Shown: positions 1 through 64,000 of the stretch, in pieces
Numbering within the stretch: position 1 is the stretch's first letter
Layout of the letters: each line of letters begins with the position of its first letter
Assembly (NCBI GenBank): GCA_018238155.1
Contig: JABCTZ010000046.1
Coordinates: 256,001-320,000 of the forward strand
Reading direction: 5' to 3'
Origin: Candidatus Heimdallarchaeota archaeon
Lineage (GTDB): Archaea; Asgardarchaeota; Heimdallarchaeia; JABLTI01
Length of the DNA: 64,000 bases
Translations under genes and position numbers: made by a program
Notes under the pieces: model-generated
Database searches by the model: none
What the model was told of the DNA's origin: nothing
The model's input: only the letters and a program-made list of their open reading frames with translations

Positions 1-627
1 TGTGGAATGTGCTTTGCCCGGTGGCAACCAATTTAATCCTCTGCCTGAGAAGATATAAATTAGTAGATAGCCTACAACAAAAATCGGCATTGATTGAAAT
101 AGTAATGCCATTGCACTAATACCTGAATCTATCCAAGAATTTTGGAATTTTGCTGCCATTACTCCTAAAAGAATTGAGATAATTAACGAAATTAAGAATT
201 GAGTAATTTGAAGTTTGAGTGTTTCAGGCAAAAAATTACCGATTGCATCTAATACAGGTTCTCTAGTAAAGAATGTTAAACCCAAATCAAATGTTGCAAA
301 TCCACCCAACCAAACGAAATATTGCTGCATAGGAGGCTTGGCTAAACCAAGTGTCTCACGAATACGATCAATATCTGCAGGTGTAATGTGTGGGTTTTGT
401 TGTATAAGATAACCTAATGGATCACCAATCAAATACATTAACGAAAAAGTAATGATCGATATACCAATAAACAATGGAATAATAGTGAGAATTCTTCTGA
501 AGCTATAAATTAATAGCCGATTTTTAGTAATAGATTTGAACCAACCACCTATACCATACCAGTTGGAAACTCTATTAGGATTTGAATCGATTTCTTCAGG
601 AATGTTTTCGACAACAACTTCTGTCAT
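1..627 (-). CDS. ABC dipeptide/oligopeptide transporter permease (DppB/OppB-like), truncated by window edge
   Basis: Not in the ORF track. Hand translation from ATG at 627: MTEVVVENIPEE...RRILTIIPLFIGISIITFSLMYLIGDP...RETLGLAKPPMQQYFVWLGGFATFDLG...LPETLKL..., a typical BPD_transp_1_N pattern. A GGAG SD-like motif lies upstream. Confidence 0.9.
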   Translation of the reverse strand, partial: MTEVVVENIPEEIDSNPNRVSNWYGIGGWFKSITKNRLLIYSFRRILTIIPLFIGISIITFSLMYLIGDPLGYLIQQNPHITPADIDRIRETLGLAKPPMQQYFVWLGGFATFDLGLTFFTREPVLDAIGNFLPETLKLQITQFLISLIISILLGVMAAKFQNSWIDSGISAMALLFQSMPIFVVGYLLIYIFSGRGLNWLPPGKAHST

Positions 628-862
628 AGTTCTAACTCCAAATCAAAGTTCGACATTCAATCGTTCTTTGGATAATAACCTAAATAGATATTACTCACTT
701 AAACTTCTCAAATGATAAATATCAAGGTTATGTATAGTCTGTTAAAGAGATAATTATCATATTTATACCTTACTTCTACATAAAAAAAGAGTGAGGCTAC
801 AAAAAGTTTTCTTTCGCTATTTTAACAATATGATTAAAAAAAAGTGAAAGAAATACTTTCAC

Positions 863-1849
863 TTAGGTTACGACAACACCACATTCTTTGCAAACCCTGG
901 AACCAGATTCAACTAATGTACCACAAACTTTACACGTATGAACCTTCGTTGGTTCATATAATTCTGTAGTAGGTAGACTTAGATGAATTTGTTGACCAAC
1001 CAATTGAGCTTTTAGATTTTTAGGATTGTCAAGTATTTTCATCATATCTTCTGGAATTGAAATACGATTTTGATTGTCAACAGCTAATCTTCGAGTTCCT
1101 GCGAGATCTCTTAGACGAATGTTGCTGTCATGGGTTGCTAAAATTACTCCATCTTCAATTTCTATGGTACGTTCTGCACGAGAAGCTACTTGTTGAGCGT
1201 GAGTTGCCAATAGAAGAGCAACACCTAATTCACGATTGATTTCATCTAATACATCAAGAACATGCTCACCTGTTAAGGGATCGAGTGAAGCTGTAACTTC
1301 ATCTGCAATAACCAATTTAGGATTTGTAATAAGTGCAGCGGCAAGTGCAACACGTTGTTTTTCACCACCCGATAACATTCCTGGACGATGCTTTTTCCGT
1401 TCACTTAAACCAACTAAATCAACTAACATATCACATCGTTCATCAATTTCTTTATTCTCCATTCCCGCTAAATGTCCACCCAGCTTAACATTCTGAACAA
1501 CATTTAAATGAGGAATAAGTTTTGTTTCTTGAAAAACTAGTCCGGCAAATTTTCTTCGAGCACGAACGATTTGTTCTGGAGAGAGTCTAGAAATGTCTCG
1601 AGATATCCCTGACCAAAATATCTTCCCAGAAGTTGGGGGTAAAAGTCCAGCTGAAATATTTACTAAAGTTGATTTTCCAGCACCAGAAGGACCAATAAGT
1701 GCCACTTTTTCACCAGGATAAATAGTCATTGAAACTCCACGAAGAGCAATTGTCTCTGTTTTCTCACTTTGATAGATTTTATAAACCTCTTCAATGTTCA
1801 AAATTGGCATTTTTAATTGTGATTGACCAGCAGCCATTTTCATACCCAA
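863..1849 (-). CDS. ABC ATP-binding protein (LolD/MacB-like) with C-terminal AbrB-like domain and zinc ribbon
   Basis: Walker A GPSGAGKS, signature LSGGE, Walker B VIADE, H-loop ATH. Tail has VDNQNRISIPEDM (AbrB/MraZ-like) and CKVCG...CKECG. Confidence 0.9.
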   Translation of the reverse strand: MGMKMAAGQSQLKMPILNIEEVYKIYQSEKTETIALRGVSMTIYPGEKVALIGPSGAGKSTLVNISAGLLPPTSGKIFWSGISRDISRLSPEQIVRARRKFAGLVFQETKLIPHLNVVQNVKLGGHLAGMENKEIDERCDMLVDLVGLSERKKHRPGMLSGGEKQRVALAAALITNPKLVIADEVTASLDPLTGEHVLDVLDEINRELGVALLLATHAQQVASRAERTIEIEDGVILATHDSNIRLRDLAGTRRLAVDNQNRISIPEDMMKILDNPKNLKAQLVGQQIHLSLPTTELYEPTKVHTCKVCGTLVESGSRVCKECGVVVT

Positions 1850-2015
1850 TGGATTTGATAGTAATGCCCATATTTTAATGTATTATCTAGTCTAGAATGG
1901 TTTATTCTAAAGTATCTATTGTGATACAATAGCTGTTTCATAAAAAAGCGGCAGAAATTTAATTAAAGGAGTAGAGAAGCAAAATATAGAGAAAAATAAT
2001 TGTAGAAAAAGTTAT

Positions 2016-3026
2016 TTGATTTTGCAAGAAGCAAATAACGAGATTAGAGAAAATATTAAAAGGATAAAGGAGCAAAAACAATCTATGAGCACCATAAACG
2101 AAGAGAAGGAGCAACAGCATGAATCCAAAGTTATGTCTACTTGGGATCAAATGAAATCCTTCAAAGTAAAACCATTTAAACAGTATCTCGGTCCAACAGG
2201 GATTTGGATGCTTTGCTATTATTTTATTATGATTTTCATAATGATTGCAATGAATATTGCACGTGTAGGATGGTCAGGTGAAGCAATATTTGCTGCCCCT
2301 GCACACTTTGCTCAATTATTTCTTAATTATGGTTTAAATGCCGGAAAAGTTGCCGCTGATCCATTAGATACGGTCAATGATTTCTATCTTGAAAAAATTG
2401 AATTTAACAGACCATTAATGTCTGCCTCATGGTTATTCGCTCCAATGATTGTTTATGTTATTGGAATTATACTCGCTATTGTTGGTGGTTCAGGTTATCC
2501 ACAACCAACAGGTGAATATGGATATTTGGAGAATTTCTTTTACTTCAATGAAAGAACAGTAGGATTAACTGGTGATCCATTAAGTGAAAACCCAGGAAAG
2601 GGTGGCTCATTTTATTTTCTACTTGTCTGGTTACCAATAATTCTCTCGGCAATTTTAGGGGCAATGATTTCAAAGAGATTATTTAAAGATCCAAAACAAC
2701 ACAAATCTTTCAATGTCATTAAAATGATGTTGTATAATCTATTTGCAGGATTTATTGTAGGATTACAAATGGGATACATGACAGGTAAAGTAACAATCAG
2801 TTTATGGGGAACAATTGTAACAATTTTCACTTCATCTTACGATAATACAGGTTACATGTTCTCAGGACAATATAATCCCAACGTGATGATGTTTACTTCA
2901 TGGTTTATCAATTTTATACCAATAATAATTATTGCAACCGCATATGTTCTTTATGGACCACTTGAGGATAAAATTGTTAATCTATTGAAAGGAAATCCAC
3001 AAAATCAAACAAAAAAAGTGGAATAA
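2016..3026 (+). CDS. Hypothetical multi-pass membrane protein
   Basis: 336-aa ORF with 5-6 hydrophobic segments and no recognised motif; the true start may be downstream. Confidence 0.7.
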   Translation: MILQEANNEIRENIKRIKEQKQSMSTINEEKEQQHESKVMSTWDQMKSFKVKPFKQYLGPTGIWMLCYYFIMIFIMIAMNIARVGWSGEAIFAAPAHFAQLFLNYGLNAGKVAADPLDTVNDFYLEKIEFNRPLMSASWLFAPMIVYVIGIILAIVGGSGYPQPTGEYGYLENFFYFNERTVGLTGDPLSENPGKGGSFYFLLVWLPIILSAILGAMISKRLFKDPKQHKSFNVIKMMLYNLFAGFIVGLQMGYMTGKVTISLWGTIVTIFTSSYDNTGYMFSGQYNPNVMMFTSWFINFIPIIIIATAYVLYGPLEDKIVNLLKGNPQNQTKKVE

Positions 3027-3052
3027 ACTTTAGCAGAAAAAAAAGTGCTCTA

Positions 3053-3095
3053 TTGGCGGTTAACTCCGCCGAAAAATCTTTTTAATTTTTCTTTC
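3053..3095 (+). terminator. Putative GC hairpin terminator
   Basis: GGCGG-TTAACT-CCGCC stem-loop (3055-3070) followed by T-rich tracts, just after the stop at 3026. Confidence 0.45.
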
Positions 3096-3355
3096 AAAGA
3101 TCAAAAAATTTCTGAGGGTTTTCCACGAAATATTTAATTAATGTCTAAGTTACTATTTTTAGATGAATTTCTACAAAATAAATGTCCTAATACATTTTAG
3201 CAAAAACTGAAATTAGACCTCTTTTCGAACAAATTAAACAGTCTACTCAAGTGTTCTTTAATTCAGGATTATATATCCCAAAGTAATTTTTTAGAAATAA
3301 ACCATTGGTCGAAAAAAGTAATAAAGAACTAAAATAAATTACTATCGGTTAGGAT

Positions 3356-4204
3356 ATGGCTCTTCCACATTGGCTAATTAAAATCGTAATGAGATTATTT
3401 CCGAAGAGGTTCTTCTTGGCGAGATTAACTCATATTCGAATCCTAAGAAAAGTCGCAGAAATTTGGCTATTCAAAGATGATGAAACTTACTATTTACCAC
3501 AAGAAACAATCATAACAGATAAAAAAAGTAGAAGTAAAAAAATTGTTATCAACAAAGCAATTGATCAAACAATAGATCTGGTTTTACCATCTCAAGTAAT
3601 TGAACATTTTATTGATAAAGCAAAATATCAGTGGTTAATGAATTTCTGTTTGTGCAGAACTGCAAATGATTGTAAAAATTATTCAAAAGATCTGGGGTGT
3701 CTTTTTTTAGGAGAAGCTGTGCTCGATATTAACCCAGCTTATGGAAAACTAATTTCAAAAGAAACAGCTAAAAAACATCTACTAAAATGTCAAGCCGAAG
3801 GGTTAGTTCATCTTATTGGAAAAAATAGAATTGATACACAATGGTTACAAATTGGACCCGGAACAAAACTAATGTCAATTTGTAATTGTTGTGAATGTTG
3901 TTGTTTATGGAAGATGACACCATATATTGATACAAAAATAAGAAGAAATCTATCACGAATGCCTGGTGTATCAGTTCAAGTAAATGACAATTGTACTTCA
4001 TGTGGAGATTGTCTGAACGATATCTGTTTTGTCAATGCAATTTCAATGGAAGGAGATAAAGCCCAAATTAATCAAGAATTTTGCTTAGGTTGTGGAAGAT
4101 GTGTGAATGTTTGTGCACAAAACGCAATAATATTAAAAATAGATAATCAGTATTTTGTAGAGGAGACAATTGAGAACCTATCAAAAGTGGTTGATGTAAC
4201 CTAA
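3356..4204 (+). CDS. 4Fe-4S dicluster-binding protein
   Basis: CLCR...C, CNCCECCC motif, and C-terminal CTSCGDC...C and CLGCGRCVNVC ferredoxin motifs. Confidence 0.85.
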   Translation: MALPHWLIKIVMRLFPKRFFLARLTHIRILRKVAEIWLFKDDETYYLPQETIITDKKSRSKKIVINKAIDQTIDLVLPSQVIEHFIDKAKYQWLMNFCLCRTANDCKNYSKDLGCLFLGEAVLDINPAYGKLISKETAKKHLLKCQAEGLVHLIGKNRIDTQWLQIGPGTKLMSICNCCECCCLWKMTPYIDTKIRRNLSRMPGVSVQVNDNCTSCGDCLNDICFVNAISMEGDKAQINQEFCLGCGRCVNVCAQNAIILKIDNQYFVEETIENLSKVVDVT

Positions 4205-4233
4205 AGAAAAAATCTAAAAAAAGAAATCTAAGG

Positions 4234-5439
4234 ATGAACAAAATGGTATTTGTAAAAATATCTCAAGAAAATTATAAAAGAAGAATTGAATTTATTCGGA
4301 AGACTCTTCAAGAACAAAATTTGAAGGGAATGATATTCTTTAATCCAAGAAGTGTATTCTACCTTGTTGGTTTTCATCACATCCCAACAGAAAGGCCAAT
4401 AGCAATGATTCTCCCAACAGAGGGAGATATTGGGTTGTTTGTTCCAAATTTGGAAATAAATCATGTGAAAGATAAAGTTCCAATAGTGAAAGATGTATTC
4501 AGTTATTTTGAATATCCAGATGAAACACATCCAATGAAAATATTTGCCAAAGCTCTTGAAGAAAGAAAGCTAGCTGATAAGTCGATAGCTGCTGATGCTC
4601 CGGGAGCACCAACTTATTGGGGATATCAAGGTCCTGCTTTAGCTGAAATCATTCCAAAAGCAAAAATAACGATATTAAATGAATTGATTATGGATATGCG
4701 TGTAATTAAAGATCAAGAGGAAATTGCATTAATTAATGAAAGTTGCAAGTGGGGAAATCTTGCCCATCAATTGTTACAAGAATACACACATGTTGGTGCC
4801 GCAGAAATAGAAGTTGTAAATAGAGCATGTGCTGAAGCATCTAAAATGATGATTAAAACTCTGGGACCAGATTTCAAACCATTAGGTGGAGCAACCTCTG
4901 CTGCAGCTGGATATCGTGGGCAAATTGGTGCCGGTTCAGCAATTCCTCATGCAACAACTGGAAACATATTCTTCAAAAAAGGAGATACATTGGTTACAGG
5001 TGCAGGAGCAAATGTTAGCGGATATCGAAGTGAACTCGAGAGAACAATGTTTATGGGTGAACCTTCTAAGAAACAAGAAAAATATTTCGCTATTATGCTG
5101 AAAGCACAAAATGCAGCAATTGAAGCATTTGGTCCAGATGTGAAAAATGCTGATGTAGATCGAGCTGCTCGCAAGGTCTTCAAAGACGAAGGTGTTTGGG
5201 ATCTGGTACAGCACCATTCAGGGCATGCAATAGGTATGGAAGGACATGAACGACCTTTTCTAGATATCGGTTCAAAAGTTGTAATGAAACCTGGAATGGT
5301 ATTTACTATTGAGCCTGGAATTTACGTTCATGGCTTTGCAGGTTTCAGGCACTCAGATACAATTCTAATAACTGAAGATGGTAGTGAAATGATGACTTAC
5401 TATCCTCGTGAAATTGAAGATTTAATAATATATGATTGA
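4234..5439 (+). CDS. Xaa-Pro aminopeptidase/creatinase family (M24)
   Basis: Creatinase_N domain, R-VIKDQEE, HHSGHAIGMEGHE, TIEPGIY, GFRHSD. Confidence 0.9.
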   Translation: MNKMVFVKISQENYKRRIEFIRKTLQEQNLKGMIFFNPRSVFYLVGFHHIPTERPIAMILPTEGDIGLFVPNLEINHVKDKVPIVKDVFSYFEYPDETHPMKIFAKALEERKLADKSIAADAPGAPTYWGYQGPALAEIIPKAKITILNELIMDMRVIKDQEEIALINESCKWGNLAHQLLQEYTHVGAAEIEVVNRACAEASKMMIKTLGPDFKPLGGATSAAAGYRGQIGAGSAIPHATTGNIFFKKGDTLVTGAGANVSGYRSELERTMFMGEPSKKQEKYFAIMLKAQNAAIEAFGPDVKNADVDRAARKVFKDEGVWDLVQHHSGHAIGMEGHERPFLDIGSKVVMKPGMVFTIEPGIYVHGFAGFRHSDTILITEDGSEMMTYYPREIEDLIIYD

Positions 5440-5493
5440 AAAGTTGGATCATTATAGAACATCATGCCGCTGTTTCAGCGGTAAATTATTTTT

Positions 5494-6498
5494 TTATGAT
5501 AATTGTGTTACAATTAATCCACCTAATATTAAGCCTGCACCAAGACCAAACTGCCAATTAATCGTTTCGCCTTCTAGAAGAAAAACAGCTAAAATAGTAG
5601 CAATTATTGGAATTAGAAATTGAAATACACTTGCTTTTTGTACTGGAATTCTTTTAATCGTTTCAAACCAGAGAGTAAATGAAATAGCAGTTGGAACAAT
5701 ACCTAGGAAAGTAGTCAATAAAATGTCAGTGGTAGATGGAGTGAAAATAAACCAACCATCAACAATGAACATTACAGCTGTGAGAATAATAGCACTAAAT
5801 GTAAGATTCCATGTTGATGTAACAATGAAATCTTCATCTTGGAGAAATCTCTTAAGATAAATAGAATATATTGCCCAAGCAGCACCAGAAAGAAAAGCAA
5901 GCAGATTTCCTAAAATATTATCGCTCATGAACATTTGAGAAAGGTCTTCTAAGGGAACAGCAATAAAAAAGATTCCAATTGCAGCAATAAACACGCCAAC
6001 AGTACCCCACCAACGATGTTTTTCTTTTAGAATTATTATTGATAATACAAATGTAATTACAGGATTAACGTTTAGTAGAAATGAGGAAACAGATGCAGTT
6101 GTGTATTTAACTGAGTACATTTGTAATAAAACAAAAGAAGCAAGAATGATTGAAGCGATAATTAGGTGGAGATATTGCTTCTTCAGGGTTTCAAAGAGAG
6201 ATTTAGTTCTCCGAGAAATAAAACATACAATCAACAAAGTAATTGCTGCAGGTAAATATCGTAATGCACTAATTTGAGTTGGTGACAAAGGATTCACTTG
6301 TTGTGTAAGATATCTTCCAACAACATTTGGTGATGCCCATGTTACAATGATGAAAATTAGCATCAAAATAACTGGAAGAAGTGCTTTGAATTTCGTTTGA
6401 ACTGGTAATCCTTCAATTGAAATCTTTGACTTTGTAGTATCTTCTTGGGATTTATTTGAAGAATCATCAATAGTCTCAGTTATTTCCAAATTAATCAT
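5494..6498 (-). CDS. DMT/EamA family transporter
   Basis: About 10 TM segments in two EamA repeats (LRY, LKEK, GNLLAFLSGAAWAIY, FLLEGE). Confidence 0.9.
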   Translation of the reverse strand: MINLEITETIDDSSNKSQEDTTKSKISIEGLPVQTKFKALLPVILMLIFIIVTWASPNVVGRYLTQQVNPLSPTQISALRYLPAAITLLIVCFISRRTKSLFETLKKQYLHLIIASIILASFVLLQMYSVKYTTASVSSFLLNVNPVITFVLSIIILKEKHRWWGTVGVFIAAIGIFFIAVPLEDLSQMFMSDNILGNLLAFLSGAAWAIYSIYLKRFLQDEDFIVTSTWNLTFSAIILTAVMFIVDGWFIFTPSTTDILLTTFLGIVPTAISFTLWFETIKRIPVQKASVFQFLIPIIATILAVFLLEGETINWQFGLGAGLILGGLIVTQLS

Positions 6499-6565
6499 CC
6501 TCAGAAATAGAAATAAACAATTCCATTATTTAAATGAATAGCAAGTTTAAGAGGATTCATGAGTT

Positions 6566-7330
6566 GTGTCTGGAATGAAATTTATTGATTGTCATTGCCA
6601 TATTGCTGAAAACTACTTTCACAAGAAAATAGACTTTTTCGTGGATGAATGGACTAATCTAGGAATAAAAAAGATTGGAGCAATGGCTACAAATTTAAAA
6701 TCAACTTTGAGAAATTTGGAATTATCAGCCAAATATCCAAAATTATTTATCATAGGTGTAGGTAGGCATCCTTGGGGTGCACATAAATTTGATTTAGAAG
6801 AAAAAGAGAAGTTTGAAAAAATCATTTGTGACTCTCAAGTGGATGTTATTGGAGAAATTGGTTTAGATTATTATTTCGTAAAAGAGAAAGAAAAATATCC
6901 ACAACAGAAAATCGTTCTTGAATTCTTTCTGAAATTAGCACAGCAGTATAGAAAACCTGTTATGCTTCACCAGACAGGTGCAGAAAAGGAAATTTTGGAT
7001 ATTCTCACAACCTTTCAATTAAAAGGTGATATTTGTTGTCATTGGTATTCAGGACCGATTGACGTTCTCCATAAGCTAAATGATCTAGGATGTTATTTTT
7101 CGATAAACCCAGCATTTCTGAGAAGCAAAAATCATAGAGAAATACTAAACATTGTTTCAAAAGACAAACTACTAACTGAATCTGATGGTCCAGTCAAATT
7201 TCAAGGAAAACCAGGGTCACCTAGCTTTATACCATTTCTTTGTGAAAAACTTGCAGAGGAATTTAAAGCTTCAACAGAGGAAGTATCAAATCAAATTTTT
7301 TCAAACTTTCAAAAATATTTGAAATACTAA
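6566..7330 (+). CDS. tatD: TatD family DNase/amidohydrolase
   Basis: IDCHCH, GRHPW, IGEIGLDY, HWYSG, LTESDGP. Confidence 0.9.
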   Translation: MSGMKFIDCHCHIAENYFHKKIDFFVDEWTNLGIKKIGAMATNLKSTLRNLELSAKYPKLFIIGVGRHPWGAHKFDLEEKEKFEKIICDSQVDVIGEIGLDYYFVKEKEKYPQQKIVLEFFLKLAQQYRKPVMLHQTGAEKEILDILTTFQLKGDICCHWYSGPIDVLHKLNDLGCYFSINPAFLRSKNHREILNIVSKDKLLTESDGPVKFQGKPGSPSFIPFLCEKLAEEFKASTEEVSNQIFSNFQKYLKY

Positions 7331-7448
7331 GTTGCCCTATCCAAAACTCTTTTCAATGATTTTGAAGGATTTTACTAAATAGTATTGTCGGGAAGAAACA
7401 GATTTCATGTTAATATGTTTCTAGATTATTTCATAGGAGAAAGAATAT

Positions 7449-8372
7449 TTGACTAAAATGAAGTTCATCAAAGCTTGTCCTTTTTTACGAGACTTAGGTG
7501 ATAGCTTTCTTTGTGTAAATTGTGACAAAGTTGCTGATGTAGTTTTAGACCCACTTATTCATATAGAATGGAGCAATGAACTTCATCCTGTTGCTTCAGA
7601 AGTAGAAGATATTATTACTTGCTTATTTACTTTGGAAATTAAAGAAGATAATAGACTCTTTTGCATAAGTAGAAAACAATATTTGGAAATGGATAAACGT
7701 GAAATTCTCTGGAAAGATATTCGAGATGCAGTCATTTTACTAAGTTTAGATCAGCAAGGAGAGTTTAAAGATACAGAAATTGATTTTTGCTCAACATGTT
7801 TATATAAAGTCCTTATTGCTTCGAGTCCCGCATTTCAAAACCGATTAGATTTTAATGAGAAAATTCGATTGGGAACAGGTTTTATTTTAAATCGGGCAAA
7901 CGAAATTCATAATTCATTAGTTAATCTATCTGAGACATTTTCTAAAAAACAAAATGACAATACTAATGAGCTTTCTCCAACAAAAAAAGTTGAAATTTCA
8001 AATAATAAAACTACTGCATTTTCTTGGATGCTTTGGTTAACAAATGACCCTCGTTTCAATGATGAATTTATTGCCAACGCAATTGAATGGTCTCAAAAAT
8101 TCGATGAATGGAGAACAATCGTTTCAAGAATTACAGATGCAGAAATTGATGAAATAAAAATACGTAATGTAGAACAATCAGAAAAATATGCTGCACGATT
8201 AAAAGAAATATCTTTTGATATGGTAATGCGATTATCCTTTATTAAAAGAGATACAGATGAAATTGATGACATATTGAAATATGCAGATAAGGTTTTTTCA
8301 ATGGTTTGCATACAATTTGAAGATTTTATTTTCGTTTGCCACCAATTTTTAGATATAATAAAAGAAAAATAG
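7449..8372 (+). CDS. Hypothetical protein with Cys-rich N-terminal repeats and helical C-terminus
   Basis: 307-aa ORF with GGAG SD; CPF...FLCVNC, CLF...LFCISR and FCSTC motifs. Confidence 0.7.
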   Translation: MTKMKFIKACPFLRDLGDSFLCVNCDKVADVVLDPLIHIEWSNELHPVASEVEDIITCLFTLEIKEDNRLFCISRKQYLEMDKREILWKDIRDAVILLSLDQQGEFKDTEIDFCSTCLYKVLIASSPAFQNRLDFNEKIRLGTGFILNRANEIHNSLVNLSETFSKKQNDNTNELSPTKKVEISNNKTTAFSWMLWLTNDPRFNDEFIANAIEWSQKFDEWRTIVSRITDAEIDEIKIRNVEQSEKYAARLKEISFDMVMRLSFIKRDTDEIDDILKYADKVFSMVCIQFEDFIFVCHQFLDIIKEK

Positions 8373-8395
8373 AAAAAAAAAGCTAAACCAATCTA

Positions 8396-9358
8396 CTATT
8401 TTACTAATAGGGTTCCTGCTTTTTCTTTTAAAGCCTCTATTGCATTTTCAGGAGAAGTAATAATAGAAAGAGTTCCTCCATTTTCAATAAATCTTATTGC
8501 AGAACCTACTTTGGGTTTCATGCTACCTTTCGCAAATTGACCACCATCTAAAATCGTCTTCATCTCTTCAATGGTAATTTTTCCAATTGCTTTTTGATCA
8601 GGTTTCCCAAAATTGACATATGCATTTGGAACATCTGTTATTATCATAAGAATCTCAGCATCAATTTGAGTAGCTAAAACCTCTGTAGCTCTATCTTTGT
8701 CAATTACTGCTTCAACATCCTCAAATTGACCATTTTTTCGGGCAACAGGAATTCCACCTCCGCCAACAGCAATCACAATATCTCCTTCTTCCACACATCG
8801 TCGAATTGTTTTCCCTTCGAGTATTTTCAAAGGAATAGGTGAAGGAACTACTTTTCTGAATCCTCTTCCAGCATCATCGATGTATGTATCCTTAGATTTT
8901 TTTTGTAATTCAATTGCTTCCTCTTCTGTATAAAAGGGACCAATTGGTTTAGTAGGTTCCTTGAATGCAGAATCACTACTATCAACTAATACACGAGTAA
9001 TTATTGCAACTACACGTTTATCTTTCATCCCTGCTTCATACAGGAGCTCTTCCATAGCAGTTTGTATCATAAAACCAATTTGACCTTGAGACATTGCGCC
9101 ACAGATATTCAAAGGTTGTGCTGGTATTCCATCTGTTACAGCTGATGTTTGCTGAACAAGTATATTGCCTACTTGTGGACCATTGCCATGAGTAAGAATA
9201 ACGCCATAACCCATCTCGATAATTTTCACAATAACTTCAGTAGCAACGCGCAAATTTTCCATTTGCTGTTCATAGGTTTTTGGTTGACCTTTCTGAAGAA
9301 TCATATTTCCGCCAAGTGCTATTGCAACAAGTTTTTTTTCCATACTTTGCCTGTCCAA
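8396..9358 (-). CDS. arcC: Carbamate kinase
   Basis: IALGGN, THGNGPQVG, PTKPIGPFY, RKVVPSP, GGGGIPV, AVIDKD, GSMKPKV. Confidence 0.95.
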   Translation of the reverse strand: MDRQSMEKKLVAIALGGNMILQKGQPKTYEQQMENLRVATEVIVKIIEMGYGVILTHGNGPQVGNILVQQTSAVTDGIPAQPLNICGAMSQGQIGFMIQTAMEELLYEAGMKDKRVVAIITRVLVDSSDSAFKEPTKPIGPFYTEEEAIELQKKSKDTYIDDAGRGFRKVVPSPIPLKILEGKTIRRCVEEGDIVIAVGGGGIPVARKNGQFEDVEAVIDKDRATEVLATQIDAEILMIITDVPNAYVNFGKPDQKAIGKITIEEMKTILDGGQFAKGSMKPKVGSAIRFIENGGTLSIITSPENAIEALKEKAGTLLVK

Positions 9359-9495
9359 ATGAAATTTTTTCGTATTTATCTAGTAAAGAGGTATCTCTTA
9401 GAGATATTTTGTTTAAAAAATCTTCTAAAAGAAGAAGAAATAAGTGAATAAAATAGCACTTTTTTGTGAGTTGAAGCACAAATGAATTATATTGT

Positions 9496-10359
9496 ATGGT
9501 GTATAGTAATATTTCAGAAGGGATAGTCATGAAAGAATTTGAAGTACTACTTGAGGAACTAGCTGTATCTAGCGATATTGAAATTCAATGCACTATCATT
9601 TCTCGATTAGGGGAAACAGGTGAAAAAGAAGCGATAGGTTTCTTAGTCAAATATTTTAGTAGAAAAATTGATAATGTAATTAAAAGCCACATTACTAATG
9701 CATTAATCAAGATTTGTGGAAAAAAGGCTCCAAAAGAATTGCTTAAACTTTTACGGCATGAATCTTGGGTTACTCGGATGAAAGCAGCAGAAATTTTAGG
9801 TGAAATTGGAGATAAAAAAGCTGTTCCGCTTTTGATAAGAACACTACGCATTGATCCAGAACAAACAGTTAAAGAATGGGTTGCGATTTCTTTAGGTAAA
9901 ATTGGAGATAAAAAAGCTTCAAAACCCCTTGTTGCAAGCCTATTAAGTGATCCTAATTTTGAAGTTAGAATGGAATCAGCTAATGCTTTAGGTAGGATAT
10001 TGGAAAAGAAATCAACCAACTCCCTATTAGATGCTTATTATTTAGATGATGATTATAGAGTGAAATGGGCAGCAGCCTCAGCATTAGTAAAATTAGATGA
10101 AGAAAAATCAAAAGAACTCATAGAAGAATTGACTACTAATTTAATTGATATCATTCGATTCGAAAAAGATGAAATAATTGTTGGAGCTGCAGCAAAAACA
10201 TTAGGGGAAATTGGAAATGAAATTTCGGCGAAAATTCTGCTCAAAACCATGAAAATTAGTAGAGAATTGGTTCAATTGGAGATAAATTTGGCTCTTGATT
10301 GTATGGCAAAACGGTTTAACTATAGAAATAAAGAAGAATTTGTGAAAAATATACACTAG
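9496..10359 (+). CDS. HEAT/PBS-lyase repeat protein
   Basis: Repeated AAExLGEIGD / ALGxI / VRxxAAxAL units. Confidence 0.9.
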   Translation: MVYSNISEGIVMKEFEVLLEELAVSSDIEIQCTIISRLGETGEKEAIGFLVKYFSRKIDNVIKSHITNALIKICGKKAPKELLKLLRHESWVTRMKAAEILGEIGDKKAVPLLIRTLRIDPEQTVKEWVAISLGKIGDKKASKPLVASLLSDPNFEVRMESANALGRILEKKSTNSLLDAYYLDDDYRVKWAAASALVKLDEEKSKELIEELTTNLIDIIRFEKDEIIVGAAAKTLGEIGNEISAKILLKTMKISRELVQLEINLALDCMAKRFNYRNKEEFVKNIH

Positions 10360-10463
10360 AGAAAGAAAGAGTGAGAAAAAACCCGTTTAAAGCTATTTTG
10401 TGTTCAATGATAGTCTTTTTAACCTAAGAGTTCAAAACAATAATAAAAAAGAGTTGGCTAGGG

Positions 10464-11486
10464 ATGGAAAAATCAAAAGTCTATTACTACAACAATCTTT
10501 CAAACCTAAAATCAGGTGTGAACAAATTTTTCAAAATGATTGCTGAGGATATTGAAGATGAGACAAAAACGGGCATCAAAATCCATTTCGGCGAAGGCGA
10601 CAACGATACACACGTTCAACCGGATTTGCTTAAGGATTTAAACAAATATTTTAAAGAACCAATTTTCGTTGAATGTAATGTCCTCTATAGAGGAAACAGA
10701 TTACGAAAAGATGATCACATAAAACAAGCATTAGCTCATGGGTTTAATTTCTTAGAAATAGATATTTTAGATGGTGAAATGGGAGAAGATTATACAGAGA
10801 TTGAAATCGATACGAAAAACACGCAGAAAGCAAAAATCGGAAAAGGACTGAAAAATTACGATAATTTAGTTTCTATTGCTCATTTTAAAGGACATATTGT
10901 CGCAGGTTTCGGTGGAGCACTGAAAAATATTGGCATGGGACTCGGTTCACGAGGTGGAAAACTAGACATGCATGCCGGAGTTGCACCAATAATTGATGTT
11001 GATAATTGTACTGGCTGTGGTTCATGCTCAGAACAATGTCCTGCAGATGCCATCGAAGTAAATAAATATGCTGTTATTGATGAATCATTATGTATCGGTT
11101 GTGCTCAATGTATTGCTGTTTGCCCTGAAGGAGTAATAAAAATCCCTTGGGGAAAACGAAAGGGTGATGAATTCTTAGAGAAAATAGCTGAATATACACT
11201 TGCCTGTGTAAAAGATAAGAATTGGTGGCACATTAACTTTTTAACAGATATAACAATGAAATGTGATTGTTTTGGCTCAAAACAAGAACCATTCATGGAT
11301 GATATTGGTATTCTCTTTTCAAAAGATCCTATTGCAATAGATAAAGCATCAATGGATCTACTAATTGAGAAGAATGATGGTGTAGACCCATTCAAGAAAT
11401 TCAGTAATAATAGTCAGCATCTTCTTAAATATGGAGAAGAAATCGGTTTAGGTTCAATGAAATATGAACTAATTAAAATCGATTAA
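10464..11486 (+). CDS. DUF362 Fe-S protein
   Basis: KIHFGE, HFKGH, GFGGALKNIGMG, two CxxCxxC...CP motifs, CDC, DPIAIDKAS. Confidence 0.9.
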   Translation: MEKSKVYYYNNLSNLKSGVNKFFKMIAEDIEDETKTGIKIHFGEGDNDTHVQPDLLKDLNKYFKEPIFVECNVLYRGNRLRKDDHIKQALAHGFNFLEIDILDGEMGEDYTEIEIDTKNTQKAKIGKGLKNYDNLVSIAHFKGHIVAGFGGALKNIGMGLGSRGGKLDMHAGVAPIIDVDNCTGCGSCSEQCPADAIEVNKYAVIDESLCIGCAQCIAVCPEGVIKIPWGKRKGDEFLEKIAEYTLACVKDKNWWHINFLTDITMKCDCFGSKQEPFMDDIGILFSKDPIAIDKASMDLLIEKNDGVDPFKKFSNNSQHLLKYGEEIGLGSMKYELIKID

Positions 11487-11510
11487 TCTTTTTCAATGTA
11501 GGATATTACA

Positions 11511-12479
11511 ATGAGCACTATTCCAATTGAAGGAAAAAATGCAGCACATGTAGATAGAGAAGAACGAATGAAACAAGCAAGAAATGTGATGATAATCGGT
11601 CTTGTTCTCAATGTCATTCTCGCTGCAGCAAAAATTTCTATTAGCTTAATTTTTGAAAGTATATCTTTATTTGCAGATGGTTTAGATTCTGCTTTGGATA
11701 TTGCAACAATAATTTTGGGATTCGTAGCGATTAAAATTGCAGATAGACCTGCAGATAGTGATCATCAATTCGGACATCAAAAATTCGAGAATTTTTTCTC
11801 TTTAGGAATTGCTTTGTTATTGATAACATCCTCAGGTATCATTGGTTATCAAGCTGTAACTCGTTTAATTGTTCAAACTGATTTAGTATTTCATGTTCTA
11901 AATGTGATTATTGCTTCTACAAGTATCGTGCTTAAAGGAATATTAGTTTGGATAAACATTAGAATTGGAAAAAGAATCGATTCACCTTCACTAATCGCTA
12001 ATGGTTTGAATTTTAGAACAGATATTTTAACGTCAATAGTAGTGTTAATCTCAGTCACTATTGGCACCATCAAAATTAATGGCAAAACATTATTTTGGTT
12101 GGATCCGGCAATTGCTATTCTAATCAGTATAGTAATAATCTTCACAGCAATTAAAATTACAAGAGAGTCTGCTCATGTATTATTAGATAAAAGTGCAGAC
12201 AAAGAAATTATAGATGAGATAATTAAAATTTCAAGAAGACAAGAAGGAGTAAAAGGAATCGGTGCAATACGATCACGAACAATTAGTGAAAGCAATATTT
12301 TCGTTGATTTAGATGTTTTTCTTGACCCAGAAATGACAATTGAACAAGGACATGATATTGCAAATATTGTAGAAGAAGCCATTAGAAAAGAATTACCAGT
12401 AAAATACTTGCAGATTCACATTGAACCTTATCATCCTGGGGATGGAGTGAAATGCATATCAGAAGCAGAGGAAGAATAA
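11511..12479 (+). CDS. Cation diffusion facilitator (FieF-like)
   Basis: ADGLDSALD, PADSDHQFGHQKFE, C-terminal dimerisation domain with GHDI and IHIEP. Confidence 0.92.
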   Translation: MSTIPIEGKNAAHVDREERMKQARNVMIIGLVLNVILAAAKISISLIFESISLFADGLDSALDIATIILGFVAIKIADRPADSDHQFGHQKFENFFSLGIALLLITSSGIIGYQAVTRLIVQTDLVFHVLNVIIASTSIVLKGILVWINIRIGKRIDSPSLIANGLNFRTDILTSIVVLISVTIGTIKINGKTLFWLDPAIAILISIVIIFTAIKITRESAHVLLDKSADKEIIDEIIKISRRQEGVKGIGAIRSRTISESNIFVDLDVFLDPEMTIEQGHDIANIVEEAIRKELPVKYLQIHIEPYHPGDGVKCISEAEEE

Positions 12480-12799
12480 TGACGCAGAAAGAAGAAAAAA
12501 TGCCAGAAGATGAATATGCGGTTTTACAAACCAAATTTTTGATGATTATGGTTGCTATCTCCATTACAAGTGCAATTGGTGTATTTAGTTCATCAGCATT
12601 TTTATTTACTAATCCAGGAGTAATAAGTGGGATAGTTTTTGCTTTATGCTTAATTTTCCTTGTAATTGTACCAATTATTTTATTAGCAATCTATTACAAT
12701 AAAAAAATGAAACCATTAAAAGTTGAGGAAGAGAAAAGAATAATCACTCTTACAAAGTCAAGCAAATCAAAAGGCAGTCGTTTGGAATTTTTGGAATAA
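12479..12799 (+). CDS. Small 2-TM hypothetical protein
   Basis: ATG at 12479 overlaps the CDF stop (TAATG, translational coupling); two hydrophobic helices and a basic tail. Confidence 0.7.
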   Translation: MTQKEEKMPEDEYAVLQTKFLMIMVAISITSAIGVFSSSAFLFTNPGVISGIVFALCLIFLVIVPIILLAIYYNKKMKPLKVEEEKRIITLTKSSKSKGSRLEFLE

Positions 12800-12936
12800 A
12801 AAAATATAGAAATGTTCCAATTTATTTTTTATAAAAGTATATTCTAAAAAGGATGTCTTGTTATAGTTTAAAGAGGTAAATTAATATCGTTTATTGATAT
12901 CCTTAGATAGAATGTCTATTATTCAAGTTAACGCAA

Positions 12937-14826
12937 TTGGAATCTATTGCTAACTATGAAGGAGTGTTAGATTTGCCTCGAAGAAAAGTAAACATACTTG
13001 TGATATGGTTTATTCTTATTTTTGCTATTCAATTAGCATTTGGATTGAGAGCAGTAACCAGTCAATATGATCTCAATAATAGTCTAAATATTAGAGAAGA
13101 TCTTTTACCTGTAGCTCTAGTTGACACACCAGGAAACATTACCGATCAAGTGCTGTTATTGTTTGTTGATGGAATGAGATATGATCGAATGTTGGAAGTA
13201 AATACTCCAAATATCGATCGTTTACGAGCAAATGGAACGACATTTTCAAATTATTATTCAATACAGCCAAGCTATAGTAGAGTAAATTATGCCGGCTTTT
13301 CGACAGGTTCAACAACAAATATTACTAATGTTTATGCAAATGCTTATGACAAAGAATTAGAAATCCCAACTTTCTTTGATATAATCAATACAACAGACTT
13401 GACAACAGGATTGGTTACGGGTGGTGGAGGTTGGAAATTATTTCTGGAAAGAAGCACTGATGTATTTGTAAAAGTAAAAACTGAATATCATGGATTAAAT
13501 CAAGATTCTTTTATTCGAGATGCAGCTCTCACATCAATTCAAGATAATTTTACTAATATACAAATGGTAACTTTTATTGATGTTGATGGGAATGGGCATG
13601 AATTTGGCGCTGCCTCTCTAGAATATGCTCAAGCAATAATTAATGCAGATACCTACATTGGAGAAATACTGGACCTTTATGATTCATTAGGGCAACTGGA
13701 AAATACAACTGTGATAGTTTTCAGTGATCATGGAATGTTAGATGAAGGAGGACATGGAGGTTTAGCTGAACAAGAAACACATGCTAGTTTAATTATATCT
13801 GGAAAGGGTATAAAATCTGCAGGAGTCATAAATGAGAATCTTTCAAGAATGAACGATGTCATTCCAACAATATTGGCAATGCTGGGATTACCTTTAGCAG
13901 CATCAATGAATGGAGCTATTTTGTTTGATAGCATTTCAACTTCTGTTAAAACTAATGCAATTTATAGTATTCAGAAGGCAGAGATAATGTTACAACATTT
14001 GACTATTTCCTTAGCTAAAGTGAAATTATTATCAGCAAAATCAAAGTTGAAATACACAAACCTCCTACCAACAGCTATAAGTAATATTACAGAAGCAAAA
14101 GCACAATACATAGCAGCAAATTATAATGAAACAGTAACTACTTCACAACTTGCTGAACAAAACTCGCGATTACTTTTGAGTAATCTTATCTTTCAATATG
14201 GTTCAGCAGAAAAATTAGCACGAAATTTATTTATGATAGGAATATTTGTAATATTGACAGCAACAGTTTTCTTCTTAGTTAGATCAAAAATAATTGAAAT
14301 AACTCATTTCGAAGTTTTCACTAAACAACTAATTATTCCAGAAATATTAGGTTCGGTAATTGCTTTATTTGTTGTTGTTGTTATGTTTGTAATAGGTGGA
14401 TTCGGTTATGGGACATCTCAATTCAATAGTATAAGTCAACCATTAATTCCAAACTTAACAGCATTTTTCATATTGCTAGTTTTAGGAATATTCTTACCAT
14501 GGTTATTCGTTTACTTGAGATTTCGGAAAGAAGAGAATAAACCAACTACATACAAAGGATGGCAAAAACATTTTCTACGTTCTTCAATAGGATCAATAGC
14601 ATTTCTCTCAGTATCAGCATTTGCATATGTTCTCTATTACATTAGCAAATATGGACCATGGCCAAATTGGCTGCTACCTGATATTGCTGAATACTATGCA
14701 TTTATGATCATTGGAGTTTTAAGTAGCATTATCTATATTGCAGCTTTTGTTTTAATGTTGATTATTTGGTTACAAAAGAGAAAACAACAAATCATTAACC
14801 AAAATGATGTTGTATTGGATAATTAA
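12937..14826 (+). CDS. Alkaline-phosphatase-superfamily membrane protein, GPI ethanolamine-phosphate-transferase-like architecture
   Basis: N-terminal TM, then VDGMRYD, PSYSR (nucleophile Ser), DVDGNGH and SDHGM..GGHGG, then about 5 C-terminal TMs; many N-x-S/T sequons. Confidence 0.8.
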   Translation: MESIANYEGVLDLPRRKVNILVIWFILIFAIQLAFGLRAVTSQYDLNNSLNIREDLLPVALVDTPGNITDQVLLLFVDGMRYDRMLEVNTPNIDRLRANGTTFSNYYSIQPSYSRVNYAGFSTGSTTNITNVYANAYDKELEIPTFFDIINTTDLTTGLVTGGGGWKLFLERSTDVFVKVKTEYHGLNQDSFIRDAALTSIQDNFTNIQMVTFIDVDGNGHEFGAASLEYAQAIINADTYIGEILDLYDSLGQLENTTVIVFSDHGMLDEGGHGGLAEQETHASLIISGKGIKSAGVINENLSRMNDVIPTILAMLGLPLAASMNGAILFDSISTSVKTNAIYSIQKAEIMLQHLTISLAKVKLLSAKSKLKYTNLLPTAISNITEAKAQYIAANYNETVTTSQLAEQNSRLLLSNLIFQYGSAEKLARNLFMIGIFVILTATVFFLVRSKIIEITHFEVFTKQLIIPEILGSVIALFVVVVMFVIGGFGYGTSQFNSISQPLIPNLTAFFILLVLGIFLPWLFVYLRFRKEENKPTTYKGWQKHFLRSSIGSIAFLSVSAFAYVLYYISKYGPWPNWLLPDIAEYYAFMIIGVLSSIIYIAAFVLMLIIWLQKRKQQIINQNDVVLDN

Positions 14827-14863
14827 GGAAAAATAAGGAAATCAAATCCTTATTTATTTTTTT

Positions 14864-16438
14864 TCATTCCCATTCTATTGTTGCAGGTGGTTTTGAAGTA
14901 ATGTCATAAACTACTCTATTAACCCGTTCAACATTGTTGATTATTTTATTAGAAATGACAGCAAGCGTTTCATAAGGAATTTTTGACCAATCAGCAGTCA
15001 TTGCATCCACAGAATTAACAGAACGTAAAACAACAGTCCATTCGTAGGTACGCGAATCACCCATGACACCGACAGACTTCACAGGTAACAAAACAGAGAA
15101 ACTCTGCCAATAATTATGATATTCGCCACGCTTCTTGATTTCTCCAATAAAAATAGCATCAACTTCCTTCAATGTATCTAGTTTCTCTTGAGTGAGCTCA
15201 CCCAATATTCGCACGGATAATCCTGGTCCGGGGAAGGGATGTCGTTCAATAAGCTCAGGGGAGATATCTAGTAATCGACCAACTTTGCGAACTTCATCTT
15301 TGTAAAGTTCTTTCAGAGGTTCAATGACTTTCAGAGACATTTTCTCAGGGAGGGCAAGATTGTGATGAGTCTTTATCTTTGCTGCAGATTTTGAAGGTTG
15401 AGCAGATTCAATTCGATCAGGATAAATTGTTCCTTGAACAAGGAAACCAAATTTACCAAATTTCTTCTCAAGTTCTTTTTCAAAAGTTTCAAAAGTTTCA
15501 ATGAATTTATGACCAATAATTTTCCTTTTTTCTTCAGGATCAGAGACGCCTTTAACAGCATCTAAGAAATCCTTTTGTGCATTAATTTTATAAAAATACT
15601 TGAAATTCAAATCCTCTCTGAAAAATCGCTCAACTTCTTCAGGTTCATCTTTACGCATAAAACCATGATCAACAAAAACACAATGTAATTTATCGCCAAT
15701 ACTTTTATGCATAAGAATTGCTGAAACAGTAGAATCTACACCACCACTAACACCAATAATAACTCTATTGTCTCCTACTTCATCGCGGATTTGTTGTATT
15801 TGCTCTTCAATGTAGCTTTCCATTGACCAATTTTTAACCAGTTTTGCGATGTCAAAAAGGAAATTAGCAATTAATTGAGTGCCATTTTCTGTATGAACGA
15901 CTTCTGGGTGAAATTGTAAACCAAAAAGCATTTTATCTAAATTCTCAAATGCAGCAATTTCACAGTTTTCACTTGAAGCGGTTGTTTTGAATCCCTCAGG
16001 TAATTCTGCTACTTTATCACCATGAGACATCCAAACATTACACTCATCGTCGAAATTTTTGAAGAGATGTGATTTATCAGAAATCTGCATTATTGTATTA
16101 CCATATTCTCTCTTCTTACCGGGGATAACTTTCCCTCCATAATACAGAGAAATGAATTGAAGACCATAACAAAGCCCTAAGACAGGTATTTTTTCTTTTT
16201 CAAAGAAGCTCATTGTCTCACTTGAGATTTTTGGGCCATTTTTATCATAGACGCTATTTGGTCCACCAGAAAAGATAACTGCTTTTACATTATGACTAAT
16301 CAAATCAGCAGGCGTAGTTTCCCAACTGAAAATTTCAGAAAGAACACCTAAATCTCGTACTCTACGAGCAATAAGATGTGTATATTGACCTCCAAAATCA
16401 ATTACAGCTACAATATTATTATTTACCATTTTTTGCAC
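14864..16438 (-). CDS. guaA: GMP synthase (fused GATase + ATP-PPase)
   Basis: DFGGQY, GLCYG, QFHPEV, SGGVDS, QGTIYPD, HPFPGPGL, KPPATIEWE. Confidence 0.97.
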   Translation of the reverse strand: MQKMVNNNIVAVIDFGGQYTHLIARRVRDLGVLSEIFSWETTPADLISHNVKAVIFSGGPNSVYDKNGPKISSETMSFFEKEKIPVLGLCYGLQFISLYYGGKVIPGKKREYGNTIMQISDKSHLFKNFDDECNVWMSHGDKVAELPEGFKTTASSENCEIAAFENLDKMLFGLQFHPEVVHTENGTQLIANFLFDIAKLVKNWSMESYIEEQIQQIRDEVGDNRVIIGVSGGVDSTVSAILMHKSIGDKLHCVFVDHGFMRKDEPEEVERFFREDLNFKYFYKINAQKDFLDAVKGVSDPEEKRKIIGHKFIETFETFEKELEKKFGKFGFLVQGTIYPDRIESAQPSKSAAKIKTHHNLALPEKMSLKVIEPLKELYKDEVRKVGRLLDISPELIERHPFPGPGLSVRILGELTQEKLDTLKEVDAIFIGEIKKRGEYHNYWQSFSVLLPVKSVGVMGDSRTYEWTVVLRSVNSVDAMTADWSKIPYETLAVISNKIINNVERVNRVVYDITSKPPATIEWE

Positions 16439-16535
16439 TCTGTCGTAACGACAATGAAAGAGTATTTGAATATTCAGTTTATATCATTGTGTTAATTTTC
16501 TTTCTTTGCGTTTTGAGCTAGGTATCTTTTCTTCA

Positions 16536-18305
16536 TTACTTATCATTTTGTCTTTTCTCGGGAAAAGATTGACCGATAATGGCTTCCAGAATATTCTTAG
16601 CTTTTTCACCAGGTTTCTCTAAAGGTTCAACTGTAAATTTATCAAATGGTGCTCTTCGAAGTGTAGCTTTTACTTGGTAAAGCTTATTGAATCTGAACAA
16701 AGTTATTTTGACTTTTTGTTTTGGGTTAAAATTCAGTAGATATTCGTCCATATCATCATTTGGTGAAACTCTTAAATCATTAATGGCAACTATTTCATCT
16801 CTTGCATAAATTCCTGCTTCTTCTGCAGGAGAGCCACTAAGAACGGATTTTACAATGAGTTTGTTTTCTTTTGTTTGGAGAATCCAGCCAATGAAAGGTA
16901 TACCTTCTTTCCTATTTTTCTCTTTTGTTTTATTCTCTGCTTTTATCTGGAGACCGGCAAACTTGAACCATTCGTTTGGAATATCCTCCATTCCTTCAAT
17001 AAATCGATAGAAGAAGTCTGAAAGATCAATTCCAACGGCTTCTGACATTATTTCAAGAATTTTATCTTCAGGAAAACCAATATCCTTTTTGCCATAGTTC
17101 TTCCAGAGATAAAGCAGAATATCATCCAAACTTTTCTGATTATTGGTTTCATTTCTTAACCAAAAGTCTAAACCAATTGCAGCATTTATTTTTCCTCGAG
17201 AGTAATAGGAAATGGTAGAATTTACAGTGTTTTCATCTCGTCTATAAAGCTTAATCCATGCATCGAAAGAGCTCTGTGCAGCAGATTGTTTGAAACGACC
17301 AGGAGTGGTCAAAACAGAATCCAATGTTTTTTCCAGCATTTTCAGATACTGATCAAGAGTGATTAATCCGGCTCTAACTAACCAGATATCTTGATAATAG
17401 CTGGTCCATCCCTCACAAAGCCATAAACAACGAGTATAATTCTCATTTTCATAATCAAACGGTCCAAGGGGTTGTGGTCTTAATCTCTTCACATTCCATG
17501 TATGGAAATACTCATGTGATTCTAACCCAAGAAAACCAATGTAGTCTTCCCGCTTTCTCAATTTTGAACCAGAATAAACAGAGACATTACAATTTTTGTG
17601 TTCTAACCCTCCGAATTGTCCTTCAACTAAATGAATTATAAAAACATAATTATCATATGGCAGCCCACCGAAAAATTCTCCTTGTGTTTCAACAATCTTT
17701 TGGAGGTCTAATAGAAGCTGTTTCTTATTGTAATTTCCTTGACCGAAAATTGCTACTTCATGTGTTTTTTCTAAAACGTCAAAAAAATCTTTTGTATGCG
17801 TACCGCACTCAACAGGTGAATCAACAATTTCATCGAAATCTTTTGCATAATACAATCCGATTTCTTCATTGAATTTCAATGGAGTTGAAATATGCCACTT
17901 TTTGTAAGGGATAATTTTTATTGTTGCAGAAAGATCTAATTTGTTATCAAGATACATAAAAACATTGGAACCATTGAAAAAACCATGTTCTCCATCTAGA
18001 TATGCTGTTCTCACCGAAAATTCAAAAGCATAAACATTATAGAACACCGTAAATGAACTCTTCCCTCTAGTTTCAATTTCCCACGTGTTCTTTTTAGTCT
18101 TCTGAAAATCAAGAGGGGATCCTGCATCCTCAACTCTAAAGTCTTGAACATGCCTCGAGTATTCTCTTACCAGATAAGAGCCAGGAGTCCAAACAGCCAT
18201 TTTTAAAACCGCTTTTTCATCCACAAAATCTGTCACAAATATTTTTACTTCGAACAAATGATTGTGTGGATTACTCATACTAATCTCATAATGAATTTTC
18301 GCCAT
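16536..18305 (-). CDS. M61 glycyl aminopeptidase with C-terminal PDZ
   Basis: WTPGSY, GGLEH, HEYFHTWNVKRLRP, LWLCEGWTSY, PDZ segment GSPAEEAGI. Confidence 0.93.
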   Translation of the reverse strand: MAKIHYEISMSNPHNHLFEVKIFVTDFVDEKAVLKMAVWTPGSYLVREYSRHVQDFRVEDAGSPLDFQKTKKNTWEIETRGKSSFTVFYNVYAFEFSVRTAYLDGEHGFFNGSNVFMYLDNKLDLSATIKIIPYKKWHISTPLKFNEEIGLYYAKDFDEIVDSPVECGTHTKDFFDVLEKTHEVAIFGQGNYNKKQLLLDLQKIVETQGEFFGGLPYDNYVFIIHLVEGQFGGLEHKNCNVSVYSGSKLRKREDYIGFLGLESHEYFHTWNVKRLRPQPLGPFDYENENYTRCLWLCEGWTSYYQDIWLVRAGLITLDQYLKMLEKTLDSVLTTPGRFKQSAAQSSFDAWIKLYRRDENTVNSTISYYSRGKINAAIGLDFWLRNETNNQKSLDDILLYLWKNYGKKDIGFPEDKILEIMSEAVGIDLSDFFYRFIEGMEDIPNEWFKFAGLQIKAENKTKEKNRKEGIPFIGWILQTKENKLIVKSVLSGSPAEEAGIYARDEIVAINDLRVSPNDDMDEYLLNFNPKQKVKITLFRFNKLYQVKATLRRAPFDKFTVEPLEKPGEKAKNILEAIIGQSFPEKRQNDK

Positions 18306-18640
18306 TATAACTTCCTCTGATAATTTTTAAGAGAAACCATTAGAAAATCTTTTCATTTAAATGAAGAATATTCAGAAATAGATTCTATAGGCCTTCAAAA
18401 ATAATGCAAGAGATATTTCAAATCGATGAAACCTATACAATTGGATTCAATAGGGGAGGAAACTACGTTTGACCTTCAAATATCCAAAATATATTCGAGT
18501 TGAATGAAGAGGTCATGGAAATTTCTCTTTTGATAAGGAATTAATCAATTGCTTAATGAAATTTTAAAAATAGAATCTAAAATGTGAAAAGAAAGGTTTT
18601 TGAAAATATCAGCAGTTGTAAAAAATAAAGATGTTACAAG

Positions 18641-19648
18641 TTATTTCGGATATGTTATCCTAGAATAATATTCTTGTAATCCTACTGGAAGATCATTCAT
18701 ATTAGGAATATCTTCTTCTAGCCAAATAAGAGTAACAGCATCATCAATATACAAGCCATCTAATTTCCGGCAGTTTTTTAGAACTGTGATATCTATCTGT
18801 TTTATCTGATTGACATCAAGCTCTATGTTCTTTAGTTCAGTACATGCTTTCAATGGTGAGAGATCTATAGATGCAAGCTGATTATTTGGAAGGATAAGTT
18901 CTTGCAGTTTTGTACAAGCTTGTAATGGAGATAGGTCAATTGAAGTAAGCATATTTTTATCAAACTCAAGACATTCCAGTTCTGTGCATGTTTTTAGAGG
19001 AGTTAGATCAATCGTAGAGAGTGGAGTGCTATAAAGCTTAAGCGCTTGTAGTTTTGTGCAAGCTTGAAGTGGAGAAAGATCAATTGATTTAAGCGGATTA
19101 TTCCCAAGCAATAATGCTCGCAGTTTAATACATGCACTCAATGATGAAAGATCTATAGAAACAAGCTGATTATTATCAAGCATGAGTTCTTGCAATTCCG
19201 TACAGGCTTTCAAAGGAGTAAGATCAATAGTTGTAAGTGGGTTATTATCAAACCAAAGCACTTGCAATTTTGTACAGGATTGTAGTGGTGAGAGATCTAT
19301 TGAAGTAAATGGATTATAACCTAGATCGAGTTGCTGTAGATTTATGCAAGCTTTCAATGATGATAAATCAACTGTAGTAAGTTTATTCCGGTGAAGCCAT
19401 AACTCTTGAAGTTCTGTGCAAGCTTGAAGTGGAGAAAGATCAATAGAAGCAAGTTGATTATCAGAAAGCCTGAGAATTCGTAATTTTGTACACTCTTTCA
19501 ATGATGACAAATCAATCGAAATAAGATTTTGACCTTCAAGGAAAAGTTCTTCTAAATTCTTTTCGATTTTTCTACTAAATTGCTCACCATTTGCTTTAAT
19601 CCCAATTACATCAATCATAATCTCACACTTCAGATATTGCAACCTCAA
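18641..19648 (-). CDS. Leucine-rich repeat protein (11 x 24-aa repeats)
   Basis: Consensus LxxLxLxxNxLxSIDLSPLxACTx; true start probably ATG at 19618. Confidence 0.92.
   Translation of the reverse strand: MRLQYLKCEIMIDVIGIKANGEQFSRKIEKNLEELFLEGQNLISIDLSSLKECTKLRILRLSDNQLASIDLSPLQACTELQELWLHRNKLTTVDLSSLKACINLQQLDLGYNPFTSIDLSPLQSCTKLQVLWFDNNPLTTIDLTPLKACTELQELMLDNNQLVSIDLSSLSACIKLRALLLGNNPLKSIDLSPLQACTKLQALKLYSTPLSTIDLTPLKTCTELECLEFDKNMLTSIDLSPLQACTKLQELILPNNQLASIDLSPLKACTELKNIELDVNQIKQIDITVLKNCRKLDGLYIDDAVTLIWLEEDIPNMNDLPVGLQEYYSRITYPK
18770..19560 (-). repeat. 72-bp-period coding tandem repeat underlying the LRR
   Basis: For example tgtgcaagcttgaagtggagaaagatcaat is identical at 19055-19084 and 19415-19444 (offset 360 = 5 x 72). 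Confidence 0.85.
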
Positions 19649-19944
19649 ATTACATTGCTTAAATAAAAAAGTTGCTTGATGTATTTCAATGGTTTCTAGT
19701 TATTAAATTCCAATTATATTACTGAAAAGAACTTGTTCGAGCAAAAATAACTTCTTTTCTTCTCCTTTTTTTGGTGGTCACTATTCCTCATATTATTATT
19801 ATATTGTAACCACATTAGAAGTGACTGAACTTGATAAAATTCACCGAAATAGATTAAGATGAAAGAAAAAATGGTTACTTAGAAAGAAAAAATACGAAAT
19901 GAATTTCTAGTAACAATAGGTGTAAAGCATCTATTCAATAAGGT

Positions 19945-21207
19945 TTGATAAAAATGAATAATGATAATGGTAATTTTAATTCGACAGTAATAGCAAATGT
20001 TCAATTTCAAGCGGGACATTTTGTAGATGCAAAGAAGTCTTTCCTGAAAGTCATAAAAGAAAACCCAACTGATTTTCAAGCACTAGTCCTCTTGGGAAAT
20101 ATTGCACTACTTTCGAATAAATTCAAAGAAGCTGAAGAATGGTTAAAGAAAGCTATGGAAGCTGAACCAGAAGAACCAGCACCTCATGCATTACTAGCAG
20201 AAGTTAACTACAGACAAGATAAATTCAAAGAAGCCGCAGAAAGTCTAAGGTTTTATGGTATTAATGATATGGCTGAAAGATTAGAGAGCTTCAAAGGCAG
20301 TACCCCATATCAAATTGAAAGTGAAAAAGATGTTTTCAAAGTAAAAATGGAACAAGTCGACCCATTACCAATTGTAAAAGTGAAAATAAATGGTCATAAA
20401 GAAGTGAATTTTCTTGTAGACACTGGAGCAGCAGAAATAATGATTGATGCAGATTTCGCAAAAGAAATTAATTTGAAATCATTTGGAGAAAAAACAGGCG
20501 TGTTTGCAGGAGGGCAGAAAGCTACTACATATTTGAGCAAGATAGAGTCTATTTCTTTGGGTGATTTGAAAGTGCAGAACATTCCAGTGAAAATTGTGCC
20601 TGTTCGACCTGTTTCACAAATCTTTGGTGGAAAGCAAATTGATGGTATTATTGGAACAGTTCTTTTTTACCACTTCATTACAACTTTAGATTATCCAAAA
20701 GGAGAAATAATTTTTCGAAAGCAAACTAAGGGAAATTTAACAGCCTTAGAGAAAGCAATTGAAAACAAAAAACCAATTAAAATCCCCTTTTGGATGGCAG
20801 AGGATCACTTTATGGTTGCTTGGGGCAGAGTCAACAAAGGTGAACGAACATTGTTCTTCCTTGATACTGGGTTAGCTGGCGGAGGATTTACTGGCGCAAG
20901 AAAGACTCTAGATGATGCAGGAGTCAAACTCGATGAAGCAAATGCTTTCGAAGGAATCGGTGGCGGTGGTAAAGTTAGGGCTATACCATTTGAAGTTGAG
21001 GAACTAACATTTGGTGATACTGTTGAGAAGAACATTCGAGGAGTTTTCACCGAAAGATTTCCAATTGAATATTCAGTTGGATTCCGTATTGGAGGAATTA
21101 TCTCACATCAATTCTTTAGACATTATGCACTTACATTTGACTTTATGAAAATGAGATTTATCTTAGTTAAGAATACAGAAATAAAAGCATCTACTCAAAC
21201 AAAGTAG
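19945..21207 (+). CDS. TPR + tandem retropepsin-like aspartyl protease
   Basis: N-terminal TPR pair; FLVDTGA...GIIG and FFLDTGL...GGII motifs. Confidence 0.88.
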   Translation: MIKMNNDNGNFNSTVIANVQFQAGHFVDAKKSFLKVIKENPTDFQALVLLGNIALLSNKFKEAEEWLKKAMEAEPEEPAPHALLAEVNYRQDKFKEAAESLRFYGINDMAERLESFKGSTPYQIESEKDVFKVKMEQVDPLPIVKVKINGHKEVNFLVDTGAAEIMIDADFAKEINLKSFGEKTGVFAGGQKATTYLSKIESISLGDLKVQNIPVKIVPVRPVSQIFGGKQIDGIIGTVLFYHFITTLDYPKGEIIFRKQTKGNLTALEKAIENKKPIKIPFWMAEDHFMVAWGRVNKGERTLFFLDTGLAGGGFTGARKTLDDAGVKLDEANAFEGIGGGGKVRAIPFEVEELTFGDTVEKNIRGVFTERFPIEYSVGFRIGGIISHQFFRHYALTFDFMKMRFILVKNTEIKASTQTK

Positions 21208-21361
21208 CTGCTTCTTTCATCTTCTCTATTACATGCACATCAAATGGGCAGCGTTCAATACAATCACCGCACTCTGGTGATTTCTTTTCTAACCAATCCG
21301 TTCCAATGCTTATTTCACTAATTTCCAGACCAGTTTTACCCAGTTTTCTATATTTCATCAT
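21191..21361 (-). pseudogene. Aldo/keto reductase-4Fe-4S gene remnant with in-frame internal deletion
   Basis: Hand translation MMKYRKLGKTGLEISEISIGTDWLEKKSPE|CGDCIERCPFDVHVIEKMKEAATLFE*, an AKR N-terminus joined directly to the C-terminal Fe-S tail; GAGGT SD retained. Confidence 0.8.
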
Positions 21362-21715
21362 TACCTCACTAAATTAGAACATTGAATTCAAATATATTAT
21401 TCTTTTTGAAAAATATCTAATGCAATTTTTTGGAAACTCTTCTATATATTTGCTGTATTAGCAAATGTAGTTGAGGTCCAGAAGAGCATTTCGACAAGGC
21501 CATGCTTCAGCGAATAATTTTAGATGGAGAAAAATTAATTTAATTATAAATACCATTTTTTTTTCGACAAAAAATAATAATGTTTATTTGGAATTAAAAC
21601 TACCAAATATAAATTGGTTCTCTGAAAAGTATGAGATCTATTAATCATCACTGTAATTATTGTATCTGAACATATTATAATAGGTAATGTATTATCTAGC
21701 AAACTAGGAATTGAT

Positions 21716-22114
21716 TTGATGGAAGAAGAAAATTTCGAGCTACTAAAACAACGACAAACAGCAAATGAACAATTTGACTTGATACAGAAATTCCACTTGG
21801 CGGTGTTCTTCACTGCAACTTTTATTTCAGTAGCCATAATAATGATTGAAGGAATATACCAGTTGGTTGAAGTTAACCTATTTAATTATTTTCTAATTCT
21901 CACACTATCAATGCTACCAACATTAATATTCGCCATAAATATACTAATCTATTTACTTCCAATTATTCCATTCAAACGTAATGAGAAAGGAATGAGCCTA
22001 GACGTTGATTACAGTTATATTGTAAAAGAGCAAAAAAAACCAACAACAGCTAAATATAAAGTAAGAAAAGTTTTTTTGACTGTCTTATGCATTTTAGGCA
22101 TATTGTCAACATAG
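21716..22114 (+). CDS. Small membrane protein, possibly frameshifted at 3' end
   Basis: Two TMs. A third hydrophobic segment is cut by TAG at 22112, while an alternative frame continues IVNIGNIVFLIIEIMM* to 22152. Confidence 0.55.
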   Translation: MMEEENFELLKQRQTANEQFDLIQKFHLAVFFTATFISVAIIMIEGIYQLVEVNLFNYFLILTLSMLPTLIFAINILIYLLPIIPFKRNEKGMSLDVDYSYIVKEQKKPTTAKYKVRKVFLTVLCILGILST

Positions 22115-22227
22115 GAAATATAGTTTTTCTAATAATTGAAATTATGATGTAATTTACAATCGGCAAATCTTTGCTGATTTTTAATCTATTTGTAGAAACA
22201 TTTCCTTTTATTTGTTATAGTGGCACA

Positions 22228-22300
22228 GCGTTTGCAACTTTTGCAAATGCTTATATACTTAATGAGACCAAAAGACTATAGTGTTTGCAAAATATGCAAA
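22228..22300 (+). promoter_or_regulatory. Promoter with two palindromic operators flanking a TATA box
   Basis: TTTGCAA-ctt-TTGCAAA (22231-22247), TTATATA (22251-22257), TTTGCAA-aat-ATGCAAA (22284-22300). Confidence 0.65.
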
Positions 22301-23316
22301 AGGTGTTAAATAAATTGACAGAAGAAGTACAAGATGTTGCGATTAGTATACAAGGTTTAACTCGAGACTTTGGAAACTTTACTGCAGTATCAGATATATC
22401 ATTAGATCTTCCACGGGGAGAAATAATAGGTTTCCTTGGACCAAATGGAGCTGGAAAATCAACAACAATGAAAATGGTTGCAGGTTTAATCAAGCCATCT
22501 GAAGGGAAGGTATTTTTCCGTAAGAACGGAGAATTAGTAGAATTGAATAGAAGCAATAGAGATGCAATATTTAGAGACGTTGGTTTTCTAATAGAAAATC
22601 CAGATTTCTATAGCCATATGACGCCAAGACAAATCTTAACGTATTTTGCAGAATTGAAAGGATATCCCCGCAAAGAGATAAAGAAACGCGTAGAAGATGT
22701 TGTAAAATTGGTAGATATGGACGAATGGCTTGATAAAAAAATTAAAACCTTCTCTAAGGGAATGAGACAAAAGATAGGTCTTGTTTCTGCATTGGTACAT
22801 GACCCTTCTATATTGATTCTCGATGAACCTCAAACGGGTTTAGACCCAAAAGCTCGCAAGGAAGTTAGAGAAATTTTAATGAAACTTAAATCAATGGGTA
22901 AAACAATTTTTTTGAGTAGTCATTTGCTCTATGAGGTAAGTGAAATTTCTGATAAAATTGCTATCATAAATCATGGACAGCTAGTTGCATTTGATACAGT
23001 TGAAAAACTTGAAGCTAAAATGAAAAAGAGTTTGCTACAGATTGAGCTACGAGAACAACCTGAAAACATTGATGAGATGATTGAGACGATTAGCAAAATC
23101 ATCAAACCAATTGTTGGAGAATTGAATGGAAAAGATATAGTTCATTATAATTACAATTTGAAAGTGTTTGAAGTCTTATTTGATGGAAATACAGAAAATA
23201 AGCATAAAATTCTAGATACCATGATGGCTAAGGGATTAAAAATTTCCGAATTTTCTGTGCCAAGGACAAATCTTCTTGAGAGTTTGTATATTGGATTAAT
23301 GGAAAATGGATCATGA
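22285..23316 (+). CDS. ABC-2 type (multidrug/export) ATP-binding protein
   Basis: GPNGAGKST, FSKGMRQK, LILDEP, SSH. True start probably TTG at 22315, after an AGGTG SD. Confidence 0.93.
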   Translation: MQNMQKVLNKLTEEVQDVAISIQGLTRDFGNFTAVSDISLDLPRGEIIGFLGPNGAGKSTTMKMVAGLIKPSEGKVFFRKNGELVELNRSNRDAIFRDVGFLIENPDFYSHMTPRQILTYFAELKGYPRKEIKKRVEDVVKLVDMDEWLDKKIKTFSKGMRQKIGLVSALVHDPSILILDEPQTGLDPKARKEVREILMKLKSMGKTIFLSSHLLYEVSEISDKIAIINHGQLVAFDTVEKLEAKMKKSLLQIELREQPENIDEMIETISKIIKPIVGELNGKDIVHYNYNLKVFEVLFDGNTENKHKILDTMMAKGLKISEFSVPRTNLLESLYIGLMENGS

Positions 23317-23331
23317 AATAGAGAGGATAAG

Positions 23332-24231
23332 GTGAGAAAAATGCACTCAGAACAAACCGAAATTAAAAAATCAAGAGTTATGTCTATTCAAGATATTATT
23401 TACTTTGGTTCAAGACAGATTGGATCTACAATTAAATTTGAGTTTATTCGTAACAAAATGAGTTTACTCATTGCAACTGGTTCATCAGTATTTATTTACT
23501 TACTATTTTTGATAATTGACTTAATACAACAAGGTAGAGGTGTAGAACTTCCAGAATCCAATATTGATTATATTACAGGTAATTATCTTGGAATGTTGTT
23601 TCCGTTTTTAATTATGATAATTGGAATAACTTTAGGTGCGTCTATTATTTGTGAAGATTATCAGAAAGATACTGGCAACTTGATATTTCCAAAAACAACT
23701 AAATTTAGATTACTTACTGGACGATTAATTGCCAGATTTTTATATGCAATAGTAGCAGTAACAGTATATTACTTGCTAATTAGCATAACCACGTTAGCTT
23801 ATTATGGCACTATTTCAACACTGATCTTCGCATCCTGGGGATGGGCTTTACTGTACACATTAGCAGTATTCTCTGTAGTAGTCTTTTTCAGTAGTTTAAT
23901 GAAAAACAATGCTGGAACAATTATACTGAGCATACTAATAATATTGATAGTATTTTCTATGGTAGACTCAATCTTGAGATTTACAGGTTCATCTATTGAA
24001 CCATTGTTCATTCTAACATACTACTCAAACATTATTACAGCAATATTTGATATGCCGGTAGAAAGATTCGCTGAAAGCACTTTTAGAGGACACGGTGGTG
24101 GTGGTGATGGAATAATAGTATACTCCTGGTCAACTCCAAGTATTGGTGGAGCAGTAGCAGGAATGCTAACTTATACAACGCTTCTCATAGGTAGTTCCTA
24201 TTTCTTATTCCAGTTCCGGCAAAAGAAATAG
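23332..24231 (+). CDS. ABC-2 type permease
   Basis: 6 TMs, I-CEDYQKDTG-L-FPK motif; directly downstream of the ATPase. Confidence 0.85.
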   Translation: MRKMHSEQTEIKKSRVMSIQDIIYFGSRQIGSTIKFEFIRNKMSLLIATGSSVFIYLLFLIIDLIQQGRGVELPESNIDYITGNYLGMLFPFLIMIIGITLGASIICEDYQKDTGNLIFPKTTKFRLLTGRLIARFLYAIVAVTVYYLLISITTLAYYGTISTLIFASWGWALLYTLAVFSVVVFFSSLMKNNAGTIILSILIILIVFSMVDSILRFTGSSIEPLFILTYYSNIITAIFDMPVERFAESTFRGHGGGGDGIIVYSWSTPSIGGAVAGMLTYTTLLIGSSYFLFQFRQKK

Positions 24232-24244
24232 ATTAGGACTCACG

Positions 24245-24292
24245 GAAAAGGAAAGAGCGAACGCTCAACGCTCTTTTTCTTTTTCATTTTCT
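24245..24292 (+). terminator. Hairpin + T-tract terminator
   Basis: AAAGAGCG (24252-24259) / CGCTCTTT (24269-24276) followed by tttcttttcatttt. Confidence 0.6.
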
Positions 24293-24356
24293 AAGAAGAA
24301 GAAGAAAACTAAACAAAAACCTAAAATCAGATGCTTTCTACTATGGTTGTATCCAC

Positions 24357-25328
24357 ATGAATTGTTCTTGTGAAAGTCTATATAAAAAAGCAAAAGAGAG
24401 ATGCTGCATGTCTAAAGAATCTGAAGTCAAACTTGATTTAAAAATAAGTTGGAAAATGCTAAAAGCTAACTACAGAGCTTTTCTAATGACAGAGCTTTTT
24501 GTATTCATATCCTTCATTATTGCATTCCTTCTTGCTGGAGGTATATTTGCTATAATTATTACGTCTATACCATCACTTACTTTTAGTGAGGTTTTAGCGG
24601 ATATTAAAAGTAAAGAGAATATCCGATATTCAATAATCGGCTCAGTTTTTATGGGTATCTCACACACTTTGGTAGTGAGCTTTCTTAATTGTCAATATGG
24701 ACTTGCGTATGATATAATGTCTTCAGGTGATATGTTCTCAGAATTTAAAAGAGCATTCAAATATTTTCGTAGATTTTGGTGGCAATATATGTTGTTTTCA
24801 CTCATATCAGTTGGCAGCATATTCATTCCAAGAAGAAGGGGATATTTCAGATCAGAAGAAATAACAAGTAGTATTTACTTTGACATTGGAATTATTGTTG
24901 TACAACTAATGATCTATTTCATCTTTACTGTAATTTCAAGTGGAACGCTACCAAGTGTAACAGCACAAGGAAGTTTCAAAAATAGTTTTGTAGAAACAAT
25001 TCGTATTTTAAGAAAACATCCAGAGCGTATTCTCAAAACTTGGGGGACGTATTTTTTTATCTTTATTTTTCCAGTAGTAGCAATATCTTTTGTACGTATG
25101 GAACTCCATTATTTCTTGGGTACAAATAAATGGTTTCTGATATTTGATATCATCGTATTGCTACTCTATCTTGTCTATCTCTTCGTAGGATACCCGTTAA
25201 AAACACTAATTTCTACAAGAATATACAACAGTATTGATTTTGAAAGATTTAAACCATTAACTGAGAATAATGATAATTTGGATCATGATCAGTTGAAAAG
25301 TAATGAGGAAAAAAAGAACATAGATTAA
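24357..25328 (+). CDS. Hypothetical multi-pass membrane protein
   Basis: About 6 TMs; probable start ATG 24408 downstream of a TATA box near 24380. Confidence 0.75.
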   Translation: MNCSCESLYKKAKERCCMSKESEVKLDLKISWKMLKANYRAFLMTELFVFISFIIAFLLAGGIFAIIITSIPSLTFSEVLADIKSKENIRYSIIGSVFMGISHTLVVSFLNCQYGLAYDIMSSGDMFSEFKRAFKYFRRFWWQYMLFSLISVGSIFIPRRRGYFRSEEITSSIYFDIGIIVVQLMIYFIFTVISSGTLPSVTAQGSFKNSFVETIRILRKHPERILKTWGTYFFIFIFPVVAISFVRMELHYFLGTNKWFLIFDIIVLLLYLVYLFVGYPLKTLISTRIYNSIDFERFKPLTENNDNLDHDQLKSNEEKKNID

Positions 25329-25357
25329 AAGTTACCATCATTGGATGTGAAAGATAA

Positions 25358-25684
25358 ATGAATGAAACAGAAAAAATTGTAGGAAAAGAAATAGCCTTTC
25401 TTCGAGAGGAGATGCTAATTACCAACCCTGATACTGTTCCAATACTTTTCCATCCTAAAAAAGAAGAAATTCTTAAGCTGCTTATTAATAGAGAAATGAC
25501 AATTATTGACTTGAAGCATGCAACAGGTATGAATCCAGGAACAGTTAAACGCCATCTTACTGATCTTTTGGAAAATCAGTTGGTCTTTATCTCACGTGAA
25601 AAAGTAAATGAATTCAGCATTGTAATGAAATACTACCGCGCTTCAGCTAAATCATTTCAAATTAGTATCAAGTGGCCTCAATAA
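25358..25684 (+). CDS. Winged-helix (ArsR-like) transcription regulator
   Basis: HP...ILKLL...EMTIIDL...MNPGTVKRHLTDL...KYYR. Confidence 0.85.
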   Translation: MNETEKIVGKEIAFLREEMLITNPDTVPILFHPKKEEILKLLINREMTIIDLKHATGMNPGTVKRHLTDLLENQLVFISREKVNEFSIVMKYYRASAKSFQISIKWPQ

Positions 25685-25703
25685 TAAAAAGATGAAAATA
25701 AAG

Positions 25704-26465
25704 CTAAGCTAGCTTAGCTTTTACTTTTGATAAAATTTGTGTCAATATCCCACCGATTTTTTCTTCGATTTTAATATCTACTTGACCATCCAATGGTGTT
25801 TCACCAATATTGATTAAAACTGTTTTTGCACCATTCTCCATTGCCAAAATGGGTAAATCTGCAGCAGGATTAACGACTAGAGATGAACCTATCATCAAAT
25901 AAACATCTGATTTCTCTGAATGTTCATATGCTATTTTGAAATCATATTCTGGCATCGGATCTCCAAAGTTAATTACAGAGGATATCAATCTCCCTTGACA
26001 ATTAGGGCATTTTGGTTGCGATGTATTAGTTGGTTGTGTAAGATAGCCAGGACCAAGAATATTTTTATCCCAACCCGCTTCTTCATAGGTCATTCTCTCA
26101 TCACATGCTAAACATTTCATAAGAGTTCCATTTCCATGTAATTCAGAGATTGTTTCAGGAAGAATACCAGACCGTCTATGGAGATTATCAGTATTTTGTG
26201 TAATAAGGAATTTGAGCAAGCTCATTTTTTGTAATTCAACAAGAACAAGATGACCCTCATTTGGATTGATTTCAGACCAAGCCTTTTTCATTTTTGGTGG
26301 TGGTAAACCTTTATCTCGTCTCGTCCAAACACCATCCGGTCCACGGAAATCAGGGATACCAGATTGAGTACTTATTCCAGCACCTGTAAATGCTACAAGA
26401 TGTTTAGCATTTGAAATCCATTCAGCTACTAATTCAATTTTTTCTTCTAATGACAAATTGTTCAT
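25704..26465 (-). CDS. Sir2-family NAD-dependent deacylase (class IV/SIRT6-7-like motifs)
   Basis: GAGISTQSGIPDFRGPDGVWT, TQNTDNLH, ELHG, CxxC...CxxC, GSSLVV. Confidence 0.93.
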   Translation of the reverse strand: MNNLSLEEKIELVAEWISNAKHLVAFTGAGISTQSGIPDFRGPDGVWTRRDKGLPPPKMKKAWSEINPNEGHLVLVELQKMSLLKFLITQNTDNLHRRSGILPETISELHGNGTLMKCLACDERMTYEEAGWDKNILGPGYLTQPTNTSQPKCPNCQGRLISSVINFGDPMPEYDFKIAYEHSEKSDVYLMIGSSLVVNPAADLPILAMENGAKTVLINIGETPLDGQVDIKIEEKIGGILTQILSKVKAKLA

Positions 26466-26516
26466 TTATATTTCCTCGAAAGAAGTGGTTAGAGACCTTA
26501 TTTTAAGGTAGCTGTA

Positions 26517-27353
26517 TTAGGGATCAATACCACAATCAGAGAAAATTTCCATTAAAGCTATATAGGATGCTTCCAAATAAATAGGTAAAAATTCACGATT
26601 ATATATCTCGAGAGTAATTGTTTCAGTGTATTTCATTTCTTTTAATTTTGAAATAAATCTTTTAAAATCAATGGAAGCTGTGCCAATTGGCAAATGAACA
26701 TCAGCTTGTTCTGAATATCCACCAAAATTGTCATGTAAATGGATATGCTTCAATTGTTTCTTGAATGTTTCAAGCATAGAGTAGATTTTTTCTTCAGAGG
26801 TTTTATGCGCTGTGCCCGGAAAAATGATATTTGCATGCCCGATATCGAAAGTAAATCCTAAATCTTTGTGTTTTTTGAAAATGGGTTTGAGATCATCTAC
26901 AGATTCGTCCGTATTTTCAAGCACCATTTGTAGATTATTCTGCTTAGCAATTTTAATCCATTCACTTATGGCTGAATCCTTTGCTTCAGATAATTTCTCT
27001 ACTGGAATATCTTTTGGATCTTCTGTGTGACCAAAAACTCCATGAAAAACTAATTTATTAGTTAAACCTAATTTTCCAATTAACGCTATTTCATCAGATA
27101 TTCGATCAACATAATCCGTCCATAAGGCAACATCAGAAATAATATGTGTATTTAGATGCGCTAAATGAATTATTGTAAATAAATCATAAGAATCAATAAT
27201 CTCTCTAATTGCTATCAATTGCAAATTGAGTTCATCTATATCAGCATAATAATCTCCAATATAGAATTCAACAAAATCAAATCCAATTCGTTTTGCTGCG
27301 ACGAGATCAGCTAACTGTAATTTTTCTAATGTAAAAGAAGCGCCAATTTTCAA
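26517..27353 (-). CDS. Sugar phosphate isomerase/epimerase (AP-endonuclease-2 TIM barrel)
   Basis: LEN, FDIGHA, HIHLHDN, DVHLPIG, TLE. Confidence 0.88.
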   Translation of the reverse strand: MKIGASFTLEKLQLADLVAAKRIGFDFVEFYIGDYYADIDELNLQLIAIREIIDSYDLFTIIHLAHLNTHIISDVALWTDYVDRISDEIALIGKLGLTNKLVFHGVFGHTEDPKDIPVEKLSEAKDSAISEWIKIAKQNNLQMVLENTDESVDDLKPIFKKHKDLGFTFDIGHANIIFPGTAHKTSEEKIYSMLETFKKQLKHIHLHDNFGGYSEQADVHLPIGTASIDFKRFISKLKEMKYTETITLEIYNREFLPIYLEASYIALMEIFSDCGIDP

Positions 27354-27661
27354 TTATTTTCTTGCCTCCATAATCCAATACTCGTTCCACTATAAAAAAG
27401 CAACAGAAGTATTATCATGTTTTAACCCATTTTAATTTCCTTAGCAAACTGCACCACTCGCATTGATAGCCCCTATCGTTTATTGCTCATAGATACAAAT
27501 AAATTTTGAGGAAATACTCAATTTCTGATATAGCTATTGTGAGAATTATTCAATGTTAGCATTTTAAGTGATGCTGAATACATTCAAAAAACAGAATGCA
27601 GAAACATAGTACTAATTTTTTCCATCGGAAATCAGTATTAAAGACTATGACATTCTATCAT

Positions 27662-29059
27662 TCATTGAATATTTTTAGTTTGTATATTAGTTTCACTCTT
27701 AGAATAATCTGAAGTAAACAATTTTTTCTTAAAAATAAAAAGAAAACCAAACAATAAAACAACCAGCTCAATACTGCCAGCTATATAGAGAAAAATACTC
27801 GGTGGAATATTTTCAATAAACATAGTGATCAAAGTTATTATTGTTAATCCTGTTGTCAGAGTTAATGAACTTAGAAAATATTCAACACTGAGCACTCTCC
27901 CTTGTTTTTCATAAGGAGTATTTTCTTGAATCAATGTTTCAAATGTAATGCCAAAAAAGCCATCTACTATTCCAAAAGGTAACATTATTAAGAAAACCAT
28001 TAACCACTCATTACGGATAAATGCCATTAAAATCATTGCCGTTCCTTCTATCACAAGTAATCCTGTCATGAGTACAACCTTTCTATCAAGACGCTTAAAC
28101 AACATTACAACTAATCCGGCAAGAATTGCAGCACCAGCAACAACAGATTCCATTGCTCCAAACCAAGTGCTATTTAGATTCATTTCAGCAGGGTCTTGTA
28201 ATATTACTGGCCACATGATGTCTATTCCAGCAAATGCAAAACTAACAAATGCCATTATCACAATGACAAAACCTATTTTTGGAGAGGATCTTATCGCACT
28301 AATTCCTACTTTGAAATCGTTTACAACTATTCTAAGCTTGGATTTTGAATTCTTAAACTCTTCAAGAGAAAGTCCATTTTCAGGTGGTTTTTGCCCTTTC
28401 AGAACCAATAACAAAAAAAACAAGATTGAAATAAATGAAGTAATAATTGCAAAAATGAATCCAATTGAATAGTCTACAGCGATAAGTACACCAGAAATAA
28501 TTGGTCCTAGTACTCCTGCAACTTGCAATGCTGTAGAGCTAAAAGAATTTGCTTTTAACAAATTTCTCTTTTTGATAATTAGTTTTGTGTATGCGCTCTT
28601 TGCAGGAGAGAAAAAGGGCCAGATTGAAACTCTTATAGTAAATAACAAATATAATAATATCAAATATAGAGAACTTTGTATCGTATTTTGGAGAAAATAA
28701 ACTATGACTAATCCTATTGCGGTTATCAATCGTACAACAATAGAAAAGAGCATTATTTTTCGCTGATCAACTCTATCAACAATTACTCCTGCAAAAGGTG
28801 CTAGAAAAATTAGAGGAAGCATAGTAACTATTTGAAATACACCTATCATAGTAGTGCTTTGCGTAAAAGAATAGATTAGAAACATTAGAGCAATGTATAT
28901 AGCGTTTGCGCCCATTAGCTCAAAAATATGACCTGAGAATACAAACAAAAATGATTTATTTGAAAGCACTTCCTTTAAACTTGGAGGTATATCATCTTCT
29001 TGAGAAGATTTAGCGGCACTCATTAAATCTTCCTCACTAACAAAATCATCTCGAATCAA
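27662..29059 (-). CDS. MFS transporter (DHA3/macrolide-efflux-like)
   Basis: 12 TMs, motif A GVIVDRVDQRK, QENTP..QGRV. Confidence 0.92.
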   Translation of the reverse strand: MIRDDFVSEEDLMSAAKSSQEDDIPPSLKEVLSNKSFLFVFSGHIFELMGANAIYIALMFLIYSFTQSTTMIGVFQIVTMLPLIFLAPFAGVIVDRVDQRKIMLFSIVVRLITAIGLVIVYFLQNTIQSSLYLILLYLLFTIRVSIWPFFSPAKSAYTKLIIKKRNLLKANSFSSTALQVAGVLGPIISGVLIAVDYSIGFIFAIITSFISILFFLLLVLKGQKPPENGLSLEEFKNSKSKLRIVVNDFKVGISAIRSSPKIGFVIVIMAFVSFAFAGIDIMWPVILQDPAEMNLNSTWFGAMESVVAGAAILAGLVVMLFKRLDRKVVLMTGLLVIEGTAMILMAFIRNEWLMVFLIMLPFGIVDGFFGITFETLIQENTPYEKQGRVLSVEYFLSSLTLTTGLTIITLITMFIENIPPSIFLYIAGSIELVVLLFGFLFIFKKKLFTSDYSKSETNIQTKNIQ

Positions 29060-29223
29060 ACATAAGACCTTCGAATAAAGCTATTTTGAATTATTAAGTT
29101 AATAACGATTTTTAAACACTTTAGTAGAATAGCTAATTCGACAAAACTATTTTAGTAGTAGTTTTTCGAAATAATCTTTATAACAATCAATTGTGATTAT
29201 ATTAATAGGAGATACTTTCTCTG

Positions 29224-29985
29224 ATGGTAATACCTAAAATTGGGTTTCTCTTCGATGTCGATGGTACATTAACATATTATAGAGGAAACGATTCAATTGT
29301 GGATCTTCTCATCATTAATGATCTTGAAGCGATTAGAAAGAGAAAACATCCAATAGGGCTTATTACAGGTAGAAGTGTCAATTGGGTAAGGCAAATATTT
29401 TTTGAACATATCAATCAATCTTTGAAAGAATATATACAAATTTTTGGTGAATTTGGTCTTGTTGTTTGGCATAATGGCAAAAAGAGAAAGGGACGAATAA
29501 ATTCCGACACTAGAAAGGCTCTTACCGAAATTAAAAAGAAAATAATTGATAGAATTTGTTTTGATAGAGATTTAGAAACGATTGTTAGTTATGAAGCTCC
29601 ACAAAAAAGAGCTCTTTGGATTGAACCAAAAGAAATTATGTTAACATTTAGAACAATGCCGACATTCGGTTTGACTATTGATGTTTATCAAGCATTAATT
29701 GAACCAATTATTGCAGATTATAGTGATTTATTGCGATTGGAATCAAATCCTTACGCAGCAGATATTTTACCTATTAATGCGAACAAGAAAAAGGGAGCAG
29801 AAACAGCAATTAAAAAATTAGACCCTGAAAAGAAAGTCAAGAAATGGTATGCTTTTGGAGATTCCACATCCGATAGAAAAATGGAAGAAGCAAAGGGTAG
29901 TACTGTTGATTTTTATCTCATTCCAAGAGGAGATACAAGTAAAGCCCATTATATAATACAAAATTTATTGATAGGAAGAGAATAG
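29224..29985 (+). CDS. HAD-IIB family phosphatase
   Basis: FDVDGTL, TGRS, NKK, FGDSTSD. Confidence 0.88.
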   Translation: MVIPKIGFLFDVDGTLTYYRGNDSIVDLLIINDLEAIRKRKHPIGLITGRSVNWVRQIFFEHINQSLKEYIQIFGEFGLVVWHNGKKRKGRINSDTRKALTEIKKKIIDRICFDRDLETIVSYEAPQKRALWIEPKEIMLTFRTMPTFGLTIDVYQALIEPIIADYSDLLRLESNPYAADILPINANKKKGAETAIKKLDPEKKVKKWYAFGDSTSDRKMEEAKGSTVDFYLIPRGDTSKAHYIIQNLLIGRE

Positions 29986-30010
29986 GTCTGTTTAACAGCT
30001 TACCAAATTC

Positions 30011-30979
30011 TTAAAGGAAAATTGTTAAGATACTAATTAGAAAGGCAATTACTGAAATTAGAAAGGACAAAGAAGCAATGAAAAAACTAATGAAACGTTG
30101 TTTTTCAGCTATCCTTGCTGAATCAATATTTGTTTTCACCATATCTTTGATTACATCAGCTAGTTTCAAGAGAATATCATCATCAATCGCACGCATTCGT
30201 TGTCTTGTTACTGGTTTTGCGGCATTACGTAAACGGCGCAATTGTTCATAAATTCCACCTTGATAAATTGCATTAATTAATGTCTGTTTAAACTCATGTG
30301 GTATCCAACCATCACAGAAAACCATCACACTTCTAACACTGACTCGAATATAATGTTCTTTGAAACTAAATAAACTAAACCATTTTCCTCTTTCGGGCAA
30401 AGTATAAGTTAATGCTGTGCTGGGTATTGAAAATATTGGATCAACATTATTGACCTTAGAATATTCATATTCTTCTTTAATGATTTTTGCACCATTTTTT
30501 ACGATAATCAATGGATAGGAAAAAATATCTTTTATTTCCCATGGTTTTTCTCCAACACCATCGGGATCTTCTGCAGTAACTTTGAATCCTTTCAAATCCT
30601 CAAATACAAATTTCAAATCACGAAGAATATCATCTCTATGCTCTTTAATTTCAAAAAATTCTTCAAAACCTAATGTCAAACGAATTATCAATCTTTGATT
30701 ATAAAAACCGATAAGTGGTGATCGAATTATATCCACATAAGAGGTATAGGGGTCTACTTTTGCAAGTTTGAAAGATTCTTCAATACTAGGCATATTGATT
30801 TCTGTTATTGTTCCTTTAATGAAGAAGTCAGGATGTGGTATCATCTTCCTAAATGATTCTAGAATTTTAACCCATAATTCATTTAATTGTCTTGAAGAGA
30901 GATTTGAGATAGGTAAACCAAAATCAAATAGTGCAAGAATATACCAAGCAACATAGTCTTTTTCTTTTTTTCTTGCCAA
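30011..30979 (-). CDS. Hypothetical protein with C-terminal TM anchor
   Basis: 322-aa ORF with a soluble domain, a helical stalk and a hydrophobic extreme C-terminus. Confidence 0.7.
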   Translation of the reverse strand: MARKKEKDYVAWYILALFDFGLPISNLSSRQLNELWVKILESFRKMIPHPDFFIKGTITEINMPSIEESFKLAKVDPYTSYVDIIRSPLIGFYNQRLIIRLTLGFEEFFEIKEHRDDILRDLKFVFEDLKGFKVTAEDPDGVGEKPWEIKDIFSYPLIIVKNGAKIIKEEYEYSKVNNVDPIFSIPSTALTYTLPERGKWFSLFSFKEHYIRVSVRSVMVFCDGWIPHEFKQTLINAIYQGGIYEQLRRLRNAAKPVTRQRMRAIDDDILLKLADVIKDMVKTNIDSARIAEKQRFISFFIASLSFLISVIAFLISILTIFL

Positions 30980-31081
30980 TCCATTTTACTCCTTTACACG
31001 ATAGCGATGATAATCATTTGCAACATCATTATTTAATTAATTGGATTATTAATGACTTTCTGATTCCTCAATGGAGCACTA

Positions 31082-31711
31082 TTATGATTTTATTGATAAT
31101 TGATAGAGAATAATATCTTCTTTTCCTTCTGAGACTTTATCAAGAAATTTGTAAAGGAAATTATTTGTGTTAAATAATTCAACCAATTTAGAGTGATTCG
31201 TTTTTGAAGAGACTACTAAATAGACTAATCCCGTAGATTTCAAAACCATTGAAAGATTCTCAATAAAAGGAACAATTACCTCGAGACCATCTCTTCCTCC
31301 GGACCAAGCTTTTTCTAGCATTCCATTATCTGAAAGAGGGAGATAAGGCGAGTTAAATAATATAATATCAAAAAACTGTTTGAAATTATTTTGGTGTTTT
31401 GTTGCTGTAAACAAGTTTGAAGAATAGACCATCAAATTTAGTCTGTTCCTTATGGCGTTCTGATGTGTAGAAATAGCCGCAGCAAAATTTACATCCAAAC
31501 AAAAATATTCAGCCGAAGGGAATTTTTTTGCTAAATAAAGAGAGACATATCCAGAACCGGAACCTACCTCGAGAACTTTTTGATTTGAATGAACAACAAC
31601 ATTTTCTGCTAGTAGAAATGAATCTTCAGCAGGATCATAGACATTCTTAGGTATTACTAGATTCAAACCATCTACTGATTTCTTCATTAATTTGCACCAT
31701 GGATAAATCAT
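31082..31711 (-). CDS. HemK2/MTQ2/N6AMT1-like release-factor Gln methyltransferase
   Basis: VYDPAEDSFLL, LEVGSGSG, FNSPYLP, WSGGRDG; coupled to rsmA as is common in archaea. Confidence 0.9.
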   Translation of the reverse strand: MIYPWCKLMKKSVDGLNLVIPKNVYDPAEDSFLLAENVVVHSNQKVLEVGSGSGYVSLYLAKKFPSAEYFCLDVNFAAAISTHQNAIRNRLNLMVYSSNLFTATKHQNNFKQFFDIILFNSPYLPLSDNGMLEKAWSGGRDGLEVIVPFIENLSMVLKSTGLVYLVVSSKTNHSKLVELFNTNNFLYKFLDKVSEGKEDIILYQLSIKS

Positions 31712-32574
31712 TTTTCAGGTAAGAGATGTTGTTTATTCGTCTCTTGTAAAAGATCTCTTAATTCATTTGTAATCACTACGATATCTTCAATGCTTAATTC
31801 TCGTACTCTCACTTTTGCAGAAGTTAAAGCAGCATCCATCTTCTTTTTGAAATTAATTCGTTGATCCTTCTCAAGAGATTTCTTGAAATAGGCATAAAAA
31901 ACCGTTGAAACAAGTTTATTCTTTGTATTAAACAGAATTCTTGTAATTACTCCATAAGTTTTTGGATCAACTGGAAGATCTTCAACTCTAAGTTTTATTT
32001 CAACAATTGCACTATCAACTTTTGGAGGAGGATAAAAATTACCTTTTGAAATTTTTTCTACAATTTTGACTTCTGCTTGATATTGTAAATTTGCTGATAG
32101 GCGAGAATAGTCATCAGTTTTTGGCAGAGCAATCATTCTCTTTGCAAATTCAAGTTGATACATTAAAATAGCAACTTCGAATTTTGTCTGGAGTAATTTG
32201 AATGTAATTGGAGAAGAGATATGATAAGGAAGATTTGCTACAATTTTGTTTACCTTAGGCAAATCTAATTTCAAAACATCTCCTTCTATGATAGTTACAT
32301 TTTCATTTGATTTAAACTTCTTACGAAGATAACTTGCTAACATTTTATCATATTCAATGCAAAATACATGACCAGCTTTTCTTGCTAATCTCTCAGTTAG
32401 GATGCCTGTTCCTCCACCAATTTCAAGAACCGAATCTTTTTCTGAGACTGCTGCATAATCTATTTGCCTTTCAAGGATGTGGCTATTCACCAAAAAATTT
32501 TGACTCATTATTTTTCTTGGGCTTATCCCTGCGTCCCTTAATGAGTCTCTTATTTCAGCGATTAAATCAGTCAT
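31708..32574 (-). CDS. rsmA: 16S rRNA dimethyladenosine transferase (KsgA/Dim1)
   Basis: SQNFL, LEIGGGTG, ANLPYHISSP, QLEFAKR, FYPPPKVDS. Confidence 0.95.
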   Translation of the reverse strand: MTDLIAEIRDSLRDAGISPRKIMSQNFLVNSHILERQIDYAAVSEKDSVLEIGGGTGILTERLARKAGHVFCIEYDKMLASYLRKKFKSNENVTIIEGDVLKLDLPKVNKIVANLPYHISSPITFKLLQTKFEVAILMYQLEFAKRMIALPKTDDYSRLSANLQYQAEVKIVEKISKGNFYPPPKVDSAIVEIKLRVEDLPVDPKTYGVITRILFNTKNKLVSTVFYAYFKKSLEKDQRINFKKKMDAALTSAKVRVRELSIEDIVVITNELRDLLQETNKQHLLPEK

Positions 32575-32703
32575 TATTTTTCATCCGTGGTTATTAATTT
32601 CTATCTTTCGTTATAAAAATTAAAGGATAAAATTCAATTTAGTCTTAAAAAAATAAGACATCAATTTTCAAAAGAAAAAGAAGGGAAAAATCCCCCTTAC
32701 AAT

Positions 32704-33444
32704 TTATTGATATTCCATTATAGATAATTGCCCAGCGGAAACTGTCATAGCCATTGGTTTTCTGCTGAATGTATAAGAACCACGCATTTTAATGATTTTG
32801 ATAGTGCTAAATGCTTCATCTCCTATAGATACTCTGAGTACTCCATCTACAAGATGTTCAAGTGCTCTAATGTCATGCTCGTTATGAATATCTCTATGTA
32901 AAGACATCAACGTAACAGTTGCATCTTTTTTGTTACTTGCAATTCGGTTTTGAACAAATGACAGAGCAGGTCTCAATGTTTCACTTGCGAGTAAAACTGC
33001 TGATAAGCTATCAACAACACCTCTACATTGTATTTTTTGAGTTTGAGTGTGTAACATTGCTCTACGAATTGCTTCACTAATGGCTCGCGGTTGACTAATA
33101 TTATTGACGACATTCTTGAATTGAGAACGCATATCAGAATACCCATAAGGATTTGAGAAAGCATCAATATACACCATTCTTTCAGTTTCAAGCAGAATGT
33201 CAGCATTTACACCCAACGTTCGTAAATTATCAGCATAGTATTTGAATGGGTGTTCAGTACTCATTACCCACCCAGTTTCTCCTCCTCTCAAACCTTCTGT
33301 GAGAAAATTGAGTGTAATTAAATCAGACTCGACACCAATTTCATCTTCAACTAAAATAACTGATCCTCGAGGAATTCCACCACCGAATGCTGCGTCTAAT
33401 ATAGGTAATCCAAATCTTGCGGGTGCTGTTTCATTTTGCGCCAA
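32704..33444 (-). CDS. KaiC/RAD55-like RecA-fold protein with degenerate P-loop (Elp4/Elp6-like)
   Basis: GLPILD..FGGGIPRGS. Walker A is replaced by EDEIGVES; Walker B VVDSLS; HLVDGVL; IIKMRG retained. Confidence 0.85.
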   Translation of the reverse strand: MAQNETAPARFGLPILDAAFGGGIPRGSVILVEDEIGVESDLITLNFLTEGLRGGETGWVMSTEHPFKYYADNLRTLGVNADILLETERMVYIDAFSNPYGYSDMRSQFKNVVNNISQPRAISEAIRRAMLHTQTQKIQCRGVVDSLSAVLLASETLRPALSFVQNRIASNKKDATVTLMSLHRDIHNEHDIRALEHLVDGVLRVSIGDEAFSTIKIIKMRGSYTFSRKPMAMTVSAGQLSIMEYQ

Positions 33445-33708
33445 TTTTTTTTCCTCCGAATATAATATGTAAGCTAATATCTATTTATCCTATTTCAAGA
33501 TTATCCCTTGACAACAAAACATCAAATCTAATCTCTTAAAACAATTTACTATTGTTTTATATCTTATTTGCTTTACGTTTCCCTACTATTAACAGTTTTT
33601 GGTATGGCGGATGAAAAGTTGGCTTAAAAAGAGTCCTTTTCTGGAAATTTTTAAAAGGAATGCAATAATGATACTCATAAAAATAAAAAAACAGGAGAAG
33701 AATCTTGA

Positions 33709-34782
33709 ATGGCAATTTTGATTACTGGTGGGACAGGGTATGTTGGAGGAAATTTAGTAGAAGAACTAATTCAAAATCAAGAAGAGTGGGGTATAGATAA
33801 AAAGGATATTTTTGTTCTCGTTCGAGAAGAAAGCAATATTGATCATTTGAAAAAATTAGGTGTTCAATTTATCATTGGAGACCTCAAAAAACCAGACACA
33901 CTAAAGAAAGCCGTGAAAAAAATATCAATTATTTTTCATTTAGGTGCTGTTGTTCTTGATCAGTCTCCACCGGAATTATTACATGAAGTTAACGTTCTTG
34001 GAACAGAAGCACTTCTTGAAGCTTTCTCTAAAGAAAAAGAAATGAAGAAATTCGTTTTCGTAAGTACATGGGGCGTCTACGGATACAAAGTGAAAGCAAA
34101 ACCAATGACTGAAAAGCAACCATTAAATCCAACAACAGATTACCACAAATCAAAAGTAGATGCAGAGGAGATTGTTTGGAAGTATTATCATAAACACAAT
34201 GTTCCGATTTCAATTGCAAGGCTTCCAATGATACTAGGTCCCGGAGATACTTTGACTACACCTCGAGTTGTTCAAGCGTTTTTTGATGGAAAAGTAAAAT
34301 TCATTGGAAACGGCAAGAATCTTTTCTCGGGCGTTCAAGTAAGAGATGCAGCACGTGCAATCATTACTATGGGAATAAAGAAAGAAGGCATTGGTAGCGT
34401 ATATAATGTTAAAAGCTTCGATATTTCCCAGAAGGATTACTGGGTATCCCACATGAAAGCTATTGGTTTCTCTGATGTCAAAATTCCTTCCTTTCCAAAA
34501 TGGTTTGCTATGTTCTTTGCTTGGATGAAGGAAGGAATAGCAAAAATTAAAGGAACTGGAAAAGCAACTTTGACAAGGCATCGTGTTATGCGTTATGGTA
34601 ATACTCGAGTAGTTGATATTTCAAAATTACAAAAGGAATTGAATTGGAAAGGAAAATTTACTGATAGTAAACAGGTCATTAAAGATTCTGTTAAATGGCT
34701 TGAAGAAAATGATTTCATTGACTATGAAAACAAAAAAGTATTACTCCTTCGAAGATGGGAAGATCACTTTATTAGAAAATAA
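33709..34782 (+). CDS. NAD-dependent epimerase/dehydratase (extended SDR, 3-beta-HSD-like)
   Basis: TGGTGYVG, HLGA, VNVLGT, YHKSK, GPGD. Confidence 0.9.
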   Translation: MAILITGGTGYVGGNLVEELIQNQEEWGIDKKDIFVLVREESNIDHLKKLGVQFIIGDLKKPDTLKKAVKKISIIFHLGAVVLDQSPPELLHEVNVLGTEALLEAFSKEKEMKKFVFVSTWGVYGYKVKAKPMTEKQPLNPTTDYHKSKVDAEEIVWKYYHKHNVPISIARLPMILGPGDTLTTPRVVQAFFDGKVKFIGNGKNLFSGVQVRDAARAIITMGIKKEGIGSVYNVKSFDISQKDYWVSHMKAIGFSDVKIPSFPKWFAMFFAWMKEGIAKIKGTGKATLTRHRVMRYGNTRVVDISKLQKELNWKGKFTDSKQVIKDSVKWLEENDFIDYENKKVLLLRRWEDHFIRK

Positions 34783-34944
34783 GATTAAGTGAATTTCACC
34801 CAATCCTTTTTTACTATCCTTTTATTAATATTTTTTAGATTGATAATTAGTTTTACTCTTTTGCCTCAAAACTAAAGCAATTAAATAGCTATACTGAGTA
34901 AACATTACAATAGTATATAGTTCAATTAACTCTGAGGTTATAGA

Positions 34945-37900
34945 TTGCCAATAATTAGTATCTTGCTTGTGGATGATGAAGAAATACTTTTAGAGGCATC
35001 TAAGCTCTATCTAGAGAATCTAAGTGAAAAATTTCAAATTTTTCCATTAAATTCTGCAATAAAAGCTCTGGAAAAATTAGATTCAAACGCTTTTGATATT
35101 ATTATTTCTGATTATCAAATGCCAAAAATGAATGGTTTAGAATTTCTAGAGAAATTACGAAGTGTTGGAAATGAAACTCCTTTTATAATTTTCACAGGTA
35201 AAGGAAGAGAAGAAGTAGCTATTCAAGCATTAAATCTTGGTGCAGATTATTACCTCCAAAAAGGAGGAGAGACAAGAAGTCAATTCAGAGAACTTGTCAA
35301 TTTAATTGAAAAATTAGTCGAGAAGAAACAAATAGATGTTGCACGTAAGAGATTACTAGAACAACAAATTTCAATCAATAAATTAGCATTAACCCTTGGA
35401 GATACTCGAGATTTAAATAAAATTTACAAAACAGTATTTCAATATATTTATGCAATAATGGATGCAGATACTTTTGTTGTTGATTTTTATAACAAAGAAG
35501 AGAAAACAATTTCACATGGATATACACTCATTGAAGGCAATGTTTTAGATATAATGATGTTTCCACCAATTCCTTTGGGTCACAGAGAAAGTGAAATACA
35601 AACAAAAATAATCGAGTCGGGAGAAGTCATATATAAATCCAATTTTTATAAGAACAACAATGATAGTAAAGGTACTAAGAAAGCCGTTAAATCTTCGAAA
35701 AGTGATGGAGTTACAAAGTCAGCTGTTTATGTTCCTATGAAAATAGCTGGAGAGATAATTGGTATTTTACAAATTCAAAGTTATAGACATGATGCCTATT
35801 CCAAAGCAGATATTGAATTACTTTCTGGTATGGCAAATGTTGCTGCTGTTTCAATTCAAAATGCACGTTTATTTAGCAATCAATTTCAAATGACTCAAAA
35901 TTTAATTGAAGAGAAAAATCGAACACAAAAATACCTCAATCTAGCTGATGCACTGATTATAACTTTAGACCATAACGGTAAGGTAATAATGATTAACAAT
36001 AAAGGCTGTGAGATTCTTAATCGCTCTGAAGATGAAATCATAGGAAAAAATTGGTACGAACATTTCATCCCCAAAAAAAATAGGAAGGAAGCATTTGCTA
36101 GATTTAATGATTTAATAAATGGGAAAATCAAGGCAATAACCTCAGTAATAAATCCTATTTTAAGAAAATCAGATGAAGAGAGAATAATTCGATGGAAAAC
36201 AGATGTTCGTAGAGATCAACAAAATAAAATTATTGGCATCCTAAGCTCAGGTATTGATATCACAGATGAAGTAAAAACACAAGAATCATTGATGATTTTT
36301 CAAACAAGATATCAAAGACTACTAGAAAATGTTGATCAAGGGATAATCATTTTTGAAGAACAAAAAGTAGTTTTTCTAAATGACAAAACTTGCGAAATTT
36401 ATGGACGGTCAATGGAAGAACTAATGAAATTTAGTTTTTTGGACGTTTGTGCACCCGAAGACAGAGCTCAATTGGAGAAATTATTGAAACAAGAGAGAGA
36501 TGAAGGTGAGTTAATAGAAGAAACTTCTTTCTGGACTATAACTCAAAATGGTGAAAGGAAATTCATTCAAAACAGAATCTATTTTGCTTATGAGAATGGA
36601 AATATTGTTAATCGATTTATGTTTGTTAGTGATAAAACAAATGAGATGCTAACAAATAACGCATTAAAAATGTCAGAAGAAAATTATCGTACAACTTTGA
36701 ACTCAATGGGTGTACCTATCCATGTTGCTGATAAAGATTTGCGGATTATACTTACAAATCAAAGTCTCATAGATTGGCTTAAGAATTTAGATATTAACTC
36801 CAATATTATTGGAAAAAAGATTTTTGATGTCTTTCCGTTTCTACCGCAGAGGGTTAAGGATGAATATAAGCAAACCATTGAAACTAAACAAATTGTAACT
36901 TCTGAAGATGTTTCTCATTTAAAAAGTTTCAATGTGATGAATGAAACTAGAAAAATACCTGTTATTGAAGATGGAGAAGTTGTTAGAATTATCACGATTA
37001 TACGTGATATTACAGAACAAAAAGAAATGGAAATGCAATTACGAGAAAACGAACAAAATACTCGAAGATTACTGGATAATTTGAATGATGGAATAGTACT
37101 GTTCAATTTCCAAGGAAAGATCATTGATACAAACAAAAAATCTTCTGAAATTCTTGGGTTTTCACAAGAAGAATTGGAGACCATGGCATTCAATGATTTC
37201 ATTGACGAAAGTGATGCACAAAAATTTGCTGATTTCTATAAGAAAATTATTGAGACAGGCAATGCTAGCTTCAATCTTCGTTTAAAAACAAAAGATAACC
37301 TTCAATTTCTTTCTGAAATCAATGCTAGTTTAATTGAGCTTGTCGGAAAGCATTACATTCAAGCTATTTTCCGTGATGTATCACAAAGAAAGCAATTAGA
37401 AGAGGAGAAGGAGAAGCGAATAAATGATCTTATGTTCCTCTCTCAAACAGCAGTTAATTTTGTAAGCCTTCCAATAAATGAAAATATCTATGAATATATT
37501 GGATTAAAGATTCGAGAAATTGTAGGAGAATCTATAGTAATTACTTTCTCCTTTGATAGTGAAAATAATATGTTCTCTTCTCAAGCTCTCATTGGAGCTA
37601 GAAAAAAAGAATTATTAAATATTATTGATTTGAATCCTATAGGAGTGAAAATTAAAGTCACAAAAGATGTTCTAGATTTTATTAAGAATAACCCTATTGG
37701 AAAATTCAACGAATCCTTGAATACAATTTCGGAGGGATTATTCTCTAAAGATCAAGAAAAACTAATTCGTAGCTTGTACAAAATAGATAATGTTTTTTCA
37801 GTATCTTTTACTCATTTGGGTAGATTGTTTGGTACAGTTATTATAGCACCAACTGATAAAGAAATCAATGATCTACCAAACAGAGAATTACTCTCTGCGT

Positions 37901-39873
37901 TTGCAAATCAAACTGCTGTTGCTTTGTTAAGAAGAAAAGCTGAAAGAGATTTACATGATAGTGAAGAAAAATATCGGATTTTATTTAGTGATTCAAATGA
38001 TGGAATATTTATTTTTAATTCTAAATTTGAAATAATTGATTTCAACCAAAAAGCAGAGGAACTTTTAGGATTTAAAGATGATATTCTTCGAGAGAAAAAA
38101 ATAACTGATTTGTTACCTAAACAGAACATTGAAAGGTTTCTTGAAAAAATAATGAATCTACAAGACAATAAAATTACCAAATTTGAAATGGATTTAAGTA
38201 ATCAGTTAGATAGAACATTTACTGTTGAAATTACTGCAAACTATATTGAAGTTGGTCAAAAGCAACTAATTCAAATTATATTCAGAGATATCACTCAAAA
38301 GAAAATTGTCGAAGAAATCAGAACAAGACACATTAATACTATGAGATTTATTTCATACTCAGCTATGGAATTTGTAGCATTACCTTCTGAAAAGAATATT
38401 TTTCATTTCATTGCTGAAAAAATAAGTGAACTCGCCGAGAATTCTATAGTAGTTGTTTCTACATATAATAATGAAAGCGACACATTTTCTGCTTCAGCAA
38501 TAATGGGAATAAACCGACACTTAGAAAGTCTTGTCAATATTTTGGGGCAAAGTCCAAATAAAATATCTGTAAAAATAGATAAGAAATATATTAATCTACA
38601 AAATATTGGAAAATTAAAAAAACTTCAATGTACTATTGATGAGCTTACAAAGAGTTCGTTAAGCAAAAAACAAGGAACAATTCTATGGAAATTAATGAAT
38701 CTAGGTGAAATGTATTCTCTTGAATTCGTTGAAGATGGAAAGCTATCTGGAACTGTCCTCATTGTAGTGAAAAAGGGAAAGCAATTACAAAATATAGAAC
38801 TAATTGAAGCTTTTTGCAATCAAGCATCTGTTGCATTGCTTCGAAAGCTTACTGAAGAGGAACTTATAGAGAGCGAAGAACGTTTCAGGGAACTTGTTGA
38901 AACAATGAATGATGGTTTTGGTATGGATGATGAAAATGGTTTTATTACCTATATCAATGCTAAGTATAGAGAAATGCTTGGGTACAGTCAAGAAGAAATG
39001 TTAGGTAAAAAAGCATTTGAGTTTTTAGATGAAGCAAGTCAAGAGGCATACTTGAATGAAAACAGTGAAAGGAAAAATGGCTTTTATCGACCTTATGAAA
39101 TCAATTGGAGAAGAAAAGATGGAAAGATAATACCGACAATTGTTTCCCCGAAAGCAATCTTGGATGCAGAAGATAAATTCCTAGGAACATATGCGGTTAT
39201 AACAGATATCTCGGAAAGAAAAGCGGCAGAAACAAGATTACAAAACCAACAAATAGAATTACAAAAACAGAGAGATGAATTGGAATCATTTACCTCAACA
39301 ATTGCTCATGATCTTAGAGGAAAAATGCAAATAATTTCTTTGTACAATTCAATAGCTAAAACAGAATACAGTCATAAAATTTCTGAAAGCATAGAAGAAA
39401 TGTCTGCTTTCATCGAAGATTTATTGTTATTGGCCAAAAAAGGTGAAATTCTCGGAGATATAGTAAAAGTAAATCTAAATGATTTAATTAAAAATTTGAA
39501 AACAAAAATTTGTACCTTAAGTCCTGAGCTTGAAATTAAAATAAGTAAATTGCCAACAATGAAAGGAGATCAAGTGAAACTGGGTCAAGTTTTCGAAAAT
39601 CTAATGATGAATGTAGTAAAACATGCAAAAGCTTCAAAGCTAGAAATTTATCAGGAAAAGGATAAAAATTGTATACAAATAATTTTCAAAGATAACGGAA
39701 AAGGAATTTCAGAGAAGAAAAAACTTGAAATCATAGAATCATGGAGCACAAAACGTTATTCATCATTTGGAATGTTAATAATAGTAAAAATTGTCCAAGC
39801 ACATAAAGGTCAAATTTTATTAGAAAGTGAAGAGGGAAAAGGAACAAAAATAGTGCTTACTTTTCCCAAATGA
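34945..39873 (+). CDS. Hybrid sensor histidine kinase REC-GAF-(PAS)n-GAF-PAS-GAF-PAS-HisKA-HATPase
   Basis: N-terminal REC (LVDDE, SDYQMP, FTGK), multiple PAS/PAC motifs (DIT), H-box IAHDLR, N-box FENLMMN, G1 DNGKGI; no TM. Confidence 0.92.
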   Translation: MPIISILLVDDEEILLEASKLYLENLSEKFQIFPLNSAIKALEKLDSNAFDIIISDYQMPKMNGLEFLEKLRSVGNETPFIIFTGKGREEVAIQALNLGADYYLQKGGETRSQFRELVNLIEKLVEKKQIDVARKRLLEQQISINKLALTLGDTRDLNKIYKTVFQYIYAIMDADTFVVDFYNKEEKTISHGYTLIEGNVLDIMMFPPIPLGHRESEIQTKIIESGEVIYKSNFYKNNNDSKGTKKAVKSSKSDGVTKSAVYVPMKIAGEIIGILQIQSYRHDAYSKADIELLSGMANVAAVSIQNARLFSNQFQMTQNLIEEKNRTQKYLNLADALIITLDHNGKVIMINNKGCEILNRSEDEIIGKNWYEHFIPKKNRKEAFARFNDLINGKIKAITSVINPILRKSDEERIIRWKTDVRRDQQNKIIGILSSGIDITDEVKTQESLMIFQTRYQRLLENVDQGIIIFEEQKVVFLNDKTCEIYGRSMEELMKFSFLDVCAPEDRAQLEKLLKQERDEGELIEETSFWTITQNGERKFIQNRIYFAYENGNIVNRFMFVSDKTNEMLTNNALKMSEENYRTTLNSMGVPIHVADKDLRIILTNQSLIDWLKNLDINSNIIGKKIFDVFPFLPQRVKDEYKQTIETKQIVTSEDVSHLKSFNVMNETRKIPVIEDGEVVRIITIIRDITEQKEMEMQLRENEQNTRRLLDNLNDGIVLFNFQGKIIDTNKKSSEILGFSQEELETMAFNDFIDESDAQKFADFYKKIIETGNASFNLRLKTKDNLQFLSEINASLIELVGKHYIQAIFRDVSQRKQLEEEKEKRINDLMFLSQTAVNFVSLPINENIYEYIGLKIREIVGESIVITFSFDSENNMFSSQALIGARKKELLNIIDLNPIGVKIKVTKDVLDFIKNNPIGKFNESLNTISEGLFSKDQEKLIRSLYKIDNVFSVSFTHLGRLFGTVIIAPTDKEINDLPNRELLSAFANQTAVALLRRKAERDLHDSEEKYRILFSDSNDGIFIFNSKFEIIDFNQKAEELLGFKDDILREKKITDLLPKQNIERFLEKIMNLQDNKITKFEMDLSNQLDRTFTVEITANYIEVGQKQLIQIIFRDITQKKIVEEIRTRHINTMRFISYSAMEFVALPSEKNIFHFIAEKISELAENSIVVVSTYNNESDTFSASAIMGINRHLESLVNILGQSPNKISVKIDKKYINLQNIGKLKKLQCTIDELTKSSLSKKQGTILWKLMNLGEMYSLEFVEDGKLSGTVLIVVKKGKQLQNIELIEAFCNQASVALLRKLTEEELIESEERFRELVETMNDGFGMDDENGFITYINAKYREMLGYSQEEMLGKKAFEFLDEASQEAYLNENSERKNGFYRPYEINWRRKDGKIIPTIVSPKAILDAEDKFLGTYAVITDISERKAAETRLQNQQIELQKQRDELESFTSTIAHDLRGKMQIISLYNSIAKTEYSHKISESIEEMSAFIEDLLLLAKKGEILGDIVKVNLNDLIKNLKTKICTLSPELEIKISKLPTMKGDQVKLGQVFENLMMNVVKHAKASKLEIYQEKDKNCIQIIFKDNGKGISEKKKLEIIESWSTKRYSSFGMLIIVKIVQAHKGQILLESEEGKGTKIVLTFPK

Positions 39874-39890
39874 TAAGTGGAAGAGATGAA

Positions 39891-40847
39891 TTATCGCCAA
39901 ACTTTTTTGAATATTCGAATAAAATTTCCATGGCAAATTTTGTTGATATCTTCATTTGAATATCCTCGTTCTTCCATCTCAGCAACTAATTTATTGAATC
40001 CTGTGACGTCCTTTACTTCTGTGGGTACACCTGTACCATCAAAATCACTTCCAAACGCTACGTGATCAGGACCGACAAGATTTTTGACATAATCAACATG
40101 ATCGATGATTTTAGTAAATGGTGTGTCATTACTACTTCTACAATCTTCTCTTAGGAACATGTTTCCAAAATTAATACCCATAACACCTCCATTATCAGCT
40201 AAAGCATGTATCATTTCATCTGTTAAGTTTCTCGAGACAGGGCATATTGATCTGCAGCTTGAGTGAGAAGCAATAATAGGTTTCTTTGATATATCAAGAA
40301 CATCCCAGAAGCTTTTATCAGAAAGATGAGAAACATCTACTATAACACCTAACTTATTTGCTTCGAGAATCAATTCTCGACCTTCACTAGTAATACCTCG
40401 AGTATCTTCAGGAGTGTTTGGGTCAAAAGAAGAGCCCGAACCGAAAATATTCACATCTGACCATGTGATTCCAATTGAACGCAATCCTAATCTATAGAGG
40501 ATATTAAAAAAATGAAGTTCGGTATCAAAACCACCAATGCCTTCGATATGAAAAATAACACCTACTTTTTCTTCTTTTTCGGCTTTTTCTAAATCATTAG
40601 GCTTTTTGATAAACATGGCGTTGTTTTTTGGTTCTTCAACCAATTCCAGAAGCTGTTGAGTACCTCTTTGAATATGGTATTGATTAATACCAGGCCAAAT
40701 AGCAAAAAAAGCGGCAATAACATTACCTTTTTTCATACGAGGAAAGTCAACGTGACCTTTATCGGATTCTTCAAAGAATTTTCTTCTTTGTTGAATCAGT
40801 GCAAGTAAAACATCAGTATGTCCGTCAATAACTGCTTGATCTTTCAT
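39891..40847 (-). CDS. Membrane dipeptidase family (M19)
   Basis: DGHTD, IEG, DVSH, ASHS, RNLTD, GSDFDG. Confidence 0.93.
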   Translation of the reverse strand: MKDQAVIDGHTDVLLALIQQRRKFFEESDKGHVDFPRMKKGNVIAAFFAIWPGINQYHIQRGTQQLLELVEEPKNNAMFIKKPNDLEKAEKEEKVGVIFHIEGIGGFDTELHFFNILYRLGLRSIGITWSDVNIFGSGSSFDPNTPEDTRGITSEGRELILEANKLGVIVDVSHLSDKSFWDVLDISKKPIIASHSSCRSICPVSRNLTDEMIHALADNGGVMGINFGNMFLREDCRSSNDTPFTKIIDHVDYVKNLVGPDHVAFGSDFDGTGVPTEVKDVTGFNKLVAEMEERGYSNEDINKICHGNFIRIFKKVWR

Positions 40848-41010
40848 AATAATACATCACAAATAGATTAATTTAAATGAAATATATTCCAATCTTCGAA
40901 ATAACTTCACTTTTGAGTAATTAAATATTCTCGAAAAATCCACTGGCTTTACTAGAAAAAAAAATTCAAGAGATGAGTTACCACGAAAGGCAGCTCAAAT
41001 CTAAGTAATT

Positions 41011-43053
41011 TTAATCTTCTTTTGAGTTTTCTGATTCAGAATCTTCTTTAGAAGAAATTTCTTTATCTTCTTGTTGTTGTGCTTGAGATAATTTTGCTCC
41101 AACGTTTGTAGCTTGGAGCACTATTGTAGCATCTTGACCCAATTCTTCTAGAGGCATTTCTTTCGCATCGGTTATTAAACCGATATAGGTAGAAATTACT
41201 TCTTCAGTTTCATTCCATGCACCAATTGAGATAAGATCAATGTTTGCATCTTTAGCTGGTTTTTCTAGAATTAATTCAGCCTCTACCAATGAATCTAAAC
41301 AATCGATAGGAGTTGTTATTGCTACTGTAACAATAGTAAAACAATTTGATTCTTTGAGACTGTTGAATGCATCAATAATAGTTGGATCTCGTTCTTCAAT
41401 CCATGCACTTAAGATCAATCTTTCATTAAAACCTGCTTTTCGTAATTTTCCTTTAATCCCTGATGCAAAATTGTTTTCTTCTTCAGTTAAAGGATAGATT
41501 TCATCCCATTGTTCTGGTTGCCCATCTGCAATAAGAATAATCCCTACTTTATCTTTTGCTAAGTTTCCAGGGACAGCTTCGGCTATTTTCTTTGCTATAT
41601 TTGATTGCAAACCGTCTGACTTTGCTAGAAAATCTGTTATCTTTATTGTTACACCTATTGATGAATAATCAATTCTTTTCATTTCGTCTATGGCTAATTG
41701 ATATTCAAAGTTATCTGCCATAAATAGATTAAGAATTGTTATATCATCTGCACCAATTGATATAGCACGTAATAATGCTTGATTAAGTGTAGGCCAATCA
41801 TTGACAAAAGCTTCTTGATATTCATCCACATCTAAGAATGACCCTTCTATTTTTTCGATCAATTTTTTCATGATTTTCTTGTATGGATTACCACCAACGT
41901 TTCCACGTATCTCCTCTGCAGAAAGTTCATCTTGTGAACCGCTTATCTTAGAGTATTTTCTTTTAACTTTAAAGAACTCAAATGGTTGTAGTAATTTACT
42001 CTTTTGAGGTACGCCAGTTTTTGCTTTAGCATTGAATTTTCTAATCATTGGTAATGGAGTATAATCTTCAGATTCACCTTTTGCGAGAATAATTACAGCA
42101 GTCTTCTTCTTATCAGATTCAATTGGCAACCCATCAGGTAGTGGTGATTGAAAATCAATCTTCATTATTCCTCTATTTGCCCAAATAAAACCAAAAACGG
42201 TAGCTAATAAATAAACAATAGCATTCCAAAGTATCTGCCAAGGTGTTACCCAGAATAACCAATTGACTATGACTGCAAGCAAAAAGGTTGTTGCACCCAT
42301 GAATAGGGCATTCTTTTCTTTTGATTTGATATTTGTAGTTAAATAATAAACAGTAACTGATCCTAAAGTATAACCAGCAAATCCACAAACTAAGAGTGTT
42401 CCAACGAGTGGCAAAAGATTTGCAGTACTAAATATCGGAAGAGTGAAATCACTTGAAGCAATGTCCTTGTATTCAGTTGTACCTCCATCTGATACAGATT
42501 TATAATGAGATTTTGCAGTCACTTTTGCTGGGCTTGAAACATTTGCTATGTCATTAATGTACAATTCCCAAGTTAATTTATTTGCAGAAATAGCGGTAGA
42601 ATTCTCAAAAACAATTGGGTAAGAAAGTGGTTTTGATTGGATATTGTGTCCGGATGCATTCACTAAATGAGTAGTAATAGTATCTTCAAAATTTTGTCCC
42701 ATTACACCTCCAACCTTTATCACAGTACTATTAACATGTGCTCCACTATTCCAATATATTTCTACTTGATAGAAATGTTTTCCATCATCAATAATTGGTG
42801 TGCCACCTAAGTAAAGATTAATATTCAAACCGACAAAAGTGATGCCAATGATATCAATTTCGTCTTGAAAGTTCCCTTTTTTCTTGTAAACCGCATCTTC
42901 ATATAATTGAACATCGTTACTTGGATCAACCATCAAAGTAGTACCAGAAACAAATCCTACACTAATCATAAATAGCATAGCTGTTATAATACCACTTACT
43001 AAAAGTACTTTTTTTCGTTGCAAGAATAATTGCTCCTTTCTATCTATTTTCAT
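41011..43053 (-). CDS. Membrane protein: extracellular domain + 3 TM + ferrochelatase/class II chelatase-like domain lacking catalytic His
   Basis: C-terminal half has two alpha/beta lobes (AVIILAKGE...AFVNDWPTL; GIILIADGQP...AWIEERDPTI...GAWN) with a chelatase pattern. Confidence 0.6.
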   Translation of the reverse strand: MKIDRKEQLFLQRKKVLLVSGIITAMLFMISVGFVSGTTLMVDPSNDVQLYEDAVYKKKGNFQDEIDIIGITFVGLNINLYLGGTPIIDDGKHFYQVEIYWNSGAHVNSTVIKVGGVMGQNFEDTITTHLVNASGHNIQSKPLSYPIVFENSTAISANKLTWELYINDIANVSSPAKVTAKSHYKSVSDGGTTEYKDIASSDFTLPIFSTANLLPLVGTLLVCGFAGYTLGSVTVYYLTTNIKSKEKNALFMGATTFLLAVIVNWLFWVTPWQILWNAIVYLLATVFGFIWANRGIMKIDFQSPLPDGLPIESDKKKTAVIILAKGESEDYTPLPMIRKFNAKAKTGVPQKSKLLQPFEFFKVKRKYSKISGSQDELSAEEIRGNVGGNPYKKIMKKLIEKIEGSFLDVDEYQEAFVNDWPTLNQALLRAISIGADDITILNLFMADNFEYQLAIDEMKRIDYSSIGVTIKITDFLAKSDGLQSNIAKKIAEAVPGNLAKDKVGIILIADGQPEQWDEIYPLTEEENNFASGIKGKLRKAGFNERLILSAWIEERDPTIIDAFNSLKESNCFTIVTVAITTPIDCLDSLVEAELILEKPAKDANIDLISIGAWNETEEVISTYIGLITDAKEMPLEELGQDATIVLQATNVGAKLSQAQQQEDKEISSKEDSESENSKED

Positions 43054-43132
43054 ATTTCTACTACGTTTTCATATAGATTGGAATAATAAAATTATGGTTT
43101 CCTCGCAATATTTATCTTGGAACTTTGTTTCT

Positions 43133-43726
43133 TCAGCGTATTTTTAATGTTAATTCTTCTCCTCGACCTACAGGAATAAGAACACTTTGAGTATTTGGAT
43201 TTGCTCTCACATAATCTACGTATTCTTTCAGTGAATCAGAATGGGAAACAACGTTATCAGCAATTATTATACCACCCACTTTTAGTTTGGGAAAGGCAAG
43301 GTCAAAATATTCGATATAATCCTCTTTTTCTGCATCAATAAAAATGAAATCAAATTCTTGGTTAAAGCTTTTTATTATTTCCTTAGCATCTCCCTCAATA
43401 ATTGTAACAATATTTTCCAAGTTAGCTCTCTTAATATGTTCCAGAGCCATTTTTACCTTTCGGGAATCACATTCCAAGGTAGTTATTTTACCCATATTTT
43501 CTTTTACTGCAAGAGCAAGCCAAATTGTTGAATAACCTGTAGATGTTCCTATCTCAAGTAAATTCACTGCTTTTGAAGTTTTTACCATGATATTCAAAAA
43601 CAGCCCAACATCAGGAGTGATACTTCTCATTCGAATATTTGTTGGAAGACCTTTAGCTCTTTCTTCCAAATCCTTTTCTTCCAATTCTTTGAGCAAAGCA
43701 ATTAATTCTTCCTTCATCATCTTCAC
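43133..43726 (-). CDS. SAM-dependent O-methyltransferase (COMT/YrrM-like)
   Basis: LEIGTSTGYS, FDFIFIDAEK, GGIIIADN. Confidence 0.92.
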   Translation of the reverse strand: MKMMKEELIALLKELEEKDLEERAKGLPTNIRMRSITPDVGLFLNIMVKTSKAVNLLEIGTSTGYSTIWLALAVKENMGKITTLECDSRKVKMALEHIKRANLENIVTIIEGDAKEIIKSFNQEFDFIFIDAEKEDYIEYFDLAFPKLKVGGIIIADNVVSHSDSLKEYVDYVRANPNTQSVLIPVGRGEELTLKIR

Positions 43727-43867
43727 CTTTTTAGTATCTAATCTTTGAGAACTCTCTTAAAATTATTGCTAATCATCTCTTTTGTATTTAAACGAAAATG
43801 TTCATATAAAAGTCAAAAATAATTGATATCAATCTCTTGTTGAATCTAAATATTTGATGATTCCTAA

Positions 43868-44629
43868 TTAACGCCATCTCTTTCGAGTTCTTCTTTGTTT
43901 TTCTTCCAATCGTTGTTGTTGAACTTTTTTGTTATAATTTTGCACTTTTAATCTTTGAATGAAAATTGTAGCCCCGATTATCAAAAAGACTCCGATTATT
44001 AGAAACCAATACCAACTTCTAGCCCAAAAACCGGAAATAGGTTCTCCATTAGAAGAAGTGGATGTTGTTGTTTGGGGTCCATGAACAAGTTTGTTAATTT
44101 CACCAATAATAGTTGAAGCAGCAATACCACCACCACCAGAAAAGGTAACCCTTTGTTCATAATTTAGAATATAAAATGTAGGTATTGATGAAATTTCATA
44201 AAACGTTGAAATACCTTTGGTATCAATGAAAATATACCAGTCCATACCTTCATCTTCTGCGAAAGTTTTAATGGTTGCTATATCATCATTCTCTGGATCA
44301 GTATCCAAACTAATTATAACTAACTGGTTTGTAGAAAATTGTGCTTTTACTTCTTTTAATTTAGGTACAAAATTCTTACAAGGAATGCACCATGTAGCAA
44401 AAAAATCAAGTAATACCACTTTACCTTGAAATGATGAAAAACTCATAGTGCTGCCGCTTATAACTTCTTGTAATGTCCAATCCATACCCAATGTACCAAT
44501 AGGTAATAAATTAGCATTATATTCTTCATTAGGAATTGTTTCTGCAGCTACATCAATAGTAGCGATTATAGTTGAAGTTAAAGAGATAAAAAGTACTAGT
44601 ATTATAAATTGATTATTTATTTTAATCAT
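43868..44629 (-). CDS. TlpA/ResA-like thiol-disulfide oxidoreductase, exported and C-terminally anchored
   Basis: Signal peptide, GKVVLLDFFATWCIPC, cis-Pro SIPT, Thr/Ser linker, TM, basic tail. Confidence 0.9.
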   Translation of the reverse strand: MIKINNQFIILVLFISLTSTIIATIDVAAETIPNEEYNANLLPIGTLGMDWTLQEVISGSTMSFSSFQGKVVLLDFFATWCIPCKNFVPKLKEVKAQFSTNQLVIISLDTDPENDDIATIKTFAEDEGMDWYIFIDTKGISTFYEISSIPTFYILNYEQRVTFSGGGGIAASTIIGEINKLVHGPQTTTSTSSNGEPISGFWARSWYWFLIIGVFLIIGATIFIQRLKVQNYNKKVQQQRLEEKQRRTRKRWR

Positions 44630-44657
44630 AATTCAAACCTTAGTGATTGATATCAAA

Positions 44658-45413
44658 TTAACTATATCTCTTATTGTATTTTCGTTGTCTCTCTTCTGTC
44701 CTTTGTTCTCGCACTTTTTTATTATGGATTACTATTCTTATCCTCTGCACAGAAACGAACACAACAATGATGAAGAAAATCCCACCTATGACAAACCAAT
44801 ACCAATTACTAGCCAAAAAATTAGTTATTGGTACACCACCAGTATTTGTATTCGATTGCGCTCCACCAATATGTTTGTTTATTTCAGTTATTATAATTTC
44901 AGCACTTGTAATAACCTCACCTGAATAAACGACTTTTTGATCACCATTAAAAATGTAAAAAGAGGGGATTTGTTCAATATCATAATAGGATTGAATTCCA
45001 ACTGTATCAATAAAGATTAACCAATTCATATTTTGTTCTTCAGCAAATGCCTCTATCGTTGCTTCGTCATCTTTAAGTGGGTCAGTATCTAGACTAATCA
45101 TAATTAATTCACTACTAGAAAACTGAGCTCGAACTGATCTTAACTCATTTAGAAAAGTTTCACATTGTCCACTCCAAGTGCCGAAAAAGTCAAGTAAAAT
45201 TACTTTTCCTGCAAATGATGAAAAACTCAATGTTATATCACTTAGTATTTCTTTTAAGGACCAATCCATTCCAGCAGTTCCATTAGGAACTAAATTAATA
45301 TAATTATCTTCTTCAGGAAGTGTGTTGTTTGCTGCTTTGACATTAACAGCAATAGAAACTATAAAAGAAAGTAAAATTACTATAGCAATAAATTGAATGT
45401 TTTTTTTCATCAT
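44658..45413 (-). CDS. TlpA-like paralog with SxxC (WSGQC) active site
   Basis: Collinear with the adjacent gene (GMDW, SFSSF.GKV.LLDFF.TW, ISLDTDP, WYWF); first Cys codon replaced by AGT. Confidence 0.88.
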   Translation of the reverse strand: MMKKNIQFIAIVILLSFIVSIAVNVKAANNTLPEEDNYINLVPNGTAGMDWSLKEILSDITLSFSSFAGKVILLDFFGTWSGQCETFLNELRSVRAQFSSSELIMISLDTDPLKDDEATIEAFAEEQNMNWLIFIDTVGIQSYYDIEQIPSFYIFNGDQKVVYSGEVITSAEIIITEINKHIGGAQSNTNTGGVPITNFLASNWYWFVIGGIFFIIVVFVSVQRIRIVIHNKKVREQRTEERQRKYNKRYS

Positions 45414-45520
45414 TTTCTACCTACTTGATTCATACCAATTTCTTTTTTTAAAGTCTATCCTTTAGAATTTATTAATTGTTTTTAAATAGTCTTAATTTAA
45501 TTATGTGTAAACAAATAAGA

Positions 45521-45551
45521 TTTATAAAGATTCAAGCTAGACTTAGCTTGA
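45521..45551. promoter_or_regulatory. TATA box plus palindromic site in divergent promoter
   Basis: TTTATAAA (45521-45528) then TCAAGCTA-gact-TAGCTTGA (45532-45551). Confidence 0.5.
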
Positions 45552-45643
45552 GAAGTTATTTCTCGTTATATGCTCATTCCCACCTATTACATAATATTTC
45601 TGCTGATGGTTTATTCAGAGAATAAGCCCGATAAAAACTTAGA

Positions 45644-46582
45644 GTGAGCAATTTGAAAAAGATTAAGATTATTACAGATAGTACGTGTGATTTGACTATT
45701 GATGAATTGAATGAATTAGATGTTGACTTTGTTCCAGCATATGTAATCATTGAAGGTAAGAAATTCAAACAGAATGTAAATATTACCAATGATGAAGTGT
45801 ATCATCAGCTAATTGTTGAGAAGAAAAAGATTAGTTCCGCAGCATCTTCTCCAGGAGAATTTCACAAAGTTTATGTAAGAGCTCTCAAAGAAGCTGAATC
45901 AATTATTCTCTTAACTGCTCATGGAAAGCTCTCAGCAATGTATAACACTGCTAAAATGGTTGCAGAAAAATTCTTCCCAAAAAGAGATATTACTGTTGTT
46001 GACACAAAAACAGCTTCTTTTGCACATGCAATCCTTGTTCAAGAAGCAGTGCAATTAGTAAAACTTGGTAAATCAAAAGATGAAATAGTTGCTAGGTTAA
46101 GATTTCTTGCTGAAAACACAAAAGCATTACCTCTTTTAGATACTCTCGAATATCTCTATCGAGGTGGAAGAATTAAACTCTATCAAAGACTACTTGGAAA
46201 TCTCATCGGAATCAAAGCATTAGTTCTAATCGATAAAAAAGGCTCCAATATGGATGCAAAAATTAAAGGTAGAAAAAATGCTTTAATTCAACTAAAAATG
46301 TGTGGTTTACAAATCTTAGATCATTTGATCATTAAACGGTTATATGTTGCCTATACAAATAACAAAGAACTTGCAATCGAAGTTGCAGACTTTTTAATCG
46401 AGAACAGTCCTGACGATATTGAAATTTCAATTGGACAACTTGGATCCGTAATAGGAGTTCATGGAGGAAATGATGTTGTCGGTTTTGGCTTTGTTGGAGA
46501 TTACAATGTCAAAATGTTTACTGGTGTAGGTGAAACAGCTAAAGATTTCATAAATGAAAAATTACAAATTGTTAGGGGATGA
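45644..46582 (+). CDS. DegV/FakB fatty-acid-binding protein
   Basis: IITDSTCDL, LSAMYN, VVDTK, TLEYLYRGGRI, IGVHGG. Confidence 0.9.
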   Translation: MSNLKKIKIITDSTCDLTIDELNELDVDFVPAYVIIEGKKFKQNVNITNDEVYHQLIVEKKKISSAASSPGEFHKVYVRALKEAESIILLTAHGKLSAMYNTAKMVAEKFFPKRDITVVDTKTASFAHAILVQEAVQLVKLGKSKDEIVARLRFLAENTKALPLLDTLEYLYRGGRIKLYQRLLGNLIGIKALVLIDKKGSNMDAKIKGRKNALIQLKMCGLQILDHLIIKRLYVAYTNNKELAIEVADFLIENSPDDIEISIGQLGSVIGVHGGNDVVGFGFVGDYNVKMFTGVGETAKDFINEKLQIVRG

Positions 46583-48133
46583 GTCACTAGATTCATCCCT
46601 ATCAACCATTTTTTCAGAATATTGAGCAATGGTTATAGTCTTTACTTGTTCAGGATTTTCTGTTAAATTTGTGATGAGAGACAAGTATCTTGTTAGCATT
46701 TTCTCCGGAGCAATTGTTTTGAAACTTTTTATCACTTTTGCTTCTTTTTCTCCAATGCAACGTAGTTTAAGTTCTTGATCAGATATCTTTTCGAATAACA
46801 AACCAAGTTGGTATTTCTTTTTAATAATTGGATGAACTAATTTAAATGATAAATAAACGGCGTTTTGTGTCAAATCTTGTTGTGAATTCTCATCTGTTAA
46901 TAATTCGCGATATTTTTTCGGTAGAACCAATTTTTCAATATTTATTCTATTGACCGTTTCATAGACTTTTTGTTGAATATTCGAATCTATTTTGGTTAAT
47001 AATTTCGTGTTCAGGATAATATTGCTTAATTTTCCTGTTACATACGATACTGTATAGAGATTATGGTAGTCATTGTATTCTTCTTCAACACTTCTTGTAA
47101 CACATTGCCAATATGATGCTTCTTGCGATATCTTTACTTTCTTTTGAGATTCTACTTGTTCAATATCTTGGAATTCTTTAGTAATCAGTAAATCATCACT
47201 TTTGTGTAATTGTTCTTTGATATCAATGAGTTCTTTGTACTTTGACTTCAAAATGTTTCGAGTCATTCGATTCCACAAATCACCCCAATCAATGAAGAGG
47301 AAAAGAGCTATTATTCCTATACTTGCTATCCAGACTATAGCTGATAACCAAGTTGGAGGAGCATCTCCGGCTATTCCATCAGATGTTAAACCAAATGCCC
47401 AGAAAATTACTCCACCTGCACTTGTCCCTGCCAAGTATTTTGCTACTAGCCCAGTGCCAGTTGTAAGGGCAATTTTTCCTAAAAAGCACCAAATAATCGT
47501 TTTCCAAAGAGCATATCCTAACAATCCAATGAAAATTAATATTGCATCATCAGGCAATGGTGTTGCTGCAAAGAGAAAGATAATCAACGGTGCAAGACCT
47601 TTATCAACCCATTTTTGTGCTCGAGCAACTTGTTTTTCCATACTACCTTCAATTACTTTTTTACTTGCTCGTCCAATTAACCAAGCAGAAGCTTCACCAA
47701 GTGCAGCGCCGGCACCAGCTGCGATACCCATTAAAATTATTAGTGGTGCTGTCATTGATGGTCTTGTTGCTACTGCTACTAAAGCGATTGTATATGGCAC
47801 AGGGAAAATAACCGTTAAATTCCCAAAAATAGAGATAACAAATATTCCGAGAAAGATACCAAATAATCCTACTTTGCTCTCAAACCAATCTACAATGTCA
47901 CTCATTATCACTCCCATGTTTAACTTTAATGCTGCTAAGACGATTATTAATACAACAAATAATGAAAGAAAAATGATTGATGCTAATCTTTCTTTATCCT
48001 TTATTAGCCAACTAACTGCTCTTTTGAAAGGATTTTCACGTTCTTCGAATTCATATTCATTTCGTTGAGTAGAACTATAATTCAATTCCTCTTGTTCAAT
48101 AATTTGTTCAGATTCACGATTATTCTCAGACAT
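46562..48133 (-). CDS. VTT (DedA/VMP1/TMEM41) domain membrane protein with soluble C-terminal extension
   Basis: Re-entrant motifs IFPVPY, GAALGE...W.IGR and FAATPLPDD...G, then GK; about 230-aa hydrophilic C-terminal domain. Confidence 0.85.
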   Translation of the reverse strand: MSENNRESEQIIEQEELNYSSTQRNEYEFEERENPFKRAVSWLIKDKERLASIIFLSLFVVLIIVLAALKLNMGVIMSDIVDWFESKVGLFGIFLGIFVISIFGNLTVIFPVPYTIALVAVATRPSMTAPLIILMGIAAGAGAALGEASAWLIGRASKKVIEGSMEKQVARAQKWVDKGLAPLIIFLFAATPLPDDAILIFIGLLGYALWKTIIWCFLGKIALTTGTGLVAKYLAGTSAGGVIFWAFGLTSDGIAGDAPPTWLSAIVWIASIGIIALFLFIDWGDLWNRMTRNILKSKYKELIDIKEQLHKSDDLLITKEFQDIEQVESQKKVKISQEASYWQCVTRSVEEEYNDYHNLYTVSYVTGKLSNIILNTKLLTKIDSNIQQKVYETVNRINIEKLVLPKKYRELLTDENSQQDLTQNAVYLSFKLVHPIIKKKYQLGLLFEKISDQELKLRCIGEKEAKVIKSFKTIAPEKMLTRYLSLITNLTENPEQVKTITIAQYSEKMVDRDESSDSSPNNL

Positions 48134-48356
48134 TGATTATCTACCTGTTTAATCTTAATGAAATATACAATTAAGGTTTATATAAAATTAGTTTTTATAT
48201 TTACTGCAATAACTAGAATAATAAATATTTGCAAAGTCTATTCAATAAACGTTTTCAAAAGGGCCCGACAAAAAAAGAGCTATATAGCTCGATAGTACAA
48301 TTTTTAACTGATGAAGAATAAATAGTATCATCAAGTAATAATTAGTTAAACCTCCT

Positions 48357-50039
48357 TTGTGGCTGGAGGAAATTGGAGAATTAAACAGAATGGCTTTTAA
48401 AAGAAATGAAAAACAAAAGGGAATTCCCCTTGGAGATAACTTTGTTGACTTCACAACAAGAGTTGATAAGATTTCTCTTGAAACGTTAGTAGAGGTTTCT
48501 GCAAAGTATAATTGCAAACAAGAATTTGCCGGAGTTATTCATTTAGTATCAACTGATTTAAACATCACTCCTGAATTAATATTAAATGATCTCCAATACG
48601 AATTAAAAAGGCTTGAAAAAATTGGTGAAGAACTTCCTGAAATAGAAACATATTTCCATAAATTTGCAATTTCAGAAGGAAAATGGATTGCTTTTTTGAG
48701 AGGATCATATCCAAAGAATTTGATAACAGAAGGAAAAAAAATTCAAACTCAATTTACAAAAATAGGTAAAGTAAAAGGTAGCGATTTGATAACTTTAGCA
48801 ATGCAAATTATGATGGAAAGACAGTTTATCGCTGCAAATACAATACTACCTGTAATAGATAAATGGGTTGAAGAGCACTATGAATCTACAAATTTTGATG
48901 CAGCACTTCACATACTTAGAGGTTATTTAAAGAGAAATGACTTTGATGATATTATTAAACAAATGGAAGAAGCAAAAAAACAATTAGTACAACAAATTCA
49001 AATTTTAGGTGATATTTTAGCGAATGCTGAAAGTTCAAATTGGGTATTTCGCTCATTAATTGAAGTTGAACTTTTACATGAAGATTTGAGTCAAGATTTG
49101 GTAGAATTAACAAATAAAGGTGCAGCAGATATTGTTTTATGGATCGTATCAAAGAGCTATGAACAAACCACAGGAGACTTTACTTCGCAAGAAGATATGT
49201 CAAAATTGATTATGAGATTCCAACTTGAATCTGCCTTAGGTATCTCCTCTGCATCGCCCTTGGCAACATTAGAGTATGAATTATTATCTCTAAATTATAA
49301 AGATAATTTAATAAAGTCAAAATTAGTTGACGAGATGATTTTAAAAGCTTGGAAAGAAGCACGAATTGGTAATAACCCACTTGATATCGGCAGAGAGATC
49401 CTTGCCTTATTGATGGATTACAGTAATACACCACCATTATTTTTATCTAAATTACCAAGGCATTTTGCTTATATCTCAGAATTTTTTGAGAATGATAAAC
49501 TAAGACTAGCACGTGCTCTTGAAAAAGTTAAAATAAAAGGAAAGGAACCAACCGCAAAAGAAATGCAGAATGCGGTTATTCTTGATTATCTAATTATTTT
49601 TGCTAGAAACTTCATAGCAGGTAATATGAAAGCGGATGAAAAAGATCTCAATGTTCCAGATGAACCTAAGAGATTGGATCTAATGCCAGCAGAAAAAGAC
49701 ATCATTGATATGATTGATGCAGCAGTCCAAAGAGGCATTCGCTCCCAAAACAGAGAAAAAGCGATGAAAGTTCTATCAGCGCAAATTCTTTCCATGTATC
49801 AAAGATGTCTTAATCAAGTAAAGAATGAAGTAACTGTTGGAGAATGTATCCTTTATGGAATCTATAATTTAAATGGTATTGAAATATCAAGAGAAAAAGC
49901 CAGAAATTTGATTCTTGATCATTTCACTCGAATGAGAGTTTCAGCTTCTTCTTCGGGAAAGAAAAGAATTGATTCTGTAGTTCAAAAAGCAATTGCTATT
50001 GAAATTGAAGAAAAAATATTCAAAAGGGATATCAAATAA
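48357..50039 (+). CDS. Hypothetical all-helical soluble protein
   Basis: 560-aa ORF; probable start ATG 48390 after a GGAG motif; no motif recognised. Confidence 0.75.
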   Translation: MWLEEIGELNRMAFKRNEKQKGIPLGDNFVDFTTRVDKISLETLVEVSAKYNCKQEFAGVIHLVSTDLNITPELILNDLQYELKRLEKIGEELPEIETYFHKFAISEGKWIAFLRGSYPKNLITEGKKIQTQFTKIGKVKGSDLITLAMQIMMERQFIAANTILPVIDKWVEEHYESTNFDAALHILRGYLKRNDFDDIIKQMEEAKKQLVQQIQILGDILANAESSNWVFRSLIEVELLHEDLSQDLVELTNKGAADIVLWIVSKSYEQTTGDFTSQEDMSKLIMRFQLESALGISSASPLATLEYELLSLNYKDNLIKSKLVDEMILKAWKEARIGNNPLDIGREILALLMDYSNTPPLFLSKLPRHFAYISEFFENDKLRLARALEKVKIKGKEPTAKEMQNAVILDYLIIFARNFIAGNMKADEKDLNVPDEPKRLDLMPAEKDIIDMIDAAVQRGIRSQNREKAMKVLSAQILSMYQRCLNQVKNEVTVGECILYGIYNLNGIEISREKARNLILDHFTRMRVSASSSGKKRIDSVVQKAIAIEIEEKIFKRDIK

Positions 50040-50066
50040 TTAATTTATCCCTTTTTTAAATTATTT

Positions 50067-51251
50067 TTACTGAAGTGTTGCTAAAAGATCATTTGTTCTT
50101 TTAATCCCTTCAAGTATATCTTTCATTTCGCTTGCAAGTGAAATTCTAAGGTAATTTTCTTCAACTCCAAAAACAGAGCCAGCTGTTAAAGCGACTCCTT
50201 TCTCTTCTAGAATCTTTACTGCAAGCTCATTGGATTGCATAGAACCTTGGTATTTCATGAAAAGATAAAAAGCGCCTTTAGGTTTTCTACAAGAAAGATA
50301 ATCACATTTCTCAATCAATTCAAGAGCCTTATCACGGCGATTTTTATATTCAACAACCATTTCAATAGTTGGTTCTTCTAATTCAAGAGCTTTAATTGCT
50401 GCCCATTGGGTTGGTGTATTTACACAAGTGCTAATATTCTGTTGAATTTTATTCATAGAATCAACAAGCTCTTTGTTACCAATTGCATATCCAAATCTCC
50501 ATCCGGTCATAGCATGAGATTTACTTAAACCGTCAATAACTAAAGTTCGCTCCAATGATTGAGAGATTGATAGATATTGGTGAAATGTTCCTTCAAAAAT
50601 AATCTTCTTGTATATTTCATCAGTGATAATCATTAAATCGTTATCATTAGATAAATCATTGATGAATTTCAAAGTGTCTAAATCATAAATTGCACCAGTA
50701 GGATTACTGGGTGAATTAATTAGTATTGCTTTTGTAGTTTTATTGATTGCTTCTTTGATAGCTTCTCTTGGAAAACTAAAATCACCAAGAGGAGCTTGAA
50801 CGACTTTTGTTTCTGCACCAATATATTGAATTATTCCTGAATAACTTGGCCAAAAGGGGGAAATTACAACAATATTATCTCCTGGGTCAACTAGTGAAAC
50901 TAAGGCATTAAACAATGCTGCTTTTGCTCCTGGAGTGGTTATCACATTGCTTCTAGGGTTGATTTCTACACCAGTATCTTTTGAATGAATAGAAGCGATT
51001 TTTTCAAGCAAAGGTCGTATTCCCTTGGCAGATGTATAACCTGTTTTACCTTCTTTCATAGCATCATACGCAACCTCAATTATCTCGGTTGGCGTATTGA
51101 AATTCGGTTGACCAACTTCAAGATGAATAATATCCTTTCCAGTAGCTTCTAGGTCAGTTGATAAAATTTTCATTTTCAAAGTTCCACTAGCAGGAACACG
51201 AAGGGCACATTCTGAAAGTTTTTTATTTTTAGATGTCAAATGAAACACCAC
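50067..51251 (-). CDS. PLP-dependent aminotransferase class I/II (aspartate aminotransferase-like)
   Basis: GQPNF, NSPSNPTG, DEIY, SKSHAMTGWRFG, GAFY. Confidence 0.93.
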   Translation of the reverse strand: MVFHLTSKNKKLSECALRVPASGTLKMKILSTDLEATGKDIIHLEVGQPNFNTPTEIIEVAYDAMKEGKTGYTSAKGIRPLLEKIASIHSKDTGVEINPRSNVITTPGAKAALFNALVSLVDPGDNIVVISPFWPSYSGIIQYIGAETKVVQAPLGDFSFPREAIKEAINKTTKAILINSPSNPTGAIYDLDTLKFINDLSNDNDLMIITDEIYKKIIFEGTFHQYLSISQSLERTLVIDGLSKSHAMTGWRFGYAIGNKELVDSMNKIQQNISTCVNTPTQWAAIKALELEEPTIEMVVEYKNRRDKALELIEKCDYLSCRKPKGAFYLFMKYQGSMQSNELAVKILEEKGVALTAGSVFGVEENYLRISLASEMKDILEGIKRTNDLLATLQ

Positions 51252-51449
51252 AGATGAATACTTAACTGAATTTTTAGTTTTTGATTTGTTTTTAATGGGA
51301 ACCCATTATTGACAATCTAAATCAAACATACATTCTCATTTTTATTCATTACTATCTCTCAGCAATTATTCAATGAAAGTATATCTACTAATAGAGATTT
51401 TTACTCAAAATTCTTGCTGAAAAATTTTTATAGATTTGTTATTATATAG

Positions 51450-53108
51450 ATGAATAGTAAAAACAGAATATCCAAATCAGAAGAGGGCGGTTTAACTCTT
51501 ATGCCATGGTTTACCAAAGAAAAAAAGATTTCCTTAGAAGTGCTTTTAGAAGATCCTCCAACTGATGAAAAGAGTAGAGTAAACAATATTCACACAAGTC
51601 AAAATTCTAAACTTATTAGAGAAAAAATAAGAAGTTGGATAAAAGATAACCGGTTGGTTCTTTTCATTTGGATCCTTGCTTTAGCTTTAAGAATTATCTC
51701 AGCGATACTTAGCAAAGGATACATTCATCCTGATGAGCATTATCAATCAATTGAAGTTGTTTTTAACAAAATATATGGTTTTGGATTCGTTCCGTGGGAA
51801 TTTACCGAAGGTGCAAGATCATGGTTTTATCCGGGCATTGTTTATATCATATTTAAAGTAATGATATTTTTTGGAGCATCATCAATTGATTCAATTCTAA
51901 TCGGTGTTCGTTTATTTTCAGGTTTACTTTCAATGATATCTGTCATTGTTGCCTATTATTTCGGAAAGTTAATATTTAACAAAGAAGCTGGTTTATTTGC
52001 TACATTTTTCATTGCAGTTTGGTATGACTTTATTTTTTGGGCAACAAGAACAATGACTGACGGTTTAGCTATGAATTTTGTTTTTCTAGCAACATACCTC
52101 ATCTATAAAGGTGCTAATACAATAATAAACGATACTTCTGATACTAAAAAACAAAAACGGCAGTCTGTTGGATGTTTTATTTTTGCAGGGATGAGTATAG
52201 GAGTAGCGTTTATGTTCAAATTTCCGGCAGCGATTATTGCACTTCCATTGCTTATTTATTTAGTAATAAAGAAAAAATGGATTGGTATGTTTGTTTTTTG
52301 TTTTTCAATTCTATTTATTGTTATAATCCAAGGTTTAATTGATTTGTTTACTTGGGGAACATTCCTACATTCAGCAATAGTTTTTTTCAATTATAACATA
52401 ACAAGTGGTTCGAGTTCATTACATGGAACAGCACCCATTTATGCTTATCTTGGTTTATTTGCATACACTTATTCCTTTTTCGCATTAATGTATCTACTCT
52501 ACTTGGTCATTGGAACAAATAAAAATAAGAAAGCATTTTTCTTGATTGTGATCTCACTATTTTTTGTTCTAGTATTTAGCGTTATTGAGCACAAGGAATA
52601 TCGCTTCATATTACCTATTTTGCCATTGTTTGTCTTAATCGCAGCAAATGGCATGAATAGATATCCACAGTTTATAAAGAAAAAAAATCTTCGTAAAAGT
52701 GTTCATGTATTTACTACTTTATTCATTATTTTTAGTTCAGCTAGCATTGGTTTTTTTGACGCATCTTTTAGACCTAATTACAACTATTGCCAAACCTTTG
52801 ACTATGTAAAAAACCATGAAGAGATTACAACTGTAATTCTTATCAGAGAGAATATATTCAATACTCCTGGATACGCCTATTTAGGTTCTGAATTGCACAT
52901 TGATATAATATCTTGGTCTAAAATAGACAAAGTGTATTCAGAATTCAAGAATTCTTCAATTTGTTTTATTATGACAGAAGAAATTTTTGACAATAGACCG
53001 TGGATTGGTTTGACTTTTCAAAAAAACAATATCTCTTGTGTGTTCAGTAGTATTGGAATAATGAAACACAAAGAAGCAAAGCTATGCATATATCAAAAAA
53101 ATAACTGA
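51450..53108 (+). CDS. GT22 (Alg9/PIG-B/PIG-Z-Smp3) Dol-P-Man-type mannosyltransferase
   Basis: YIHPDEHYQSIE, PWEF..GARSW, TRTMTD, HKEYRFILP; about 11 TMs. Confidence 0.85.
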   Translation: MNSKNRISKSEEGGLTLMPWFTKEKKISLEVLLEDPPTDEKSRVNNIHTSQNSKLIREKIRSWIKDNRLVLFIWILALALRIISAILSKGYIHPDEHYQSIEVVFNKIYGFGFVPWEFTEGARSWFYPGIVYIIFKVMIFFGASSIDSILIGVRLFSGLLSMISVIVAYYFGKLIFNKEAGLFATFFIAVWYDFIFWATRTMTDGLAMNFVFLATYLIYKGANTIINDTSDTKKQKRQSVGCFIFAGMSIGVAFMFKFPAAIIALPLLIYLVIKKKWIGMFVFCFSILFIVIIQGLIDLFTWGTFLHSAIVFFNYNITSGSSSLHGTAPIYAYLGLFAYTYSFFALMYLLYLVIGTNKNKKAFFLIVISLFFVLVFSVIEHKEYRFILPILPLFVLIAANGMNRYPQFIKKKNLRKSVHVFTTLFIIFSSASIGFFDASFRPNYNYCQTFDYVKNHEEITTVILIRENIFNTPGYAYLGSELHIDIISWSKIDKVYSEFKNSSICFIMTEEIFDNRPWIGLTFQKNNISCVFSSIGIMKHKEAKLCIYQKNN

Positions 53109-53127
53109 TTTAAAAATAATAAAAATT

Positions 53128-53153
53128 ATCAACACTCTTTTCCAAGTGTTGAT
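53128..53153. terminator. Bidirectional hairpin between convergent genes
   Basis: ATCAACACT-cttttcca-AGTGTTGAT perfect 9-bp stem. Confidence 0.55.
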
Positions 53154-53192
53154 GGTAATCATTTCGTTATGAAAGAGATTTTAGACTATTAC

Positions 53193-53498
53193 TCAACCAA
53201 AGAGTGAGCTTAATCCAGATTCTTCTTCCTCTTCTTCTTCTTCTTCTGGTTCTGGGGCTGCTTTAGCTGGAGCGGCGGCAGCGGCGGCTGGGGAAGCAGC
53301 TACAGGAGCAGCGGCGGGCATTACAGCAGCAGTTTTGAGAGCCTCTTTGATGTCAACTTCACCAAGAGCAGCAACTAAACCTTTGATTCTGTTCTTGTCT
53401 GGAGTTAATCCAGCAGCAGTTAGTATTTCACCAATTGCTTTTTCAGTGACCTTTTTACCAGATGAATGTAATATTAAAGACGCATGAAGGTATTCCAT
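53193..53498 (-). CDS. rpl12: 50S ribosomal stalk protein P1 (L12p)
   Basis: MEYLHASLILH..., Ala-rich hinge, poly-Glu, C-terminal GLSSLFG. Confidence 0.95.
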   Translation of the reverse strand: MEYLHASLILHSSGKKVTEKAIGEILTAAGLTPDKNRIKGLVAALGEVDIKEALKTAAVMPAAAPVAASPAAAAAAPAKAAPEPEEEEEEEEESGLSSLFG

Positions 53499-53745
53499 TT
53501 TTGTTTTTCTCCAATTTTTTATACTATTTTTTTGTTCTAGTTTGATTTACAAGTACAAGTTACTTGCAACTATCTTGAGAAGGTTTTTGTTTCTTTTAAA
53601 AATCTTCTGTTGATAAACAAAAATACTGAACAATGCAATTTCACTTATATCAAATATTAAAACTATTGCTAAAGAAAAAATTAAATCCACAAGTATTAAA
53701 AACATGAATGAAAAATAGATTTTATACTATATCGAGGTTTAAACA

Positions 53746-54582
53746 ATGCCCCCAAAGAAAAAAAATCCTGAGAAAAAGAAGAAATCCATCCCAAAAGAGA
53801 AGATTATCAAAATGGTGAAAGATCAAGAATACGTTGATTTAGGAGAACCTTTTGGTGAGAGTGCGAGAAGATATCTTGCTTTTCAGTTAACAAAATTGAT
53901 AGATAAAAAGGAAATAACAGGAACGGTTATTACACCAGAAGGAGTTTTCATTTCTCTTTCAGCTTCCGAAGTGAAAGACATTGTTCGTTTAATTAAAGCC
54001 AAAGGCATTTCTAATCTAGAAAAACTTGCAGAAGAGAACAAGTGGAATTCAAAAGTAGTAACATTGATTGCAAAGTCACGAATCAACCTTATTCAAAGAA
54101 AAGACAACAAAGTAATCACAAGAGATTCTGCAAAAGATATTCTCTATCAAAGTGTAATTCAAGGTGTTGATATAGATATATACGAATTAGCAGAAGAATT
54201 ACAACTTAAGAAATCTATTACAAGGGAATTACTTCAATCATTAATTGATGATGGCAAGATCGAAGGTGTTTATGTAAAATCTTCCCATAAATTTCTACCA
54301 ATGGAAATGCTTGAAGAATCTATTAGAGAACTTATAGACGATTTGGAAATGCAAAAAGTTTCATCTGTAACTTTTACCGCAATAGCAGAAAATTACAGTA
54401 TTTCTGATGAACAAGTATACAATATTTTATTGAAGCTTCACAATGTGGGAGATATTGACGTTCAACTAAACATGGGTCAAAAAATTTGTTTAATCAAAGA
54501 AAATATCGAAACTGAGAAAATTATTGAAAGAATACCTGAAGAAGAGAAAAAATTAGACATTGAAGATTTAACTCAGAAATAG
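53746..54582 (+). CDS. Tandem winged-helix protein, DDRGK1/UFL1 (PCI-like WH)-like
   Basis: About four WH repeats (LIDKKEITG.., KGISNLEKLAEE, IDIYELAEELQL...LIDDGKIEG, VTFTAIAENYSIS); Lys-rich N-terminus. Confidence 0.7.
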   Translation: MPPKKKNPEKKKKSIPKEKIIKMVKDQEYVDLGEPFGESARRYLAFQLTKLIDKKEITGTVITPEGVFISLSASEVKDIVRLIKAKGISNLEKLAEENKWNSKVVTLIAKSRINLIQRKDNKVITRDSAKDILYQSVIQGVDIDIYELAEELQLKKSITRELLQSLIDDGKIEGVYVKSSHKFLPMEMLEESIRELIDDLEMQKVSSVTFTAIAENYSISDEQVYNILLKLHNVGDIDVQLNMGQKICLIKENIETEKIIERIPEEEKKLDIEDLTQK

Positions 54583-54703
54583 AAAGCCTACTAAAATGTA
54601 CAATATGTGGTTAAAAGAAAGTTTTTATGTAGAAGAAATTAAAGTGAATAAAGATTATTAATTTGTGTTAAGAATGCAGGTATAATTAATTGGAGGAAAA
54701 AAA

Positions 54704-55489
54704 TTGAGTGCGAAACCACCTAAAAAACTTAAAAAACCTAGAAAAATTCCTGATGAATATGAAATATTAGTAATTAAATTAACCATGGAACTCAAAAAAG
54801 AAGTTGGAAAAGAAATAGCAGCCTTACTTCTTGTTGGAAGCGTTGCGGATAATAACTACATGAAAGGTGACTCTGATTGCGATTTCTATTTAGTAATTAA
54901 GAAAGATAGAGATAAACAAGTAGAAATTCTCCAAAAGATTGGTCAAGTCAAAGCCAAGTTTGAGAATGATCCTCAGTATTCATCACTTCTGGATTTAATG
55001 GTCTTCTTTGAAGAAGATCTTAATGAGGAAAACATTAATGCTTCAAGTATTGTCAATTGGGTTCACATTTGGACAGGACAACAGGGAATCCTAAAAATTG
55101 GCGAAGAAAATCCATTTGATAACGTAAAAATCACTCCTTCAAAACTCAAAAAAGGAGCTACACAGATGTGTCTGGATAATGTCTTTGTTATGCGTGATGG
55201 TTTTGTAAACACTTCAGCAGGAAAGGACGAAGAATTAGCCTTTTATGCAAGCGATGCAGCAATTGGATGTGCTCAAGCATATTTGATTCACTTGGGAGAA
55301 AAGAAATTTAACAGATACAACATCCCTGAACTTTTCGCAGAAAAAAGTACTGTAAAAGTAGATTCAAATATAATTAAAAAAGCAAGAGATTATCGAGTAG
55401 GTGCAAAAATCGATGACATTCATGAATTCCTTGAAAAGTGTTACGATTTTGGCTGGGCATTATTAGAAAACATGCTAAAAGGTAAATAG
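54704..55489 (+). CDS. Pol-beta-type nucleotidyltransferase with C-terminal helical (HEPN-like/substrate-binding) domain
   Basis: LLVGSVA...GDSDCDFYLV (GS + DxD), third Asp in LLDLMV. Confidence 0.82.
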   Translation: MSAKPPKKLKKPRKIPDEYEILVIKLTMELKKEVGKEIAALLLVGSVADNNYMKGDSDCDFYLVIKKDRDKQVEILQKIGQVKAKFENDPQYSSLLDLMVFFEEDLNEENINASSIVNWVHIWTGQQGILKIGEENPFDNVKITPSKLKKGATQMCLDNVFVMRDGFVNTSAGKDEELAFYASDAAIGCAQAYLIHLGEKKFNRYNIPELFAEKSTVKVDSNIIKKARDYRVGAKIDDIHEFLEKCYDFGWALLENMLKGK

Positions 55490-55513
55490 AAATTTCAATG
55501 AAGGGAACGAAAT

Positions 55514-56179
55514 TTGGCAAGTGAAAAAATAATCGTTAGATTGAAGGACCTTATCGGTAAAACTGATTCACAAATTTACTTGATTATTGGTCCCCCTGGT
55601 TCAGGGAAGGAAGGATTTGCATTACAGTATTTAATTGATGGATTTGCTGAGAAGAATAATGGTATTTTTCTCACAACTGATAGCTTTCCAAAAGAGATAA
55701 CTGACAAGATGAAACGATTAGGTGTTGATCCTGCTACTTTTATCACTGCAAAACAATTACAATTCATTGATGTCTTCTCTTATCGTACTGGCGAAAGCAT
55801 AAAAGACAATGGCTTAACTGTAAATAGCATTCGAGAATTGACCAGTATTAGTGTAATCATCAAGAAGTTAATTGATTCTACTGAAAAACTTAGACTTGTG
55901 ATGAATACAATTTCCACAATATCTATTTATAATTCAGAAATAGCAATACTTGATTTCATTCAAGCACAAGTCGCAAGATTAAAGCAACACAACCATTGTG
56001 GAATAATCGTTGCTCAACAAGGTATGATGAATGAAAAAGTCATTCAAGGAATAAAAGCAATTGTTGATGGCGTTATTGAATTCCAATCAATTACTGACGA
56101 GAAAGGTGTATCTCAAAAAAGATTGAGAGTAGAATTTGCACCTAAAATTAAGAAGACTGGTTGGATCAATCTATACTGA
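55514..56179 (+). CDS. KaiC/RAD55-like ATPase
   Basis: Walker A GPPGSGKE, FIDVFS, Walker-B-like LVMNTIS, IVDGVIE; 24 bp after the NTase. Confidence 0.88.
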   Translation: MASEKIIVRLKDLIGKTDSQIYLIIGPPGSGKEGFALQYLIDGFAEKNNGIFLTTDSFPKEITDKMKRLGVDPATFITAKQLQFIDVFSYRTGESIKDNGLTVNSIRELTSISVIIKKLIDSTEKLRLVMNTISTISIYNSEIAILDFIQAQVARLKQHNHCGIIVAQQGMMNEKVIQGIKAIVDGVIEFQSITDEKGVSQKRLRVEFAPKIKKTGWINLY

Positions 56180-56511
56180 TAAACAACGCGTATTCCTAAT
56201 TTCGTTTATTTATTTTTTTTACTTATTCTTAAATAAAGAAAATATACTGTACATATTCTCAAATATTCGAACGTCTATTTTAATGGAGAAAAAATCACAG
56301 GCGCTTATTATCGTTGATACTGTCTTCTTTAGTCTTGACCTCATCATAGAGAATTATGTTTTTTACCATATCTATCATTAGAAAATAATAAAAGCTGTAA
56401 TCACCTAATATTTTGAAATCTCAAGGATTTTTTTTGAATCACATTTCATTGTATACAAACCTACTTATAGATTTAAATAGACCCTTGTAAAAACGTATCA
56501 AGTGGTTAACC

Positions 56512-57213
56512 ATGACAAATTGGTGGGAATATGTTCTAGCTTTATCCCCTTCTGTAGTAATTCTTGTTGCGTATTTACTTAATTACGTTCTGGGTAAAAA
56601 GAAGAACAAGCATTTTGTATTAGAAATGTTATCGAAAATAGCTGTTCCGTTAAATGATTATTGTGACTCATTTGAGAAAGTCACACAAGAAAAAGAGAGA
56701 TACCAATTAGTTTGTAAACCAAGTCAAGATTCTCCTTTGAAAGCAATGGTTGTTTTAGGAATCCCTATTGGTAGACCATTTCTCCTTCCTTTTATCTGGG
56801 ACAAAATTAGAAAACACAGAGACAAATATACTCTCTCAGCGAACTTGAAGAAAAGACCACCCTTTTCACTTGAAATTGTTTCGAGGAAACGAAAGAAGGT
56901 TCTAAAAGGTGATCAAGATTACTTCATGTCACTTAAAGAAGTAAATACAACAGGATTCCTCAATGAATTTTTCATCATTAAAACAAACAATGTTCGCTCT
57001 GCAACAAAACTGTTGTCAAATGAAAGTTTACTTAGACTTTTAGCAAAAACTCGTTCAGAAACTCTTTGGCTTTCATTAAGGTACGAGGTTAAAGAAGTTG
57101 GTATGCAATTTGAATCCATCTTTGAATATGAAGAAGAACAAATAGAGAACACTGTTGAATTGTTTTTAGAAGTAATTGATGCTATTCCATATCCGCGTAA
57201 AGGTAAATACTGA
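56512..57213 (+). CDS. N-anchored membrane protein, CCDC47/DUF1682 (PAT complex)-like
   Basis: Single N-terminal TM ending in LVAYLLNYVLGKKKN, followed by a soluble alpha/beta domain. Confidence 0.7.
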   Translation: MTNWWEYVLALSPSVVILVAYLLNYVLGKKKNKHFVLEMLSKIAVPLNDYCDSFEKVTQEKERYQLVCKPSQDSPLKAMVVLGIPIGRPFLLPFIWDKIRKHRDKYTLSANLKKRPPFSLEIVSRKRKKVLKGDQDYFMSLKEVNTTGFLNEFFIIKTNNVRSATKLLSNESLLRLLAKTRSETLWLSLRYEVKEVGMQFESIFEYEEEQIENTVELFLEVIDAIPYPRKGKY

Positions 57214-57247
57214 GACTAATAAATTATTAAGTCTCATTCTTCTTTTC

Positions 57248-58750
57248 TTATTCTTTTACTGAAAGAATTACTTCGGGTATTTTTTCAATGACATCAGTTG
57301 CAAGTAAGCTGTTACCAAAATCTTCTGCAGCAAACTCTCCTGCTTTTCCAGCTAAATAGGATGCTGCACTTGCTGCTCGAAATAGGTTTACATTTATTGC
57401 ACTTAGTGTTCCTAGAATTCCAGCTAAAACATCACCTGTTCCACCGACAGTCATTCCAACGTGACCAGTTCGATTGATTTTTGATGTTTGAGCATTAGAA
57501 ATAACATCGTATTTGCCCTTTAGGAGAATGGTAGTTTTATTTTTTTGAGCGATTTCAAAAACCTCTTCTTTCCTTTCGAACCAATTATTTGATATCTTTT
57601 TTCCGAAAAGAATTTTGAATTCACCCATATGAGGAGTAAGTACTACTTTTTTAGATTTCAAAATAGATAAATCAGTGCTTATAGCTTTCAGTGCATCTGC
57701 ATCTATTACTATCGATTTCTCTGAAGGTGTTCTCTTAATCACATCAAGTATAAACTCAAAAGTTTCAGGATTTTCACTTATACCAGGACCTATTACCATA
57801 CTATCAAATTTCTCTAACTGATCTAATATGGTATCAGAATGTTCCTTTGTTAGATAATCTCCCTTAAGTGATTTCACTATCATATTTGGTGAATCTGATC
57901 GCACAGATCTTGCTATGCTTTCCGGAATACATGTAACAACTAAATCTGCTCCTGTTCGTAATGCAGCTCGAGAAGCTAAAACGGGAGCCCCCGAGTATTT
58001 TATGCTCCCACCAACTACAAGGACCTTACCATTTTCTCCTTTATGAGAATCAGTTCTTCGTTTGGGAAATGTAGCACGTAAGTCACCTTTACCTACAAAA
58101 ATCTCTGCTTCAGGTGGAACACCTATTCTACAAATAGTTGTTTTTTCTTGCAAATCCTTTATTGTTAAGCAAGGTTTTGTATCATGAAAAGTTGCTATTT
58201 TATCCGCGTTAACCATCAATTTGGTTTTCTCAGGTATATCAGACCACATTCCTGAAGGCAAATCAACAGCAAGTGTGGGCTTGTTTGCAATGTTAATTAT
58301 TTTAATCACACTTTTAATTGGCTCATAAGGTTCATTTGTCAAACCAATGCCTAAGAGTGAATCGATGATTAAATCTACATCAAGTAATTTTTCCTTTAAT
58401 ATTTTTATCAAAGAAGAATCGGATATAATAGTTATCTCAATAGAATGCTCTAGCTGCTTTAAGATGTTAAAATTAGTTAGAGTCGCATGAGAGCGTATTT
58501 TAGATTTATGACCAACAAGGAATAATCGGACTTTTTTATTCATTGAAACAAGATGACGAGCGAGAACCATACCATCCCCTCCATTATTACCTGTTCCACA
58601 GCAAACTGCAATAAGTTTAGCATTAGGAAATTCTTTGATAGCAACTCTTGCTCCAGCTGCACCAGCATTTTCCATTAACTGTAAAACAGATAATCCTAAT
58701 TCCTCACTATTTTCATCAATAATTCGGACTTCTTCAGAAGTGATGACCAT
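57248..58750 (-). CDS. nnr: Bifunctional NAD(P)H-hydrate epimerase/dehydratase (NnrE-NnrD)
   Basis: LMENAG, GNNGGDG, DLPSG, HKGENG, GPG, DADAL, TPHMGEF, GGTGDVLAG. Confidence 0.95.
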   Translation of the reverse strand: MVITSEEVRIIDENSEELGLSVLQLMENAGAAGARVAIKEFPNAKLIAVCCGTGNNGGDGMVLARHLVSMNKKVRLFLVGHKSKIRSHATLTNFNILKQLEHSIEITIISDSSLIKILKEKLLDVDLIIDSLLGIGLTNEPYEPIKSVIKIINIANKPTLAVDLPSGMWSDIPEKTKLMVNADKIATFHDTKPCLTIKDLQEKTTICRIGVPPEAEIFVGKGDLRATFPKRRTDSHKGENGKVLVVGGSIKYSGAPVLASRAALRTGADLVVTCIPESIARSVRSDSPNMIVKSLKGDYLTKEHSDTILDQLEKFDSMVIGPGISENPETFEFILDVIKRTPSEKSIVIDADALKAISTDLSILKSKKVVLTPHMGEFKILFGKKISNNWFERKEEVFEIAQKNKTTILLKGKYDVISNAQTSKINRTGHVGMTVGGTGDVLAGILGTLSAINVNLFRAASAASYLAGKAGEFAAEDFGNSLLATDVIEKIPEVILSVKE

Positions 58751-58878
58751 TATTTGTACCCTTCAGTAAGTAGAATAACCATTTGTTCTAATAATAAATT
58801 ATTCTAATGAGCTCTAAAATCTTTTTACAATGAAATACAATCAATAATTGATTAAAAAAAGAGAAAATTACCAAAGAA

Positions 58879-60231
58879 CTAAATCTTTGGTTTGATAAAT
58901 TTATTTTCCATTAAACTAAATGTCATATCTCTGGAATGTTTGATTCGCTCTTCGGCCATTTTGTAGAGTTCTTTTTCTTCCATCTCAATGCGTGCAATAC
59001 CTTGCTCAATTGCTTTCATACCAACTCGAGTAGCTTCTAATGGGTAGACTTCCCATTCACTCATTTTTGGTGTGATATAATCAGCAGATAAGCCTTTTTT
59101 AATTGCTACATCAGCAAGTGCTTGTGCTGCAGCAATACACATTTCATCAGTGATGGTTGAAGCTTGAACATCTAAAGTACCTCTAAAGATACCAGGAAAT
59201 CCTAAGCTGTTATTAACCTGGTTTGGAAAGTCACTTCGTCCTGTACCGACAACTTTTGCTCCTGCTTCTTTCGCTTCCCAAGGCCATATCTCTGGCAATG
59301 GATTTGCACAAGCAAAAACAATTGAATCTGAAGCCATTTTAGAGACCCATTCTTTCTTAATTGTACCAGGTTCTGATTTGGATGCAGAAATAAGAACATC
59401 AGCTCCATCTGTAGCATTGCCAAAATCACCAGATACACCTTCACCATTGGTTTTTTGGGCAAGATCATATTTGAAAGTGTCATAATCTTTCCCATCAATG
59501 ATATCTTTACGATCTTTTGTAAGAATACCTTTGGAATCGCACATAACTATATTCTTTGGGTTTACACCAGCGGTTTCTAACATATATGCTGTTCTTGTGT
59601 TTGCAGAACCAACACCAAGCATAGCGATTTTTACTTGATCGATCTCTTTTCCGACAAATTTTAGTGCGCCAAATACACCTGCTAAAATAACTGCAGCTGT
59701 ACCTTGAGCATCATCATGCCAAACTGGAATATCCATCTCTTTGCGTAATGTTTCAAGAATTTTGTAACATTTTGGTTTGGAAAAGTCTTCAAGATTGATA
59801 CCACCGAAAGATGGTTGTAAAAGTTTAACTGTTCTAATAATTTCATCAGGGTCTTTGGTATCTAAACAAATAGGAACAGCATCTACGCCACCTAGGTACT
59901 TGAATAATAGAGCTTTACCCTCCATAACTGGCATAGCAGCTTCTGGACCAATATCACCTAAACCTAACACTCGTGTTCCATCAGAAACGACAGCAACAGT
60001 GTTCGCCTTGTTGGTATGTTTGAATACTTCATTTTTATCAGCTTCAATTGCTTTGCATGGTGCAGCTACACCAGGAGTATACCAAATACCAAAAGCATCA
60101 AAATCCCATATTGAACATTTTGGAACGGTTTGAATCTTTCCTTGATAATAAGGATGAAGCTTCATAGCAATACCAGCTGGTGCTTTAGCCTTTTTCAATA
60201 GTTCTTCTTTAGTTACTTTTTTATCTGTCAT
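58879..60231 (-). CDS. NAD(P)-dependent malic enzyme
   Basis: YTPGVA, DGTRVLGLG, PVMEGKA, INLED, HDDAQGT, ANPLPEI, TGRSDFPNQVNN. Confidence 0.95.
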   Translation of the reverse strand: MTDKKVTKEELLKKAKAPAGIAMKLHPYYQGKIQTVPKCSIWDFDAFGIWYTPGVAAPCKAIEADKNEVFKHTNKANTVAVVSDGTRVLGLGDIGPEAAMPVMEGKALLFKYLGGVDAVPICLDTKDPDEIIRTVKLLQPSFGGINLEDFSKPKCYKILETLRKEMDIPVWHDDAQGTAAVILAGVFGALKFVGKEIDQVKIAMLGVGSANTRTAYMLETAGVNPKNIVMCDSKGILTKDRKDIIDGKDYDTFKYDLAQKTNGEGVSGDFGNATDGADVLISASKSEPGTIKKEWVSKMASDSIVFACANPLPEIWPWEAKEAGAKVVGTGRSDFPNQVNNSLGFPGIFRGTLDVQASTITDEMCIAAAQALADVAIKKGLSADYITPKMSEWEVYPLEATRVGMKAIEQGIARIEMEEKELYKMAEERIKHSRDMTFSLMENKFIKPKI

Positions 60232-60568
60232 TATTGCAACAACTTCTCAAAATAAAGTTACGTTATTTCGGGACGTTCTTATTATATAAATGATTTTGCG
60301 ATTTGACTTAAATAATCTCTATCGATAATCTACAAATAAATGGCTACTCTTTTTCTTGAAATCAAGATGAAAAAGTAATTTTCAGATTATCAAGAAAATG
60401 AGAAATAGCTAATTGAGAACAATCAACTTTGATAAGATTTCTATCCAATTAAAATACTAAACGCTTTGAATTATTCAATAAAAGACTATAGTAGCTTATT
60501 TAATATAAGTTAAATTTCAATTATTGAAATAGATAGAATTTCTATTATTAGAAAGTACAAACATAAAT

Positions 60569-63500
60569 GTGGTGAGAGATTTGGTCGAAGATCAAAATGT
60601 TAGGAGATTTATGGGAACTCAATTAGTGGAAGAAGAAATTCAAGCTTTAAAACAACTTGAGAATGAAATGAGCAATCCAGTTTTTTTGAGCATCAATATT
60701 GGAAATAAACTAGATGTTGTTATCAAAAAGGATATTAAAAGCAAAATACCTTTTTTGAAAGTTATCACCTTTAAAGTGGAAGGTAATCATGTAACAGATC
60801 TTTATATGAAAAATATTTGGGCGGATAAGATACCCAAATGTATTCTTAAGTTTAAAGAAATCAAATCTATAAGTTTGATACATTTTTCAAAATTAAAATC
60901 ATTTCCTCAAGTGATTTGTTATTTAAAAAAATTAGAAATTCTTTATTTAGAAAAGTGCTCGATAAACGATATCCCCGAAGAAATTGGTGAGCTATCAAAG
61001 TTAAAGAAAATAGTTTTTAAAAATTGCTACAAATTTAGTGAAATTCCTACCAGTTTTGCAAATTTAAAAGAGCTTTATGAATTTAAATCTTTAAACACGC
61101 TTTCAAATAATGAGCAATTTGAACAAATTTTGAAATGTAAAAATATCTCAGAATTATCAATTATTGGCAGCAAAATAGAATCAATTCCAAAATCTCTTTT
61201 CAATCTTCTAAAATTAAGATATCTCAATTTATCTTACAGTAAGATTTCAACATTACCAAGTGCTATCCGAAGGTTGACAAATTTAGAGGAATTAATTCTA
61301 AATAATACCAATTTGAAGAATATACCAGTTGGGATAGGAAATTGCACCAATTTAAGATTATTAAAACTAGATTATAATAAAATAATAAGTGTTCCTGAGA
61401 GTTTATTAAAATTGAAGAATCTTGAGGAAACTCCCACAATAAAAAAATTAAAACAACAGATAACAGGCGAAAAGAAACTAGAAACAAAGCAAGAAGAAAA
61501 AAAATCAGAAGAGAAATCTGAGAAAAGTACAGATACAAAAGTTGGTCTATACATCAAGAAATTAGTTTACAAAGATGAAATACTTGTTTTAGAAGAACTT
61601 GACAAAATGTGTGGAGATAAAATTAGTTTTTTCAAAATTGAAAATTATCACGTTACAATGTTAAGTCTGATGAGGAAAAATTACAACGCTACTCCTCAAT
61701 CATCTCTACCTGAATCAATAGGAAAGTTAGTGGAATTAAAATACTTGAATTTTAGTAAAACTACATTCTCAACCTTGCCAGACAGTATTGGAAATCTTAA
61801 GAAATTAGAGGAATTCAAATTTTCAGAGTCACACATTGAAGAACTCCCAGAGGAAATTTGTCTTTGTAAAGAAATAATGATAATGGAAGCAGAAGAAGGA
61901 AAACTAACTAAATTACCTCAGAATATTGGCAATTTAACAAAATTAACTAGCTTGATTTTGAGTAAAAATGAAATAAACGCTTTACCTGAGAGTATAGGGA
62001 AATTAAAGAACCTTGAAACTTTTCGAATAGATAAAAATCGACTCACAAACCTTCCAAAATCCTTTGCCAATCTTATTCGATTAAAGGAATGCAACTTGGA
62101 AGGAAATACAATTGAAAATATACCTGGTGGTTTTGAACATTTTTCGCAATTGGAGTCACTTCTCCTTATAGGAAATAACATAAAATTCATTTCAAGAAAA
62201 ATAGAGGATTTTGAACAGCTAAAGAAGATTGAAATTGATTATTTGCAATTGAGAGATATAACCGCCTTATTGAGAAAGGATGCTGATGCACAACAAATAT
62301 TGACCAATATTGATCAAATTGCACCAATTTATAAAGATCTTCTGTTAATAGACAAATTGCACCAATCTAAAACTTTGGTTAAAGCAAATTTTAGAAAAAT
62401 CGATATATTAGATAATCAACAATTATTTGAACCTCTTCTCAGAAAAGTAGAAGAAATTGCAAACGATGTGGAAGAATTCAGGAGAATTGATATTTCAGAT
62501 ATCAAGGAAGAGGATAAGGTATTAATTTCTTCATTAATCAAAACTATCACAGAAACTAATCCCAATTTTGTTAGAACTTTAGATGAGAATTTAGTATATA
62601 GTATATCCAAAATAGCCTTTAAAGTTAACTTGAAGAAAGAAGCTGAAGCTCTGAGTAGAGCTGTTTTGCAGAAGAACAACCAAGATGTAAATCATTTAAA
62701 ATTAATTGGTAATTTATTAAATGAGAAAAAACGCTATATTGATGAAGAAAAAGTATATTTAACAGCTCTTCACCATCACACCAATGATTTTAGAATTATT
62801 ACAAATTTAGGAAGTAATTTATTCGCACAAAATAGTAATAATGCAATCGAATCAGAAAAATTGTTTCGAAAAGCTTTAGAGATTAATCCAAAGTATAACA
62901 CTGCTTGGATTAAATTGAGTTCAATTTTGAGAACAAAAAAACAGTTGGAAGAAGCAGAAAAAGCTTGTTTACAAGCAATTCAAAATGATCAAGAGGATTA
63001 TTTTGCATGGAATGAATTGGGAAGAGTATACAAAACCTATTATGATCAATACAGGAAAAAAAGAAATGATGAAACTAGCAAAGAAAAAGTAAAGCAGTAT
63101 CAAGAGAAATTTATGGATGCATTTTGGAAATCCTTGAAAATCAAACCAGATAACCCTCAAGCATTAGCGAATATTGCTCACATACATAGTTCAAGTAATG
63201 AATTTGCCAAAGCAATTAAACTTTATAAAAAGATATTGAAAGTTCAACCTCAAAATTATGGAGCATTGATGAGCCTTTCTATTATCTATATTCAAAAGAA
63301 TGAATTCGATAATGCAGCAACAATGTGTGATGAAGCATTAAAAATTAGACCTGATACAAAGAAAAATCCAATCGTACATCTACTCTTTAGGCAAGGGTAT
63401 GTATTTGAGCCCTTAAAAGAAAATGAGCTAGGTGAATATCACAATATTAAGTTAGCTAAAAATGAAATTCAAAAACTGACTGATATAGAAGAAGTGATAG

Positions 63501-63877
63501 GAGAACCACTTGTTAGAAAAATTTGTGATAGATGGGATTTTACTCGAGTAAAAAAACACTTCTTTGAACGAATAATGGGATCACCCCAAAATGCATCTCA
63601 AGGAAAATTTGTTGAAGGACCAAATTTTGATCTAGAAGATTTTCGTATTAGCTCACTTGATTTGGGTTATTGTAATTTGAGTGATCTACCAGCAAGTATC
63701 GGAAATCTCTATAATTTGAAAAGAATAAATTTAGAGCAGAATAAACTAAAGACCTTACCTAAATCATTTTTCCATATGGAAAAATTGCAAGTTATTCGTT
63801 TAACAAACAATCCTGATTTTATTTTTGATAAGAAAACTAAAAAATTGGAACAAAAGGGATGTGAAATAATAAAATGA
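60569..63877 (+). CDS. Large LRR-LRR-TPR-LRR protein
   Basis: Three LRR blocks (LPESIGxLxxL), each preceded by a similar N-cap, with a central TPR array (A...F.KAL...P). Confidence 0.9.
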   Translation: MVRDLVEDQNVRRFMGTQLVEEEIQALKQLENEMSNPVFLSINIGNKLDVVIKKDIKSKIPFLKVITFKVEGNHVTDLYMKNIWADKIPKCILKFKEIKSISLIHFSKLKSFPQVICYLKKLEILYLEKCSINDIPEEIGELSKLKKIVFKNCYKFSEIPTSFANLKELYEFKSLNTLSNNEQFEQILKCKNISELSIIGSKIESIPKSLFNLLKLRYLNLSYSKISTLPSAIRRLTNLEELILNNTNLKNIPVGIGNCTNLRLLKLDYNKIISVPESLLKLKNLEETPTIKKLKQQITGEKKLETKQEEKKSEEKSEKSTDTKVGLYIKKLVYKDEILVLEELDKMCGDKISFFKIENYHVTMLSLMRKNYNATPQSSLPESIGKLVELKYLNFSKTTFSTLPDSIGNLKKLEEFKFSESHIEELPEEICLCKEIMIMEAEEGKLTKLPQNIGNLTKLTSLILSKNEINALPESIGKLKNLETFRIDKNRLTNLPKSFANLIRLKECNLEGNTIENIPGGFEHFSQLESLLLIGNNIKFISRKIEDFEQLKKIEIDYLQLRDITALLRKDADAQQILTNIDQIAPIYKDLLLIDKLHQSKTLVKANFRKIDILDNQQLFEPLLRKVEEIANDVEEFRRIDISDIKEEDKVLISSLIKTITETNPNFVRTLDENLVYSISKIAFKVNLKKEAEALSRAVLQKNNQDVNHLKLIGNLLNEKKRYIDEEKVYLTALHHHTNDFRIITNLGSNLFAQNSNNAIESEKLFRKALEINPKYNTAWIKLSSILRTKKQLEEAEKACLQAIQNDQEDYFAWNELGRVYKTYYDQYRKKRNDETSKEKVKQYQEKFMDAFWKSLKIKPDNPQALANIAHIHSSSNEFAKAIKLYKKILKVQPQNYGALMSLSIIYIQKNEFDNAATMCDEALKIRPDTKKNPIVHLLFRQGYVFEPLKENELGEYHNIKLAKNEIQKLTDIEEVIGEPLVRKICDRWDFTRVKKHFFERIMGSPQNASQGKFVEGPNFDLEDFRISSLDLGYCNLSDLPASIGNLYNLKRINLEQNKLKTLPKSFFHMEKLQVIRLTNNPDFIFDKKTKKLEQKGCEIIK

Positions 63878-64000
63878 ATAATGACTACGATCTAATAGAT
63901 GAAAGCAAAATCGATTCTGTAGATTATCATTTCATTCAAGATTTTAAACTCTATTTAGGAGAAAATCTACAAAAAAGGCAAATCAAAATTCAGAATGGGA

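Follow-up and report, generated by a model that had tools for sequence, protein, structure and literature searches.

Eukaryotic CCDC47 (PF07946; PDB 6W6L chain 7, 7TM3/7TUT chain 4 and 9I78 chain 4) belongs to the PAT complex and to the multipass and SND3 translocons, and UFL1-DDRGK1 (PF09743/PF09756; PDB 8B9X, 8QFC, 8OHD and 8C0D) is the scaffold of the UFM1 E3 ligase. UFL1 and DDRGK1 have been proposed before to stem from Asgard archaea (PMC10183829), and no mention of an archaeal CCDC47 was found in the literature searched. The mycobacterial trehalose monomycolate transport factor A (TtfA; PDB 6T84) acts as an accessory factor to a membrane machine. Here we examined a 64,000-nucleotide stretch of DNA from a Heimdall-group Asgard archaeon, referred to as the window, for which it had been predicted that six consecutive genes (positions 51450-57213) form one module for the handling of translocon-bound ribosomes, perhaps regulated by nucleotidylation or KaiC signalling.

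The locus and its relatives

The six ORFs were found as described, with the four rightmost (from 53746 on) all on the forward strand, and with gaps of 121 bp (54583-54703) between the winged-helix (WH) and nucleotidyltransferase (NTase) genes and of 332 bp (56180-56511) between the KaiC-like and CCDC47-like genes (Table 1). The individual homology assignments also held, by Pfam and, for the CCDC47-like and WH proteins, whose assignments had been the weakest two, by AF2 models, Foldseek and VIA in addition.

Table 1. Positions of the features within the window
Feature	Position	Strand	Evidence
VTT/DedA-domain membrane protein, 523 aa	46562-48133	-	PF09335 32.5 bits (cut-off 33.9)
GT22 (Alg9-like) GT-C glycosyltransferase, 552 aa	51450-53108	+	PF03901 187 bits
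Ribosomal stalk protein P1, 101 aa	53193-53498	-	PF00428 54.9 bits
UFL1/DDRGK1-like WH protein, 278 aa	53746-54582	+	Sub-threshold Pfam, Foldseek, VIA
Pol-beta-type NTase, 261 aa	54704-55489	+	PF01909 21.2 bits (cut-off 21), PF18765 21.0 bits
KaiC/RecA-fold protein (pseudo-KaiC), 221 aa	55514-56179	+	PF06745 82.8 bits
Extra spacer, ~218 bp	56180-56397		Alignment with L013 and L015 spacers
TATA-box-like element TTTAAATA	56472-56479	+	Sequence and genus conservation
CCDC47-like protein, 233 aa	56512-57213	+	PF07946 27.9 bits (cut-off 27.7), hhalign, VIA
Bifunctional NAD(P)HX epimerase/dehydratase (Nnr)	57248-58750	-	PF01256 180.6 bits, PF03853 128.8 bits

The NTase, pseudo-KaiC and CCDC47-like genes follow each other in this order and direction in four Heimdallarchaeia families (f1; f5, locus L023; f6, loci L025, L060 and L061; f4, locus L040), with gaps of 10-166 bp outside the window, and of 10-110 bp in most cases. 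Three other f4 loci (L038, L039 and L069) have the trio rearranged yet still adjacent, and in the first two the adjacency outlasted inversions and changes of gene order. Beyond the four families, gene pairs adjoin in one more Heimdallarchaeia family and in two from other Asgard classes. The CCDC47-like gene directly follows the NTase with a 14-bp gap in f9, a family of another class; in f15 the CCDC47-like and KaiC-like genes are divergent neighbours; and f2 keeps the NTase/pseudo-KaiC pair (gaps of 9-17 bp) far from its CCDC47-like gene. Thus, all three pairwise adjacencies are found across different lineages. Among the ten genes around the CCDC47-like gene of the window, just the NTase, pseudo-KaiC and Nnr were near it outside f1 as well. 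The three genes are a conserved unit across family- and class-level distances.

The CCDC47-like gene is split from the NTase/pseudo-KaiC pair in f2, f3 and f7; it lies downstream of a Ras-like GTPase in f2 and faces two Arf-like GTPases in f3. NTase orthologues were identified in 75 of 301 Asgard genomes, and only in families that also bear the CCDC47-like gene (f1-f7, f9, f22 and, weakly, f24). In the 77 f11 genomes the NTase was found in none and the CCDC47-like gene in two, and neither was found in any of the 69 f14 genomes; a number of further Asgard families bear the CCDC47-like gene but not the NTase. In f3 there are up to two copies of each, with two NTases in 17 and two CCDC47-like genes in 12 of the 22 sampled. 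Because the NTase and CCDC47-like genes both belong essentially to Heimdallarchaeia, the nesting of the one distribution in the other is confounded with phylogeny.

On the other hand, GT22, P1 and WH adjoin the unit only in genus g1, the one genus in which the co-location of all six genes was seen. Even there, among four long loci, GT22 occupies the site in L015 and L016 and is absent from L013 and L014; not even the closest relative has it. The P1 gene, the only one in its genome, is head-to-head with the WH gene and encodes an acidic tail ending in EEESGLSSLFG, and P0 lies on contig C17. In the closed f2 genomes G016 and G026, P1 is found directly after P0, the canonical arrangement, at ~1 Mb from the CCDC47-like gene. 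P1 in the window is a relocated gene and a local neighbour only. A VTT protein, expected about 3 kb upstream, was indeed found at 3.3 kb, though just under the PF09335 cut-off, and it is beside the block only in L013-L016, i.e. within the genus. The predicted module therefore survives in part: its last three genes recur as a unit in related genomes, and its first three are scattered there.

The WH protein has four tandem winged helices, a lysine-rich N-terminus and no TM segment, and its Pfam matches are to PCI (26.7 bits), E3_UFM1_ligase (22.0; cut-off 23.2) and DDRGK (17.8; cut-off 27.8); other family members and a paralogue attain the PF09743 cut-off. Its AF2 model (pLDDT 81) best matched the UFL1-DDRGK1 chimera 8b9x in Foldseek (E 2.8e-10), ahead of 60S-bound UFL1 (8qfc, 8ohd), and VIA aligned 236 residues of it to 8b9x with Z 13.0. 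Only g1 has strong orthologues, and no UFM1 was detected in the genome of the window. The WH protein is a lineage-specific, genus-restricted paralogue of the Asgard UFL1/DDRGK1-like protein, and a local neighbour only. One distant paralogue adjoins an OST3/6-like gene, and a second is transcribed divergently from an active KaiC-Roadblock-FIST-Ras operon.

Properties of the three recurring proteins

The window CCDC47-like protein matches PF07946 at profile positions 9-54 only, whereas its f2 orthologues cover the full length of the profile (positions 8-316 of 326) at 32-37 bits, with the same cut-off of 27.7. Identity between lineages is only ~20%. The family nevertheless aligned to eukaryotic CCDC47 by hhalign (99.4%, E 1.5e-21, 216 columns), with the motif Y-x-x-N-Y-x-x-G-K-x-K-N in common. 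The AF2 model (pLDDT 88) matched solved CCDC47 chains in Foldseek (E 3.7e-11) and in VIA, at Z 19.1 for 7tut_4 (222 residues, rmsd 3.0, CCDC47 residues 135-404) and Z 18.4 for 9i78_4, both confirmed to be CCDC47; the next match, TtfA, was much lower (Z 11.6). An archaeal-only profile found P0137 (E 7.5e-13) and P0158 (E 2e-8) among 1.8 billion proteins, and the proteins found with it match CCDC47 chains solved from human, rabbit and fungi. The window protein is thus truly homologous to the eukaryotic PAT-complex and multipass-translocon subunit and is reduced to an N-terminal TM helix, a basic juxtamembrane motif (GKKKNK) and a cytosolic alpha/beta domain. Since a hydrophobic N-terminal segment precedes GKKKNK, the sequence points to the eukaryotic N-out, C-in topology. 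No Asterix-like partner was detected in a search that was uninformative.

In the NTase, the motifs G45-S46, D58-x-D60 and D97 are invariant or nearly so among 12 orthologues, so the catalytic carboxylates are kept, and the enzyme is probably active. Its TTG start is preceded by GGAGG 8 nt upstream. The NTases of f6 carry a C-terminal helix-hairpin-helix extension, and this tail in one family hints at a nucleic acid as the target of nucleotidyl transfer.

The pseudo-KaiC gene starts 24 bp past the NTase gene. Its Walker A is GPPGSGKE and its Walker B LVMN in the window; elsewhere in the family Walker A reads GLKSEPKN or ADITYTRD. All members lack an S/T after the P-loop lysine, and N or W stands in place of the Walker B aspartate in f1, f4 and f6; together, this suggests a probable pseudo-ATPase, serving probably as a scaffold or binding subunit. 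The family has its own conserved motifs (F-x-D-x-F-S-x-R and D-L-T-x-L-S), and the ESM Atlas clusters closest to it consist of archaeal KaiC/DUF7504 proteins. The KaiC signalling of the original prediction is unlikely as put forward, because a canonical P-loop is never present and, within the genus, the Walker B aspartate is gone too.

Upstream of the CCDC47-like gene, the extra spacer is missing from the closest relatives; it was single-copy in a search of its own genome and had no Rfam match. The element TTTAAATA lies 33 nt upstream of the ATG, and the block GATAGATTTAAATAGACCCTTGT is kept in the window and in L013, and partly in L015. Judged by its letters, TTTAAATA seems to be the TATA box of a promoter of the gene's own. 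With such a promoter, the unit is likelier to be co-localised and co-regulated than strictly one transcript.

What the neighbourhood may represent

We lean, by a little, towards a genus-specific juxtaposition in which the NTase, the pseudo-KaiC and the CCDC47-like protein work together, perhaps at ribosomes bound to the membrane. The 6-kb stretch would consist of an old unit (Pol-beta NTase, degenerate KaiC-fold protein and CCDC47-like protein), a lineage-specific WH paralogue head-to-head with a relocated P1, and a variably present GT22 glycosyltransferase. The CCDC47-like protein would anchor at the cytoplasmic face of the membrane and act jointly with a probably active NTase and with pseudo-KaiC as the probable scaffold or binding subunit; by analogy with eukaryotic CCDC47, it may do so at the ribosome docked on SecYEG. 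It is rather unlikely that there is no functional unit, and that the three genes and Nnr, each acting alone, are a slowly decaying ancestral Heimdallarchaeia synteny block. Nnr is a housekeeping repair enzyme with no plausible link to the unit. Its gene lies on the opposite strand, converges on the CCDC47-like gene here and stays within 0-2 genes of that gene or of the NTase in six families (f1, f2, f4, f5, f6 and f9); as a neighbour it persists just as the NTase and pseudo-KaiC do, so the pattern could in part reflect an old synteny block that was passively retained. The dispersal in f2, f3 and f7 and the conserved TATA-like element of the CCDC47-like gene fit such a remnant too. However, the trio outlasted the rearrangements of L038 and L039, the NTase and CCDC47-like genes recur side by side in another class, the genes are co-directional with mostly short gaps while all other flanking genes differ, and the NTase/pseudo-KaiC pair stays joined even after moving elsewhere.

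A single module of all six genes plus VTT for translocon-docked ribosomes is improbable, even though the UFL1/DDRGK1-like and CCDC47-like homologies are both real and their eukaryotic counterparts both act at the ribosome-Sec61 junction (titles of 8qfc and 8ohd; PMC9630114). The genus-specific WH paralogue and relocated P1 head-to-head beside the trio are a curious coincidence, and the OST3/6-like neighbour of the distant paralogue would also suit such a module. Yet WH, P1 and GT22 are tied to the trio in one genus and scattered in every other family searched, GT22 varies within that genus, VTT is sub-threshold and syntenic only there, and selection for linkage is not demonstrable from one lineage. 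The six-gene module was rejected as stated, given this restricted linkage and the position of P1 beside P0 in f2. We also find it hard to believe that the NTase and pseudo-KaiC are a signalling, stress or defence-type module to which the CCDC47-like protein is a mere membrane tether, unconnected with ribosome or SecYEG. KaiC-like proteins are common archaeal signalling components, one WH paralogue is divergent from an active KaiC operon, the NTase has similarity to enzymes of ANT(9)/KNTase type and to minimal NTases (MNT-type systems), and TtfA has the CCDC47 cytosolic fold with no known ribosome role. But pseudo-KaiC is without the P-loop needed for KaiC-type phosphosignalling, and the genes occur once per genome (twice in f3) in almost all Heimdallarchaeia and in a conserved chromosomal context, a pattern unlike that of mobile defence or toxin-antitoxin modules.

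Comparison with known systems

Like Pol-beta NTases that have a helical C-domain (PF01909; KNTase/ANT(9)-like, MNT), the NTase has the G-S...D-x-D...D signature, and its N-terminal NTase domain precedes a helical one; models for ANT(9) and for archaeal CCA-adding enzymes match it weakly. It scores, however, far under the cut-off of every named family, and unlike KNTase, ANT(9) and MNT it is a conserved single-copy chromosomal gene paired with pseudo-KaiC. The latter shares fold and length with archaeal single-domain KaiC/RecA-like ATPases (PF06745; ArlH/FlaH, TIGR03877 type, DUF7504) and differs in its P-loop, which is never canonical. The four winged helices of the WH protein align along the whole engineered UFL1-DDRGK1 chimera, but it is a single 278-aa chain with neither TM anchor nor the UFL1 C-terminal half, it is under both Pfam cut-offs, and single WH domains are generic.

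TtfA shares with the CCDC47-like protein an N-terminal membrane anchor and the same alpha/beta domain (159 residues aligned), but with 7% identity and no sequence-level link found; it is bacterial, and its partner is MmpL3, not a translocon. Compared with eukaryotic CCDC47, the archaeal protein is without signal peptide and luminal acidic domain, the window protein also lacks the C-terminal coiled coil and K/E-rich extension, and its gene adjoins an NTase and a pseudo-KaiC, with no known counterpart in the eukaryotic translocon. It has, like eukaryotic CCDC47, a single TM helix followed by the shared motif and the same cytosolic alpha/beta domain, and its f2 orthologues have the K/E-rich C-terminal tail as well.

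An archaeal homologue of CCDC47

In the AT-rich window (GC about 32%; G000:C7:256001-320000) of the 4.08 Mb source genome, which is 90.7% complete, the six ORFs of the original prediction were found exactly as described, in strand as well as in the gaps of 121 and 332 bp. The proposed module comprised genes for a GT22 protein, the P1 stalk protein, a UFL1/DDRGK1-like WH protein, a nucleotidyltransferase (NTase), a KaiC-like protein and a CCDC47-like protein, with a VTT gene upstream. The observation was confirmed and its interpretation partly supported; the main finding is an archaeal CCDC47 homologue within a conserved unit formed by the NTase, KaiC-like and CCDC47-like genes, referred to here as the trio. 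Pfam gave strong support to the GT22 (PF03901, 187 bits, positions 2-413 of 414, the full GT-C domain), P1 (PF00428, 54.9 bits) and KaiC (PF06745, 82.8 bits) homologies, while the VTT protein fell slightly below its Pfam cut-off. No NCBIfam match was obtained for the WH, CCDC47-like, VTT, GT22 or orf560 proteins.

Locations of the features described (window positions unless a locus or contig is named)
Feature	Location	Strand	Remark
Second degenerate KaiC-like gene	32704-33444	-	~23 kb upstream
VTT	46562-48133	-	
orf560	48357-50039	+	560 aa
GT22	51450-53108	+	
P1	53193-53498	-	sole P1 gene of the genome
WH (UFL1/DDRGK1-like)	53746-54582	+	
NTase	54704-55489	+	trio
KaiC-like (pseudo-KaiC)	55514-56179	+	trio
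81-aa ORF	56136-56381		rejected as a gene
Insert	56180-56397		~218 bp
TTTAAATA, TATA-box-like element	56472-56479		33 nt before CCDC47-like ATG
CCDC47-like	56512-57213	+	trio
Nnr	57248-58750	-	
P0	G000:C17:103229-104194		other contig of the source genome
NTase with HhH-like tail, f6	L025:1830-2963; L060:3446-4558; L061:7497-8579		
Soluble 110-aa protein, f6	L025:4624-4956; L060:6211-6540		3′ of CCDC47-like, same strand
WH-paralogue neighbourhood	L034:9140-14012; also L033, L035, L037		

For the CCDC47-like protein, Pfam alone was marginal (PF07946, 27.9 bits; cut-off 27.7), with only the 46 TM-proximal positions 9-54 of the profile matched. Its orthologues in family f2 (families are coded f1 to f24, with the source genus in f1) matched the same profile end to end, at positions 8-316 of 326, with 32.6-36.7 bits, above the curated cut-off; PF07946 matched 10 of the 18 members of the CCDC47-like family. 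We built an alignment and profile (A1) from the orthologues of 35 of 41 related genomes, and in all of its members a hydrophobic helix at the N-terminus precedes G-[KR]-x-K-N; those of f2 are about 300 aa long and carry a K/E-rich C-terminal tail. When the archaeal and eukaryote-type CCDC47 alignments were compared by hhalign, they matched at 99.4% (E 1.5e-21, 216 columns). An archaeal-only HMM searched against 1.84 billion representatives found CCDC47-type proteins at E 7.5e-13; these are longer, and the match begins 80-190 residues in. Two of them matched, at up to 1e-31, the CCDC47 chains of solved structures from human, rabbit and Chaetomium, by which chains 6w6l_7, 7tm3_4/7tut_4 and 9i78_4 were identified as CCDC47. 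Neither the A1 profile nor an f2 protein alone matched CCDC47 among the PDB sequences, and the sequence link required Pfam, the profile search of 1.84 billion proteins and hhalign.

The AF2 model of the window protein (pLDDT 88, pTM 0.83) had CCDC47 as its three best Foldseek matches (E 3.7e-11 to 1e-5), with a TM-score of 0.73 to 7tm3_4. An exhaustive structural scan (VIA) bore this out with Z 19.1 to 7tut_4 (rmsd 3.0, 222 residues, covering residues 135-404 of the 483-aa CCDC47) and Z 18.4 to 9i78_4. The next VIA match of the model (md43e523c50e7) was mycobacterial TtfA (PDB 6t84), Z 11.6. The window protein has no luminal acidic N-terminal domain or signal peptide, as the TM helix begins at about residue 5 with nothing before it; it also has no C-terminal coiled coil or K/E-rich extension, stopping at residue 233, directly after the globular domain. 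A weak search for longer, fused forms found none, and Asterix (PF03669) had zero matches in the source genome, a family that matched no control genome either. Taken together, the profile, hhalign and fold matches identify a true CCDC47 homologue without the luminal domain and, in the source genus, without the C-terminal extension.

With the A1 profile, the gene was detected in 97 of 301 Asgard genomes. Almost every Heimdallarchaeia genome sampled carries it (f1 9/9, f2 26/31, f3 22/22, f4 6/9, f5 1/1, f6 3/3, f7 2/2), in the class placed nearest to eukaryotes by Eme et al. 2023, and it also occurs in several families of other classes (f9, f12, f13, f15, f20, f22, f23 and f24). It was found in 2/77 genomes of f11, 0/69 of f14 and 0/4 of f8, which are samples and not proof of absence. 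The literature searched contained no paper on Asgard archaea that also deals with CCDC47, the multipass translocon or the PAT complex; CCDC47 is absent from the searched text and supplements of the main catalogue of translocon-linked Asgard proteins, which includes OST and TRAP (Eme et al. 2023). In the papers searched, CCDC47 is treated as eukaryotic only.

Conservation of the NTase, pseudo-KaiC and CCDC47-like genes

To follow the neighbourhood, we retrieved the surroundings of the CCDC47-like gene (at most 20 kb) from some 50 genomes and labelled the ORFs by iterated HMM searches seeded with the window proteins. Within the source genus, the entire block from VTT to Nnr is syntenic, including orf560, which has no Pfam or NCBIfam match and is 55-88% identical among its members; at 60-90% identity, however, synteny within the genus is uninformative. 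Outside f1, the predicted clustering held for the NTase, KaiC-like and CCDC47-like genes and for no other member of the proposed module: none of the VTT, orf560, aminotransferase, GT22, P1, WH and malic enzyme genes was found near the CCDC47-like gene there.

The recurrent order is NTase, KaiC-like, CCDC47-like. The trio is co-directional in f5 (L023, gaps of 14 and 49 bp), in f6 (L025, L060 and L061) and in f4 (L040, gaps of 43 and 89 bp). Another f4 locus, L039, is rearranged, with the CCDC47-like gene followed by the KaiC-like gene and the NTase two genes further, and in L038 and L069 of the same family the pair is divergent with its adjacency kept. In f9, which belongs to a different class, the CCDC47-like gene lies 14 bp after the NTase; in f15 the CCDC47-like gene adjoins the KaiC-like gene in divergent orientation; and in f2 the NTase and KaiC-like genes stay a tight pair (gaps of 9-17 bp) located away from the CCDC47-like gene. 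Thus, each pairwise adjacency of the trio occurs in some lineage. In phylogenetic profiling, every family in which the NTase was found also carries the CCDC47-like gene; in f3, each of the two genes has up to two copies, with both copies in 17/22 (NTase) and 12/22 (CCDC47-like) of the sampled genomes. The main reservation concerns Nnr: this housekeeping gene on the opposite strand stays nearby just as persistently, and inherited synteny could therefore account for part of the trio pattern.

Other genes also recur beside the CCDC47-like gene. Where it lies apart from the NTase/pseudo-KaiC genes, its neighbours are small GTPases: in f2 (L018-L022 and L024) a Ras-like GTPase gene immediately precedes it in the same orientation, and in f3 (L027, L028 and L030-L032) it converges with two Arf-like GTPases, which also match SRP receptor beta (PF09439). 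On its 3′ side and the same strand are a soluble protein of no known family in f6 and a zinc-ribbon protein of about 190 aa in f9 and f22, while in f11, f13, f17 and f20 the adjoining gene encodes a protein of about 200 aa without annotation (cluster c145). Clusters c145, c111 and c58, uncharacterised recurrent neighbours in other classes, proved unrelated when compared by hhalign with the NTase, pseudo-KaiC and CCDC47 alignments.

NCBIfam and the ESM Atlas assigned the NTase and KaiC-like proteins to broad superfamilies only. The NTase call was marginal by Pfam (PF01909, 21.2 bits, cut-off 21), with its catalytic carboxylates kept: in the signature h-G-[GS] ... D-x-[DE] ... third carboxylate, G45, D58 and D97 are invariant among 12 orthologues, and S46 and D60 nearly so. 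The f6 orthologues are extended at the C-terminus by about 110 aa that include a helix-hairpin-helix (HhH)-like motif (…RGIGKKTRDQL…GIS…), at most a hint of a nucleic-acid target or of nucleic-acid binding.

The KaiC-like protein scored 63 bits with TIGR03877, far under its cut-off, and in the window its Walker A reads GPPGSGKE and its Walker B LVMN. None of the 19 aligned members has the S/T after the lysine of canonical Walker A (G-x4-G-K-[ST]); the P-loop is fully degenerate or unrecognisable in f4, f5 and f6, and the Walker B aspartate is replaced by Asn or Trp in f1, f4 and f6. The protein has the fold but, judged by these motifs, is best called a pseudo-KaiC, and KaiC signalling of the usual kind, as proposed, is therefore unlikely. 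A second degenerate KaiC-like gene of the window reads VEDEIGVESD at the Walker A position, and the distance between its f3 counterparts and the CCDC47-like gene is constant at 32-35 kb.

The 332-bp gap between pseudo-KaiC and the CCDC47-like gene holds an insert that is absent from the closest relatives and single-copy in the genome, thus not a repeat. An Rfam scan of 46000-60500 found no RNA family, the insert included. We did not accept an 81-aa ORF as a gene, given that it runs over the end of pseudo-KaiC, falls within the non-conserved insert and is without an equivalent in relatives. Just 3′ of the insert is a conserved TTTAAATA, so the CCDC47-like gene probably has its own promoter, whereas the NTase and pseudo-KaiC genes, 24 bp apart, are probably co-transcribed.

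The WH, P1 and GT22 genes of one genus

The WH protein had been called DDRGK1/UFL1-like, a call borne out by its tandem-WH architecture and not by its Pfam scores, all sub-threshold (E3_UFM1_ligase PF09743, 22.0 against 23.2; DDRGK PF09756, 17.8 against 27.8; PCI, 26.7). PF09743 gave no match at threshold in the source genome, and precomputed matches exist on some genus orthologues. The AF2 model (pLDDT 81) aligned by Foldseek with the entire length of the engineered DDRGK1-UFL1 chimera 8b9x (E 2.8e-10, 253 columns). Next came 60S-associated UFL1 (8qfc_B and 8ohd_A); the nearest unrelated family, the generic tandem-WH of SelB, was five orders of magnitude weaker (5.5e-5). VIA gave Z 13.0 to 8b9x over 236 residues, with an rmsd of 10 A because of flexible linkers. 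With the chimera aligned and SelB far behind, the call stands at the level of architecture. A DDRGK1-type membrane anchor is absent, as the N-terminus is lysine-rich and hydrophilic (MPPKKKNPEKKKK...) without a hydrophobic segment.

UFM1 (PF03671) was not found in the 90.7%-complete source genome. This agrees with PMC10183829, which reports UFM1 and UFC1 as exclusive to eukaryotes and has already put forward an Asgard origin for UFL1 as well as DDRGK1. Strong orthologues of the WH protein are confined to the source genus. A more widespread distant paralogue (23% identity; 269 aa in L034, PF09743 29.2 bits, above the cut-off) was not detected in the source genome. It is co-oriented with an OST3/OST6-like membrane protein and divergent from an operon encoding an intact KaiC ATPase, Roadblock/LC7, a FIST-domain protein and a Ras-like GTPase, and this locus seems to be a second UFL1-like neighbourhood, and a better conserved one.

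The acidic tail of P1, EEEEEEEEESGLSSLFG, read from the translation, fits a G-L-x-x-L-F-G ending. In the source genome, P1 and P0 are unlinked, on different contigs. As P1 lies directly 3′ of P0 in two closed f2 genomes, about 1 Mb away from the CCDC47-like gene, it seems to have relocated in the source genus. GT22 is missing even within the genus, from L013, the closest relative, and from L014. The P1, WH and GT22 portion is a genus-level accident, and the pairing of UFL1/DDRGK1 with CCDC47 and P1 is a local coincidence within a single genus, not citable as a conserved module.

A possible role and comparison with eukaryotic CCDC47

In eukaryotes, CCDC47 is a core part of the machinery that makes multipass membrane proteins at the ER. 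Solely by analogy with eukaryotic CCDC47 (PMC7505659, PMC9630114), the trio may act at membrane-bound ribosomes. The boldest reading is that the trio would be an archaeal precursor of the accessory layer that serves the ribosome-translocon in eukaryotes. A CCDC47-like anchor on SecYEG-bound ribosomes would recruit the NTase/pseudo-KaiC pair to nucleotidylate a target associated with the ribosome, tRNA or nascent chain, as a mark for quality control or recycling older than UFMylation; in the source genus, the P1 stalk gene and a large-subunit clamp resembling UFL1/DDRGK1 would have been added. We consider this reading improbable.

A minimal bona fide homologue that is near-universal in the sampled Heimdallarchaeia adds another translocon accessory factor dated before eukaryogenesis and offers a simple version for study, and its conserved genomic partners provide a concrete, testable hypothesis on the ancestral function of CCDC47. 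Compared with eukaryotic CCDC47, the luminal domain and the signal peptide are absent and the window protein is without the C-terminal extension, whereas the TM helix and the cytosolic alpha/beta domain are kept.

What the first reader, a model, noticed from the sequence alone, without database searches (positions are those of the whole stretch)
51450..53108. PIG-Z/Smp3-like GPI mannosyltransferase motif set
Seen: YIHPDEHYQSIE...PWEF...ARSW and HKEYRF. Recalled yeast Smp3 (GPI mannosyltransferase 4) has YIHPDEHFQCIE...PWEF...ARSY and PIG-B has PDEYWQSLE, so the first luminal loop looks closer to the GPI-pathway GT22s than to Alg9/Alg12. GT22 also occurs in some bacteria. Inference: it mannosylates an inositol-containing archaeal lipid or a lipid-linked glycan on the outer leaflet.
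Basis: partly seen in the sequence, partly recalled or inferred. Interest (0 to 1): 0.72.

Follow-up and report, generated by a model that had tools for sequence, protein, structure and literature searches.

The report
Heimdall archaeon ALG9/PIG-B-family mannosyltransferase gene
This is a real, intact archaeal relative of the eukaryotic ER mannosyltransferases (ALG9, ALG12, PIG-B, PIG-Z) that most likely adds mannose to a surface glycan on the outer face of the membrane, and nothing in the genome ties it to a GPI-anchor pathway.

Summary
The ORF at 51450-53108 (+, 552 aa) exists, and every quoted motif is present. It is a clear GT22 member (Pfam PF03901, E 9e-55). The AlphaFold model (pLDDT 92) matches chicken ALG12 and human ALG9 best. 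All residues shown to matter in ALG9 are kept: base D95, phosphate ligands R123 and R385, mannose-orienting N316 and H381.

The "PIG-Z/Smp3-like" motif set is not specific to GPI enzymes. HPDExxQxxE and HKExRF occur in 370 prokaryotic stretches and are near-invariant in 110 diverse homologues.

The genome (91% complete) and its family (12 genomes) lack PIG-M, PIG-V and GAA1. The genome itself also lacks PIG-U, the PIGA domain, PIG-T, PigN and ALG3. It does have AglB/STT3, a Dol-P-Man-synthase homologue and an inositol-phosphate synthase.

The gene belongs to a Heimdallarchaeia clade (A) that is sister to a second paralogue (B) in the same genome. GT22 is almost confined to this class among 400 Asgard genomes.

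Only one eukaryotic sequence (an ALG9) could be obtained, and its placement is unresolved. Two 2026 papers already report Asgard ancestry of lumenal glycosyltransferases and PIG-B, and this scan had found such genes before in other Heimdall DNA.

Verdict: a new member of a known kind. The acceptor is unknown.

The parts
51450..53108 (+). GT22 (Glyco_transf_22) polytopic mannosyltransferase gene, 552 aa, Heimdall clade A
   Evidence: ORF. Pfam PF03901 at 187 bits. AF2 model pLDDT 92. Best Foldseek hits are GgALG12 and HsALG9.
51421..51437 (+). TATA-like box (AAAAATTTTTATAGATT) just upstream of the ATG; probably a short-leader or leaderless promoter
   Evidence: Read directly from the sequence. 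Inference only.
51450..51650 (+). N-terminal cytoplasmic tail (about residues 1-67), Lys/Arg-rich, partly disordered
   Evidence: pLDDT below 65 up to about residue 50. Length varies among homologues. Sidedness is inferred from the positive-inside rule.
51711..51824 (+). First extracytoplasmic loop (residues 88-125), holding HPDE (93-96; D95 is the predicted catalytic base), Q99, E102, PWEF and ARSW (R123 is the predicted donor-phosphate ligand)
   Evidence: D95 and R123 are invariant, and E96/Q99/E102/W116/E117/S124 are at least 90% conserved, in 110 homologues. D95 aligns with HsALG9 D82 and R123 with R112 (PMC13503287).
52341..52397 (+). GLIDLFTWG...NYN segment: invariant D298 and N316 (equivalent to ALG9 N288, which orients the donor mannose)
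   Evidence: for GgALG12 N247; PMC13503287.
52590..52607 (+). HKEYRF motif (residues 381-386): H381 corresponds to ALG9 H366 (donor mannose) and R385 to ALG9 R370 (donor phosphate)
   Evidence: R385 is invariant and H381/K382/E383/F386 are at least 90% conserved. Alignment to 9s6s and 9s6t.
52779..53105 (+). C-terminal alpha/beta domain (residues 444-552), predicted to lie outside the membrane after TM13; also present in bacterial GT22
   Evidence: Five strands and helices at pLDDT above 90. Conserved C447, G474 and Y477. Bacterial ESM-Atlas GT22 models align through residue 552. Sidedness is inferred from the TM count.

Best explanation
The gene encodes a GT-C (GT-C_A fold), CAZy GT22-family inverting glycosyltransferase with about 13 membrane helices. 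The N-terminus is cytoplasmic; the catalytic first loop and a C-terminal alpha/beta domain lie outside. It most likely takes mannose from a polyprenyl (dolichyl) phosphate-mannose donor made by a DPMS-type GT2 and flipped outward. D95 would deprotonate an acceptor hydroxyl. R123 and R385 would hold the leaving phosphate. N316 and H381 would position the axial C2-OH of mannose. The product would be an alpha-linked mannose on a membrane-anchored or surface glycan. The most plausible acceptor is the lipid-linked or already transferred N-glycan handled by the genome's AglB/STT3. It is one of two sister paralogues (A here, B on contig C1) kept by its family, which may act in consecutive steps. Shown here: family membership, fold, conservation of the catalytic residues, and presence of candidate donor synthase and oligosaccharyltransferase genes. 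Inferred: the sugar (mannose), the sidedness, the acceptor, and any division of labour between the paralogues.
For: Pfam GT22 at 187 bits. A profile of 110 homologues hits HsALG9 at 123 bits and GgALG12 at 104 bits. AF2 gives pLDDT 92 and pTM 0.89. Foldseek's top hits are 9s6t ALG12 (TM 0.64/0.73) and 9s6s/9s6u ALG9 (0.67-0.69), ahead of ArnT and STT3. All five functionally tested ALG9 residues (D82, R112, N288, H366, R370; PMC13503287) align with the invariant or near-invariant D95, R123, N316, H381 and R385. The genome encodes a 441-aa GtrA_DPMS_TM+GT2 protein whose best PDB match is P. furiosus Dol-P-Man synthase 5mlz (E 3e-33). It also encodes an STT3/AglB (151 bits). GT22 is present in 11/11 other genomes of the family, usually in two copies. 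Synteny is conserved.
Against: No acceptor information exists. The gene stands alone between a divergent aminotransferase and a convergent ribosomal P1 gene, with no glycan genes nearby. No prokaryotic GT22 came up as biochemically characterised in the papers and PDB entries read here (none among the PDB matches). Mannose as the sugar rests on two conserved residues studied only in ALG9 and ALG12. The upstream enzyme of the eukaryotic lumenal route (ALG3) is absent, so the acceptor cannot be the eukaryotic Man5-7 intermediate as such.
Confidence: 0.6

Rival explanations
1. It is a GPI-type (PIG-B/PIG-Z-like) mannosyltransferase that extends a glycan on an inositol-containing archaeal lipid, such as a glycosylated archaetidylinositol. 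That would make it part of a proto-GPI or glycolipid-anchor pathway.
For: The first-loop motif carries the Q (HPDExxQxxE) that ALG9 lacks. The genome has a myo-inositol-1-phosphate synthase (106 bits). A 2026 preprint lists PIGB (K05286) among gene trees with a possible Asgard origin. A 2026 Nature paper calls GPI synthesis Asgard-derived. JGI labels some bacterial relatives 'GPI mannosyltransferase 3'.
Against: No PIG-M, PIG-V, PIG-U, PIGA domain, GAA1, PIG-T or PigN in this genome. PIG-M, PIG-V and GAA1 are at 0/12 in its family. One PIG-L hit lies in a bshC-bshB-bshA-type operon and the other is an orphan. The C13 hits are secreted Ig-domain legumain-like proteins. The motif is shared by hundreds of bacterial GT22. 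PIG-B and PIG-Z add the third and fourth mannose, so they need a Man2 acceptor that nothing here could make by the known route.
Confidence: 0.12
2. It is a GT22 enzyme of the bacterial type that builds some other envelope polymer, such as an exopolysaccharide, a glycolipid or an O-linked protein glycan. It may use a sugar other than mannose, and the lineage may have been acquired from or shared with bacteria.
For: The nearest named ESM-Atlas clusters by features and by shape are bacterial GT22, at TM 0.75/0.82, better than to ALG9/12. In the tree with ALG9, clade A+B sits on the side of the bacteria and unlabelled prokaryotes with SH-aLRT 85-88. Relatives in other prokaryotes sit beside GT87, GT2 and epimerase genes.
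Against: Clade A+B is a well-supported Heimdall-only clade (99) outside the named bacterial clade (99). The mannose-selecting N and H are kept. The AU test does not reject other placements.
Confidence: 0.2
3. It is a direct orthologue of ALG9 or ALG12 that extends a eukaryote-like oligomannose lipid-linked oligosaccharide.
For: The best structural matches are ALG12 and ALG9. The catalytic constellation is the same. Two paralogues mirror the ALG9/ALG12 pair.
Against: P0001 alone reaches only 22 bits to ALG12 and nothing to ALG9. The loop motif differs from ALG9's. ALG3 is absent. The single eukaryotic ALG9 obtained prefers the other Asgard clade C/O: delta lnL 0.8 against 10.1 for A/B, neither rejected.
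Confidence: 0.06

Closest known systems
ALG9 and ALG12 (ER-lumenal Dol-P-Man alpha-1,2 and alpha-1,6 mannosyltransferases, CAZy GT22; PDB 9s6s, 9s6u, 9s6t; PMC13503287)
   Same: Same Pfam family and the same GT-C_A fold (TM 0.64-0.73). The catalytic Asp is in the first outward loop. The Arg pair for the donor phosphate and the Asn/His pair for the donor mannose are the same, as is the HKExRF motif.
   Different: Sequence identity is 14-17%. The loop reads HPDEHYQSIE rather than DCDETFNYWEP. There is an extra bacterial-type C-terminal alpha/beta domain. No ALG3 is present, so there is no eukaryotic Man5-8 acceptor series. The enzyme sits in the cell membrane, not the ER.
PIG-B/Gpi10 and PIG-Z/Smp3 (GPI mannosyltransferases III and IV, CAZy GT22; PMC7704450, PMC6056205)
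   Same: Same CAZy/Pfam family and a DE catalytic motif between TM1 and TM2. The Pfam score of P0001 (E 9e-55) is comparable to that reported for human PIG-Z (6.4e-52). A preprint reports possible Asgard ancestry for PIGB.
   Different: No sequence or structure of these was available here, so orthology is untested. The genes for all earlier GPI steps and for the transamidase are absent from the genome.
Uncharacterised bacterial GT22 proteins (Myxococcota, Alphaproteobacteria such as Inquilinus, Acidobacteriota, Cyanobacteria, Rhodothermaceae)
   Same: About 22-30% identity over nearly the full length. They share the motifs, a length of about 480-560 aa and the C-terminal domain. They are the nearest ESM-Atlas clusters by features and by shape.
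   Different: The Heimdall proteins form their own clades (A+B and C/O).
AglS of Haloferax volcanii (archaeal Dol-P-Man mannosyltransferase that adds the last N-glycan mannose outside the cell; cited in PMC4973528)
   Same: This is the proposed working model: an archaeal polytopic enzyme that uses Dol-P-Man on the outer face to finish an N-glycan.
   Different: [quoted passage not shown] It is a functional analogy only and was not tested here.

Membership tests
CAZy GT22 / Pfam PF03901 Glyco_transf_22 | Significant full-length match to the family model | tested here: met
   187 bits against a cut-off of 23.8, covering profile positions 2-413 of 414; the same result in the six-frame genome search.
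CAZy GT22 / Pfam PF03901 Glyco_transf_22 | GT-C_A fold closest to solved GT22 structures | tested here: met
   AF2 pLDDT 92. Foldseek ranks 1-3 are 9s6t, 9s6s and 9s6u, at E about 1e-11 and TM 0.64-0.73.
CAZy GT22 / Pfam PF03901 Glyco_transf_22 | Catalytic base in the first outward loop, plus the donor-phosphate Arg pair and the donor-mannose Asn/His pair | tested here: met
   D95, R123, R385, N316 and H381 align with HsALG9 D82, R112, R370, N288 and H366. They are invariant or at least 90% conserved in 110 homologues (PMC13503287).
CAZy GT22 / Pfam PF03901 Glyco_transf_22 | Transfers mannose from Dol-P-Man with inversion | not testable with these tools
   This needs an enzyme assay. A DPMS homologue is present.
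GPI mannosyltransferase III/IV (PIG-B, PIG-Z/Smp3) | Orthology: branches with PIG-B or PIG-Z in a GT22 tree | not testable with these tools
   No PIG-B or PIG-Z sequence could be obtained, and no PDB entry matched. The literature lead is a single preprint.
GPI mannosyltransferase III/IV (PIG-B, PIG-Z/Smp3) | Works within a GPI pathway: PIG-A complex, PIG-L, PIG-M, PIG-V, EtNP transferases and the transamidase are present | tested here: not met
   No PIG-M, PIG-V, PIG-U, PIGA, GAA1, PIG-T or PigN in the genome. PIG-M, PIG-V and GAA1 are at 0/12 in the family, and PIG-U gives only two 25-bit hits. The PIG-L hits are explained otherwise. The C13 hits have a different architecture. The genome is 90.7% complete.
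GPI mannosyltransferase III/IV (PIG-B, PIG-Z/Smp3) | A first-loop motif specific to the GPI enzymes | tested here: inconclusive
   The motif differs from ALG9's. It is common to 370 prokaryotic GT22 stretches and so is not diagnostic. The PIG-B/PIG-Z forms are known here only from recollection.
ALG9 / ALG12 orthologues | Branches with ALG9 or ALG12 | tested here: inconclusive
   One eukaryotic ALG9 (P0303, 222 bits to HsALG9) joins near Asgard clade C/O on a branch of length 3.8. AU test: with A/B p 0.18, with C/O p 0.62, with bacteria p 0.11.
ALG9 / ALG12 orthologues | The preceding lumenal enzyme ALG3 is present, providing the Man6 acceptor | tested here: not met
   PF05208 gives no match in the genome.

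The most novel reading that the evidence does not exclude
The two sister GT22 paralogues of this Heimdall family (clade A here, clade B on contig C1), together with the DPMS homologue and AglB, could form an archaeal 'outside-the-membrane' extension stage of a lipid-linked glycan. That stage would be the direct forerunner of the eukaryotic ER-lumenal mannosylation steps (ALG9/ALG12 and/or PIG-B/PIG-Z). If so, the lumenal half of N-glycan or GPI assembly predates the ER and arose in Heimdallarchaeia.
Probability: 0.15. Interest if true: 0.75.

Novelty: new member of a known kind. Interest (0 to 1): 0.4.

Why it matters
A 2016 analysis still described the ER-lumenal glycosyltransferases as unique to eukaryotes (PMC4973528). 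Here GT22 turns out to be common in the class holding Heimdall- and Hod-named archaea: 46 of 83 genomes, in at least three clades. It is almost absent from 317 other Asgard genomes. That pattern fits the 2026 reports of Asgard ancestry for lumenal glycosyltransferases and PIG-B. These genes are therefore good candidates for biochemical tests of how the lumenal half of eukaryotic glycan assembly began. This particular gene adds a well-modelled, catalytically intact example with a clear paralogue partner. It does not by itself reveal a new mechanism or a GPI pathway. It also shows that NCBI's label for its relatives, 'glycosyltransferase family 39', names the wrong family.

Tried and rejected
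- **Obtaining eukaryotic PIG-B, PIG-Z and ALG12 sequences for a tree failed.** The whole-protein search gave only prokaryotes in its top 120. Cluster look-ups of ten long-contig hits gave no names, and those hits proved to be Rhodothermaceae-like. The exhaustive profile search lists only 150 of 11,504 hits, none of which could be shown to be eukaryotic.
- **A search limited to the first loop (residues 84-140)** found 17 candidates, all Heimdall.
- **A core-region profile searched against longer proteins** gave a single eukaryote, an ALG9.
- **PDB chain sequences have no reference**, so they were not typed in.
- **The AU test with the mixture model did not finish**. It was replaced by LG+F+G4.
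- **The PIG-L matches as GPI evidence were rejected.** One sits in a bshC/bshB/bshA-like operon.
- **The Peptidase_C13 matches as GPI8 were rejected.** They are signal-peptide, Ig/CarboxypepD_reg-domain proteins that match only about positions 105-200 of the model.
- **The TTTAGCT promoter box** reported elsewhere in this genome is absent upstream of the gene.
- **Gene neighbourhood as a functional clue was rejected.** The neighbours are conserved but unrelated to glycans.
- **The taxonomy of the unlabelled prokaryotic groups nearest clade A+B** (P0159, P0162 and similar) could not be settled.

Full report
**Observation.** The window holds one ORF at exactly 51450..53108 on the plus strand, 552 aa with an ATG start. 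Pfam PF03901 (Glyco_transf_22, "Alg9-like mannosyltransferase family") matches residues 73-478 over nearly the whole model at 187 bits (E 8.9e-55; cut-off 23.8). A secondary PMT_2 match is typical of GT-C enzymes. An A/T-rich TATA-like box lies 13-26 nt upstream of the ATG.

**Organism and copies.** The window is part of a 4.08-Mb, 46-contig MAG that is 90.7% complete with 5.9% contamination. The closest homologues (40-75% identity) come from MAGs named Candidatus Heimdallarchaeota or "Asgard group".
- The genome has a second GT22 gene on contig C1 (586 aa, P0156, 33% identical).
- Among 400 genomes of the phylum, PF03901 is found in 51.
- 46 of those belong to the 83 genomes of the window's own class: its family 11/11, other families 13/31, 3/3, 12/12, 5/22 and 1/2.
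- The 5 hits outside the class are marginal, with E between 1e-6 and 8e-4.

**Is the motif set PIG-Z/Smp3-specific? No.** The patterns H[PA]DEx[YF]Q[ST][IL]E and HKE[YF]RF, taken from the Heimdall alignment, matched 428 stretches in one genome per prokaryotic species. Of these, 370 encode relatives. They include Myxococcota, Inquilinus and other Alphaproteobacteria, Acidobacteriota, Microcystis, Rhodothermaceae and Bdellovibrionota.
- Nearly every homologue retrieved carries HPDE..Q..E and HKE.RF.
- In an alignment of 110 diverse homologues, D95, R123, D298 and R385 are invariant. E96, Q99, E102, W116, E117, S124, N316, H381, K382, E383 and F386 are at least 90% conserved.
- The loop does differ from ALG9, which reads DCDETFNYWEP both in the human structure's sequence and in a protist ALG9.
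- A search restricted to residues 84-140 returned only Heimdall proteins.

**Fold and catalytic residues.** AlphaFold2 with the 110-sequence alignment gave pLDDT 92 and pTM 0.89.
- Foldseek's best PDB matches are chicken ALG12 (9s6t, TM 0.64/0.73) and human ALG9 (9s6s and 9s6u, 0.67-0.69). ArnT and the STT3/AglB/PglB group follow.
- By sequence, the 110-member profile hits HsALG9 at 123 bits and GgALG12 at 104 bits. P0001 alone reaches only 22 bits to ALG12.
- The structural paper on these enzymes (PMC13503287) defines the roles of the ALG9 residues. D82 is the catalytic base. R112 and R370 are the donor-phosphate ligands. N288 and H366 orient the axial C2-OH of the donor mannose, and so help select Dol-P-Man over Dol-P-Glc.
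- The deposited chains are numbered +6 relative to the native protein. Allowing for that, these residues align with P0001 D95, R123, R385, N316 and H381, all invariant or nearly so.
- The helix pattern and the Lys/Arg-rich loops at 223-231, 356-359 and 405-412 imply 13 TM helices. The N-terminus is inside. Outside lie loop 1, the D298-N316 region, the HKEYRF turn and the C-terminal alpha/beta domain (444-552). This topology is an inference and the positive-inside rule.

**Pathway context in the genome.** Six-frame HMM searches found no match to any of the following in the genome:
- PIG-M, PIG-V (16), PIG-U (18), the PIGA domain (19) and GAA1 (21);
- ALG3 (22), PIG-T/Gpi16 (86) and PigN (88).

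Across the 12 genomes of the family, PIG-M, PIG-V and GAA1 are 0/12, and PIG-U gives two 25-bit hits. In the whole class only marginal GT-C cross-matches of 20-36 bits appear, mostly in one other family.
- The two PIG-L-family genes are not GPI evidence. One lies between a BshC-like and a GT4 gene, a bacillithiol-type operon. The other lies next to a Ras-family GTPase.
- The eight Peptidase_C13 matches cover only the catalytic core. They belong to secreted proteins with Ig or CarboxypepD_reg domains, so they are legumain-like rather than GPI8-like.
- Present are an STT3/AglB (151 bits) and a 441-aa GtrA_DPMS_TM+GT2 protein whose best PDB match is Pyrococcus Dol-P-Man synthase 5mlz (E 3e-33).
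- A myo-inositol-1-phosphate synthase is also present. An inositol lipid is therefore possible, but nothing links it to this gene.

**Neighbourhood.** The gene is divergent from a class I/II aminotransferase and convergent with the ribosomal stalk protein P1 gene. No glycan gene is adjacent. The 14-kb gene order around it is conserved in 6-7 genomes whose GT22 is only 42-72% identical. This shows the gene is native, but it gives no functional clue.

**Phylogeny.** In a tree of 86 prokaryotic GT22 (LG+C20+F+G4, SH-aLRT):
- P0001 lies in Heimdall clade A (100), which is sister to clade B holding the genome's second copy (99);
- other members of the class, including MAGs named Hodarchaeota and "Hermodarchaeota", form clade C/O (99);
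- all named bacteria form one clade (99);
- the deep relations are unresolved.

P0001 therefore does not nest inside the bacterial clade. Its nearest named ESM-Atlas clusters, by language-model features and by shape, are nevertheless bacterial GT22, at TM 0.75/0.82 including the C-terminal domain.

Eukaryotic sequences were very hard to obtain. Only one was found, an ALG9 orthologue from EukProt (P0303, 222 bits to HsALG9).
- Added to a 55-row tree, it joins on a very long branch (3.8) next to clade C/O. Clade A+B sits on the other side with bacteria and unlabelled prokaryotes, at SH-aLRT 85-88.
- AU tests reject nothing. ALG9 with A/B gives delta lnL 10.1 (p 0.18), with C/O 0.8 (p 0.62), and with bacteria 15.4 (p 0.11).
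- The relation to PIG-B and PIG-Z could not be tested.

**Literature.**
- A 2016 analysis described the lumen glycosyltransferases as unique to eukaryotes (PMC4973528).
- A 2026 Nature paper states that cytoplasmic and lumenal monoglycosyltransferases and GPI-anchor synthesis are Asgard-associated (PMC12872458).
- A 2026 preprint lists PIGB (K05286) among pruned trees with possible archaeal origin. It also notes Myxococcota contributions to GPI synthesis (10.64898/2026.05.08.723234).
- The broad evolutionary point is therefore already published. No paper found here characterises an Asgard GT22 biochemically.
- My class-wide searches suggest that the "Asgard-derived" GPI components are distant relatives rather than a working pathway in this lineage. 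This is an inference.
- Earlier reports of this scan had already described a Heimdall GT22 in another genome, with the same conclusion, and had noted the second copy in this genome.

**Conclusion.**
- The finding is a genuine, catalytically intact GT22 glycosyltransferase.
- It is most likely a polyprenyl-phosphate-mannose-dependent alpha-mannosyltransferase acting on a surface or lipid-linked glycan outside the membrane (confidence about 0.6).
- A GPI-type role is possible but unsupported (about 0.12).
- It is a new member of a known kind and of moderate interest for eukaryogenesis.

Noticed in passing
window 46562-57213: The conserved block around the GT22 gene holds several proteins with weak matches to ER-biogenesis families. 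These are a VTT/DedA-like 523-aa protein (PF09335, below cut-off), a 278-aa protein with weak PCI, E3_UFM1_ligase and DDRGK hits, and a 233-aa protein hitting CCDC47 at 27.9 bits against a cut-off of 27.7. A KaiC-like ATPase and a nucleotidyltransferase are also there. The order is conserved in 6-7 related genomes. The scan noted this before (e1-5497099).
   Followed up: partly
G000:C1:48064-49284 (L002:1141-2901, minus strand): A second GT22 paralogue (586 aa, clade B, 33% identical, with an insertion in loop 1 and another after TM8). It lies next to a beta-CASP RNase gene. Most genomes of the genus carry both copies.
   Followed up: partly
G000:C41:343657-347013 (L012): A bacillithiol-type gene trio in an Asgard archaeon: BshC-like (270 bits), PIG-L/BshB-like deacetylase and GT4/BshA-like glycosyltransferase, all on one strand.
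   Followed up: no
G000 contigs C10, C33, C1, C17, C41, C39, C11, C19 (L003-L010): Eight paralogous secreted proteins of about 300-410 aa. Each combines an Ig-like or CarboxypepD_reg domain with a legumain/GPI8-family (Peptidase_C13) catalytic core.
   Followed up: partly
G000:C19:107167-110541 (L011): A Ras-family small GTPase (172 bits) lies directly beside an orphan PIG-L/LmbE-family deacetylase and an amidohydrolase.
   Followed up: no
genomes G057-G076 (family f6, which includes MAGs named Hodarchaeota and Hermodarchaeota): Weak but above-cut-off matches to PIG-V (26-36 bits, 7 of 22 genomes), and to PIG-M and PIG-U (about 23-26 bits), in 420-490-aa polytopic ORFs. These may be further GT-C relatives of GPI enzymes in the lineage nearest eukaryotes.
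   Followed up: no
L019 and L020 (DATKZI01, named 'Candidatus Bathyarchaeia archaeon SMAG_U14241'): This MAG carries both Heimdall GT22 clades, and its clade A copy sits in the same gene order as in the window, so its NCBI name is probably wrong.
   Followed up: no
P0004, P0011, P0012, P0014, P0023, P0027, P0030 (NCBI names): Public annotation calls these GT22 proteins 'glycosyltransferase family 39 protein' or 'phospholipid carrier-dependent glycosyltransferase'. JGI calls them ArnT-like. Their best Pfam family is GT22.
   Followed up: yes
L097 (NCBI MAG GCA_015232015.1): In an unlabelled prokaryote the GT22 gene sits beside GT87, GT2 (polyprenyl-phosphate-sugar-synthase-like) and epimerase genes. 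This is a glycan-assembly cluster of the kind missing around the Heimdall gene.
   Followed up: no

Follow-up and report, generated by a model that had tools for sequence, protein, structure and literature searches.

The closest described relative of the protein reported here is eukaryotic CCDC47 (calumin; PF07946, formerly DUF1682), a protein of about 483 amino acids that is a subunit of the PAT complex and of the multipass and SND3 translocons. Its transmembrane domain (TMD) binds Asterix, and its globular domain and coiled coil contact the ribosome (PMC7505659; PMC12572126). The latch helices and coiled coil occupy the space from the exit tunnel to Sec61, where they keep Sec61 braced in its closed state and reach into the mouth of the tunnel (PMC7505659; PMC12572126). 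In a fungal study, the TMD and the globular domain make up one fold unit, and the structure of the SND3 translocon holds ctCCDC47 (PMC12572126). Papers on CCDC47 and the PAT complex regard both as conserved in eukaryotes and limited to them (PMC7505659; PMC12572126), the latter paper with the words "strictly conserved throughout eukaryotes". Asgard archaea already carry the eukaryote-type translocon accessories TRAP and OST, and the published inventory of the Asgard translocon comprises Sec61, OST and TRAP subunits, CCDC47 not being among them (PMC11417166).

The next system for comparison is TtfA (trehalose monomycolate transport factor A; PDB 6T84; PF28092) of mycobacteria, an accessory of the 12-TM transporter MmpL3 (PMC6593404). 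TtfA is restricted to mycolate producers, whereas no MmpL3 or mycolate context was seen for the gene studied here, the product of which (P0001) is clearly further from TtfA than from CCDC47 in both sequence and structure.

Our literature search returned no paper joining CCDC47 with Asgards, "multipass translocon" with Asgard, or TtfA with CCDC47. Some Heimdall relatives already bear the automatic GenBank name "DUF1682 domain-containing protein", and Pfam tags have been precomputed. P0001 adds a truncated archaeal form to a family already known, and the function given to it below is a proposal.

The mini-CCDC47 gene and its product

The window, i.e., the whole 64-kb stretch of DNA analysed (64,000 nucleotides of a Candidatus Heimdallarchaeota archaeon), is AT-rich (about 32% G+C) and lies on contig C7 of a source genome of 4.08 Mb that is 90.7% complete. 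The features of interest, all on the + strand, are as follows:

55514-56179, +, KaiC-like P-loop ATPase (PF06745, 3e-23)
56472..56479, +, TATA-like box TTTAAATA, about 36 nt 5' of the ATG, read directly from the sequence
56512..57213, +, mini-CCDC47 coding sequence (P0001, 233 aa, stop included), from the ORF list and translation, the PF07946 match, the orthologues and the single copy
56524..56592, +, N-terminal TM helix, about residues 5-27, from the sequence, the AF2 helix 4-47 and the superposition on the CCDC47 TMD
56593..56652, +, juxtamembrane motif G28-x3-N32-K33 and predicted cytosolic continuation of the TM helix, residues 28-47, from conservation and the alignment to GKNKN of CCDC47
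56653..57189, +, predicted cytoplasmic alpha/beta globular domain of the CCDC47-type fold, about residues 48-226

The open reading frame starts with an ATG codon and its bounds are exactly 56512-57213(+); the nearest protein relatives belong, by their NCBI names, to Candidatus Heimdallarchaeota or the Asgard group. Both the 333-nt spacer that separates the gene from that of the KaiC-like ATPase and the TATA-like box TTTAAATA suggest that mini-CCDC47 has its own promoter. The nearest relative conserves 89% of the 44 nt immediately 5' of the ATG. An 81-aa hydrophobic ORF of the spacer (56136-56381(+)) was considered as an Asterix-like partner and rejected, since it is not conserved and is interrupted by stops in the orthologous loci; it is most likely not a gene.

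An earlier note on this DNA had proposed a single N-terminal TM helix followed by a soluble domain, and this is borne out by the sequence and by the AF2 model of P0001. This model, computed template-free from archaeal sequences alone, is very confident (pLDDT 92.9, pTM 0.87) and presents a single long helix (residues 4-47; the TMD and a cytosolic stalk), then an alpha/beta domain up to residue 223. Knowing that only about four residues stand ahead of the hydrophobic helix and that GKKKNK directly follows it before the soluble region begins, the positive-inside rule predicts an N-out/C-in topology with the domain in the cytosol. Of the juxtamembrane motif G28-x3-N32-K33, the glycine hardly varies across the broad family, and N32 and K33 do not vary among the orthologues; as judged from the alignments, no other segment ties P0001 as closely to eukaryotic CCDC47 (YIIGKNKN).

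The soluble part of P0001 is basic overall (pI 9.5), yet its last helix is acidic. The cytoplasmic part has a pI of 9.0-10.3 in all family members, and the last 40 residues of P0001 hold 4 K/R versus 10 D/E, an acidic end for which f1, the family of the window, is unusual. The C-terminus consists of this acidic helix and PYPRKGKY, the chain stopping about 10 residues past the last helix of the globular domain. As compared to the about 483 residues of CCDC47, the 233 residues of P0001 comprise neither a signal peptide nor an acidic luminal domain (the same N-terminus of about four residues occurs in all orthologues). They also lack the C-terminal latch helices and basic coiled coil, as seen from the sequence, the AF2 model and the charge; the earlier note was right on both absences. 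P0001 further differs from CCDC47 in that no Asterix partner is detectable and in its predicted location, the archaeal plasma membrane instead of the ER.

Homology to eukaryotic CCDC47

Searched with P0001, the Pfam family PF07946 gave E=1.7e-6 and 27.9 bits, a borderline match for a gathering cutoff of 27.7. The bulk of this score falls in residues 15-62; residues 1-62 alone reached 19.2 bits, and the soluble part only (residues 30-233, 40-233 or 63-233) gave no match. The family was also matched by all 22 of 22 orthologues and, independently, by half of the diverse relatives (16/32, best 3.3e-8). Its distant members span most of PF07946 collinearly (P0035 7-227; P0033 8-248; P0036 8-271; P0037 6-201), i.e., well beyond the TM helix, so that the DUF1682 profile search advised in the earlier note came out in favour of its reading. 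Taken at the sequence level, the match of P0001 alone is fragile, but the signal is systematic across the family.

Other sequence searches were less sensitive or negative. P0001 had no match in NCBIfam, and phmmer with P0001, as well as the narrow orthologue profile, did not retrieve CCDC47 from the PDB sequences. The broad archaeal family profile ranked CCDC47 first in the whole PDB, collinearly, at a non-significant E of 0.07; in this alignment, positions 12-191 of the profile correspond to residues 140-334 of CCDC47 (7TM3/6W6L chains). The human segments quoted in the earlier note (LLAYIMNYIIGKNKN, NQENEHIYNLWC, MLIQLRFLKRQDLL..RPVSDQVQI and GLPDSLAILSE) do occur in the CCDC47 chains of PDB 7TM3 and 6W6L, and in the independent HMM alignment they fall opposite the archaeal segments that the note had assigned to them, with the order preserved. 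In the broad family, G28, R88 and D104 are the three residues that hardly vary, and each of them aligns with an identical residue of mammalian CCDC47 (GKNKN, LKRQDLL and VSDQV, respectively). An exhaustive profile search of 1.8 billion representatives yielded 35 proteins of 43-302 aa (200-302 aa apart from a few fragments). None of these 35 has the eukaryote-like length of about 480 aa, and no sequence bridge to eukaryotic CCDC47 was built from them.

Structure comparisons pointed to the same protein. When the P0001 model was searched against the PDB with Foldseek, the top three hits were all CCDC47 chains of translocons: 7tm3_4 (rabbit multipass translocon; E=5.9e-11, TMq 0.75, the best), 6w6l_7 (human TMCO1 translocon) and 9i78_4 (fungal SND3 translocon), i.e., PDB 7TM3 chain 4, 6W6L chain 7 and 9I78 chain 4. 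The molecule names of the first two were confirmed as CCDC47, and the unrelated fold envisaged in the earlier note as a possible outcome was not what we found. The long helix of P0001 superposes on the CCDC47 TMD, with residue 7 of the model falling on residue 135 of the chain, and the identity to CCDC47 is 10-17%. A shape search of the ESM Atlas likewise returned eukaryotic PF07946 clusters, at a TM of 0.77.

From these data, we conclude with high confidence that P0001 is a true archaeal homologue of the TMD and globular core of CCDC47, hence the name mini-CCDC47. It might be argued that P0001 is an unrelated protein, which resembles CCDC47 through convergence or through a fortuitous profile match elicited by a hydrophobic helix and a lysine-rich stretch, knowing that most of the Pfam score comes from residues 15-62, that the total barely exceeds the gathering threshold and that the identity to CCDC47 is so low. 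The recurrence of PF07946 in P0001, its orthologues and its relatives, together with the structural match, makes the likeness more than a chance match, and we regard such a coincidence as very improbable.

Distribution, conservation and C-terminal tails

Using the family profile, the mini-CCDC47 gene was found in 117 of the 400 genomes of the phylum. It is near-universal in the class of the window (families f1-f7; 72/82 genomes) and patchy outside this class, where its occurrence ranges from every genome of f13 (5/5), f14 (6/6) and f24 (7/7) to none of the 135 genomes of f20. The source genome has a single copy, and f6 genomes often have two or three paralogues. The named members beyond the class are from Jordarchaeaceae and Hodarchaeales, plus one Bathyarchaeia protein (NCBI name DUF3137). 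Further profile searches of proteins retrieved only Heimdall and Bathyarchaeia proteins, one protein labelled "Crenarchaeota" and unnamed ones.

The gene is under strong purifying selection. The orthologues of P0001 are 66-88% identical, and across f1 mini-CCDC47 is 71-87% identical, compared with 64-87% for the flanking KaiC-like ATPase and 54-87% for the flanking YjeF.

The orthologues of Heimdallarchaeaceae (e.g., P0032) are longer, about 300 aa, owing to an extra K/E/R-rich stretch of about 70 aa, for which one basic C-terminal helix of 48 residues (254-301) is predicted. These tailed proteins, which align collinearly to residues 135-476 of CCDC47, belong to the same clade as P0001 and share its TM helix and globular domain, whereas P0001 ends with the acidic helix and PYPRKGKY. 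Because the maximum-likelihood tree sets the window clade among the tailed f3 and f5 forms (support 95/93), the tail-less state of P0001 looks like a secondary loss.

The branch that leads to the f1 clade is long (1.49 substitutions per site), although conservation within the clade is high, and the acidic helix FEYEEEQIENTVELF has taken the place of the basic tail. This suggests that the binding partner has changed in the f1 lineage.

Relatives of other kinds

Short archaeal forms of the family also occur in modules with CstA and ArsA(Get3)-type ATPases. Like DUF3137 (PF11335) proteins, they belong to the family of P0001 by profile (E down to 1e-17 with the orthologue profile) and have the same size and architecture, but they fall into a separate group of the tree, with Jordarchaeial and Bathyarchaeial sequences (94/83). 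Two f31 loci (L035 in genome G392 and L040 in genome G370) comprise two ArsA/Get3-type ATPases, small ORFs, CstA, an unknown protein of about 220 aa and mini-CCDC47. An f9 locus (L036, genome G003) contains a small ORF, CstA, the unknown protein and mini-CCDC47, with no ATPases within the stretch, which reaches the end of the contig. Get3-type ATPases are membrane-protein targeting factors, and for this reason the CstA/Get3 module may itself concern membrane-protein insertion, compatible with a role in biogenesis. Such a module was ruled out for the source genome, given the separate tree group and the lack of any CstA match in a search in which the positive controls matched.

The Bathyarchaeial protein P0037 matches both PF07946 and DUF3137 (PF11335). 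P0001 had no match to PF11335 at E<=10, and the source genome gave only noise. The ESM Atlas also contains unnamed clusters of 226-252 aa (TM 0.75-0.82), which are as close in shape as eukaryotic CCDC47 and carry mostly bacterial labels based on few members; going by these Atlas taxon labels, the fold family possibly has bacterial members. What all these proteins would have in common is a cytoplasmic domain, anchored in the membrane, that goes along with large multi-pass membrane proteins. Because the wider superfamily of similar folds takes in TtfA, DUF3137 and the unnamed clusters, the step from fold to function is weakened.

Translocon partners

The multipass translocon further comprises TMCO1, of the Oxa1 superfamily, and TMEM147, Nicalin and NOMO. 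Besides SecY, the source genome encodes one insertase of the EMC3/TMCO1 family (DUF106-type; 83.6 bits), as do ordinary archaea. For Asterix (PF03669), this 90.7% complete genome gave nothing better than E 0.45 with a eukaryote-trained profile that may miss a small 3-TM protein. Across 83 genomes of the class, the same profile gave sub-threshold matches only, most of them interrupted by stop codons. The search for TMEM147 (PF09767) returned no match, the positive controls being silent too. Co-folding with our own SecY alignment and the broad family alignment scored 0.00, which is not evidence either way. Of the minimal PAT-like subunit proposed in the earlier note, the homology to the CCDC47 core has held, whereas the PAT side has gained nothing from these searches (neither Asterix nor TMEM147 detected) or from synteny with translocon genes.

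Proposed function and alternatives

By analogy with CCDC47, we propose that mini-CCDC47 would be anchored in the cytoplasmic membrane by its N-terminal helix, with its basic alpha/beta domain on the cytoplasmic face, and would serve constitutively, close to the membrane, as a scaffold for multi-pass membrane proteins during their biogenesis or assembly. The TM helix would bind a partner in the membrane, just as Asterix is bound by the TMD of CCDC47, and the basic domain would dock on an anionic partner, for which the ribosome near SecYEG, or the translocon surface, is the obvious candidate. With the basic C-terminal helix lost, the tail-less P0001 would be unable to brace SecY or to reach the exit tunnel, so that only the function of the core domain could be conserved, and the tailed form of Heimdallarchaeaceae would be the better candidate for these tasks. 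We judge a role in membrane-protein biogenesis or assembly to be evenly balanced between right and wrong, and docking on the ribosome or SecYEG to be doubtful.

The alternative to be weighed most carefully is that mini-CCDC47 is a client-specific accessory or stabilizing subunit of one transporter or membrane complex, similarly to TtfA with MmpL3 or to the CstA-side forms, and has no contact with the ribosome or SecY, the translocon role of CCDC47 being a later eukaryotic invention on the same scaffold. We hold this view to be a serious contender, albeit probably not the right one. It is countered by the lack of CstA in the source genome, where the controls were positive, and by the phylogenetic distance between the window clade and the CstA-linked group. 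Moreover, a gene that is near-universal, single-copy and conserved amid changing neighbours fits a general factor better, and the sister lineages carry a CCDC47-like basic helix.

The changing neighbours were seen in a comparison of 21 loci from 13 families, in which mini-CCDC47 had neither a universal neighbour nor a gene-context link to SecY, SRP or ribosomal genes. In the window, it is flanked by genes for the KaiC-like ATPase, a nucleotidyltransferase and YjeF (an NAD(P)HX repair enzyme), and f1 has the fixed order KaiC-like ATPase, mini-CCDC47 and convergent YjeF. A cryptic neighbour common to the various lineages was ruled out, as the neighbour clusters are mutually unrelated (hhalign probability <1%). 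As the KaiC-like gene adjoins mini-CCDC47 in every f1 locus that reaches this flank, and again in f5 in another orientation, mini-CCDC47 might be a membrane anchor or receptor for this ATPase, in a signalling or remodelling module unrelated to insertion. This adjacency is missing in f3, f6 and all other lineages, the neighbour families of which are unrelated to the KaiC-like ATPase (hhalign probability again <1%). Furthermore, spacers of 115-333 nt and the TATA-like box suggest that the two genes are transcribed separately and, since f1 and f5 are close kin, their adjacency may be residual synteny. An anchor for the KaiC-like ATPase thus appears improbable to us.

Going back to the scaffold in membrane-protein biogenesis, its most specific version states that Heimdall-class Asgards have a ribosome-docked CCDC47-type scaffold at SecYEG, the tailed form of which latches SecY, the window form being derived. 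We rate this version as rather unlikely. If true, it would mean that the core of the PAT/multipass translocon predates eukaryotes, to which it passed from their archaeal host. In a wider sense, one ancient superfamily of anchored multi-pass assembly factors would then unite CCDC47, TtfA and the CstA-linked forms. The finding is of real interest for eukaryogenesis: with a conserved, near-universal homologue in the Heimdall class that exists naturally in tailed and tail-less forms, experiments can address how the multipass translocon arose. In addition, the mini-CCDC47 core is a soluble domain small enough to suit structural studies, and the family links a human disease gene family with bacterial transporter accessories.

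Other genes near mini-CCDC47

Asgards are rich in Ras-family small GTPases. Such GTPases (PF00071, 2e-31) adjoin mini-CCDC47 in two deeply separated families. In f3 (Heimdallarchaeaceae; loci L023, L024 and L025), one is directly upstream and co-directional; in f6 (L027, L029, L037 and L038), two are downstream and convergent. This adjacency is possibly due to chance. In the same four f6 loci, a paralogue of mini-CCDC47 is preceded by a JAB/MPN protease cluster, as identified with Pfam, in which we recognized by eye an E2-like protein (HPN motif), a ThiF/E1-like protein and a small ubiquitin-like ORF.

Three genes upstream of mini-CCDC47 in the window, and on the same strand, 53746-54582(+) encodes a 278-aa protein whose N-terminus is rich in lysine and which contains winged-helix-like repeats. 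Its sub-threshold Pfam matches are PCI (6.7e-6), E3_UFM1_ligase/UFL1 (1.4e-4) and DDRGK (2.8e-3). UFL1 and DDRGK1 are known from eukaryotes, where their targets are ribosomes bound to the ER; the sub-threshold matches may be mere promiscuous winged-helix similarity. At 60569-63877(+), the window also encodes a 1102-aa protein made of long arrays of leucine-rich repeats followed by TPR repeats, large repeat proteins of this kind being typical of Asgard genomes.
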